From the NCBI GenBank assembly GCA_009914755.4, contig CP068257.2, positions 30,336,001 through 30,400,000 of the forward strand: a stretch of DNA of 64,000 nucleotides. Direction: 5' to 3'. Numbering within the stretch: the stretch's first letter is position 1; each line of letters begins with the position of its first letter. Source of the DNA: the human T2T-CHM13v2.0 reference genome, Homo sapiens. Both the position numbers and the translations under genes were made by a program. Below are positions 1-64,000 of the stretch, in pieces. Under the pieces are notes generated by a model. The model had not been told where the DNA came from. It made no database searches and saw only the letters and a list, made by a program, of their open reading frames with translations.

Positions 1-443
1 CATTTTCTGTTTATTGTCTTTCATTCCTACAAGCCTGTCAATAGTGCATCTCTTTGGCTCACCTATGAGCAACAAGAAAAGACCACAGGTTGTCTTGGGA
101 AACACGGAATGGGGAGACCCAAACTGGTTCTTGCTGTATCATGTACCAGTTGCTCCCCTTGGACAGAGAAATTAAATTCTTTGGCTATGTGGTGTGTATT
201 TTTTAAAGAGAGAGAGGGGGAAATGGGATTTTCCACACCCCTCCTGTCTGAAGGGAGGTGGGGCTGAAACCAAGCTCCACGAATCATTGAATCGGAACCC
301 TGCCCAGAGACCTAGAGAAGAGATCACCCCAGCAGTGACTCGGGATGGGCAGGCAAGGTGGCGAGTCCCCTGTGATGGTGGCTTTCACTGGTGTCTGCGT
401 TCAGCCTGTAACATGCGTGCATTCTTTCCCAAATGTCTCCCAG

Positions 444-579
444 GTGCCATCAGTTTCCTGCGCTCTCTCCTGGAACCGGATCCTGTGAAGAGGCCAAATA
501 TTCAGCAGGCACTGGCGAATCGCTGGCTTAATGAGAATTACACGGGCAAAGTGCCCTGTAATGTCACCTATCCCAACAG
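444..579 (+). CDS. HUNK: HUNK coding exon (end of kinase domain: ...GAISFLRSLLEPDPVKRPNIQQALANRWLNENYTGKVPCNVTYPNR); probably exon 6 of 11
   Basis: Acceptor cag at 441-443 after a polypyrimidine tract; donor GTAATT at 580. Peptide matches my recollection of human HUNK. Frame continues exactly into the next exon (the R codon is split AG|G). Confidence 0.85.
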
Positions 580-899
580 GTAATTTCGTGCACCCAGAGG
601 AACTCCTCGGGAGAGACGGGGCCTGTCCTACTAGCCCTGAGCAGTTCCGGACAGAAAGCTGTCCGTGATTGAAGGAAAAGCCGCGCTCTCTCTTGGCTAT
701 CTCCCCTTCCCCCTAACACCCACACCCACACATCCACAAGAGGAAGCGTAGACAGGGCCACCATGTGCTGTTATGCCGTGTGCCCTGCAGGGGCACCTGG
801 AGGAGAGGTGAGTGGAGGCTGATATCCAGGCTTTGAGGGTCTGTATCTTCCCAGGGGGTGCCTTTTTCTAGTTCACACAAAGGGACCTTTGAGACTAGC

Positions 900-907
900 T
901 GTGGCCT

Positions 908-954
<47 letters not shown>

Positions 955-1060
955 TGAGTGTCTATGTCTGCTTGGGTCTCCATGTGCATGGGTGTTGTGT
1001 CTGTGTGTGTGTATGTGTTGTGTGTAAATTTGTGTGTGTGTGTGTGTGTGTATGTCTTTG
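900..1060. repeat. (GT)n / (GT)n(GA)n microsatellites
   Basis: gtgtgtgtgt... runs at 907-952 and 1031-1060. Confidence 0.95.
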
Positions 1061-1067
1061 TTTTGTT

Positions 1068-1351
<284 letters not shown>

Positions 1352-1740
1352 CAGTCCTTGTGTTGTGAGTGTGTTTGCGTGTGTGTGATCAGCTCACGAG
1401 CCCACCTGCCAACATCAAACAGAAACATGGGATCGCCCCTCCCTTTCCAAACCACCCTTAGATGCCTTCTTCTGCCTTGTTCTTGATGTTTATTTCAGCC
1501 CTAAGACCCCTGCCTTAAAATGTGGGAGGCAGGAAGGAAAGGCATAGGAGTCATTCGTTTTAGGCCGGGTGTCCCTATGGACTTTCCGTGAAGGCTTCAC
1601 TTTATCAGTTTCCATGAGGAGGGTTCTTTAAGCAAAGCTTGCAGACAGGAACCCACAGCATAGGAGCACTGATGGGCTCCCTGTGCAGCCCACGCTTCTC
1701 CATGCTGGTGCGCTAACTACAGATTAAAAAACATTTCTCT

Positions 1741-2037
1741 TTTTTCTTTTTTTTTTTTTTGAGACAGAACCTTACTCTGTCACCCAGGCTAGAGTGTAGT
1801 GGCATGGTCATGGCTCGCTACAGCCTCCACCTCCTGAGCTCAAGGGAGTCTCCCACCTCAGCCTCCTGAGTAGCTGTGACCACAGGCATGAGCCACCATG
1901 TCAGGCACATTTTCTATTTTTCTTCAGAGACAGGGTTTTGCCATGTTGCCCAGGCTGGTCTCAAACTCCTGGGCTCAAGTGATCCTCCTGCCTCTCAAGG
2001 TGCTGAGATTACAGGCTTGAGCCACTGTGCCCGGCCA
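1741..2037 (-). mobile_element. Alu
   Basis: Canonical Alu consensus, reverse orientation. Confidence 0.9.
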
Positions 2038-3118
2038 AAAACATTTCCTTGTATATTTTTTTCTACTCATTTGTCCTATTTCTAACTAACCTGAGCGAGG
2101 GAATGAGGGCCCTTATTTTGGCTGTTTTTGAGCAAACAAGGAAACCACGTGGGTTCAGTACCTTCCAAGACTGGGACCCACCTTCCTTCTTCCTTCAGAC
2201 CTAGGGTGGCTTGCACATTTGACCAGGCTTGGATGAAGACAAGAGAACCACTGACCCAGAGGGGCAGATAGGAGACTGAAAGGGCAGAGAAAGGGGTGTC
2301 CTGTGTGGTCATAGGTTCAATGCCTAGGAAGGTCTAGAAACACCCACCAAGCCTTATGAAAGCAGAAGTGCTGAGTCCTTCAAAGAAGATGGCCAGGCAG
2401 GGCTCTGCTTGGGATGGAAGCTCTAGAAAAACTTTAAAGGGGCGTGGGAGTCTGCATCCACACTTCAGTGCCAAATTTACACTCACCGTGCCCAGAGAGG
2501 AGGTGGTTTCACTCCGTTGCCATCTAGAATTCTAGCATTTGGCTCATGGGAGGTAATTTAAACAAAGTCTAGGTGACTTAGGTTACCAAGGGAACCTGGA
2601 AATAGATTGCTGTTTTCCAATAACAGCTCGATGTGGGCCAGGATCTGAAACAGACACCAGAAATACTACTCCAAAGCGAGGCAGGGAGCAAAGCTGAAAG
2701 GACCTTGCCTCATTATCCATACTCATGATGGAGAGCAGCACGCAGGTATGCTTTCTGTTAAAGGAGGGGGCCTTGCTGGTGGCCACATGAGTCATTAAGC
2801 TCATGTAATCACCGCCTAAATGAGCATAATCAATCCACTCAATGCGGCAACTGTTGAAGGAAGTGGAGTTGGTGTTAGACAGTATTTCCCCTCCTTGTTG
2901 GCTGCATCTTCATTCACAAAGAATTACGAGGCGACATCTCATTTTGTAGCTTTCCCACAGTTTGCAGACAGGCTTTGATAGATTAAAACTTATAAAACAG
3001 GATAGGCAACTCCTATCCTGTTGTTGCCAGATTATTGTAATGGTTTTTGCATTTGGACTTGGTCAGAAGCATAATGGCTGCACATGAAACTGGTTAAGTG
3101 GATTGTAAAACTGGCTGA

Positions 3119-3551
<433 letters not shown>

Positions 3552-4004
3552 TGGAACCAGAATTCTAGGCTGTTGGGGGAGGTACATGTTATTTACAGTG
3601 TTTATTTTGAAAAACATTTATCTTTAAGACAAAAAAAATGTATTTTTTATATTTATTTTTCTGGTTTTACTGGCATGTAGATAAAGGGAGTGAGAACATA
3701 CAAACAGAGAAAGGGATATTTTCTTTATAAAGTATGTTTTATAGTTTCCCAACATACCTAGCCCCAGATGTATTTTAAGTGTTGTCAATATTTTTCTTTT
3801 GAGAAAGTTAGGAAAATAAAGGTCTCGTATTTTACATCACTCTTCTATAAAGCCTTCTCCTGTGAAGTCATTTCAGCCTCCAAGTTGATCTCTAAAAGCA
3901 AAGAGGGAAATGTCTTTGGAAGTAAATTTTTTATAAATAAATGTTTATGCCAGTCAGTCAACAGATGTTTGCTAGGTGCCAGCTCCCCTCCTGATCCAGG
4001 TGCA

Positions 4005-4295
4005 GACTTTTTTTTTTTTTTTTTTGAGACAAGTCTTCCTTCATAGCCCAGGCTAGAGTTCAGTGGCGCAATCACAGCTCACTGTGACCTAGAACTCCTG
4101 GGCTCGAGTAACCTTCACGCCTCAGCTTCTATAGTAGAGGGACTACAGGCATGTGCTACCATCGCCAGCTAAGTGTTTCTATTTTTGTTGTAGAGATGGG
4201 GGTTTTTCTGTGTTGCCCAGGCTGGTCTTAAACTCCTGGCTCCAAGCACTCTCTGTGCCTCAGTCTCCTAAAGTGCTGGGTTTCAGACTTTTGTA
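4005..4295 (-). mobile_element. Alu (older, diverged)
   Basis: Diverged Alu consensus, reverse orientation. Confidence 0.75.
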
Positions 4296-5287
4296 CAGAG
4301 CCAAGCTTGCTGCCTCTTTCTGTCTCCCTGCAGGGGCCTGGACAGTCTCTCCACCCCTCCAGTTAGCTTTGGAACTGGTGGGAGGGGAGGAGGTCGCAGG
4401 CAATACAGGACAGAATTAGACCAAATTAGATCCATGGTATCAAAATGGATTGCATGTGAATTTGCTCAATTCAAATTATATCTAGTATTCTGGAACATTG
4501 TACCATTCTCTGTGTCATCCAAACATGAAGCCATATACAGATTGGTTAAGTGATACTTGAAAGCATCAGGTTTATGCATGGTTTATAGGAAAACATTTAA
4601 ACTATTCCTCTCAGTCCAGAGTCAGTTGACCATTTACATTTTGGCAGAGCTCGTTTTTGAAGATACTGGACATAAAAGGCAGAGATGGGGTGTCTGCCCC
4701 TGTGCACACCTCTCCTTTCCATGCTGCTGACTTTTCTTCCAGAACACCCCATACCCTCGGCGGGTGCACTGCTCTTGGGATTCCCAGGTATTTCCAAACC
4801 ACTGTTCCCTCTGCATTGTTTTGGTAGACCTCAAGTAGTTATTTTAATAAACAAACTTGTTATTAATACACTTTTTAAGCCAGTAATCGTGCCAATCCCT
4901 CTCCCACATGTTATCTGGAATGTGTAATTTTGTGACAAACAGGAATGAGGAAGGCTGATCTCATTGTTTGTTGGGTGTGTTTTCATTTGTTTGTCTTTTG
5001 GGACAGCACTTAGGCAAAAGTAGTGGAGGGAGAACTGATGTAGGTTACACCGACCGGTGGCAGGCAATGGTCAGGAGACCTCGTTCTGCTCTCGGTGCCC
5101 CTGCCAACCGGCCGTGTGCAGTGGGCAAGTTCTCTTCTTACAGAAGAACTTGCAAAGTCTCCTCTTCTTTACAATTATGGGGCTACCTCTCTGGGCATTA
5201 TGGTTCTGAGGTTCTATCCAAATGTCTTCAGACCCCTTGACATGGAGGCTAGTGGCTCTCCAGCCAGATAACTTGCCTTCTGCTCCG

Positions 5288-5660
5288 ATTGCCCTCTTTG
5301 TATCACTCTTTTTATTTATTTATTATACTTTTATTATACTTTTTAATTTTTTTATTATACTTTTAAGTTCTAGGGTACATGTGCACAACGTGCAGGTTTG
5401 TTACATATATATACATGTGCCATGTTGGTTTGCTGCACCCATTAACTCGTCATTTGCATTAGGTATATCTCCTAATACTATCTCTCCCCCTTCCCCACCA
5501 CAGGCCCTGGTGTGTGATGTTCCCCACCCTGTGTCCAAGTGTTCTTATTGTTCAATTCCCACCTATGAGTGAGAAGATGCGGTGTTTGGTTTTCTGTCCT
5601 TGCGATAGTTTGTTCAGAATGCCATCATTCTTTGTATCACTCTTAAGGGATTTAGAATGT
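5288..5660 (-). mobile_element. L1 (L1PA-type) 3'-end fragment in HUNK intron
   Basis: Reverse complement of the canonical L1 3' end (ttctagggtacatgtgcacaacgtgcaggtttgttacatat...cccacctatgagtgagaa). Confidence 0.8.
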
Positions 5661-5739
5661 TCTTTTGACACAGCCCCACTACCAACACATACACTCCCTT
5701 AGAGCCCTCCCCCTGATTTCTCAGTCTCCATAGCCATTG

Positions 5740-5759
5740 GATGATGGTGATGGTGGTGG

Positions 5760-5790
<31 letters not shown>
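5740..5790. repeat. (GATGATG/GTGATG)n microsatellite
   Basis: gatgatggtgatggtggtggtgatgatgatgatgatgatgatgatgg. Confidence 0.9.
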
Positions 5791-6732
5791 TGTGTCTGTT
5801 TATTTGGGAAGCAGTGAGCATCTAGACACTGAACCCGGCTGCCGGTTCTTAATTCTAGGGCTGTCACTTCCTGCCTGTGTGACCCTGGGCAAGGTACTGC
5901 ATTGCTGTGGGCTTTGGTTTTGTTATCTGTAAAGTTGGGGTCATGATAGTACCTACTCATAGGACTATCAGGATGACTAAGTGAATTTACATCCTCTCTT
6001 CCCCACTGGGAGGGTGAACAAATGAATGCGTAGATGAATGAAGCCCGGTATTTCTTTGCCATTTTATCCCAAGGAGTTTATCTTCACAGTCCCCTTGTGA
6101 AGTAGCTTTAACTCTCTTCCTCTGAGAGGACCCCACTTTGCCGCTGAGCCCTGAACCCCCCATGTATGAACTTATGAACTCTTTCTGTTCCCCTAAACAT
6201 GATCTGGCTAGTTCCTGAATACCTTCCTTTTCCACCCCAAAATCCAGAGTCAGAGTGGCTTCTGTCCATGACAACCAATACATTTTAAGGAAAGAATGTG
6301 TGATCATAAGGAAATCTGGGGGACAGTTGGGAGATTTGAGTATAATCTGGGTATTAGATGCTATTAAGTGATTATTAAAATTTTATTGGGTATGTTGATG
6401 GTATTGCGGTTCTGTGGGGGACATCTTTGGTTTTTGAAGGTGCACACTCAAGGGTTAAGGGGTAAAATGTCATGATGTTTGTAATTTAAAATACTTCAGC
6501 AAAAAAAAAATGCAAGGATGGCAAAGTGATCACTGGTATATCTAGATGATGGTATACATAAAGTGATTGTACTATTCCCTCCGCTTTTCTGAATACGAGA
6601 ACATTTTCAAAATAAAAACTCAAGTCAGTGAATGAATGAGTGAATGAATGAAGCTGATTGTGCCCAGGGGGTCTGTGTGGGGCTCTCCGTGAAGTGCAGG
6701 GGTGACTGGTCCTCTCTCTCTGCACCTCGCAG

Positions 6733-6895
6733 GATTTCTCTGGAAGATCTGAGCCCGAGCGTCGTGCTGCACATGACCGAGAAGCTGGGTTACAAGAACA
6801 GCGACGTGATCAACACTGTGCTCTCCAACCGCGCCTGCCACATCCTGGCCATCTACTTCCTCTTAAACAAGAAACTGGAGCGCTATTTGTCAGGG
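6733..6895 (+). CDS. HUNK: HUNK coding exon (ISLEDLSPSVVLHMTEKLGYKNSDVINTVLSNRACHILAIYFLLNKKLERYLSG)
   Basis: Acceptor ...ctcgcag|G at 6731-6732; donor GTAAGT at 6896. The first base completes the AGG (Arg) codon started in the previous exon. Continuous frame. Confidence 0.88.
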
Positions 6896-8623
6896 GTAAG
6901 TGCGACCCTAGAGGCGATCGTCTCTGCTGTCTGTGGAAAAAAGAGCTCCTACACCCAAAGTGCTTCTCAGTTGCTGACACTTGATCCAAGCTGCTAATTT
7001 AATCTAATGTGAGGCTGAGTTTTCTGAATGTGGGATAAAGTCGTAGCTAAACCTGCTTCTCAGGGAGTGCCTTTTATCTGCAATGTTTTTCAAATACTCT
7101 CCCACCGAGTTAAGCCCTGGGCAGAATTGGGAGGGGTTCAAGCCTCTTTTTCCTTCAACAGCATCTCTGTTGTCTTTTTTTTTTTTGTTCTGCTGCCTCT
7201 TAGGTCTTTGGGTTCCCCATGTTGGAGGCATTGGAGGGTTCTCTGGTCCTAAAACTCGGGTAGCAGTGCCTCCCGGGCATTTGTCTCTGAACTATGGTAT
7301 TATATATGAGAAAGCCACTATTTAGGTTTAACTTCTCCAGAAAATAAGAACAAAATTGGACTTGCCTGGCCTGACTCTGGCACCTTCCCTCAGTCTGAGT
7401 GTCAGAAAGTCCAAGTGTCTGGTGTCACCCGCGAGGTACCTTTGGGGTTTCCACAGCGTGGGGTGGATGGTGGGACCCTGACACCCTGTCCCCTTCATCA
7501 TTTTTGCCACAAGCAGTTTCTGTGTGCCTGAGTAAGAGAATTTATGTGCCTTAAATTGTCTCTCTCCAAATGGACAATGGCTTAAAAAGAATTCTGCAAA
7601 TTGGATCCAAGACAATATGGAGTCTGCATACAGCAGCTCATGCTTTTACTCAGAATGGTGGGTGCTGACCAGCTCTAACAGGGAGTCAGCCAAAGAAATT
7701 CAGAATTGCCAGGAAGCCTATCTGAAATTTGACTGAGTGTTCACTTTCACGAGGGACCACCTTCACCCTGGGCCTGTTGCACCTTGACATCTGATGGCGT
7801 GGAGTTGTCACTGTTAGGAAGACATTTACCATCCAGAACATGTGCTATTGAAGTCACGTGATAGCCCAATATGTCACCAAATTTCACTAGACAATAGGCT
7901 TAGAAACCTTTTTGAGGTTTCTATATGAGAGCTAAAGATGAAAATCTACCTGCAGTTGGGGAAATGATATTCTCGCTGGCATGGTGGAGATGACCAAATT
8001 AATACCCGGAGGACAAGGTAGTCAGTGTGTGTCTTTTGTTAGCAAATGGATTTGGGAGCCGTCTAGAAAACATTGCTGAACAGATGAAGATGCTCCACGG
8101 GAGGTTGGTTAAACATTTGGATGAAAGTACAGATGTTTCTAAGCTGATTTAGCTCAGAATATTGGCTAGATTGTGCTTCCATTGTGCTTCCGCAGGAAAT
8201 TATCCACAGAACTCCTTTGTTTTTGTTTTTGTTTTTTTGTGAACCACCAAAGGAAAGATCTACATGAGAAGAAGTACTCTCAACAATAAAGAGATTTAAC
8301 AATGTTTTATGGGGGAAAAAACGTGGTCTGTATGATGGGGTGGCACCTCTCTGATGGGGACAGAGTCAACGCTTTGAGTTAGATTTCACAGATGGTGTCA
8401 CTGTGGCTGCCTTGCTCATAGAAAGCTACTGGAGAAGAGATGTCAAATCCAGAAAGACAGGACTTTCAACATATAGTATACTATTTATTTTATTTTATTA
8501 TATGATGAGGAGAGATTCAGAAAATCTCTTGTATCACACAGCAGTTCTCTGTTCTCTCATCACAAGGAACATAAAAGACATACTGGACTTGAAGCTGTTT
8601 CTCTCTCATTTCTCTTGTTTTAA

Positions 8624-8942
<319 letters not shown>

Positions 8943-9248
8943 CCTCTTTTTTTTTTTTTTCTTTTGAGATGAGGTCTCACTCTGTCACCCAGGCTAGAGT
9001 GCAGTGGCATGATCTCGGCTCACTGCAACATCTGCTTCCTGGGTTCAAGTGATTCTCCCACCTCAGTGTCCTGAGTAGCTGGGACTACAGGTACGCACCA
9101 CCATGACCAACTAATTTTTGTATTTTTGGTAGAGATGGGGTTTTGCCATGTTGCCCAGGCTGGTCTTGAATTCCTGAGCTCAAGCAGTCTGCCCACCTTG
9201 GCCTCCCAAAGTGCTAGGAATACAGCTGTGAGCCACCATGCCCGACCC
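8943..9248 (-). mobile_element. Alu (tandem with previous)
   Basis: Canonical Alu, reverse orientation. Confidence 0.9.
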
Positions 9249-9889
9249 CATTTCTCTTTTGCAAAAAGACTATATTCCCCAAACTTCTTTCTCATACTTT
9301 AAAATTTCTATTTATTATATATCTTATAGCGTACATGATATATTCGTACAATGTTACATGCTTATAATTTATAAATATGCATATGTTGCAGGTGCCTGCT
9401 TACAAGTTTGTCACACATAAGGGATTAGGGTCATAGCATTTGGACACCACCATGCTATAGAGGATGAAAGTTAAGAATTTAAATAGTCTTCAGATAAAAG
9501 GAAGAAAAGAGGGTTAATGCACTGGTAATCTTTTTCAGGTGATGAATACTGTTCAAAACTTAGTTATTCAAATGTGTTTTCATGAAACTGACTATATTAT
9601 AAAGTTCATGATTTTGCTTATTAGAGAATGACATTGCTACTTTCCCAAGTAAGTTAACAGTTCCAAACATTTTTCTTTTGGTGGAACTAGTTCTTCAGGT
9701 GCTGACCAAGTAAGATGGAGGGGTGTTAGGTTTTAAAAAACTGTCCTATGTTTACTTCCACATTTAGAGATACAAGCTTTTGTGATTCACGCTCTTCTTA
9801 AACAATTACATAGCTCATGCCAAGCAAGAGAGACATTTTATCTGAAGCTTTTTTGTCTTTTAAAACCAAACCAAACCAAAACACAACAA

Positions 9890-10180
9890 AAAGAGTCTCA
9901 CTCTGTCGCCCAGGCTGGAGTGCAGTGGCACAATCATGGATCACTGGAGCCTCGACTTCCTGGGCTCAAGCCATCCTGCTATAGTCCCAGCTACTCAGGA
10001 GGCTGAGGCAGGAGGATCGCTTGAGCCTGGGAAGTCGAGGCTAATTGTATTTTTTGTAGAGACGGGGTTTCGCCATGTTGCCCAGGCTGGTCTCTAACTC
10101 CTGGGCTCAAGCAGTCCGCCCGCCTAGGCCTCCCAAAGCGCTGGGATTATAGGCATGAGCCACTGCACCTGGCCTGAAGC
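9890..10180 (-). mobile_element. Rearranged Alu with internal inverted (+) Alu segment
   Basis: Reverse-orientation Alu arms flank a forward-orientation piece (tagtcccagctactcaggaggctgaggcaggaggatcgcttgagcctgggaagtcgaggct). Confidence 0.7.
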
Positions 10181-11282
10181 TCTTAGACTGTGTCCTGAGG
10201 TGCCTGGGTGTGTTGCCAGCTGCTGCATTTCTGCCTGTCTGCTTTGCCCAGCATCCAGGCTGCAAGTGTTGCAAAGCAGAGTGTGGCTTTGTCATCTGAG
10301 AACATTCTCTGGAAACTCAGCTGGTGTCATTCTAACTGGAAAAGGTTTGGGGGTTGTTTTCAATTAAATTTATTTAATTGACCAAAAAAATGGTATATAT
10401 TTATCCTGTACAACATGATGCTTTGAAATATATATACATTGTGGAATGGCTAAATCAAGCTAAATAATATATGTGTAACCACACAAATTTATCATTTATT
10501 TGTGGTGAGACCATTGAAAATCTACTCTCTTAGCAATTTACAAGAATAAATACACTGTTATTAACTATAGTCACCACATTGTTCAATCATGTCTTAAATT
10601 TTTTTCCTCCTGTTTAACTGAAATTTTGTATCTTTTGACCAATATCTCTTCTGCCCACTTTCCCTCATCCCCTTCAGCCTCTGGTAACCATCATTCTACT
10701 CTCTACTTCTGTGACCTACACTTTTTAGATTCCATGTATAAGTGAGATTGTACACTATTTGTCTTTCTGTGCCTGGCTTATTTCACTTAGCATAATGTCC
10801 TCTAGGTTCATCCATATTGTCAAAAATGACAGAATTTCTGTCTTTTTAAAGGTTGAATAGTATTCCATTATATATATGTACCACACACTTTCTTTATTCA
10901 TTCATCCGTTGATGGACACAATAGCCATTTCCTGGCTATTGTAAATAATGCTGCATTGAACATGGGGTGGGGGTGCATATGTGTCTTCAACATACTGATT
11001 TCATCTCCTTTGGATATAGACCCAGAAGTGGAATTGCTGGATCACATGGTAGTTCTACTTTTAATTTTTTGAGGATCCATACTGATTTCCATAATGGTTG
11101 TACTAATTTACATTCCCACCGACAGTGTGCAAAGGTTCTTTCTTCTCCACATCCTCTCCAACATGTGGTATCTTCCATCTTTATGATAAAAGCTGTTCTT
11201 ACAGATGTGAGGCAGTATCTCATTGTAGCTTTAATTTGCATTTCCCTTATGATTGGTGATGTTGAGCATACCTATTGGCCAT

Positions 11283-11998
<716 letters not shown>

Positions 11999-12254
11999 GC
12001 ATTCTTTATATGTTCTTTGTCAGATGTATGGTTTACAAATATTTTATCCCATTCCATAGATCTCTTTACTCTGTCGATTATTTCCTTTGTTGTGCAGAGC
12101 TTTTGAATTTGATGTAATTACATTTGTCTATTTGTGCTTTTGTTGCCTGTGCTTTGGGAGTCATGTCCAAAAAATCATTGTCCAGACCAATGTAATGAAG
12201 CCTTTTCTGTAGGTTGTCTTCTAGTAGATTTATAGTTTTGGATCTTGTTTGTTT

Positions 12255-12882
<628 letters not shown>

Positions 12883-12894
12883 GGGCCTAAGTCT

Positions 12895-13230
<336 letters not shown>

Positions 13231-14339
13231 TGAGACAGGGTCTGATTTCATTCTCTGTGGATGTCCAGTTTTCCAACACCATTTATTTAAGAGGATCTCC
13301 TTTCCCCATTCTGTGTTCTTGGCAGCTTTGTCAAAAAGTAATTGACCGTAAGTGCATGGATTCATTTTTGGACTCTCTTTTCTATTCCATTGGTCTATGT
13401 GTCTCTGTTTTTATGCCAGTATCATGCTGTTTTGGTTTCTATAGCTTTGTGATGTGTTTTGAAGTCAGGTGGTGTGATGCATCAACTTTGATTTTATTGT
13501 TCAAAATGACTTTGGCTATTCAGGGTCTTTTGTGGTTCCATACAAATGTTAGGATTTTTTTTTTTTTTCTGTTTCTGTGAAAAACGTCATTGGAATTTTG
13601 ACAGGGATTCCATTGAATCCGTAGATTGCTTAGTATAGTATGGACATTTTAATCATATTAATTCTTCCAATCTGTGAACATGGAATCTTTTCATTTACTT
13701 GTGTCTTCTTCAATTTCTTTCATCAGTGTCTTATAGTTTTCAGTGTACAGATCTTTCACTTCCTTGGTTACATTTATTCCTAAGCATTTGATTTTTTTAT
13801 GGCTATTGTAAGTGGCATTGCTTTCTTGATTTCATTTTTGAATAGTTTGTTGTTAGTGTATGAAAACACTATTGATTTTTGTATATTGATTTTGCATTCT
13901 GCAACTTTACTAAATTCATTTAGTAGTTCAAACAGTTTTTTGGTAGTCTTTAGGGTTTTCTATATATAAGATCGTGTATCTACAAACAGGGACAATTGAA
14001 CTTCCTTTCCAATTTTGATTCCTTTTATTTATTTATTTATTTACTTATTTATTTAGTTTAACAATTTCCCAAATATTTTTATTTTTATTTTTTCTTCAAC
14101 TTTTATTTTAAGTTCTGGGGTACATGTTTAGGATGTGCAGGTTTGTTACATAAGTAAACATGTGCCATGGTGGTTTGCTGCACAGATCAACCCATCACCT
14201 AGGCATTAATCCCAGCGTTCCTTAGCTATTCTTCCTGAGGGTGCCTTTGATTTCTTTCTCTTGCCTAAGTGCTCTGGCTAGGACGTGCAGTACTATGTTG
14301 AATAGAAGTAGTAAGAGTGGGCTTCTTTGTCTTATTCCT

Positions 14340-14545
14340 GAACAAGTTGTCTATGGGGATTAATTCACTCTAGTTAGAAACACCTGCTTGCCTAGAGTGT
14401 GGATTCTCAGACCAGTTGTGAGTTTTATGATGTCTGTTTCACATTTAATGCTTAAATCATAGGGCATACCTAGTCTGAGAATCCATACTCTAGGCGAGTG
14501 GCTGTTTTTAACTGGAGTGAATTAATCCCTACAGACAACTCAACT
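14340..14545. mobile_element. Nonautonomous DNA transposon (MITE-like), about 205 bp, with roughly 29-bp terminal inverted repeats
   Basis: gttgtctatggggattaattcactctagt ... actggagtgaattaatccctacagacaac are reverse complements with 2-3 mismatches. Confidence 0.5.
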
Positions 14546-14895
14546 GCTCAGTAATTTCTGCACATGGCTAATTTAATTGTACTGTATGCATTGTCCCGGT
14601 TATTAATTTTATCAACCAATTATTTACACCCCGTGTGTAATTTTGAAGCCAAATCTAGTGAACTAAAAAGTAAAATGTTATCTCTTAATTGTCATCTCTT
14701 CCCTTCTCTTTTGGTTTCCTCTTTTTAAAACCACGAAGTTCGTATTTTAAGATAGAGAGCCTGTAAGGGCATTTATTAACTATTTGTTGGTTGATTAATT
14801 AATTAATCCATGTTTTTATTTCACCCATTTCCAGACAGGATTGCACCTTCCTCAGCTTAGGTGCAGCTGTTTATCTTCTTTGAGCTATGTTATGA

Positions 14896-15304
<409 letters not shown>

Positions 15305-15711
15305 TAAAGCAAACAAGCAAGATCTATGTTCTATGCAGTGGTTCAATAAAATAAGTTATTCTTTCCAGCTCATTTTCTTGGTTTCTCTGTTCGTGTTTTT
15401 GAGTAGTCTTACTGCACAGATAAAAGAACTGAGGCCCTGCAGGGGGCAGTGATCTACTCAGGGTCACCTGGCCCTTTGCTGGCAGCGATAGTAACACAAA
15501 GTAGGTGACCTGACTCTGCGCCCAGGGCTCTCCCCACACTGCAACCTGCCTGCAGGCCTTCCTGGGGTGAGACTTGATGTTGCAATTTACTGGACTGCCA
15601 AACATTTCCAGCATTCTCTCAGCCAAGCGCTGATTTAAAAATTAATGACTGCTTAATGGGCATTTCTATTTCTGAGAGTTGAGCTGTGCTTTTTCTTTTC
15701 TCCTCTGGTAG

Positions 15712-15795
15712 AAATCTGACATCCAGGACAGCCTCTGCTACAAGACCCGGCTCTACCAGATAGAAAAGTACAGGGCCCCCAAGGAGTCCTATGAG
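15712..15795 (+). CDS. HUNK: HUNK coding exon (KSDIQDSLCYKTRLYQIEKYRAPKESYE)
   Basis: Acceptor tttcttttctcctctggtag| followed by donor GTGAGT at 15796. Phase 0 in and out. 84 nt. Confidence 0.88.
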
Positions 15796-17010
15796 GTGAG
15801 TGACCCCTGAAGCAAACCTCAGGGTCTCTTAGGAAGGGTGGATTTCCATTTGCAGTAATTGGAAAAGAAACCAATTACTGTGGGACACTGAAGTAGCAAA
15901 AGACACATACTTACGCTCATAACTGAGCCCTTGAGAAATGGTTTACAGCGGAACCAGCTTTGCGGTGTCTAAACCATGGTTCTCAGCTGTGGCTGCATGT
16001 TAAAGTCACGGGGAGCGTTTAAACATCTGGATGCCCAGGCCGCACCTCGGACCCATTCCATTGAATCTTGGGAGGTGAGACTCGGGTATCAGGAGTTTTT
16101 AAAGCTCCCTGGATGTTCCAATGAGCAGCCAAAGTTGAAAACCACTGTCAGGATCTCCCAAAATGAAAATGAGATGTTTCAGTGTTTCACTCATATGTGA
16201 GTGAAACTAGCAAAAATTGATCTCATAGAAGTACAGAGTAAAACTGTGGTTATTAGAGGCTTGGAATGGCAGGGGGAAGGGAGGGTAGAGAGAGGTTGCT
16301 TAACGAACATGAAATTACGGCTAGACAGAAGGAATAAGTTCCGGTGTTCTGTGGCACTGTAGGGTGACTATAGTTAACAGTAACTTATTATGTATATTCA
16401 AAAAGCTAAAAGAGAATTTTGAATGTTCCCAATAAAAAGAAATGATAAATATTTGAGGTAATAAATATGCTGATCACCCTGATTTGATCATTACATATTG
16501 AATACATAGATGGAAATATCATTCTCTGTCCCATAAAAAAGATGTATAATGATTATGCGTCAACTAAAAATAAAAGGAAAAAAATGCAAATGCTAGAAAA
16601 AAATGAGATGCTTAAAAATAGAGCTGAGTGTAACACGTGGCATCAGAAGAAAGTGAGATGAGGAACGCAAAAGTTTGGGATCAGGCAGGCTTTCCTGGCC
16701 AGCTGTCCCTGGTGACCTGATGTAACCTGGGACGTACCTAGAGAAAAAGAACACAACTCTGATTTCAGAATAAAAACTAGGCTCCTGTAGCAAACATCCC
16801 ACATCCATGTTTGTTAGGAAACTGTGTCTGTGAATTCCAGATCCAGGGAGGGGGCCAGGAGTGGGGTGCAGCCTCAGGGCCCCTCATTCACTTTTTGCCA
16901 AGTGAGCTTTTCTTTCTCTCAGTGATTTTCCTGGGAACCACCTTCCCTTTTCCCTCTGGAGCCTGTTTATGTCCCCTGAGTGTCCTTGCCACAGGAACCT
17001 CTCTCCTGGG

Positions 17011-17370
17011 ACACCCAGGTCTATTAGTCTGTTCTCACGCTGCTAATGAAGACATACCCGAGACTGGGTACTTTATAAAGGAAAGAGGTTTGATGGACTC
17101 ACAGTTTCACATGGCTGGGGAGGCCTCACAATCATGGCAGAAGGTAAATGAGGAGCAAAGTCACGTCTTACATGGTGGCAGGCAAGAGAGCTTGTGTAGG
17201 GGAACTCCCCTTAATAAAACCATCAGATCTTGTGAGACTTACTACCATGAGAACAGTATGGGGGAAACCTCTCTCATGATTCAGTGATCTCCACCTGTCC
17301 CCGCCCTTGACACATGGGGATTATTACAATTCAAGGGGAGATTTGGGTGGGGACAAATCAAGTCACCCAC
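17011..17370 (-). mobile_element. THE1-type MaLR solo LTR
   Basis: tctattagtctgttctcacgctgctaatgaagacatacccgagactgggtactttataaaggaaagaggtt...gggattattacaattcaaggggagatttgggtggggaca is the reverse complement of the THE1 consensus. Confidence 0.75.
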
Positions 17371-20300
17371 CCAGAAGTTCCTTCATTTGAGAAGGGATCA
17401 AAAAGGGACCCTTTGTCTATGCCCCAGTGAGGTCACTGAGCCTGGCCTCTCCCCTCTTTCCTTTTCCAACGTAAAGTTTTCATCCTGATCCCATGAGCGG
17501 TGCACATCGCTCTGGAAGATTCTTCTCTGGGCTTGTCTTGCACGCAGGGCTGCAGTGGAGCATGGTGGTTACTGGGGCCCACACTGGGCTCCTAGGCAGC
17601 CAGTGAAGCAGGTGTCCAGAGACACTGATGACAGGGAGTGCCCAGCTGCAGGACTCTGTGCGAATGTGATGGGAGCTCAGGAGAGGGACTTGCCCCCGGC
17701 ATAGAGGTGGGCAATGGCACAGGTCTCCATTTCAGACAGACCCTGGGGCAGAGAGAGAGGAGAAACTGGCAAAGACAGGGCTGGAGGTGGCCGGCAGTGG
17801 GCAGCCGGCAGGGGGCGGGGCAGCCAGAAGGCAGTGATGCTGCAGTGGGGCCCGTGGGAACAGAGGAAAGGTCACATGTGAAATGGTCAGCATTGTCTAC
17901 TGGGCAGCTAGTTGTCCTGAGGATGTTAGAAAGAACAGCTTCGTGAAGTGCCAAAGGCAGAAGAGAGGTTGCATGGATTTGGGGGGTGGGAGAGGGGAAG
18001 GGAAGTCAGTGAGCATCTGCCTCTCCGTCAGTGACACTGCAGTGAAGGGAGAGAACATGACCTCGATAGAAGGATGCTCAAGGCCAGGCAGGAATGGTGG
18101 GCCTTAGCCTTGACCCCAGGCTGGATGCCCCCTTCCTCAAGACAGGCTGTGGGGCTCGGGGAAGATGAGGATGGAGACAAGCCCTTTGGAAGGTGGGCTG
18201 TGGCCACAGAAGCTAAGCCACAAGCCCAGGTGTGGCTTTCAGGCTTAAAGCCAGAGAGCCAGGTGGTGGGGACCCAGATGCCCCCTGAACTCTAGACCCC
18301 TCTGGCCAGTTGCTTACTAAATGTTAACCCCCTCTTGCATGAATGAAGGGGTCTTGAATCTAGCACGCTCTGAACCAGACTCTCCCCCCGCCGCCCTCCG
18401 CCCTCCACCACAGTAGCAGCCCCATCCTCCCCAGCAGTGCAAGGAAGAAACCCAAGAGTCCTTGACTTTGACCCTCCCCTTACCCCCAGAGCCAACCCAT
18501 CACCACATTCTGCCAATTTGACCGCTAAACCCCTCCAACCCCTGCACTCTCTCTGTCTCCATCCCCACACCTGGTCCCAGCCACATCACCTCTGTCCTGG
18601 ACTTCTGCTATGCCCTCCTAACCGACTCTCTTGCTTCCGGGATGGTGGCCCGCCACTCTCTCCTGCCTGGCCGTCAGAGCGAGCTTTTCACCCTCGCACC
18701 GCATCATGTCACTTTCCTGCTTGAGACCTTCGGAGGTTTCCTTCATTTGCCAGGCAGACTCCGTGCATGGTCGCCCTGTGTGGTTCAGCCCCAGCTTGCT
18801 TCTCCTGCCTTGTCTCCTAGCCACATGGCCCACACACACAGCGCTGCATCCCTCCCTGTGCTCAGTCCACAGCCTTCGGGCTTGCTGTGCTCTCTCTGCC
18901 TGTGGGGGCTGTGCACATGCTGCTCCCTCTTCCAGAGTGTTTTCCCTGCTCCTCTTTGCTGAACCTAAGTGTCTTCAGATCCCAGAGCAAGATCACCTCC
19001 CCATGGGCACCTGCTGTTCCCTGACCTCTGCCATCCAGTCTTATCCTATCGATCCTATCTGCCTACCACGTTCTACATCCTGGGGCCTGTCCCATTTGCA
19101 GCTGTTTATTTGTTTTGGGGTTGTTTGATTAACATCTCTCCCTCTGGGCTGTGAGTTCCAGAAGAGTGGGCTCTGAGTCCCTTTTGCTCCTCACAATATT
19201 CCCAGAGGCCACACGATGCCTGGCATGTAGGTGCTCAATAAATATTTGCTCAATAAACAAATGAAAAGATCAAGTGGGCCCTGATCAGAGTCTCAGAAAA
19301 TGGATAGGTCTGGGATAAGCAACCGGAATAGGTAGAACATTCCAGGTGGGATACCTGGCTGGATTAAAGGCAGGGGGATACCTGCAGCCTAGCACACATA
19401 TGACGTTATCATCACCAAATGGCCGTGCCTTACGGCAGGGAGGGACCTCTTATGGTCACCTGCACTGAGGGTGGTCACCCCAGCCAGAGTCCAGGGGATG
19501 CAGAATTCACTGTTAGACTTCCTGCCTCGTGCTTTGCATGTCACTCATGAGGACCTCAAATAACAATGCAAACTTAGGTGCATGGAGAGCCCAATGTGTG
19601 TACCCTAGGTGGCCCCTAAGCCAACTTGCCGATGCCCTGGTCCACGCTGACCTGACACCTGCCCCACTGCGAGTGTGTGTCGGAAGGGGCCAGAACTATA
19701 GTGGGAAAGGGGCCCTTCTTTCATCTCGATTCCTTTTCTGTGTTATTTCCTCTGTCCTGAAGACACATGGTGAGCGTTTTAAACATTTGTTGAAATATTT
19801 AATGGTTAGGATTTAAATAGGAACCCTAATGGGCAAACAGCATTCAATTTTCTATGATCCATTTGTTTCCTCTAAACTGCAGTGATACTTCTCTAATTAA
19901 ATGACAGCTATTACCAGATGATCCAACTTGTCTCCCGAGGAACCTAGAAAGTGGAGTGGGGCTAGTTCAGGAAAGGGAAGGGCCCAGGCCTCACAGGGAA
20001 AGTCCATTCGGAGCCAGAGGACCTTCCAGTCGTCCTCCGCACCACATGGCAGGGGGTGGAGCTGGATGGGGAGAGGGAGTGGTGGAGAGGTTTCAGATTG
20101 TGAGCAAACCAGGGTGTGGCCCAGGGCTCGTGTCCCCTAGGGCTGTCATCAACCCGTGTCCCGGGCACTGAGTGCAAGCAGTGGCCTCTTTGTTCCTTTT
20201 GATTCCAGTTCGTTTTCTCCTAGGAGACAAAGGAGCTGAATTAAGTTGCAAAAACTTCCCTCTTGGGGTAACCGTGCAGTGATTTTACAACTTTACCATT

Positions 20301-20799
20301 TTCTCTACCTCTTTTTCCTGTCAAAGGCAGAGACTGTATCTATAAAAGTGGGGTGCATTTCTCATCTGAGGAGGACACCTATCGTGTGTGCCCGACGGAC
20401 TCCTTTTTCTGAAAAAGAGAACCCCCCAGGACTTTGGGGGTCGAGGTGGGGAGGTTATCATTTTAAATTGGCTTATCAAAGCCATTAGAGAGCCCAGGGC
20501 CAGTTTTATTAAAGTCTTTTGAAAAATAATGTTAATTTATAGGAAAATGTCAAATCCAGCTAGGAGGTCTCCTCTGCAATGACAAAGTAATGTTGGCGTT
20601 TTGGAAGAAAACTGACGGAGAGGGTGGCAGGGAACTGGATTCGTCTGCTTGGCTGCTCTAACAAGCACCACAAAATGGGTAGAAATTTAACTTTTCACAG
20701 TTCTGGAGGCCAGGTTCAGGGCTTACGGATGCATCACTATGATCTCTGCCTTCATCTTCACACAGTGTTCTCCTGTGTGTGTATCTGTGTCCCAATTTC

Positions 20800-21052
20800 C
20801 CTGTTCTTTTCTCTCCTCCCTCCCTCATTTTTCTCTCTTTTCTCTCTTTTCTTTCTTTCTCTTTCTTTTCTTTTTCTTTTTGCTTTATTCTTTTCTTTTT
20901 CTTTCTTTCTTCCTCTCTTTCTTCTTTCTTCCCTTTTTCCTTCCCTCCCTCCCTCCTTTCTCTCTCTCTCTTTTTCTGCCTTCCCTCTCCTCTCCCCTCG
21001 CTTCCTCCTCCTCTCCCCTCCCCTCCCCTCCTTCCTTTTTCTTTCTCGGTTT
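20800..21052. repeat. Roughly 250-bp polypyrimidine (CT-rich) tract, (CTTT)n/(CTCC)n-like
   Basis: Pure C/T on the + strand over about 250 bp. It generates several artefactual ORFs (poly-Lys/Glu/Arg on the minus strand). Confidence 0.9.
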
Positions 21053-21307
21053 CCAGACCAAGCTGGAGTGCAGTGACACAATCATATTTCATTTCAGCCT
21101 TGACCTCCCTGGCTCAGGTGATCCTCCCACCTCAGCCTCTCTAGTAGCTGGGACTACAGGCATGCACCATTATGCCTGGCTAATTTTTTGTAGAGAGGGG
21201 GTTTCAACATGTTGCCCGGCTGGTCTTGAACTCCTGAGCTTAAGGCATTTGCTCATCTCAGACTCCCAAGGGGCTGGGATTACAGATGTGAGTCACCATG
21301 CCTGGCC
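21046..21307 (-). mobile_element. Alu (5' part replaced by the CT tract)
   Basis: Alu consensus, reverse orientation. Confidence 0.85.
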
Positions 21308-21574
21308 CAAATTTCCACATTTTTAAAGGACACCAGTCATACTGCATTAGGGCTCAACCTAATAGCCTCATTTAAACTTGATTACCTCTGTAAAGATTCT
21401 CTCTCCAAATAAGGTGAAATTCTGAGGTCCTGGGGTTAGACTTTAACCTATGAATTTTAGGAGAATACAGTTCAACCCACACAGGGATGAAACATTTAAA
21501 GGCAAATATTAAAATATTCACTTTGTGTCTTATTTCAAAATCTATATAACTTTAAAAAATATAGTTCAGAATCA

Positions 21575-21920
<346 letters not shown>

Positions 21921-22314
21921 CCTGGTTACTTTGGGGGACAGAATGCCTGGCAGAGGACATGGGGATGGCAGGGAGGACCTTCCAGATGCTGGCTGTGTTC
22001 TGTTTTTTGATCCAAGTGCCATTTCTGTGGGTGTCTTTGCTGTTTGAGAAAACATTGAGCTGCTGACTTATCATTAGAGCACTCCTCCATACGGCATCTT
22101 AGATTTTAATAAAAAGTTTACCTAGAAAATCTATTCAGCACACGAGTTAGGACATCTGCTGTCTACTTCCATGGCAATTTCAGGATTTGCTTTCTGTCTA
22201 TGAAAACCGAAACGAATAATTCTCAACCAGAGCTGCAGGGCCGTAGGGGAAGCATTTAGGGAATAAATAGCAGGTGCAGATTCTCGAATTGTTGAAGGAT
22301 GTTCCTTTTCACAG

Positions 22315-22362
22315 GCCTCTCTGGACACCTGGACACGAGATCTTGAATTCCATGCCGTGCAG
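22315..22362 (+). CDS. HUNK: HUNK 48-nt coding exon (ASLDTWTRDLEFHAVQ)
   Basis: Acceptor gttccttttcacag| and donor GTAAGA at 22363. Exactly 16 codons, phase 0/0. It links ...KESYE to DKKPKEQ... and matches the recalled HUNK protein. Not detectable in the ORF track. Confidence 0.8.
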
Positions 22363-22384
22363 GTAAGAACTTGGGGGATTATTA

Positions 22385-23165
<781 letters not shown>

Positions 23166-23406
23166 CAGGCTCTGCCAGCCCCATCCTTATCCAGAATTAA
23201 AACATGCAGAATCCTGTTGTGAGTGAGTTTATCAGAATCCCTTTAGATCACATTGGTTCTTGCTATGCGGAATTGGCTGTTTTTTATTGTCTTGTTACAA
23301 CTCTACACCTGCCTGTGCATTTCTGTTACCACCTGTATGAGAAATGGAGTTTGCAGCTATCTAGAGCTTCCTGGCTCAATGGCCTAATTTATGAACAAAA
23401 CCCCAC

Positions 23407-23700
23407 CTTTTTTTTTTGAGGTGGAGTCTTGCTGTGTCACCCAGGCTGGAGTGCAGTGGGTGTGATCTTGGCTAACTATAAACTCTGCCTTCCAAGCTCA
23501 AATGATTCTCCTGTCTCAACCTCTCAAGTACCTGGGACTACAGACGCTCTCCACCATGCCAGGCTAATTTTTGTATTTTTAGTAGAGACAGGATTTCACC
23601 ATCTTGGCCAGGCTGGTCTCAAACTCCTGACCTCAAGTGATCTGCCTGCCTCGGCCTCCCAAAGTGCTGGGATTACAAGCATGAGCCACTGCGCCCGGCC
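23407..23700 (-). mobile_element. Alu
   Basis: Canonical Alu, reverse orientation. Confidence 0.9.
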
Positions 23701-26700
23701 CAAAGCCCTCTTTTTATCCACTCACTTGTAGGTTTTTCTGCAGCAAAACCAGGTTTCTTCTTATGTGATGGGTGACAAGGAACCAAAACCAACCAGCCAA
23801 CGACATCTGGGCCCTGGGCCATCCCAGGTGGCAGCAGTCAGCACTTGGTTCTGACAGACCAAACAGCCTGGTGAGGCTTATTAATCATCAGAGGGAAGGA
23901 AAGCTCCAGAAAAGCCCATGTCGAACTGGACTTGATAGAGTTACTCAAAGAAAACTTACCTCAGCTCCCAGGGCTCCTCTGCCACATGTGGAAACAGGCA
24001 GATTTCCCAGGCAGCCATCCATCCTCCGGCCTGGGGTGATGAGGATGCAAAGCAAGCATCCGTCCCTGTTAAATGGATGCATTTGCTGTTCAGGCGATAA
24101 AGCAAGTGTGATGTGTGTTCATTGTTATCCTCCCAGAGCTGGGAAGGATCCACACTTTTGGTTACACGTGGGAAAACACCTCCCTCGAGGAGAAGTGAAT
24201 TGCCCAAGGTTACCCAACACATTATGGAGAGAGCGAGGAATGGACTCCAGACTTCCGGACTGCCGAGCTGTGACCATGGCTGGGATCCTCAGGTGGAGCA
24301 CCTGTGGCAGCCATGCCGGGAAAGAAGGGGGCGCTATGGGTCTTTGGAACACAGAAGCCTGGGGTCATTCTTCATTGGCCATCATACCCCCAGTTGCACA
24401 GCCATCAGGGAAGACTCTGAAGGGAACCAGCTCTCTGGAGCTCAGACCTCAGAGGCTAAGGATGGGTTTCCCCCTCCTGTAGGCATCTCCGTCTCCTCCA
24501 CAGGACAATATACAACATTAAGGATCCTGGGTAAATGATTGTTCATGGGGCTGCGTTTTCAAAATGTCCCACTTTGCAAATGTCCGTGCACATCCGCAGT
24601 GGGTGGAAATAGTTGATAGAGAACAAGAAGGTGTTTAGTGTATGGCTTGCCTCTGGGGCCTCATGTGGTCTTTTCTCTGATCTGCCTTGGGGGATTTGGA
24701 ACTGTGCCATGAAGGTGCGAGAGGGCGGGCTTCGAACCGAGAGCTTGAATTCCATCGCCCACCCTCAAGTCTATGTGGGTGCTGGAGCGCATCGGAGGGA
24801 AGCCAGGAGTCTCTGCAGGCGGCAGCCTTGCCGTGTGAGGAGCTTGCATGTGGAAGGGGGAGGTGATAGTCCCTCTGAAGATCTGTTTCTGTTATGTAAG
24901 GCAATTTAGCATCCTGCTCCCTAGGAAATTTCTTTTGGAGAAAACAGGCCATGCAAATGAAAAAGTCTAATTGGGTGATTGGCTGCATTTGGTAACATGT
25001 GCTTGGAGGGCAGGGAGATTGGCTAGTTGTAAATAAACATGCTTTCTCTGGGCGGTTGACCCTTCTGCGTGGACTGACTCTGAGGTTTGTCCCCGACAGG
25101 GAGCAGGTGGGGTGAATTTCTTGATTTCTCCTTAGACACCAGTTACTATGAAATCACTGATTCTTTTCAGCTGGAGAAGGATATGCTAGGGGTTCTTGGA
25201 GGACATACCAGGGTGCAGGATGTTGGGATGAAGTTTAATAAGGGTGGTCTTGGCAGGGTTTCCTGGAATTTTCTGTCTGGGGGTGCATTTTTCCTTTTTT
25301 CTGCCCCCATAGCAGCTTTCTGCTCATTGCCAAATAGCCCCCTTGTCAGTGACGGGAGAAATTTGGTCTTACAGGCCAACCTTGGTCTCTTTGCACAGCA
25401 AACCCCCACGCATTACACACCACTAGGTACCCATAGACCCTAACTGGGTGGCGATACTGGTCCGCAGAAGTTTTGCATCTTGATTGTTAAGCTTTTGAGA
25501 ACCCAAGGAGGGTTAGAAAGGAATGAAAATAAACCTAGACAGCCACCGGCAGCTCTCAAGGCTGTGGGCCACAGAGCAGCCTGAAAAAAATGTTTGCTGA
25601 TCGATTTAAAAAGCAATCCTAAAACAGAAGGAACTGCCGTGTTGTCTTTTCTACCAAATATTGTTTGGAAATGTATGACAAAGGTGCATTTGATTACTTT
25701 TTCCTGTAGAAGGTGTTAGCAGGTAGAGCTGGTGACTTTAGCATAAAAGTAGAGAAAGGGAACCAAGTAAAAGGAGATTGTGCCAGATTTTTCAGGAAAG
25801 CCGGTAACATTGCCTTTGCTGCTGGATGGGTGTGTGTCTCTGTGTGTGTAAGCGTGTGTGCAAAAGCTTGTTCTCCTTTGCCTTGGAGAAGGTGGCCTGT
25901 TGGTGTGTCATGCACACAAAGGGAGAGGAAAGCCGTGGAAAATAGTGATTGTCCTTTGCTGGCTTCAACCAAGGTGACCTGGAGGACACGTTCCCCTTCA
26001 TGGCATCCCAGATAACGTCCTGGAGCACATAACCTTCTCTGGAACATTCAGATCCCACTGCAGGAGCCTAGGACTGTGGCATGCTCCTGCCTCTGGGCCT
26101 TTCCATCTCTGGAACCGCCTGACCCTGCTGCAGGCTCTGAGAGTGTGGTGTCAAGTCAAGGGTTGACAACATCAACTTCAGGGCCGGGAAAATCCGCGTT
26201 TCCACCGGGCTCATGGGTGGATGACATAAGCACTGCAGGCTGTTTCTTCACATGTAAAGGAGGTAGCAGAATTTGCCTTGTGGTGGGTCATGCCCTCAGT
26301 GCAGTGTCTGGCACCCTGCATATTCTCAAAAAAGGCTGGTGGCAGCTGTGAAGGTGCTGAGGAGGGAGTTTGAGGAAGCTTTGCCTCTCCTGTCTTCCCA
26401 TGTCACCCCTTTGTTAGGGAGGAGCCACATCAGCTACAGGCCAGGGCCCTAGAGAGCTGTAGCCCCTCACAGTGGCACTTGCCACGAGGCTCAGCATCCC
26501 CACTTCCCACATCTACCCTGTCGTCTTTCCCACTCAAAAACTGGACATCATGAACTCTTATCTGCAGACTTTGAACATCCTTATTAGAAAGGGCTGCAAA
26601 AGTGTAGAGAGATATTTCCCTGAGAAGCTTCTCAACAACATGAATGAAAAAATAGACGAGCTCTCTTGGTTTGCAAATGCTCTTAAAGTTGAGGGCAAAA

Positions 26701-27047
26701 ATGTGAAAAAGAAGAGTCTTTTTTTCCTCCTCACCCACGGTGAGGTCAGAGGTGGAGTTGCTTTAATAGTAAACACCAAACACAGGCTTTAGGGCTGGAA
26801 AAAGAACTGCTGCTGCTTCTTAGTGACATCACCCTTCCCAGAAGCTTGAACTGAGTTAATTTTAGTTCAGTTCAGTTTCTACCAGCCCTTTTAAAAAACA
26901 TTTTAATAACTATTTATTAAGCTTTCTGTAAGCATCTGGCTTTATGCCAGAGGCTGTGGACTTGAAGATACATAAAATAGTCAAATTCATTCCTATCAGA
27001 TGGATTATATTCTAGTACAACGAAGGCAAGATTTAAACCAAAAGAAT

Positions 27048-27363
27048 GGCCACTGCCAAGCGTTTTGGCTCACATCTATAGTCCCAGCATTTTGGGAAGC
27101 AGAGACAGGAGGGTTGCTTGAGGCAGGAGTTCAAAACCAGCCTGGATAACATAACGAGACCCCATCTCTACAAGAAATCTTTTTTTAAAAAATAGCTGGG
27201 CATGGTGATGCACACCTGTAGTCCCAGCTACTCAGGAGGCTGAGGTGGGAGGATCACTTGAGCCCAGGAGCTCGAGGTTGCAGTGAGATATGATGACACC
27301 ACTGCACCCCAGCCTGGGTGATAGCACAAGACCCTGCCTCAAAAAAAAAAAAAAAAAAAAAAA
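27048..27363 (+). mobile_element. Alu
   Basis: Canonical Alu, forward orientation, poly-A tail. Confidence 0.9.
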
Positions 27364-27949
27364 GCTTCATACACACGTTCATACACACGAGTACTAAGTA
27401 CGCAAGTAAGTGCTCACACGATTAGGGTAGAAAGGGCTGGAAGCCCATCAGGACCGCTCAGGGCTCTCTGGATTTGTTGTATATGTTGTGTTGGCACCTC
27501 CTTGGCTTGACTGCCCCAAATAGAACCTGATGTGAAGGTGGAAGCAGTTATGTTTCCAGTTGCCTTTGCAAAGCCGTTATTGCAGGCACAATCTTTAAAT
27601 GTAGACAGTGGGTTTCCAGAAGTCCTGCTCTGCTTCACCTTGGTTTGTTGGGCTTGTTCCAGAAGAATTGACCTCCTAGGAATGCCCTGCCCTTGCTGGA
27701 ATGCCTTGGAAGAGCACAGTGAAAGGGAACTGGGGTCCATTGAAGGCCTCTCGCTGCCCAGGCAGAGGGAGATGGGCTTCCTGGAGCATTGGCTGGGCCA
27801 CAGCTCCTCCCTCATTCAACACACAGTTGAGAGCATAGAGTATTGAAAAGGTGGAGTTTCTCTAATCAGTTTGGATGACTTTTCAAAGAGGAATCCCATT
27901 GTGTCTTCTAGTATGTGTCTAAGTGCATATGTTTGCTTCTGATTTGTAG

Positions 27950-28130
27950 GATAAAAAGCCCAAAGAACAAGAAAAAAGAGGGGATTTTCTTCATCGACCA
28001 TTCTCCAAGAAGTTGGACAAGAACCTGCCCTCGCACAAACAGCCCTCAGGCTCGCTTATGACACAGATTCAGAACACCAAAGCCCTCCTGAAGGACCGGA
28101 AGGCCTCCAAGTCCAGCTTCCCCGACAAAG
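27950..28130 (+). CDS. HUNK: HUNK coding exon (DKKPKEQEKRGDFLHRPFSKKLDKNLPSHKQPSGSLMTQIQNTKALLKDRKASKSSFPDK + 1 nt)
   Basis: Acceptor ttgcttctgatttgtag|; donor GTGGGT at 28131. Ends in phase 1 (G), completed by AT of the last exon to give GAT (Asp). Confidence 0.88.
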
Positions 28131-28319
28131 GTGGGTCAGCTCTGGGGACTCTCTCAGGCCACTCGTGTTGGGCTGTGTGTCCGCTGTGTAGCCCTCACAG
28201 GGGATGGTCGAATGGGCCCTAGAGCAGAGATGATTCCTGTGCCCACAGAAAAGCAGGATTAATGGACCTGAGGTTGCCTGAGCACAGTCCAGGACCAAGC
28301 TGTGTGGCATTAGCCATCT

Positions 28320-28510
28320 GTGCAGGAAGAATTTGAGAAAACAGAGATGGGGTGCAAAGTATTACGGAAACAGAAATTGGGGTGGATGATATTGTCAGAA
28401 CAGAGGTTGGGAGGCACAGTATTGCAGGAGCAGAGATCAGGGTGTGTGGTACTGCAGGGGCAGAGATGAGGCTGTAAGGAATTGTGGGAGTAGAGATGGG
28501 GTGCAGAGCA
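28320..28510. repeat. 30-bp minisatellite, about 6 units (consensus attgcaggagcagagatggggtg...)
   Basis: Tandem units starting gtattacggaaacagaaattggggtgg / attgtcagaacagaggttgggaggc / attgcaggagcagagatcagggtg / actgcaggggcagagatgaggctg / attgtgggagtagagatggggtgc. Confidence 0.8.
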
Positions 28511-29544
28511 GAGACCGGGTATCTCCCTGAGTTCAAATCCCAGCTCTACTGCCTGCAGAGGTCCAAGTTCCTTTAGTGCTGAGGATCTTCACTGGATTAT
28601 TTGTAAGGCCTCCCACCTGTTGGAGCTGTTGGGTAGATGAGATGAGATGCATATATAAGCTCCCTCACCTGAGTCAGAATCCAGCCCATCACAGATAACT
28701 GACAAATATGTTTCCCTCCTCTGGGACGAGTGCTAAAAGATGCAAAAGGCAGACCTTACTGGGCACAGGCTTAACACATGGTAGAAACGCCAAGAGGGGA
28801 CACAGGAGCTGAGGGCGTCCTGAAGCAGAGCCATGAAGTAGAGGAGAGGTTCTTATTACTGAGGGGGATGAGACACTTCTTGGAGTTCAATCTCCTAAAA
28901 TATGAAAGACCAGGTTCAGAGAGGGCCGTGGCTGTCTGAGATACACTCAGGTGTAGCGGGCAGTTAGTCCCTGAGCGGGACTTGAACCTGCCTCCTGTCC
29001 TTCTATCTCCCATGCTGCTCCCGGAGAGAAGCCACTGTACCCACTTTGCCCAAAGCAACCTGCTTTCCCTGGGGCAGAGCATGCAGTGGATCGGGGAGGG
29101 GCAGCAGTGTCCATGTGGCAGCTGGAACACTGGAGACCTTGGCCATTAATGAAGTTTTACTTCTTTCTGCTGATGCATCTCAGGTGCCTGCGCCGGCCTT
29201 TCATTTCGGTGCCTGTGTGTTTATTTCTGCAAGGCAGGGAGGCTTCCCAGTGCCCTCAGCCACTCCCAAAATCGATCCCAGTGGGCAGGAGCTTGCTCCT
29301 GCAGCTGGGCCTCCACAGAGCCTATAAAACGTTATGGGAGAAGAAAGAAGCTAAGACAGAGCTTATTCCGCATGAACTTGGCTTTATTTCCCTCATCCCC
29401 AAATCTGTAGGGGGTTTCCCCTTTCTTTTCTGGCCCAGTTTCCAAACCTGGATTCTAGTCTATGCCAACCAGAGACAGAAACCATGGGGATCTGGCAGGT
29501 TGCCTTAACTGTATGGATGGATGATATTCTTCCCCCGTTCAGAA

Positions 29545-30398
<854 letters not shown>

Positions 30399-30707
30399 GG
30401 GTCCAGAATTTTAAGCAACCAAAAGCAGGGACGATGTTAGGCTGGGGCCATGAGGCAAATTGGAATCCAGGAGACGTCCTGTCGCCAGCCCTCTGTCCCT
30501 CCATCCTAGGAAGACTGCCCGACCTCTGTGGGGAGAGTGACATGCTGCTGGTGACTTTTGCAAAGTAGCCAAGGCTGTTTGCCGGTTGGTTTCTTCTGAC
30601 CTTGGCGGGAACTGTCTCAGTTAAGCTGGAGGTCACAGCAGGCAGGAGAAGGGCCGTGAGCACTGTCCGGACGTCCTCATGATTGTTTATGCTTTCTTGG
30701 TGTGCAG

Positions 30708-31366
30708 ATTCCTTTGGCTGCCGCAATATTTTCCGCAAAACCTCAGATTCCAATTGTGTGGCTTCTTCTTCCATGGAGTTCATCCCCGTGCCACCGCCCA
30801 GGACCCCGAGGATTGTGAAGAAACCGGAGCCCCATCAGCCAGGGCCCGGAAGCACTGGCATCCCCCACAAGGAAGACCCCCTGATGCTGGACATGGTGCG
30901 CTCCTTCGAGTCTGTGGATCGCGACGACCACGTAGAAGTGCTGTCTCCCTCTCATCACTACAGGATTCTGAACTCCCCGGTCAGCTTGGCTCGCAGAAAT
31001 TCCAGCGAGAGGACGCTGTCCCCGGGTCTGCCATCCGGAAGCATGTCGCCTCTCCATACTCCTTTGCATCCAACTCTGGTCTCTTTTGCTCACGAAGATA
31101 AGAACAGCCCCCCAAAAGAGGAGGGCCTGTGTTGCCCACCTCCGGTTCCCAGCAATGGCCCCATGCAGCCTCTGGGGAGCCCCAATTGTGTGAAAAGCCG
31201 AGGCCGGTTCCCTATGATGGGCATCGGACAGATGTTAAGGAAGCGCCATCAGAGTCTGCAGCCATCTGCAGATAGGCCCCTGGAGGCCAGCCTGCCCCCA
31301 CTGCAGCCCCTAGCCCCTGTGAACCTTGCCTTTGACATGGCCGATGGGGTCAAGACCCAGTGCTAA
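30708..31366 (+). CDS. HUNK: HUNK terminal coding exon, coding part (DSFGCRNIFRKTSDSNCVASSSMEFIPVPPPRTPRIVKKPEPHQPG...LAPVNLAFDMADGVKTQC*), stop TAA 31364-31366
   Basis: Acceptor ctttcttggtgtgcag| at 30706-30707. The long ORF 30683-31366 in the track shares the frame. C-terminal tail rich in S/P with no further splice donor. Ends with the recalled HUNK C-terminus. Confidence 0.9.
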
Positions 31367-33131
31367 CTTGGGCCAGCGGGGTTTGGGGTATCTCTAGAAA
31401 ACAGCAACTGAACAGAGCTCCACACATCTGTCAGGGTGTGAGCACTCCAAGGCCTCGCGTGGAGCATCCTTAGTCCCACCTGTAGCTGAATCCACAGACC
31501 CAAAGCCTGCACAACCCAACCTCGCTTAGGGACCCCCAGAGATGCTGGAATCGCTAGGAGGGTTGGCTCCAGGGGCAGCCAATTCCTATCATTCAGATCT
31601 TCCTTCCTCCCAAGTACTCACCAACCCCTTCCACTTCCCACTTCCCCCAGGCTTGGGGGGAAAACAGGGCATGAGCCTTCTGGGGCACTCAGATTATGGA
31701 CTGTTACCAGATCTTTCTTCACGCTGTGCTACATGTGTGCCTCTCACAGCAGTTGGCCACAGTTACAGGGAGAGAACAATATCACAGTCATTCATCCAGG
31801 CCACGTTTCCTCTGCGGAGTGTAGCAGCCCTGCCTTTCATAGCAGGGATTACCTGAAGGCCAGCAGGAGCCGGGGGCAGGCCCAGGATCCTCAGAGGAAG
31901 ATGGAGAGGAGCTTCGGACCAAGATCAAACCAAACAGTGGGGACCCCAACAGAAGAGAAAGACTGAAGGAGACACTCATTTCCCAAGCAAGATTTTGATA
32001 GATTTTTGTTGTTGTTGTTGTTGAAACATGCTAATGATTGAATTATCTTTTCCAAAGATTTTTTTTAAATGTGATGCCGGTAAATTGAAATAACATAATT
32101 TTTTAAAACTTGGATGGAGAGATGAGAAGCAATTCCACCAAACTCATGTTTTCACAGGAGGGTTCAGTGTGGAGAGCAAAAAAGCTGACTGTGGTGATTT
32201 GCTGAGTGCTGTGGCCCACAGGCAGGGCAAGTCTCGGTGGCCCTGTGTTCATCCTGTTGTTTAAGGCATAGCCCTGATCCTTCTGGAAGGCATAGAACAC
32301 GGTTACAGCTGGTTCTGTAGAAAGAGGGAAAAGATGATTGTGACAATTCAGAGCATAACTCAGATGGCGAGAAGGCAGCATTATCTCTGTGCGATGCTGA
32401 TTTCAAGCTGCCCACAGAACTGGTGCGGCTCAGAGCTCGGCGAGTTTGCTGGGAGCTGGGAGCAGGCTTGCCTGGCAGAGAACCTGTTCAGATACAGGCC
32501 AGTTTCTTCTTCGAGGAAAGCCAAGCTCCTCAAACAGGGTTCAGTCCACGTTGTGTTTTCACACCTTTCTCCAAGGATCGAACCAAAGATGTGTCTCCAG
32601 TATTGTGTCTGTGCCCCTGTGTGTGTTTTGTGGACAGCCGTGTTGTCTGACTGTATCCAGCTGGCACTTGACAGGGTGCAGTCATTGGTGAGAAGAATCA
32701 GAAAAAGAAGACCCATCAGCACAGGTTGGATAGGGGTTAGTGTAGGAGACCAGTTACAGAATGGCCTGGAGTCTTCAACTTTTGACCGGTGCAGGTGTGA
32801 CCAGAGACCACCTCTGTGGCCACCTCAGATAGTCATCTCAGTCCAAGGATCCCAAAACACAAATCTAGAATTGCAAAGCCAGCCTTTATTTCCCTGGCAG
32901 GCAGCCTTGCCAGAAGGCAGAGAGGCAGTTCTGAATCATTCTCTCATTCACCAGTGGTGACATCCTTCAGTCCCTCACATCTCTGACAGAGCGGGACAGA
33001 ATGGATATTTGGCTGACCTTGGTGAGACCTGGAGCTGCCTGTTTCTTCCCTAGGGGATCACCACGGCTCTAGGGCATTCTAGGATGAGGTCAGACCCCTT
33101 GGCCATTGGTGTTATTTTTTGTATAGCTTCA

Positions 33132-33470
<339 letters not shown>

Positions 33471-34268
33471 TAGAGCTTTATAAGCAGAGAGAAGAAAATA
33501 ATCATCTAAGACCATCTCTCCATTCGACATGAAGTGTACCTTTTCTAAAGACGGTTTCCAGCTGCAACGGCTCCACTTTGCAGGCTTGCAGGGTGTATAC
33601 CTGCGCATTGGGAACTTGCTGGAACCCCTGATGCATTTTCCTTGAGAGCAGGGGTACTTCCGCCTTGCCGTTAGCTTGTGGAGAACGTGCTTCTTATTCC
33701 TGGCAGGCTTCAAGAACAGCTGCACATGTGCCGCTAACTGACCGCGTTGCCATTGGCGACCTGGACTCTGAACTCAGGTTTATTCTAAACCCAGTGAGAG
33801 GTGAGGGGGAGTGATGAAAGGGGATCAGCTGTATTTGTGTGTGTGTGTGTGTGTGAGCACCTGACAAATCTATGAAACCGAGTGAAAGGAGAAATGTTAG
33901 ATTCTTTATTATTTTATTATATTTATATGGAAAGCTCGACTCTCCCTTTGGTAAGTCCGAAGCATGTTGTCTGTTCGACCGTGACTGTCTTCCTCAGTCT
34001 GTGCCTGTGATTCCAGTCACCCTGTAGTTACTGACAGAAATTGACTGGACTGTCATTGTGTGAAGTCTAGGAGGAAATGTCCATTTTAATTGTATGATTT
34101 GGTCATAAGTAAGGACTATATTTATGTCACCATTATTAGATATATGTACTTTTGTAATGACTGTGAAATACACTTTTCCCTCACTACGACTGCTTCTTTA
34201 TTTGCTGATAAATCTTAAAACAACTAAGTACGTTGCAAATAATAGTACAGGTACCATCTTTTATGTGA

Positions 34269-34570
<302 letters not shown>

Positions 34571-36587
34571 TTATGTAAAGCTCTTGACCTAGCATCTGAC
34601 TGGAAACAAGCGGGAATTGCATTGGGGGGCATTTTCTGGGCCAGTTTCCCTGCCTTATTTTACCTGCAATAGGTGTGCCTACAAAAGTCTTTCTGACATA
34701 CACACTGCAGGTGGCAGTTCAAGAAGAATCAACCTTTTTCATTTGGGGATATTAGGATCTTCCTTGGAGACTCTGAAAATGGCACACAAAGAATGGCAGT
34801 TATGAACGTGACTTCTAGATTTTGTCCTTGTAGGAGGCCTTGGTCATGGATAGGGGAAGAGGGATGATGGGATGGAATGGGAGGGTGGGATCTAGATGAC
34901 CTCTTGAAATTGTCCCAGTTACTGCTTCCTTCATAACTGTTCACAAAACGTTTTTCATATATACCACCTTGTTTCCCCTGGGAAGTGAGGGGACGAAGCC
35001 TTAGAGGGTGACATAGCTAGAAAGTGGAGAAGCTCACTGTTCACTGTGCAAAGCCCCAGTAGTCGGATTCCGGGGAAAAGAACAAGTATCTAGTTTTGAT
35101 GACAATGTTTTCTTGTAAGAATCCCAACACTTTAGAATAGAAAAGGACCTAAGATTCTCTGGCTCAGCCCCAGCCTTTCTGAAGAAGGGAAAACTAGGGA
35201 CCCAGATGGTTTAAGGACACCCCAGAGTCCCCAGATGAGCTGGCATTTGAGCTGGTCTGGAGCAGAGTTTCTCCCTCAAAGAACACAGAGAAATCAGAGA
35301 GTGGCTGCCATGGTCAGAGGGGGATGTCAACAACAGATCAAGCCGTCATCACAACAGGTATTTCTGAAGTTCCTGCAGGGACTAGGTCTTGCATTTTTAA
35401 GTCCTTTTCAAAACTGTGCAGCTTCCTGAACCTTATGCTGTTTGTCCCATCCACTCTTGAAGCTGGGGAAAGACAGCTTTCTTTGGGAACTCTGTCTTTC
35501 TCAGTTGACTTCCCAAGTAAGCAGCAAACCCCTGGATAGCCTTGTTATCTACTTTAGGTATTAAGAGGCTATTGGGTTTTACTAGATTAAATCAATAAAA
35601 CATTTCCTATAGAGCCATATCATACACTGAAGCAAATTCAGAAAGAATGCAAAACTGCTATCTTTTGGGGGAGTCTGGAAGCCTGTTGGTTAGTGTATTT
35701 ATTTTCTTTGTGGGGTCTTCTGTGAGCTACAGGCACAGTAAGAATAATTCAGAGCGGTACTGGGAGTTGGTTCAATTTCATGTCATCACTTTTCAATGAA
35801 GGGAGTGCATTTCCTGAGTAGTAAATGAGTATATTATTTGTGGCAGCTTTTCTGTTAAGGGAGCTTTCCAGACATCTGGTTGCAAAGACAAATAGGATAT
35901 ATATTTGTACTTCTTCTCTGTGGACATGTTTTTGTGACACACAGTTATCTCTAGGAGTTGACGTCTGTGGGCACTAAGGGACTGAGGTTGGGGGAGAAAG
36001 CTGAGGAGGCTTTGGAAGAGAAGGTGAGGAGCATTTCAGGATTTGCAGTCCCCCTCCACATGTATCCACATCTGAGCTGGTGGTGTTCCAATAATGAGGC
36101 ATTTGGGGCAACCAATTTTGGAAGGATAGAATAGCTTTATGTGGAGCAAACTTGAGGATCAATTGGAGTTGAGTGGTTTAAAACTTAAAGATGGCACAGG
36201 AAGCTGTATCATTTACAGGTGAAAAAAATAAATGGGTCTGACTTCAGGGCCTCAGCTCTTTGTATTTCCTACTTGGAAGATGGGCTATTAGCAATTTTGA
36301 AAGCAAAGGCTTTGGTTTACATTTAAACTCTATAATTTTTTTTAAAAATGTGTTCTTTCTAGTCTTGTTACCATAGCCAGCTGGAAAGGGCAAATTGCAA
36401 GCCTATATTGGGAACAAGTCTTCTTGCCGAAAGTAGGGCAGTGAAGTTCTTGGCAGATCTGAGATGAGAATGCCTTCCCCTGACTCCTTCATCAGTGTTC
36501 AGTGCTCACCTCCTCTGGCAACCAGTATGCTAGAAGATTAGGCTTTGCTATGATCACAAATTAATTCCAAATCTCTGTGACTTGCCC

Positions 36588-36593
36588 AATAAA
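36588..36593 (+). terminator. HUNK: Candidate poly(A) signal AATAAA for HUNK (distal)
   Basis: cccAATAAAggtttatttcttaaaatatttttatg: hexamer plus U-rich downstream element. Position is consistent with a 3'UTR of roughly 5 kb. Confidence 0.35.
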
Positions 36594-36949
36594 GGTTTAT
36601 TTCTTAAAATATTTTTATGAGGCTGGGCTGACCACAAAACGGCTGTCTTCCATATGGTGACTCAGGGATCCAGGCTACATCCAACTTGTGGCTGTGTCCC
36701 CTCAAAATGAAACGTCTTTGGCTGCTCCAGCACAGGAAGGCACGGCTGGAGAGTTTTCCACCAGCCCTTAAACATTCTATGAGGGGACTCATCACTTCTC
36801 CCACAGCCCATTGACTGGAACTGGTCACACTGCCTTGTCTGTGAGCAAGAGGCTGGGAAATACAGGAGCATAGGGCTACTTGGGATGCAGCTAATGTTTC
36901 TCCCATCTTAGGGAAGGTACAGCTGCCTGCCATTTATTTGTTCTTTGTT

Positions 36950-37252
36950 TTTGTTTTTGCTTTTGTTTTGAGATGGAGTCTCCCTCTGTCACCCAGGCTG
37001 GAATGCAGTGGCGCAATCTCGGTTCACTGCAACCTCCACCTCCTGGGTTCAAGCGATTCTTGTGCCTCAGCCTCCTGAGTAGCTGAGACTATAGGCACAT
37101 GCCACCATGCCCAGCTAATGTTTGTATTTTTAGTAGAGACGAGGGTTTCACCGTGTTGGCCAGGCCGGTCTTGGACTCCTGACCTCAAGTGATATGCCCG
37201 CCTTGGACTCCCAAAGTTCCAGGATTACAGGCATGAGCCACCGTGCCTGGCC
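36950..37252 (-). mobile_element. Alu
   Basis: Canonical Alu, reverse orientation. Confidence 0.9.
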
Positions 37253-37379
37253 GAGATGCCTACCATTTAAAGGTACCCCAAAACTGGACTAGCCTTTTCC
37301 CATTGTCACACAATTATAGCACCTCTTAGTAAAGAGTTACTTTTTTAAAATAAAAGAATTAGCATTGGTAAATGTTAAT

Positions 37380-38100
<721 letters not shown>

Positions 38101-38221
38101 AAGGTCAGATAGTAAAATTTACATCTTCTAGGAATCTCATATGTTTTGCCCCATATGCCAAATTTCCATTTATCCTTTTCTGACTAAATCACTCCCAGAA
38201 AATTTCTCTTTTTTGGAGTGA

Positions 38222-38545
<324 letters not shown>

Positions 38546-38939
38546 TGAAATTCCACCTTTTCTAAGTGTTTCTTGTGCTTTAAGCTCAGTGTGCCAATTA
38601 TTTTCAAGTTTCTTTCTTCCTTTAATCCAGAGGTCTGCAAACTTTTTCTGTTAAGGACCAGAAAATAAATATTTTAGGCTTAGGAGATGACTGTTGCATA
38701 TTAGTCTGTTGCGTATTACTCTGCATTGTTTTTAAGTTTAGTTTAGTTTTTGTTTTTGCTATAACCCTTTGAAAATATGAAAACTGTTCTTATCTGGTGG
38801 ACCTACAAAAACAGGCCATAGCAGATTTTGGCCCTCAGGTAGTTATTTTGCTAACCCCTGATTTAATCTTCACAAAAACTCCGTGAAGTGTCATATTTTC
38901 TCTATTTTATAGATTAGTTTTGTGGGTTTTATAGATTGT

Positions 38940-39248
38940 TTTTGTTTTTAGTTTTTGTTTGTTTTTTGAGACAGAGTCTCACTCTGTTACTTATGCTGGA
39001 GTACAGTGGTACAATCATGGCTCACTGCAGCCTCGACCTCCTGGGCTCAAGTGATCCTCTCACTTCAGCCTCCCAAGTAGTTGGGACTACAGGCACATGC
39101 CACCATGCTAGGCTAATTTTTTAAGTTTTTTGTAGAGATGGGGTCTCACTATATTGCCCAGGCTGGTTTCCAACTCCTGGGCTCAAGCAATCCTCCTGCC
39201 TCAGCCTCCCAAATTGCTGGGAATACAGGCGTGAGCCATCATGCCCAG
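38940..39248 (-). mobile_element. Alu
   Basis: Canonical Alu, reverse orientation. Confidence 0.9.
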
Positions 39249-40021
39249 TTGACACAATCAGGACTTCTGCAATCACACACCACAACTTTCATGTTAGGAA
39301 CTCACCACTTGAAAGACAGAGAGGGCTCCTTTTGTGACATCTGGGCCAGTGGGCTCTCAGAAGGGCCTGTGGCTAATGGTAACAAATTTGTTAAGAGTTT
39401 TGCAAAATGATTCAATCTAAGGGAACTTGGAGGTGGGGAGAGACCCTGGCTCTTTTCTTTGCCACTCCTTCCTTCGTTGCTTTTTGTAGATTTCCAGGGT
39501 TGGTTGCCAGCCACAGGAATGGCAGTGCTACAGGAGAGCCATCCTGGTCTCGAGTCTGTCATTACTATTTGTTCCCCACCTTTAGATTCAATCCTGTCTT
39601 CATCTGTGCAGAATGGAACATGGCCCTAGTCCCCAAGCTGTTTTCCATTCAAGCTGTTTCCCTTTTCTCTTTTGTGAATAGCCTCTCAAAAATGGGCTCT
39701 TAATTGCTTATAAAAAGACAGAGCTTACTCAAAGTCTCAGGAAACAAGTCTAAATCTGGAGCAGATGTGAAGCTGGATGATGCTTGTAGACAGATCATTA
39801 CCATTACTCACAACTGGGTGACGTGCGGGCCATTGGGATGGACGAGTGTCCCCGCCAGTGAAAGATGAATCATGTCATCTGAGTCAGAGAATTTCAAAGA
39901 GCCATTCAGAGTCCTTACCACCCAGAGCCCCTTGAATTATCTGAGCCATTCTCACGTTCAAAGCATTAGGCCAACTCAGAGAATCACAGGAACAATGGTG
40001 GTCACCCAGCCTTGGGCTTAG

Positions 40022-40408
<387 letters not shown>

Positions 40409-40999
40409 CTACTACTTTTAAAACAAAACAAAACAAAACAAAGCATTTTTACCTAAAACTAATATATTATGTATCCCAGATACAAAATCAGTTGAATTTT
40501 GTCAGTACAATCCTTATTGTCCTCTAAGCATTCAGGGAATCATTTTAATAAGCAGGTGATGCAATTGAGACCAGAATGGAGAAATGATGCATTGAAGAAC
40601 TCACAACTTGTCAGTTACAGCCTCTGCCTTCAAGCTCAGTTCTCCTCCCAGGAACCTGGACAAAGAACCCAGAATTAAAAGAGGATCTGGGGTGCTTGGG
40701 GTGTCATGATGTCTGAGGTCTACTCAGTCCCTTTTGCAAAATTTTGCACAACAGAAAGGGTGGACATGGTGATGGCCATAGTAGGAAGAAGGAAATTGAT
40801 TTGTGAGGAGTGTTTGAATGAAGAGGGTGTATGTGAGTGCTCTTTTCACCTTCCTAAGCTTGGTTTGTCTTGCCCTCCTCTGAGTACTCCTAGCAGCAAT
40901 GATTACGTGTAATAATTGTTACATTACTGTTTCTCCCAGGGCTCTGGGACACTGTCTTACATATCTTTTTAACTATACCCAGTGATCCAACCACGTGGA

Positions 41000-41280
41000 T
41001 GAATGAGTAGATGATGGATGGATGGATGGATGGTGAATGGGTGAATGGGTAGATGCATGTATAGATGGATGGGTAGATGGTGAATAGATGAATGGCAGGA
41101 TGGATAGACAATGAATGGATGGATGGGTAGGTGAATGGATAGATGGTTAGATGGCTGGATGGAAGGATAGATGAGTAGATGATAGATGGTTGGTGGGATG
41201 AATGGGTAGATGATGGATGAATGGGTAGGTGATGAATGGATGGATGGGTGGGCAAATGAATGGATGGATGGATGGATGAA
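41000..41280. repeat. (GGAT/GGATG/GGTGAAT)n satellite-like simple repeat, about 280 bp
   Basis: tggatggatggatggtgaatgggtgaatgggtagatg... throughout. Produces an artefactual 121-aa ORF on the minus strand. Confidence 0.9.
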
Positions 41281-41924
41281 TTGAGTTGATAATAAATGTT
41301 AAGGGGAGTTAGATGAACCAGATTAGTGGATTTCTGGGAGGGCAGTTCAAGGAAAGGAAAATACTTCCTTAATCCACAGTGTAAACTCTCAAATACACAA
41401 TAAACAAAAAAATAGAGGGCCTGGAAAACAAATAGAGCTCTAACTTTGGGTACAAATAGCCTTTACAGCATTGCCTCCTCCTACCATGGATCCACTCACT
41501 CACCACCCTGAAAGCAAGGAATCACAAACCCCGGTTGCACGGTGAGGCCATTGCCCCTGTTGTCAAACGCATGTGTGTCTATTTGATTGTTTTCTTTTGG
41601 TGACCTTACAGGGATTTGGCAAGGAGATAAGGTGACTATCAAATAAGCCAGAACAGGTACCCTGCCACTCTCTCCACCCACACAGCTGTTTATGAGGCCA
41701 GTGTACTGAGGCCCAAACTGCTCTGTAAAGTCAAAGTAAATCCTGACTGAAGTACTGTGTTAGCCTCACTTTCATGCCTTGTCAGCCCAAGCTTCCAGCT
41801 GTGTTGTGCAAAACCATCTCAAAGCTATAGTTGGTTAATTAGGCATTTTCACAGGAGATGGGTAGCTAATCAAGATGATGTTCACACAGCTATGTCTCAC
41901 CCCAGCTAACCTGCTCACTTCTCC

Positions 41925-42340
41925 ACTGCTATGGGCTGAATTATGCCCCCCAAATTCATGTGGAAGCCTGTCCCCCAGTACTTCAGAATGTGTCTGCATT
42001 TGGAGCTAGGGCTTTTAAAGAGGTGATTAAGTGATTAAGGTGGGCCCTAATCCAGTGTGACTGGTGTCCTTATAAGAAGGGGAAATTGGGACACACAAAA
42101 AGACACACCAGGGATTCAGGCACACAGAGGAAAGACCATGTGAGGACACTGTGAGAAGGCAGCCGTCTGCCAGCCAAAGAGAGAGGCCTCTGGAGAAACC
42201 GAACCTGTCAACACCTTAATCTTGGACTACTGGTCTCCAGAACTGTGAGAAAATACATTTCTGTTGTTTAAGCCACTCAGTCTGTGGTGTTTTGTTATGG
42301 CAACCCTGGTAAACTGATATACCCACAAACCCAGGTGTGG
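41925..42340 (-). mobile_element. MLT1-type MaLR LTR
   Basis: ...gggccctaatccagtgtgactggtgtccttataagaagg...ccagaactgtgagaaaatacatttctgttgtttaagccactcagtctgtggtgttttgttatggcaaccc. Confidence 0.7.
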
Positions 42341-42559
42341 AAATAATGAAGCCCCTTCACGGAGAACAAACAGGCTGTTTATTCAGAGCTTGCTGTAGCA
42401 AGGGAGTTGGCCACCATCACTTGCATGGGGCAGAGACTCAAAGGCAGGCAGAGGAGTGGGAAAGTGTCATTGGGGGAAAAGGGAAGGCTTCAACTAGGAT
42501 CTGACTGGAGGTTGTTGGCACAGGGAAACTGGAGGTGGCCTAATTAGCAGTAGGACATT

Positions 42560-42965
42560 GTATTAGTTCATTCTCACACTGCTATAAAGAACTACCTGAG
42601 ACTGGGTAATTTATAAAGAAAAGAGGTTTAAGTGGCTCGTGGTTCCACAGGCTGTCCAGGAAGCATGATTCTGGCATCTGCTCAGCTTCTGGGGAAGCCT
42701 CGGGAAACTGACAATCATGGTGGAAGGTGAAGAGGAAGCAGGCTTGTCTTTCATGACTGGAGTAGGAGGAAGAGAGCAATGGGAGAGCTGCTACACACTT
42801 TTAAACAGCCAGATCTAGTGATAATTCACTCACTATCATGAGAACAGCACCAAAGGGGAAACCCTCCCCCATGATCCAACCACCTCCCACTGGGCCCCGC
42901 TTCTAACACTGGAGCTTATAATTTGACATGAGATTTAGGCTAGGACACAGACCCAAACCATATCA
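42560..42965 (-). mobile_element. MST/THE1-type MaLR LTR
   Basis: cattgtattagttcattctcacactgctataaagaactacctgagactgggtaatttataaagaaaagaggttt...ccaaaccatatca. Confidence 0.7.
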
Positions 42966-43214
42966 GACATTTTATGTGATTTTGGTTTTGGCGAAATATT
43001 TGACTTTTTTTCTGAGATGAAAATCAGGGCAAAAGTAGGAAAGCTGGCAGTCGTTGACCAAGTCCTGACCACTCTGGGCCCACAGCTGCAGAGGTTTGGC
43101 TTCATGGATCGGTTATTGCAGAGGCTGAGGGCCTGAGTTCTATTGCTGTGTGTGATCTGGCCGTCGTCCATTTATGTATTCAGTGTCTTACAGGAGTGGT
43201 GGGATGTCTTCTCA

Positions 43215-43680
43215 CTCATGTCTGCCTGGCTGCATTTGTTTCCTAGGGCTATTATAACAAATTATCACAAACTTGATGTCTTACAACAGGAATGTATTCT
43301 CCCACAATTCTAGAGACAAGAAGTCTGAAATCAAGGTGTCAGCAGGGCCACTCTCTCTCTGAAGGCAGTAGGGGAGGAACTTTCCTTGCATCTTCCTGTT
43401 TCTGGTGGCTCCCAGCAATCCTTGGCATTCTTTGGCCATAGGAGCATTCCTCCATTCTCTGCCGCCATCTTTACATGGTGTTATTCCCTGTGTGTGTCTT
43501 CACATGTCCTTCTTTAAGGACACAAGTCACTGGATCTAGTTAGGGATCCACCCCAACCCAGTATGAACTCACCTTAACTAATTACACTTGCAATAACTCT
43601 ATTTTCAAATAAGCTTACCTTCTGAGGTCCCAGCAGACATGAATTTTGGAGGAGACACTATTCAACCCAGTATACTAGTT
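43215..43680 (+). mobile_element. MLT1-type MaLR LTR
   Basis: ...ttcctagggctattataacaaattatcacaaacttgatgtcttacaacaggaatgtattctcccacaattctagagacaagaagtctgaaatcaaggtgtcagcaggg... Confidence 0.7.
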
Positions 43681-44544
43681 AAGGGCCCTCTTTTGCTGTC
43701 ACCGGGGCTTAACGCCTGATGAATCAGGACCTGACATGGGGCCACAATGGGGGATTCAACTCTGTGACGTCTTGGGACATCCAGAGTAGAAGATGGTAGG
43801 ATGTGACCTTTTGGGTGGAAACTTTGGGACCCTTACGAAAGGGAGGAAAGGAATCCACATCTGATCATGTGGAGTGATTGACAGGCCCACTCCAAGGAAC
43901 ACAGATCCTGGGGCCAAGCTGATGATCCGGTGATCTCCTAACATAGATTTTCACAAAGGAATCAGAGAGACAACTAGGATGACTTGGGGGTCGGGGTGGG
44001 GGCTCTTGATTGTGGGAATGCTGTGCCAGGGGTTTATGGAGTCTTGACATAACCTGTGAGTCTTCAAAAAGCACATAGATTGTCAACATGAGTTGTTGAC
44101 CCCAAAACTGTATCTCTAGAACAGAATATTCCCTGGAGCATCAGGCAGGTTTATCAAACCCAGAGGAGATCCACATTCAATTCGTTATGTCCAGAGCCAA
44201 TGAGCTCATTCCCCAAGACCAGGTCTTCCTGTGCTCCCTCTTGTATGATGAAGGGCATCACAGACTCCACTTTGCCCAAGCGCCAACCTGAGCATCATCC
44301 TGAACCACACTCTCCTGCATCTAGTCCATTTACAAATCTTACCAGTTGTACCTCTTGTTTGCTTCTTGCTAAGTCAAGTGCCCCAAAGATGAAGGGCTAT
44401 CAAGGGCCACCAGTACCAACTCCAGAGGGGAGGATGAAGCCCACTCTCTTTCTATGCTTGACGTTTAGCATGGTGCAGTGAAATACACATCAAATCAGGA
44501 ACCATCCACAAAACAGGGATTTGAGGTAATAAGGTGGTATTGCT

Positions 44545-44945
44545 TGAATTTTTGTCCCTTTTGAAACTCATATTAAAACTTAATCCCCAATGTGACAGTG
44601 TTGGGGTGGGAGTCCTTTAAGAGGTGATTGAGTCATGAGGGCTCTACCCTCATGAAGGAATTAACCCATTCCCCAGTTAATGGGTTAATAGATTAGTGAT
44701 TTATCACTGGAATGGGTTAGTTGTAGGAGAGCAAGTTGGCTGTCTCTTGTGAGCCCCTTGCCATGTGATGCCCTGCACCACCTCAGGACTCTACAGAAAG
44801 TGCCCACCAGCAGAAGACTCTCACTAGTTGCAGCCCTTCGGCCTTGGACTTCCCAGCCTCCAGAACTGTAAGAAATAAATTTTTTTATAAATTGCCCAGT
44901 CTCAGGTATCCAGTTACAGCAACAGAAAATTGACTAAGACATAGG
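44545..44945 (-). mobile_element. MLT1-type MaLR LTR
   Basis: ...cagcctccagaactgtaagaaataaatttttttataaattgcccagtctcaggtat... Confidence 0.65.
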
Positions 44946-46479
44946 ATCAATGCTATGATTAAAGAGTTAATATATGCAAGACACTTAGGACAAGCTGTAC
45001 AAAGTGGGTGCTACAGAAGCATTAGCTATTGCATGGTGGTGGCTGTGCGATTGTACTATTGGATAGAGTCAAGGGGTCTGGTTCTCAACCTTGATCTGCA
45101 TTAAGCAGCTATGGACAAGTTGCCCCCACTGCCCCCCACCACCAAGGGACAGATTCCTCACTGAAAATAAAAAACAAAAAACAGAACAAAACAAAACAAA
45201 ATCAGAATTGATTTTGGCCCCTTGAGAGACTGAACACATGTTCTAGTGTCACTACCATTTTTCAAAATGGTTTTGTGGAATTCCGTTTTGCCCACGGAAT
45301 TCATCATGTTTTTTTTTTTTTTAACAAAAATCAACTTTTTATTTTGCAATAATTGAAGATTCACAGAAAAGTTACAAAGATAGTATAGAGAGTCCCCAAA
45401 TACCCCTCATCCAGTTTCTCCCATTGTTAGCATCTTATATAATCCATTACATTTGTCAAAATGAAGGAAGTGGCATTGGGTTACTACTATTAACTAAACT
45501 CCAGACTTTACTTGGGTGTCGCTAGTTTTTTCCTTAATGTCCTCTTTCTGTTCCAGGATCCAACTCAGGGTACTCAATTGCATTTAGTTGTTATGTCTTT
45601 ACAGTCTCCTGTGGTTTGAAGCAATTGGTCAGTCTTTTCTTGCTTTTCATGACCTTGAGAGTCTTGAGGAGAACTAGCCCAGTATCCTATTGAAGGTTCC
45701 CCCGTCTGGGTTTGCCTGTTGCTTTCATCATGAATAAACTTGGGTTATGGATTTTTGTTAAGAATGCCATAGAGGCGAAGTGTCCTTTTCATCACATCAT
45801 ATCAGGGAGTACATGATAGCCAGATGATATTACTTATGGTATTGACCTCAGTTAAGGAAGAGTTTACCTTAACCATCACTCATTTAAGGTGGAGTTTCCC
45901 AGGTTTCTCAATTGCAAAGCTTCTATTTCTCCCTTTCTCTAGTCTTTGGAAGTAAGTCACTAAGTCTAGCCTACCCTTAAGGTGTGGGAGGGATTGAGTG
46001 CCACCCCCTAGAGGGGTGAATATTTACATGTATTATTTCAAATTCTTCTTTAAGGAAGATGTGTCTCTTTTCCCCCATTATTTTATTTACTTGATCATTT
46101 ATTTATATCAGTATGGAGTCATAGATATTTATTTTATAGTTTGGGTTATAATCCAATACAGCATTATTTATGTTGTTGCTCAAACTGTTGCGGCTTTGGC
46201 CATTGGGAGCTCTTTCAGGCTGATTCCTGTTTCTTTTTGACATGCTTCCTTCCCTTTGATTTTTGAGCACTTCCTCACCTCCTGGCACTACAAGATATTC
46301 CAAGCTCATGTTGTATTTCCCTTGCTCCAGCCCTAGAATCAGCCATTTCTCCAAGGAGCCCTCGTTCATTACATTCTTTTGAATGTTACCAATAGTGGCA
46401 AATTCAATTTCTTTGTGGGTGGAATTAACAACCAAAAGTCAATTGGAATCATATCTGGTGAAATAGATTGGTAATCAAG

Positions 46480-47015
46480 AGCATTAAATAACATCTTTCA
46501 TCAAAAACTGTGTGACGGCATACAAACACATATTTATAGCAGCACAATTCACAATTGCAGAGATATGGAACCAACCTAAGTGCCCATCAACAAGTGAGTG
46601 GATAAAGAAAATGTGGTATATGTACACCATGGAATACTACTCAGCCATAAAAAGGAATGAAATAATATCTTTTGCAGCAACTTGGATGGAGCTGGAGGCC
46701 ATTATTCTAACTAAGTGAAGTAACTTAGGAATGGAAAACGAAATATTGTATGTTCTCAGTTATAAGTGGGGGCTAAGCTATGAAAATGCAAATACATAAG
46801 AATTATATAATGGACTCATTTATCCCTCACCCCCCTTCCCAACCTTCTCTCTCAGGTGAGGGATCAAAGACAACACATTGGATACAGTGTACACTGCTTG
46901 GGTGATGGGTGCACTAAAACCTCAGAAATCACCACTAAAGAACTTATCCATGTAACCAAAAACCACCTGTACCCCAAAAACTATTGAAATAAAAATAAAA
47001 ATTAATTATTAAACC
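46480..47015 (+). mobile_element. L1 3' end (ORF2 C-terminus + 3'UTR)
   Basis: The ORF at 46512-46718 translates to the L1 ORF2p C-terminus (FIAAQFTIAEIWNQPKCPSTSEWIKKMWYMYTMEYYSAIKRNEIISFAATWMELEAIILTK). It is followed by the L1 3'UTR and an A-rich tail. Confidence 0.85.
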
Positions 47016-47126
47016 CCCCCCCCAAAAAAAAAACCAACACTGTGTGACAGAAAGTAAGCATTGAGCCCAAAGAATTGTCAAGGCTGAGAAGCAAACACAG
47101 CCAGAGTTTCTTTTAAAAAAAGGCTT

Positions 47127-47437
<311 letters not shown>

Positions 47438-48689
47438 TCACTTTAGTATTTATGCCTAAAACAATCTGATCAGCTTTCTGCTTTTGTGGGATGCATTGAG
47501 CATGAACAATGTCACTGATGTTAAAGGAGCAAATGAGCATTCTCTTCACTTTTGAAATAAGTATTTTTCTTACGTCTCAGGGATGTTGAGGCTTTCTACA
47601 GCGAACGTTGATGCTTTACTTCTGGACCATAATAGAAACACTATGTTCTACGATCGGTCATTATTTTTCTCTAAAACATGTGCTTTTTGTTTTTTCAAAC
47701 CTCCCTTGAAAAATCAGAGCAAATGCCAAGGCTTTTGAGTGTAAGTTTATCATTCAAAATTGTTGGCAAGTTTTCACAGAAATTTCCCTGCTGTCCCAGT
47801 TCTCTTCCCTCTGAATGTAACACTCCGGCCAACGTGCTCACAATTACTTGTTCAGCGCACTGCCTGGTTCAGCACTTCCACAGCCCTTGTGAGTGACGAG
47901 GCTCCATGGCAGAGCCATCTCCTTCCTTCCTTAAACCTTCCATGACAACCCCTAACTCTTGTCTTTGCCATCTGTGCTTGGCTCTTTCTCCACATATTCC
48001 TTTTTAACATGTCAAATGTCTTGCTGGCCCCACTGTGTTACTTTATGCAAAATGTGAGGCTCTTTGTTCCTAAAACTGCTATCATTTTTACTCAGGCATG
48101 AGCACCCGCACTTCCTTACCCTCTGGCACAAATCTGCCTGCAAGGCAGGTTGTAGCAAGTCCCTGTTAAGACTGGTCTTTGATTTCCACTGGCCTCAAGG
48201 GACACCTCCTTGGGTACACAGAAATCCATTTCATTGGTTGGACAGATACTCACAGTGCAGAGCTAGAAATGTCTGTGCTGCCCTTAGAAGGACTACATGT
48301 CACTCAGCTAGGAGACACCCCCAGAAATTCCCCATCAAACTCTATTCCACAGAGCCCCCATCAATGACAGTAAACCATGCCAGTACTGCCCTAGATCAAA
48401 CCCACACAGTTGCAGCGTGAGTCTCTTCTCTCTTTCCCTTCTTATCCCAACTTACCCAAATTTAATGAAAATGCTGAAATCGAAACTGACCGAAATAGAA
48501 ATTGCTGCTCCCATATTTAAGCACTGTTCAGTGCATCTTGCTCCCCCACATTCTGGATTCTTCTCCCACTGCCTCATTGAAATTGCTCTCTAGCTTCACC
48601 AGGAGCTCCCTTGTGGCAAAATATAATGGACATTTTTCATTTATTTCTCTGGGCTCTCTCTGTCTGTCATGGTAGAAATTGTGTGTCCC

Positions 48690-49085
48690 CTGCTACCCAC
48701 CCCAATTCATGTGTTGAAGCGCTGACCTCCCATGTGACTGTATTTGGAGACAGGATCTTTAAGGAGATAATGAAAGTTAAATCAGATCATAAAGGCAGGG
48801 CCCTAATCCAATAGGACTGATGCCCTTCTAAGGAGGTGGGGGTGGGAAGAGAGAGAGAGAGAGAGAGACAGACCAGGGATGCGTGCACAGAGGCAAGGCC
48901 ACATGAGGACACAGCAAGAAGGTGAACATCTGGAAGCCAAGGAGAGGCCTCAGGAGAAACCACACCTGCCAATTTCTGGATCATGGACTTCCAGCCTCCA
49001 GAACTGTGAGAAAATCAATGCCTCGTGGAAGGCACCCAGTCTTGTATTTGCTATGGCAGCCTGAGCAGACTAACACACGCTCCTT
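48690..49085 (-). mobile_element. MLT1-type MaLR LTR with internal (GA)n
   Basis: ...gggccctaatccaataggactgatgcccttctaagg...(ga)13...ccagaactgtgagaaaatcaatgcctcgtggaaggcacccagtcttgtatttgctatggcagcctgagcagactaaca. Confidence 0.7.
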
Positions 49086-49394
49086 CTAGAAACACTCTAT
49101 TATCCCAGCTCTGTGATTCTCTTCCCACCTTTCCAACGATTCCTGGAGATTTCCTCTTTCAAGTATTCTGAGTGTTGCTGTCTCTGTCTTCCATCCACAG
49201 CCTTCTCACTCATAGCATTTCAAGCATTTCAACTCCTATTCCCAAGCCAAAGTCATCAACATCTATGTCCCCTGGAACTTCAGATGTGAGTGTCCAATTT
49301 CTGGTTGGAAGTCTCCCAGGTATCTCATAGGAACCTCAAAGTCAACACGTGCAAAGCTGAACTTACCCCTTTTCACCTGTTTGTTGTTGTTGTT

Positions 49395-49878
<484 letters not shown>

Positions 49879-50292
49879 TCAATAGCCATCACACAGGCCT
49901 TTGTTGCCTCTGGCCAAGCCTATCACAGCAACCATCTGATGGGCTTTCTCAAATCTATCCCTTGTCCTACCGGCCACTGCCCTTAACCAATATTAAATTT
50001 TGACCATGTCAATCCTTAACATTTGACATTAAACATTAAAGCTTAACATCTTTGGTGCCTCTGGAATAACTCTCAGCTAATGTCCTCACTCCTTAGCAAG
50101 AATATGGGGCCCAGTGCAGCGTGGCTCCTGCTCACCCTCCAAGCTCAACTTTTACTCTTTTTTGCCTGCAACTTTGTGCTTTAGCCATGCTCAGGGTGCT
50201 CCTTCCCGCGCATCTGCTGTCTTCTCTGAGGGCCCCACTCGTGTATGTCTGTCTCTGTGTCCAAACTTCTCCTTTTATAAGAACACCAGGGG

Positions 50293-50592
<300 letters not shown>

Positions 50593-50649
50593 AGAACACC
50601 AGGCATATTGAATTAGGGACCACCCTGATGACTTCGTCTTAACTTGATT

Positions 50650-51015
50650 ACCTGTCTCAAGACCCTGTCTTATTCTGCTTGGGCTGTGATAACAAAGTGC
50701 CATAGTCTGGGTGGCTTAAACGACAGACATCTATTTCTCGCAGTTCTGGAGGTTGCAAAGTCCAAGGTCAGGGTACTGGCATGGCTGAGTTCCAGTGAGA
50801 TTCCTTTCTCCTCTCTCCCTGTGTCCTCACACAGCAGAGAAAGAGAGAGATCTAATGTCTTCCTTTTCTAATAGGGGCACTAATCTCATATGGAGCCTCC
50901 ATTCTCATGACCAAATTTAGCCCTAAGGTTCTACCTCCTAATGCCATCACCTTGGGGGCTAGGGTTTCAACATATAAATTTGGGGGGACAAAAATATTTG
51001 GTCTATAACAGAACC
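50650..51015 (+). mobile_element. MLT1-type MaLR LTR
   Basis: tgtcttattctgcttgggctgtgataacaaagtgccatagtctgggtggcttaaacgacagacatctatttctcgcagttctggaggttgcaaagtccaaggtcagggtactggcatgg... Confidence 0.75.
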
Positions 51016-51956
51016 CGTCTTCCAATAAGGTCTCATTCTCACCTCAACATATGGATTTAAGGGAGATAACAATTCAATCCAAAACAGCCAGCTAGCTGGG
51101 GGGTGAGAAATTTTGTTCAAACTTTCCCACAGTGACTCCAGAGAAAACTTTTCTCTGCAATTTGTGGGATGGGCTGGCTTGAGGATGGGAGTGTGGAAAG
51201 GGACAGAGGATCTGATGAAAGATACCAGAGCCCCGACGTTGTGATGAACTTTATAGAAAAGCTTCCTGATCGCCAGTGGTGAAGGCCACCAGTCTGTTCA
51301 TGGCGATGACATTCTTTCCTGCCCAGGATATAACATTGGCTGGGACTGATGCCTTTTGTTTCCTTCATTAGCCACTGGTCTGTCTGGTTTTCATCTTATC
51401 ATGATTATAATAGGAATAGTGATTACAATTTCTTCAACAAAAATTTATTTGCATCTATAACACGCTGGGCATTGTAAAGATTGTTGGAGATTTTAAGCTG
51501 TGACTTCGTTGTGGTCCTTGAATGTCAAAAAGAGAATCACATTTTTATGTGTTACTGGAAAAGTAGCGACTTCCTAAAAGTTTTTTTCACCCTAATTGTG
51601 CTAGTTAACAAGCTCAGAAGAGCAGAAAAAAAAAAACAAAAAAAGTTACCACCAAATCCCATGACCTAAATTTGGTGTATCCTCTTATAATTTTTTTCTA
51701 TACCTTTAGAAATGCATGTGTTACCCTTTTATATGGTTTGTTCATTTAAAAAATTTTTTATTTTGAAATAATTTTAGACTCACATATAAGTGGCAAAAGG
51801 AGTACAGAGAATTCCTCTGTACTCTTCCCCAGGTTCCACAGCGATAACATTTTTAAAATTTTTTATTTTTAAAATTGTGGTAAAATACAAATAACACAAA
51901 ATTGACCATTTTAAAGATGTTGAAGTACACAGCTCAGTGGCGTTAAGAACATTCAG

Positions 51957-52310
51957 GCCAGGCGCGGTGGCTCACGCCTGTAATCCCAGCACTTTGGGAG
52001 GCCGAGGCAGGTGCATCACCTGAGGTCAGGAGTTCAAGACCAGCCTGGCCAACATGGAGAAACCCCATCTCTACTAAAAATACAAAAATTAGCCAGGCGT
52101 GGTGGCGGGTGCCTGTAATGCCAGCTACTTGGGAGACTGAGGCAAGAGAATCGCTTGAACCCGGGAGGCGGAGGTTGTAGTGAGCCGAGACTGTGTCACT
52201 GCACCCCAGTCTGGGAGACAGAGTGAGGCTCTGTCTCAATACAATACAATACAATACAATACAATACAATACAATACAATACAATACAATAAAAACAACA
52301 ACAAAAAAAC
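51957..52310 (+). mobile_element. Alu with (ACAAT)n-expanded tail
   Basis: Canonical Alu followed by caatacaatacaat... (about 11 units). Confidence 0.9.
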
Positions 52311-55218
52311 CATTCTCAGTGTTACGCTGCCATCACCAGCATCCATCTCCAGACCTTTTTTCCATCTTCCAAAATGGAAACTGTGCCAATTAAACAACTT
52401 CACCTTCCCTCTCCCCACAGGCCTTGGCGACTCCCGTTCTACTTTCTGTCTCTGTGAATTTGACTACTCTAGGGACTCAAGGGGCCCTGGCTTCCCTGCT
52501 ATGAGTGAACTTGAAGGAGCAGGGAGGAGTTTCCAAGACACCCAGTTTCCCTCTCCCTGGGCTGCAAGTCCGGCAGGCCACTGGGTTTCCTGTGTTCTGG
52601 GTGACTTCTCAAGCCTAGTGACCTGGAACAGGGGTGCACAGTGGGAGGACAGAGGCTCCCTGATGTGTGTTTGGCATTGCCAATCTCCTTATTAGCTTAT
52701 TGGTGCAATCTCACCAATAAGAGGCTGGCTGACAGGGAGCACTGATTTCTAGCGTGTGTTCTTGAGGTTCAAAAGGGAAAACAGCCATTTGGGGTTTGCA
52801 TAGAGAATGAGGTTTCAGCTAACCATGGCTGATTACAGAATTGCTCCAGCAGTGACCGTGTTTGACCTCGACCTCAATACCCCAGCAGCTGCCCCTGCTG
52901 TGTCTGTTCAGTGAAACAACCCTTGCAACCACGCCTCCAAGTCCGTCACCACAGATCCCTCCTGCCTGAGTTTTCAGTGGCTGCTGTAATAAAGTACCAC
53001 TGGCAGGGTGGCCTAGAACAACACATTTTATTCTCTCACAGTTCTAGTGGCCAGAAGTTCCAAATCAAGGCATCCAAACTAAAGCTCTTTAATGTTGGGC
53101 AAGTTACTTAATGTCCCTGTACCTCACTTTACTCATCTGTCCAATAGGAGGGTAAGAGCACCCCAGGACACTCCTGGTGCTCTGCCCAGACCTCCAGGGA
53201 TCCCTTTTACCCATTTTGTGTGTGCATCCCGCAGCTTCTGTGTGCTTTCCTTCTACCTGCTCGCACCTGCAACCTTCTTCAGACACCTGCTAATAGAGCT
53301 GCTTCACCTGCAAAGGACATAGAGTTGGAAGTGCCGGGGACTGCGTGGTGCTCCCTGGAGCCAATGCACAGCATGCTGGTCTTCCCATGGTGGAATACAG
53401 GCTTGCAGGGTTCCCACCTGAGGCTTTATAGAGAGATACAGGGCATGGGGTCCTCTAGGCAGGGTGACAACCGCATCCCAGTTTGCCCAGGCCTTTCCCA
53501 GTTTTAGCACTGAAGTCCCCATGAAGGTGGGTCATAGACACACTATCAAGTCACAGGAGCCTAGCAGGAGCCTTTCTGAGTGATCATCCTGCCCTTGGCA
53601 TCAGGTTCATGTCTCTGTACTCACATGGATGATGTGGGACTCTCGCCGTGGCTGCAACAGATAAGACCGGCACTGTTGTGGAGAAGCTTAGGGGGTTTCC
53701 AGGGCCTCCCAAGCTTTTCTGCTGCCTGACTTCTCCCTTTGGCTGTTGATGGCAGCAAGCCCGCGCCAGGAGTGAGAATGAAGGGGGCATCCTGGGCATT
53801 ACCCCCCTTCATTGTGACTGGTGGGGCTATTCCTGGAGGAATTAACTTTGGCACCATTCAGGGAAGCTGTGAATGAAAGGCAGCTGCACAGACATCATAA
53901 TCTGTAGCCGGGAACAGGCAGGCCGCTCTGGCACCCAGCCCGCCCCGTCTATGTGGTGCCAACAGCTCCTGGGCAGACACAACCGGGAATTTTAAGGCAA
54001 GGCCTGTATTTGCAGTCCTCCCTGCTGGCCGTAAACCCCGGCTTGTTAGTTTCAAAGGCTTGAGGTCAAATGTACCATTATAACAAGTTAGACCAGTTTA
54101 TAAAAGAAGACCAAGGTGGGAGGTTTTGCCAGTATTTGTTTCACATCGTCTTGCTCTTTGATTTAAATGTTTTGATGAACTGCCCTGATGGTCATGATGC
54201 TGGTGGCCAGTGAAATCCTACCAAACCTTTCTGTGCTAATTCTGCCCAGAACATGGTTGGAGAATCCTTAATGATCACAATGCAGTAATTTTCCCCTTTT
54301 CACCATTCGGAACTATTGCAAAACTTTCCAAGGGATTGGCCTGATTCCCTGGGGCCCTCCCTCATCCTGGAACCCTGATATCTTGTAGAACTGCCACTTT
54401 GGGAGGTAGGATGTGGATAGACCAAAGCATAAGAACAATGCTTCATGGCGTTTCTGCAACACAAGATCTTCATTTCTTAACCACTTCCTCTTTTTGAGTG
54501 GAATTAGAGGAAGTCGAGAAAAAAGGGGATTAGGAAATTCATTCCAGCATACGGAATAAAATCTGTCCTTCAACAAATGAAGGCTGAAAGGGACACGTGA
54601 ACATTTCATCTAGCATATTCCTATATTCCTGTTCTTAGATGATGCTAAGCTGTCATTTCAGAAGAAACCCAGCCTCTTCGCTGTACCTCCAAATCCCAAT
54701 TTTCTGTGAACAGGGACGGAGGAAGAGCTGCCAACAAGGAAGTTACCTAGGTTTTGACAGCTTATTAGTTCTATTATTCCGACTCAGGCTCAGGGCTGCA
54801 TGGGCCAGTAGAGTGCGGGAGAGTCTGAGCAACACAGGGACTGGATAATTTTCTCCTATAAAATTCAATGCTGTTGTTGGCTTCAATTTCACCAAATGAA
54901 ATCTCCAAATGACCAATGGCAAAGAGAAAGCACTGTCGTCTCACAAAACTGCCTTGAGTTATGATTTCAATAGATTCTAGCTACCGTGCTTTTACTAAAT
55001 TCCCAAATACCTGCAGCTTTTGTTGGTATAATATTATTTCACTATCACTAAAAAAACCCCAAATCAGAATCATTTACATCTTGAGGCATACCCAGCGAGT
55101 TACAGGCTTAAAGTTACCTTATCTGGTAAGAGTGAAAACCATATCCCTCTGTTGTTTTTCTCAAGGAATCATATTGTTTTTCATTCCTATTTCTGGAGTT
55201 ACTTGTGAGGCTGAACGT

Positions 55219-55527
<309 letters not shown>

Positions 55528-56477
55528 AAGGTTGAACATCTTATGTTTTTTAGCCATTTGCAATTCTTCCAGAGCCTTCGACCCACATCTGTTTTCTTAA
55601 CTCTCTCCTAGAATCATTTTAGAATTATGGAGAATTATTAAGGGAAAGAGAAGAAGTGCACAGTAGGGGATGAAGGGGGAGAGGTGAAACCAGGTGGGGA
55701 GCACTGTTCTCAAGCCCTCCTCCAGCTCCCTCTGACTTTTCTTTCCCCAGGGCTAGATTCCCTCCACCCCACTCCTATTTTTCCTCGAAGGCCATGTCAA
55801 GTCTCTTAGGATAAGTCCCTCTTCTCCTCTAATAACTTACTACTCTTGATCTTAGCCGAAACGCTGAGAAGTGATTCTTATAATAATTTGTTTTGCTTTT
55901 AATCATTCCAGGTAAAGGGAGAGGACCTTTAGTCTTGGATCCTGACCTCCTTTTAGGTGAAACTTCCTCTGAGGACAAAGTATAGTGGTCCCAGTGTCCC
56001 TGTCTCATTTAAAAAGTAAAATACTGGTAGTATAGTTTGGGATAAGCAAGCTAAGTAGTCAGATTCTGGCATTCTGAATCTTCCTTTTGCTTAGGAATTG
56101 CTAAGGCCGAGGGTTGTCTCTGGCTCAACATTTGCCTGAACGTTCAGTCTCCTTTCGGGTCTGTGAGGGAGCAAATGCTACTGCGGGAGCCTCAGGGAGC
56201 CCTGCCCACACCTTCCTCTTCCCTTCCTTAAAGGTCACGATAGCTGGGTTCATCCCGTAGTTGGATGTCAAGTTTACTTTTAAAATAGATTGTAACACTT
56301 AATTCTTGCTGTCATCCTGTAGGAAATACCACGATCCAGTGGTAGCCTCCAAGTATATCACCCTGAAAACAATTCTGGTGGTCTCAAAACAGAAAGCACA
56401 GAGGCCCAATTAAGATGCTCAAATCTCATGGTTTATTAAGTCAACGTGAAACACACAAGAAGAAGCAAGGGGATAAG

Positions 56478-57560
56478 GATGGGTTAGGTAGTGTATTAGT
56501 CAGGGTTCTCTAGAGGGACAGAATTAATAGGATATATATATATATGTATATATATGTATGTGTGTATTTACATATATTTATGTGTGTTGTGGGATCTTGT
56601 GATTGTGTGAGTTAATACTATTTAATATACTCCCCTTTATACATATATACGTATATATACATATATACGTATATATGTATATACGTATATATACATATAT
56701 ACGTATATATGTATATACGTATATACATATATACATATACGTATATACATATACGTATATATGTATAAAGGGGAGTATATTATATGTATATATATGTATA
56801 TATATGTATATATATGTATATATATGTATATATGTATATATATGTATATATGTATATATATGTATATATGTATATATATGTATATATGTATATATATGTA
56901 TATATACGTATATATATGTATATATGTATATATATGTATATATACGTATATATATGTATATATACGTATATATATGTATATATATGTATATATATGTATA
57001 TATATGTATATATATGTATATATATGTATATATATGTATATATATGTATATATATGTATATATATGTATATATATGTATATATATGTATATATATGTATA
57101 AAGGGGAGTATATTATATATATATACACACACACATATATATGTGTATATATACGTATAAAGGGGAGTACATTAAATAGTATTAACTCACACAATCACAA
57201 GGTCCCACAATAGGCCATCTGCAAGCTGAGGAGCAAGGAAGCCAGTCTGAGTTCCAAAGCTGAAGAACTTGGAGTCTGATGTTTGAGGGCAGGAAGCATC
57301 CAACACAGGAGAAAGATGGAGGCTGGGAGGCTAAGCCAGTCTAGTCTTTTCACATTCTTCTGCCTGCTTAATATCCTGGCCATGCGGGCAGCTGATTAGA
57401 TGGTGCCTACCCAGATTGAGGGTGGGTCTGCCTTTCCAGTCCACTGACTCAAATGTTAATCTTCTTTGGCAGCACCTTCACAGACACACCCAAGATCAAT
57501 ACTTTGCATCCTTCAGTCCAATCAAGTTGACACTCAGTATTAACCATCACAGGTAGCCAC
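56478..57560 (+). mobile_element. MaLR-type LTR (same family as 22385) whose internal (TA)n microsatellite is expanded into a roughly 620-bp palindromic block
   Basis: 5' part gtgtattagtcagggttctctagagggacagaattaatagg (56478-56520). 3' part ...ctgcaagctgaggagcaaggaagccagtctgag...caagttgacactcagtattaaccatcacag (57210-57560). Confidence 0.65.
56590..57203. repeat. AT-rich palindromic block: (TATATG/TATACG)n flanked by 54-bp inverted repeats
   Basis: Left arm gtgggatcttgtgattgtgtgagttaatactatttaatatactcccctttatac (56590-56644) is the reverse complement of the right arm gtataaaggggagtacattaaatagtattaactcacacaatcacaaggtcccac (57150-57203), with 2 mismatches. Internal copies of gtataaaggggagtatatta lie at 56764 and 57095. 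Confidence 0.85.
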
Positions 57561-57766
57561 ACTGAGTATAGTGTGAAGGTGGGGTGGAAGACCACACACC
57601 TCAGTCCGGAGTTACATGATGTTCATGCATCCTATTTCTCTGCTGTCTGCATCTACCTCCCCCAAGGAATATTGAACAGCGGCTCAGCAGGCAGAGGTGC
57701 CTGCAATCAACACTTGCTTCTTTTATTGGAGAGATGCAGGAGAAATTACACCTGGTCACAGCAGCA

Positions 57767-58530
57767 CAGTAGTTCCCCCGTTATCTGAGGTTTTCCTTTT
57801 TGCAGTTCCATTTACCCATGGTCTGAAAATATTGAATGGAAATGAAATATTGGTGGAAAATTCCAGAAATAAACAATATATAAGTTTTCAATCATGTACC
57901 ATTCTGATTAGTGTGATGAAATCTTGCACTGTTCCACTCCATCCCACCTGAGATGTGAATCCTTCCTTTGTCCAGCGTCTCCACCCTGTAGATGCTTAGA
58001 AGTCATCTCGATGATCAGATCCACTGAGGTATTGCAGTACTTGCCTTCAGATCACCTTTATTTGACTTCATAATGCCCCAAAGCTTAAGAGTAGTGATGC
58101 TGGCAGTTCAGATATGCCAAAGAGAAGCCGTAAAATGTTTGCTATAAGTGAAAAGGTGAAAGTTCTTGACTTAATAAGAAAAAGATCATTGACTGAGGTT
58201 GCTAAGACCTATGGTAAAGATGAATCTTCTATCCATGAAATTGTGAAGAAAGAAAAAGAAGTGTGTGCTAGTTTTGCTGTTTCAGCTTAAACTGCAAAAG
58301 TTATGGCCACAGTGCATGATGACAGAGCTCAGTTAAGATGGAAAATATATTAAATTTGTGGGTGGAAGATATGAACACACACGTATCTTGACTGATGGTG
58401 ACCAGGTTCAGTACTATCTGTGGTTTAGGGATCCACTGGGGCCTGGGAACATATCTCTTGTGGATAAAGGGGTACTCCTGTAGTTTGCCAACTAGTTCAA
58501 TGAACAGTTATGGATCTTATCTGTATTCCT
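57767..58530 (+). mobile_element. Tigger-family (pogo superfamily) DNA transposon remnant with decayed transposase N-terminus
   Basis: Tigger-like 5' TIR cagtagttcccccgttatctgaggttttcc. The short ORF at 58114-58290 (MPKRSRKMFAISEKVKVLDLIRKRSLTEVAKTYGKDESSIHEIVKKEKEV...) has the CENP-B/pogo-type HTH pattern. Downstream sequence continues the transposase with frameshifts and stops. Confidence 0.7.
58114..58290 (+). pseudogene. Pogo/Tigger transposase N-terminal HTH fragment (58 codons, truncated by stop)
   Basis: KRK-x-LTL/SEK-x-x-I/L...VAK-x-YG-x-x-x-S-x-I...KEK motif pattern. The reading frame is lost after codon 58. Confidence 0.6.
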
Positions 58531-60994
58531 TGGGCAGAGCATGTGAGATCTCGAGTGGGACATACTGAGTGTTACCGGTGGGTGGCCAGTAAAAAATGAC
58601 AAAACCATCAGCTTAGAGGTTGCATGACCCCTTGCCTTATAACCTGGTCTTTCCTTCCTTTCCATCCTTTTCTATCTATAATTGCTCTTGCTACTCCATT
58701 CTTTTTAAAAACTCACACATCTCTTACATGTCACTAACTTATTATCTGTACTTGACATCTTTTATGGCTTCTGCTCATCTTACAAGCTACTTGCTTACTC
58801 GTTCTCTGCACTTCATCTTTTCAGTTTTATACAACCCATTCATTTTCCTGTCACCTATTACAGAATTGAATATCCTCAATTAATATGACTAATGTTGTAA
58901 CTTCACTTTAGTGAAGGTGACAAATTTCCAAGATTTAAAAAAAAAAAGTGAATTAGAGTTGGCTTATACTTAAGGCATCTGGACATCACATCTGCATGGA
59001 AGGTTTCGGCAGAGTGCACACATTGCAGTTCTCGTCAGTCTCTGCCCACATCACCGGTGGGCCCCAAAGACCCAGGGCTTACCTAGATTAGGGTTTGGAG
59101 GTGGTATCTGATCTAAATAAGATAAATAGGCTGAGGAATTGAGTATGTCCAGATGAGTGAGGCTCAGTGAAGAGAACTGGATGAGACTCCCCTGAAGGGA
59201 GAGAGAAATCTCATCTTCTGTGTAGTAAAACCTTGAACCTTGATCAAACAGAGATCTGGCCTTTGCCAATGGCTCCTGGGAGATGATCTCTAAGCCCTTG
59301 AGATTTCATGTCATGGTGTGTCTTTGTTTGCCCGGAAGTTTTGAGCAACACCAAAAATGTGATACAGTGTGGGGGCTTAGGGCCATGTGGTATTTGTTGA
59401 TTTCTGGAGGGGCTGGAGACTGAAGTCAGCCATGTGGGCAGCCAACCAAGTTTAAGTGATGGAGCCCCATTCAAGACTCTAGACATCAAGGCTCAGGAGA
59501 GCCTCCGTGGTTGGCAACAGTCTGTGCATATTGTCCCACACCCATGCTGGGAGAGTGTCACTGTCAGCTCCATGGGAGAGGTTAATGGAAGCTCCACAGT
59601 GGGAACTCTCTTGGGCTTCACCCTATGCTCCTCTTCCCTTGGCTGACTCCGTATCCTTTTCTTGGAATAAACCATAACCATAAGGATAACAGCTTTCAGT
59701 GAACTCTGTGAGACCTTCTAGTGAATTACGGAGCCTCAGGATAGGTACTGTGTTCCCTTGAACTTTGCAGTTAGTGTCAAAAGTGAGAGTCCTGTGGATG
59801 GATAGCTCCCACACTGCATCTTTCCAAGCAAGAGACAGACAGGAAAGGGATGAAAAAGAATGAAGCTGAGTGTTTCCCTTATGACTAAGTTTGGGACTTC
59901 CCCTTCTCCATCATCCCCTTCCCTTCCCCCTATTTGTCTTGCATGGGACCCCACTGGGGCCAGATTTCCAGTTGTCAATGAAGAAGTGAAAATGTTTGGC
60001 AGAGCACTTACCGTCTTGGATTTCAGAGCATTTTGCACATACATCCTGTTAAGCCTTTCCTACGTTAGAAGGTGAATTAGGAAACTGGGTTCATACTGAC
60101 ACCTTTTGTCTGCTCTCAGGCACAGAATAGGTTCGTGTTTTGGCCCCAGCGAAGAGCAAGCATCTCAAAGCTTCCAATGACAAGGGTCATTGCTCCCAGG
60201 AGGGAGGGTTTCCCTGCCATGCCTGAGCTGGAACCAGCTCATCTTCAGATATATCTCATTCAGCGTTGCAAATCAGAACCACTTGGGCTTTGTTTGGCTT
60301 CAGGTGTTTTTACTTCAACAACTGAACGCAGAAATGAATTAAAGAGAAGCAAAGCCAACCCATCAAGGGCAGTATCAAGTTCAACCATACAAAATTGCCG
60401 TTTTTTGTAGGCCAAATTTATACAGTCCAACTTCATACATACAAGTTCACCAACAGCTAAAGCAGTGGTTCTCAGTTTGACTACACATAAGATACACTGG
60501 GGAGCTTTCAAAACAAATAAAACAAAACAAAACAAAAACCACGTCCAGGCCATACCCCAGACCAATTAAATTGAAATTTCTAGGGTTGGAACTCAAGCAA
60601 CAAGATTTTTAACACTCCCCAGGAGGTTTCAAGAGGCAGTCAAGGCTGAGAATTTCTAAAACAAATTAAAATATGTGGGTTTTACTAAATCATCAGTCAT
60701 CCCTCCTCATGGGCCCCAGTCATTTAACAGACTCTTACCAGGGGCTGACCATGAGCCAGGCATTGATGAGATCCTGGGACAGCAGGGAGCCCCGTTCCCT
60801 TAACTCGTAGCCACTCTGCTTCCTTTCCATCCGTGCCCATCGCTCTGCACAGCTGTACCTGGGGTTATACCTCCGAGTGACAGTGCCCATCTTCAGGTGC
60901 CCTTGGGGCTGGGTGGTTTTCCCAGGTGGGCTCACCTGCAGACCCCTCTTAGCTCTTTGCAACTACCTAGAGGAGAGCACTTTTTCTGGGGTCC

Positions 60995-61095
60995 CCACCT
61001 GGAAAAACAGTTTTCTCTGTCCTCTAGGGCCACGTTTCTCGACACCACCTGGAAAAACAGTTTTCTCTGTCCTCTAGGGTCACGTTTCTCAAGAT
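60995..61095. repeat. Roughly 50-bp tandem duplication (2 copies)
   Basis: cacctggaaaaacagttttctctgtcctctagggccacgtttctcga occurs twice consecutively with 2 mismatches. Confidence 0.85.
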
Positions 61096-61520
61096 ATGGT
61101 CCAGGGACCACCTGCTTCTAAACAACAAAGGGATGTTTGTTTCAATGCAGGTCCTGGGCCCACCCTAGACCAGTTCACTCTTTGCTGGTGGATCATGGGA
61201 GTCAACATTTTAAACAAGAGCCTCTCCCTAAGATGTCTGCTATGCGCCCAGAGTTTGAGAACCAGCCAAGGGACTCAACCTGGCTGCCTGGGCACAGGGT
61301 CAGTGACCTCCCTTTTCTCACATCTCTTAGCCCAGGCTGGCCACCCCCATCACTGACCAGGGACCACATGGAGCAGGCTGGTCTCCCTGGCAGCACTGGC
61401 CCCGTCCCTTTGGATTTCCGTGTCTCAGGTTTGCTCTGACTCTCACATCTTGTGAGATGTTGGAGCTCTGAAATACCTCAAACCTCCCCTCAGCCTAAGG
61501 GACAGGTCTGATTACATGCA

Positions 61521-61956
61521 CAGTTGACCCTTGAATGACATGATTTGAACTGTGCAGGTCCACTTCTACGTGGATTTCCTTCTGTCTCTGCCACCCCCGA
61601 GACAGCAACACCAACCCCTGCTCTTCCTCCTTCTCAGCCCACATAACCCGAAGACAATTATGATGAAGACCTTTATGATGCCCCACTTCCACTTAATCAA
61701 TAGTAAATGTATCTTCTCTTTCTCATGATTGTATTAATAACGTTTTCTTTTCAATAGTTTATTTATCGTAAGAATACAGGATATAATACATGTAACATAC
61801 GATGTGTGTTAATCAACTGTTTGTGTTATTGGCAGGGCTTCGGGTCAACAGTAGGCTATTAGAAGTTAAGTTTTGGGGGAGTCAAAAGCTGTACTGGGGT
61901 TTTCCACTGCATGGGGGTCAGCACTCCTAACCTCTGCATTATCCAAGGGCCAACTA
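61521..61956 (+). mobile_element. Tigger2-like nonautonomous DNA transposon (about 435 bp)
   Basis: Starts cagttgacccttgaatgacatgatttgaactgtgcaggtccacttctacgtggatttcc (Tigger2 TIR) and ends ...ccaagggccaact (inverted TIR). Confidence 0.7.
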
Positions 61957-62591
61957 TATCATCTATCTATCCATTCATCCACCCGTCTGTTTCTCTCCTC
62001 CTCCTCCTGCTCCTCTTCTCTCTCTCCTCGCCCCTCTCTCTCTCATACACACACACACACACACACACACACATCCCACACCCACTGTGCACCAGGTACT
62101 GTACTAAGCACTTGAGATATAGAAATGAACAACACAAACATCTCTGCTCTTAGGGAGCCTCTATCCCAGTGAGGACAGAGAGACAATGTTTTCTGGGGAA
62201 GTGGTAACTTCAAGGACACAGAATTGTTAGGAAGATATTCTCCCAGGAATAAAATATAATATTTTAATGGCTTTGTCATTCCCTCTTTAACATCTTTCCC
62301 CTTCCTCTACAACTGAAGAATAAGGGGCAGAGGATTCCTGCTTCACGTGGAAGAAGTCTGAGTTCTACCTCTGCCTGTTAAAGAGGATATGCACTGGGGC
62401 AGTTGCTGAAATAGGTGTGGCTTGTTAATTCTTGAGACAAAACCAGAATGAATGAGAGGTCTTGCTGGCTAGTTCAGTATCAGGTGAGGGGTGGAAATGA
62501 GCTAGAAGGGTGAAAATACCATGTTATTTTAATCACAGTGATGGTTCACGTCAGGCTCCATAGACCCAGCTGGAATCCCAGAGGCTCATTT

Positions 62592-64000
62592 CCTCCATCC
62601 AGGTCTATTCCACCCAGGTCTATTCCATCCAGGTCCATTCCATCGAGATCCACTCCATCCAGATCCACTCCATCCAGGTCCTCTCCATTCGGGTCCACTC
62701 CATCCAGGTCCACTGTATCCAGGTCCACTCCATCCAGGTCCACTGTATCCAGGTCCACTCCATCCAAGTGAATTCCATCCAGGTCCACTCCATCCAAGTG
62801 AACTCCATCCAGGTGCGCTCCATCCAGGTGCACTCCATCCGGATTCACTCCATCCAGATCCACTCTATCTGGGTCCACTCCATCTGAGTCCACTCCATCC
62901 AGGTCCAATCCATCCAGATCCACTTCATCCAAGTCCACTCCATCCAGATCCACTCCATCCAGGTCCACTCCATCCAGGTGCACTCCATCCAGTCCACTCC
63001 AACCAGATCCACTCCATCCGGGTCCACTCCATCCGGATCCACTCCATCCAGATCCACTTCATCCATATCCACTCCATCCAGATCCACTCCATCCAGGTCC
63101 ACTGTAACCAGGTCCACTCCATCCAGGTCCACTGTATCCAGGTCCTCTCCATCCAAGTGAACTCCATCCAGGTGTACTCCATCCAGGTCCACTGTATCCA
63201 GGTCCACTCCATCCAAGTGAACTCCATCCAGGTGTGCTCCATCCAGGTGCACTCCATCCGGATTCACTCCATCCAGATCCACTCCATCCACATCCACTCC
63301 ATCCGTGTCCACTCCATCTGGATCCACTCCATCTGGTCCACTCCATCTGGGCCCACTCCATCCGGGTCCACTCCATCTGGATCCACTCCATCCAGGTCCA
63401 CTCCATCCAGATCTACTTCACCCAGATTCACTCCATCTGGGTCCATTCCACCCAGATCCACTCCATCCTGGCCCACTCTATCCAGGCCCACTCTATCCAG
63501 ATCCACTCCATCCAGATCCACTCCATCCAGGCCCACTCCATCCAGGTCCACTCCATCCTGGTCCACTCCATCCAGGTCCACTCCATATGGGTCCGCTCCA
63601 TCTGGGTCTACACCATCCAGGTCTGCTCCATCCAGATCCACTGTATCCAGGTCCGCTCCATCCAGATCCACTCCATCCAAATCCACTCCATCCAGGTGCA
63701 CTCCATCCAGATCCACTTCATCTAGATCCACTCCATCCAGGTGCACTCCATCCAGATCCACTTCATCCAGATCCACTGTATCCAGGTCCACTCCATCTGG
63801 GTCCACTCCATCCAGGTGCACTCTATCCAGGTGCACTCCATCCAGGTGCAATCCATCCAGGTGCGCTCCACCCAGGTGCACTCCATCCGGATTCACTCCA
63901 CCTGGTCCACTCCATCTGAGCCCACTCCATCCTGGTTCACTCCATCCAGGTCCGCTCCATCCAGATCCACTGTATCCAGGTCCACTCCAACCAGGTGAAC
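62592..64000. repeat. 15-bp-unit minisatellite (TCCATCCAGGTCCAC)n, about 94 units, runs off the window end
   Basis: Uninterrupted tandem 15-mers with point variants (ggtgcac, gatccac, gattcac, tgtatcc...). Creates long ORFs in all six frames with 5-aa periodicity. Confidence 0.95.

What the first reader, a model, noticed from the sequence alone, without database searches (positions are those of the whole stretch)
56590..57203. Roughly 620-bp AT-rich palindrome with 54-bp near-perfect inverted arms, derived from an LTR's internal (TA)n
54-bp arms with only 2 mismatches enclose about 500 bp of (TATATG/TATACG)n. The two halves read in opposite polarity and carry internal partial copies of the arm (gtataaaggggagtatatta at 56764 and 57095). 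The structure looks like an inverted duplication of part of a MaLR LTR, followed by microsatellite expansion. Large AT-rich palindromes (PATRR-like) extrude cruciforms. Such sequences are hotspots for double-strand breaks, deletions and translocations, and are often mis-assembled or length-polymorphic. The high arm identity implies a recent origin or ongoing homogenisation.
Basis: seen in the sequence. Interest (0 to 1): 0.6.

Follow-up and report, generated by a model that had tools for sequence, protein, structure and literature searches.

The report
Inverted duplication inside an LTR microsatellite
A 56-base piece of an old retroviral LTR was copied backwards next to the LTR's own TA-rich microsatellite, which then grew to about 500 bases; this is an ordinary, probably length-variable repeat and not a PATRR-type chromosome-breaking palindrome.

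Summary
The arms are real: 56587-56642 pairs with 57155-57210 (56 nt, 2 mismatches), and their 30-mer core occurs nowhere else in the window. The 20-mer copies are also real (56763, 57096).

The 512 nt between the arms are not a palindrome beyond their composition. Self-complementarity is 75%, against 77.7±0.8% for unit-shuffled controls. Folding energy is -118 against -112±3 kcal/mol for shuffles. There is no polarity switch at the centre.

The whole structure lies inside one solo LTR (56492-57551) with a GGTAG target-site duplication. Its relatives flank RT/integrase/dUTPase genes, so the family is ERV-L type, not strictly MaLR. In 27 paralogous copies the right arm is native LTR sequence. 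None of the 26 informative copies has an inverted arm, and both window arms share variants private to this locus.

Removing 56783-57174, which ends in a copy of the 20-mer, restores a 232-nt quasi-palindrome with 93% arm identity. The likely history is a fold-back template switch in the self-complementary TA tract, then tandem duplication and microsatellite growth.

Extruding the whole as a cruciform would cost about +289 kcal/mol; a true palindrome of this composition costs about +10-13. The PATRR criteria fail. Polymorphism could not be tested. This is an ordinary feature of low interest.

The parts
56487..56491 (.). Left copy of the 5-bp target-site duplication GGTAG
   Evidence: Read directly. 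The same pentamer follows the LTR at 57552-57556.
56492..57551 (-). Solo LTR of an ERV-L-type family. On + it reads TGTATTAG...ACCATCACA; the retroviral sense strand is the window minus strand. It is 1060 bp, of which about 620 bp is the AT-rich complex.
   Evidence: 84-93% identity to 27 LTR copies. Paralogs flank RT, integrase and dUTPase ORFs on the opposite strand. A consensus recalled from memory matches both ends.
56534..56586 (+). TA/TG-rich tract B, the remnant or extension of the LTR's native short TA tract. It holds the longest pure (TA)n run of the region, 14 nt.
   Evidence: Paralogs have only about 10-18 nt here (GATGTATATATGAAGGGG).
56587..56642 (-). Left arm: an inverted copy of native LTR sequence, including an inverted copy of the 20-mer at 56623-56642. 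It carries one derived substitution at 56595.
56643..56762 (.). Segment D: ACGT-centred units of mixed polarity, with 2.4 perfect copies of a 34-mer. It forms the core of the inner quasi-palindrome.
56623..56782 (.). Inner 160-nt quasi-palindrome: inverted 20-mer, then D, then forward 20-mer.
   Evidence: 91.5% identity to its own reverse complement with 8 gap columns. Folding of 56587-56818 gives -62 against -32.5±2.9 kcal/mol for shuffles. Estimated cruciform cost +43 kcal/mol.
56654..56717 (.). Longest perfect hairpin: 30-bp stem with a 4-nt loop. This is the only piece with a low estimated cruciform cost.
   Evidence: cost +11 kcal/mol.
56763..56782 (+). Forward 20-mer copy 1 (GTATAAAGGGGAGTATATTA)
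56783..57095 (+). Segment F: a single-polarity array of TATATATG and TATATATATG units. It contains 5.4 perfect 18-mers (56809-56905) and 13.5 perfect 10-mers (56966-57100).
   Evidence: Folding of the interior is no better than shuffles.
57096..57115 (+). Forward 20-mer copy 2
57116..57154 (+). Segment H: a short TA/CA/TG tract
57155..57210 (+). Right arm: native LTR sequence, including 20-mer copy 3. It carries one derived substitution at 57170.
   Evidence: Collinear with all paralogs.
56783..57174 (+). 392-nt block (F, 20-mer 2, H, 20-mer 3). It ends with a repeat of the 20-mer that precedes it, which is the signature of tandem duplication. Removing it restores a 232-nt quasi-palindrome.
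   Evidence: 116-nt arms at 93.2% identity.
57552..57556 (.). Right copy of the target-site duplication GGTAG

Best explanation
This is a mutational by-product inside a solo ERV-L-type LTR, about 25 kb downstream of the last HUNK exon in a primate genome, most likely human.

The LTR family has a short native TA tract (about 10-18 nt) followed by ...AAGGGGAGTTTATTAAG...CACAAGGTCCCACAATAGG. The proposed history has three steps:
1. A nascent strand ending in the self-complementary TA tract folded back, or switched to the complementary strand. It copied about 56 nt of adjacent LTR plus some tract in reverse complement, then returned to its template. This is a short-range template switch of the '1-4-3-2' type. 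It produced a quasi-palindrome of about 230 nt.
2. Slippage between TATAT microhomologies duplicated [TA tract + 20-mer] in tandem. This split the right arm and left three forward copies of the 20-mer.
3. The 8-10-nt units expanded, most recently as runs of 13.5 and 5.4 perfect copies.

Today the locus is a 56-bp inverted repeat with a 512-bp AT-rich spacer. The spacer is self-complementary only because TA-rich repeats are. The most likely structures are local: a 30-bp-stem hairpin and a 160-nt quasi-palindrome in segment D. The most likely behaviour is ordinary microsatellite or minisatellite length variation, with no cellular function.

Shown: the anatomy, the native versus copied arm, the solo-LTR context, and the compositional nature of the interior. 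Inferred: the template-switch mechanism, the order of events, and length polymorphism.
For: - Arms and 20-mer copies are far beyond chance.
- A GGTAG duplication flanks one LTR at 56492-57551.
- The right arm is native in 27 paralogs.
- No inverted arm exists in the 26 informative paralogs.
- Both arms share the private variants ATTAAATAGTATTAAC and CACACAATCAC.
- The two arm mismatches are one derived change in each arm.
- Deleting 56783-57174, which ends in a 20-mer copy, restores a 232-nt quasi-palindrome with 93% arm identity.
- Perfect 10-, 18- and 34-mer runs show recent slippage.
- The interior's symmetry and folding match shuffled controls.
- Paralog L024 has independently grown a 19-copy array of nested-palindrome 33-mers, plus a direct duplication of the segment 3' of the same TA tract. 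Paralog L011 has a TA/TG microsatellite at the same site.
- Short template switches that create inverted repeats are documented in human and ape genomes (PMC5453318, PMC7954356).
Against: - No orthologous or allelic sequence could be obtained, so the ancestral state is inferred from paralogs only.
- The junction at 56586/56587 shows at most a TGTG-type microhomology, which is ambiguous in a TG-rich tract.
- D is itself a tandem array of a palindromic 34-mer, so its symmetry may come partly from later duplication and not from the original fold-back.
- The order of inverted and tandem duplications is not resolved.
- A break-repair route would leave the same product.
Confidence: 0.75

Rival explanations
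1. A PATRR-like, cruciform-extruding AT-rich palindrome that acts as a hotspot for double-strand breaks, deletions and translocations.
For: - Length of 624 bp and 82% A+T.
- Whole-region DNA folding of -175 against -106 kcal/mol for shuffles.
- An inner 160-nt quasi-palindrome and a perfect 30-bp-stem hairpin.
- Cruciform cost per bp is lower than for unique DNA.
Against: - The extra folding energy comes almost entirely from the 56-nt arms: the interior alone has z -1.9.
- There is no central symmetry and the arms are 512 nt apart.
- Cost of extruding the whole is +289 kcal/mol with 53% of duplex energy retained. A true palindrome of this composition costs +10-13 and retains 98%.
- A+T is below the >90% of PATRR11 and PATRR22 (PMC4940405).
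- A 9-bp spacer plus 4 mismatches abolishes PATRR22 extrusion and instability (PMC1851657).
- Inverted Alus with a 52-bp spacer no longer stall eukaryotic forks (PMC7999016).
- An ordinary inverted Alu pair in the same window folds more strongly: -292 against -120.
Confidence: 0.08
2. The same product arose by break repair and not by replication. A resected 3' end in the TA tract snapped back on itself, was extended, and was then rejoined (a templated inverted insertion at a double-strand break).
For: - Fold-back synthesis at breaks makes short templated inverted duplications in yeast (PMC11724301, PMC7467729).
- The TA tract is self-complementary and could prime a snap-back.
Against: - Reported events of this kind are mostly about 5-34 bp (PMC11724301), whereas this copy is at least 56-116 nt.
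- Nothing in the sequence distinguishes this route from a replicative switch.
Confidence: 0.2
3. Assembly or cloning artefact: a chimeric fold-back read or a mis-joined microsatellite.
For: - AT-rich repeats and palindromes are error-prone in assembly.
- No independent contig spanning the structure was found.
Against: - Fold-back artefacts give perfect, symmetric palindromes. Here the arms differ at 2-3 sites, each arm carrying its own derived change.
- The structure is asymmetric.
- It is embedded in an otherwise intact LTR with a target-site duplication.
- The right flank at 57393-58065 is 100% identical in an independent contig.
Confidence: 0.04
4. A separate element: a second LTR fragment inserted head-to-head, or a MITE-like DNA transposon with 56-bp terminal inverted repeats.
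For: Terminal inverted repeats around an AT-rich core look superficially like a MITE.
Against: - The arms are 96% identical and share private variants, whereas paralogs are 84-93% identical.
- The right arm is collinear with the host LTR.
- No target-site duplication flanks the arms...ATGTGTG|TTGTGGG and CCCACAA|TAGGCC.
- The arm 30-mer is absent from three public collections.
Confidence: 0.02
5. The hairpins in segment D are precursors of microsatellite-derived miRNAs of the mir-297 / mir-466 / mir-1277 type.
For: Sub-threshold Rfam matches to several TA/TG-rich miRNA families, best 52 bits. Template switching can create miRNA hairpins (PMC10710096).
Against: - All scores are about half of the gathering thresholds (75-119 bits).
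- Hits fall on both strands and in many overlapping registers, as expected from composition alone.
- Nothing reaches gathering in the whole-window scan.
- There is no expression evidence.
Confidence: 0.02

Closest known systems
PATRRs (palindromic AT-rich repeats at 11q23, 22q11, 17q11, 8q24)
   Same: Several hundred bp, AT-rich, with less AT-rich sequence at the outer ends. Some capacity for intrastrand pairing.
   Different: PATRRs are nearly perfect palindromes without a spacer and have more than 90% A+T (PMC4940405). Here only 56 nt at each end are symmetric, 512 nt lie between them, A+T is 82%, and the centre is a same-polarity repeat.
Short-range template-switch mutations (four-point model; Ripley-type quasi-palindrome events)
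   Same: A nearby segment is copied in reverse complement, which creates an inverted repeat in one step. The source and the copy were originally within about 100-230 nt (PMC5453318).
   Different: The copied segment (at least 56-116 nt) is longer than typical reported events. Later tandem duplication and repeat growth have overwritten the junctions. No outgroup is available to polarise the event.
Compound TA-rich microsatellites and minisatellites seeded by transposable-element sequence
   Same: A short TA tract native to the LTR has expanded into 8-10-nt unit arrays with long perfect runs. Two paralogous LTR copies expanded at the same site.
   Different: This one also carries an inverted copy of flanking unique LTR sequence and two extra forward copies of a 20-mer.
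Expanded (TA)n / (AT)n fragile sequences such as Flex1 in FRA16D (from general knowledge)
   Same: TA-rich sequence able to form hairpins.
   Different: Those are long uninterrupted (TA)n runs. Here the longest pure run is 14 nt, and G or C interrupts every 8-10 nt.
Closely spaced inverted Alu pairs
   Same: Inverted repeats separated by a few hundred bp that can form long-range hairpins in single-stranded DNA.
   Different: Alu arms are about 290 nt. The pair at 36963-37857 in this window gains about 172 kcal/mol over shuffles, against about 70 here. The present arms are five times shorter.

Membership tests
PATRR | Several hundred bp in length | tested here: met
   624 bp from 56587 to 57210.
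PATRR | Very high A+T, above 90% for PATRR11 and PATRR22 (PMC4940405) | tested here: not met
   81.7% for the whole and 85.2% for the interior.
PATRR | Nearly perfect palindrome with central symmetry and no spacer (PMC4940405, PMC1851657) | tested here: not met
   Ungapped self-complementarity is 58%, falling to 0-8% at 56691-56768. The interior does not exceed shuffled controls. Cruciform cost is +289 against +10-13 kcal/mol for a true palindrome.
PATRR | Lies at breakpoints of constitutional translocations and has size-polymorphic alleles | not testable with these tools
   No human population or breakpoint data are available here. No orthologous or allelic contig was retrieved.
ERV-L-type LTR (HERV-L / MLT2-like), solo copy | Homology to LTRs that flank a gag-pro-pol internal region with dUTPase after the integrase | tested here: met
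   84-93% identity to LTRs in L001-L027. L005 encodes RVT_1 and rve+dUTPase on the strand opposite to my LTR orientation.
ERV-L-type LTR (HERV-L / MLT2-like), solo copy | TG...CA termini and a short target-site duplication with no internal region | tested here: met
   TGTATTAG...ATCACA at 56492-57551, flanked by GGTAG on both sides.
ERV-L-type LTR (HERV-L / MLT2-like), solo copy | Match to the curated Dfam/Repbase consensus (MLT2A1, MLT2A2 or another) | not testable with these tools
   No repeat library is available. The subfamily name is therefore not asserted. The tRNA-Leu-like primer-binding site TGGTACCAGGAGTGG next to the LTR in paralogs was recognised from memory only.
   LTRs of the same family flank RT, integrase and dUTPase. 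Similarity to an MLT1-like consensus recalled from memory is partial: 71-90% over three segments.
Template-switch inverted repeat (four-point model, 1-4-3-2 type) | A novel segment that is the exact reverse complement of nearby sequence | tested here: met
   The left arm is the reverse complement of the right arm, including variants private to this locus. After removing the 392-nt duplication block, source and copy abut in a 232-nt quasi-palindrome.
Template-switch inverted repeat (four-point model, 1-4-3-2 type) | An ancestral or outgroup sequence lacks the repeat | tested here: inconclusive
   Only paralogs could be compared, and none of the 26 informative copies has the repeat. No orthologue was obtained.
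Rfam TA/TG-rich miRNA families (mir-297, mir-466, mir-1277, mir-3149, mir-5014) | Score at or above the family gathering threshold | tested here: not met
   Best score is 52 bits against thresholds of 75-119, with hits on both strands and in many registers. Nothing in this region reaches gathering.
Long uninterrupted (TA)n fragile repeat | A pure (TA)n run of tens of units | tested here: not met
   The longest pure run is 14 nt, or 7 units.

The most novel reading that the evidence does not exclude
The short TA tract of this ERV-L LTR family may be a recurrent seed for fold-back events that build self-complementary AT-rich arrays. Three of 28 sampled copies are expanded at the same site. Two of them (this locus and L024) carry inverted motifs plus a direct duplication of the segment just 3' of the tract. 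If that holds across the thousands of genomic copies, the family would be a dispersed source of quasi-palindromic AT-rich minisatellites, some of which might mature into truly unstable palindromes. This locus itself could then be a structurally polymorphic site in human populations.
Probability: 0.2. Interest if true: 0.4.

Novelty: new member of a known kind. Interest (0 to 1): 0.15.

Why it matters
It matters little in itself. The locus is a clear example of how a self-complementary TA tract inside a transposable element can produce an inverted duplication, tandem duplications and a compound microsatellite. Such loci are hard to assemble and genotype.

The analysis also shows that an apparent 'large AT-rich palindrome' can be a compositional illusion. 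TA-rich repeats always look about 75-80% self-complementary, so candidate PATRR-like sites need shuffled controls and a test of central symmetry before they are called fragile.

If the locus proved to be structurally polymorphic, it would be a minor intergenic structural-variation site downstream of HUNK.

Tried and rejected
- **Orthologous or allelic copies.** Exact arm 30-mer scans of genome contigs, metagenome contigs and viral contigs found nothing. A left-flank 32-mer in genome contigs also found nothing. The right-flank 33-mer returned only paralogous LTRs.
- **Exact-protein look-ups.** Four window ORFs spanning or flanking the structure were not on record.
- **Protein search with eight concatenated flank ORFs.** This gave one contig, L028. 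It is chimeric: identical to the window only from 57393 onward. It is therefore uninformative about the palindrome.
- **Third protein search.** Not spent, because host DNA is sparse in that collection.
- **MITE or second-LTR hypothesis.** Rejected, because the arms share private variants and there is no target-site duplication around them.
- **miRNA reading.** Rejected, because scores are about half the thresholds and hits fall on both strands.
- **Whole-region folding z-score (-19).** Rejected as evidence for a large palindrome, because the interior alone has z -1.9.
- **MLT1 and AluY consensus sequences.** The family assignment rests on the retrieved paralogs.

Full report
**Observation**

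The sequence at 56000-57800 contains two inverted arms, 56587-56642 and 57155-57210. They are 56 nt long with two mismatches (56595 and 56627), or 63 nt with a third mismatch. A 30-mer from the arm occurs exactly twice in the 64-kb window, once on each strand, and never in 100 dinucleotide shuffles.

The 20-mer GTATAAAGGGGAGTATATTA occurs four times: inverted inside the left arm, forward at 56763 and 57096, and forward with one mismatch at the start of the right arm. Tandem Repeats Finder reports an array of 8-10-nt units over 56643-57100.

**Is it a 620-bp palindrome?**

It is not.
- In the register set by the arms, complementarity is 96% over the arms. It falls to 0-8% at 56691-56768 and is 73-81% elsewhere, which is the level any TA-rich repeat gives.
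- The 512-nt interior is 75% identical to its own reverse complement. The same interior with its units shuffled gives 77.7±0.8%.
- Folded as single-stranded DNA, the interior reaches -118.1 kcal/mol, against -111.8±3.4 for dinucleotide shuffles (z -1.9).
- The striking value for the whole region (-175.1 against -105.6) therefore comes from pairing of the 56-nt arms.
- The interior has 55 G and 21 C. The C-type units sit at 56627-56746, mixed with G-type units around ACGT centres. 56783-57100 has a single polarity. There are no two halves of opposite polarity, and the geometric centre (56898/9) lies within a same-polarity array.

Real extra symmetry exists only in an inner 160-nt quasi-palindrome at 56623-56782. 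It consists of the inverted 20-mer, segment D and the forward 20-mer, at 91.5% identity with 8 gap columns (folding z -10). Within it there is a perfect 30-bp stem with a 4-nt loop at 56654-56717.

**Context**

The window is Alu-rich (one Alu also scores as Metazoa_SRP). It carries the 3' exons of HUNK on the + strand. These are recognisable in the ORFs at 194-583, 6644-6997 and 30683-31366 and were confirmed by a protein search. That search returned one 100%-identical sequence and rodent and snake proteins named HUNK. The feature lies about 25 kb downstream of the HUNK stop codon, in primate and most likely human DNA.

**Host element**

A 33-mer just right of the right arm retrieved 27 contigs from metagenome assemblies, probably host contamination. 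They are paralogous copies at 84-93% identity, not the same locus. Their common sequence reads TGTATTAGTCAGGGTTCTCTAGAGGGACAGAACTAATAGGATAGATGTATATATGAAGGGGAGTTTATTAAGGAGTATTGACTCACACGATCACAAGGTGAAGTCCCACAATAGGCC.... Three conclusions follow:
- The right arm is native LTR sequence.
- The native TA tract is only about 10-18 nt.
- The left arm is the odd one out.

Several contigs continue into an internal region of about 5.4 kb. Its ORFs lie on the strand opposite to my LTR orientation and contain reverse transcriptase and integrase followed by dUTPase. That is the ERV-L arrangement as I know it from the literature. The sequence next to the LTR, TGGTACCAGGAGTGG, looks like a tRNA-Leu primer-binding site, which I recognise from memory only. 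MLT2A1 and MLT2A2 are the HERV-L LTR families, each with more than 3000 human copies (PMC8559712), but I could not check the subfamily name without a repeat library. MaLR elements are non-autonomous, so 'MaLR' is a near miss.

In the window the LTR runs from 56492 to 57551 and is flanked by GGTAG on both sides. It is a solo LTR with an intact target-site duplication, and the whole AT-rich complex arose inside it.

**Origin of the left arm**

None of the 26 informative paralogs carries an inverted copy of its arm. Both window arms share variants that no paralog has, namely ATTAAATAGTATTAAC with an extra AAT, and CACACAATCAC. The left arm was therefore copied from this locus.

Compared with the paralogs, the mismatch at 56595 is a derived change in the left arm. 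The mismatch at 57170 is a derived change in the right arm; the left arm and both internal 20-mers keep the ancestral T. One change per 56-nt arm compares with 7.2% divergence of this LTR from the family consensus. The duplication is younger than the LTR but not demonstrably recent. Two events give a very wide confidence interval, roughly 1-50 Myr under usual primate rates by my own estimate.

**Reconstruction**

The block 56783-57174 (392 nt) ends with a copy of the 20-mer that immediately precedes it, which is the signature of tandem duplication. Removing it joins 20-mer copy 1 to the rest of the right arm. The result is a 232-nt quasi-palindrome with 116-nt arms at 93.2% identity, in which the outer ~73 nt of each arm differ by a single mismatch.

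The simplest history has three steps:
1. A fold-back or inter-strand template switch started in the self-complementary TA tract. It copied the adjacent LTR segment in reverse complement and then returned. This is the '1-4-3-2' class of short template-switch events described for human and ape genomes (PMC5453318, PMC7954356).
2. Slippage at TATAT microhomology duplicated [tract + 20-mer] in tandem.
3. The 8-10-nt units expanded, leaving 13.5 perfect 10-mers, 5.4 perfect 18-mers and 2.4 perfect 34-mers.

The mechanism and the order of steps are inferred. A snap-back at a resected break (PMC11724301, PMC7467729) would leave the same product.

There is some support for recurrence. Paralog L024 has, at the same site, 19 copies of a 33-nt unit built from nested palindromes, plus a direct duplication of the segment 3' of the tract. 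Paralog L011 has a TA/TG microsatellite there.

**Physical behaviour**

I estimated the cost of converting duplex to two hairpins, using ViennaRNA with DNA parameters.

| Segment | Cost (kcal/mol) | Duplex energy retained |
|---|---|---|
| Whole 624 bp | +289 | 53% |
| Inner 160 bp | +43 | 73% |
| 64-bp core | +11 | 81% |
| Synthetic perfect palindromes of the same halves | +10 to +13 | 98% |

PATRRs are near-perfect and spacerless, with more than 90% A+T (PMC4940405). A 9-bp central spacer with four mismatches already abolishes PATRR22 extrusion and instability (PMC1851657). In eukaryotic cells, inverted Alus stall forks with a 12-bp spacer but not with a 52-bp spacer (PMC7999016).

An ordinary inverted Alu pair in this same window (36963-37857, 316-nt spacer) folds at -292 against -120 kcal/mol. 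That is a larger long-range gain than the finding shows. The longest pure (TA)n run is 14 nt, so the locus is not of the long-(TA)n fragile type either. According to the review PMC7999016, the human genome holds about 180,000 near-perfect palindromes longer than 40 bp, so the 64-160-bp core is unexceptional.

**Other readings**

An Rfam scan at a permissive threshold gives many hits to TA/TG-rich miRNA families. They fall on both strands at about half the gathering scores, and nothing in this region reaches gathering. These hits are compositional.

An assembly artefact is unlikely. The arms carry independent derived changes, the structure is asymmetric, and it sits in an intact LTR. However, no independent contig spans it.

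**What could not be done**

All attempts to fetch the orthologous or allelic locus failed or returned paralogs or a chimera. Length polymorphism, instability and the date of the event remain untested.

**Verdict**

The 'large PATRR-like palindrome and hotspot' part is not. This is an ordinary member of a known kind of sequence and is of low interest.

Noticed in passing
window 194-583, 6644-6997, 30683-31366 (+): Coding exons of the kinase HUNK, including the last exon, whose stop codon ends at 31366. A protein search returned a 100%-identical sequence and proteins named HUNK in rodents and a snake. The palindrome is intergenic, about 25 kb downstream.
   Followed up: partly
window 62593-63996 (runs off the window end): A large minisatellite with about 94 copies of the 15-nt unit CTCCATCCAGGTCCA at 81% matches. 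It has a strong negative GC skew (-0.39) and produces long spurious ORFs in several frames.
   Followed up: no
window 36963-37252 and 37569-37857: An inverted Alu pair with a 316-nt spacer. As single-stranded DNA it folds at -292 kcal/mol against -120 for shuffles. This long-range hairpin is stronger than the one in the finding.
   Followed up: partly
L024 916-1529 and 1525-1600: A paralogous LTR copy carries, at the same TA tract, 19 copies of a 33-nt unit made of nested palindromes (CTCATATGAG, GAGATCTATAGATCTC). It also has a direct duplication of TGAGTTTATTAAGTATTAA. This is an independent complex expansion at the same LTR site.
   Followed up: partly
L011 380-430: Another paralog of the same LTR subfamily has a (TA)n(TG)n microsatellite at the same site and appears to lack the first ~40 nt of the LTR.
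   Followed up: no
L028 (whole contig) against window 57249-58065: This metagenome contig is 100% identical to the window from 57393 to 58065. Before that point it has a diverged LTR (34 differences in 57249-57392) and a different left flank, so it is probably a chimeric assembly through a conserved LTR segment.
   Followed up: yes
L005, L006, L012, L016, L017 (about 6.2-6.4 kb contigs): Near-full-length ERV-L-like proviruses (gag-like ORF, RT, integrase plus dUTPase) assembled from metagenome samples with LTR sequence at both contig ends. They are presumably host DNA contamination collapsed across copies.
   Followed up: partly
It is interrupted by an Alu at 22742-23017 and followed by a (TTTA)n tract.
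   Followed up: no
window 57393-57403: TGATTAGATGG within the LTR resembles, from memory, the DUX4-type homeobox site described for HERV-L LTRs. This would fit the ERV-L assignment but was not tested.
   Followed up: no
window 56630-57160, both strands: Dozens of sub-threshold Rfam matches to TA/TG-rich miRNA families (mir-297, mir-466, mir-1277, mir-3149, mir-5014). The best is 52 bits against gathering scores of 75-119, which looks compositional.
   Followed up: yes
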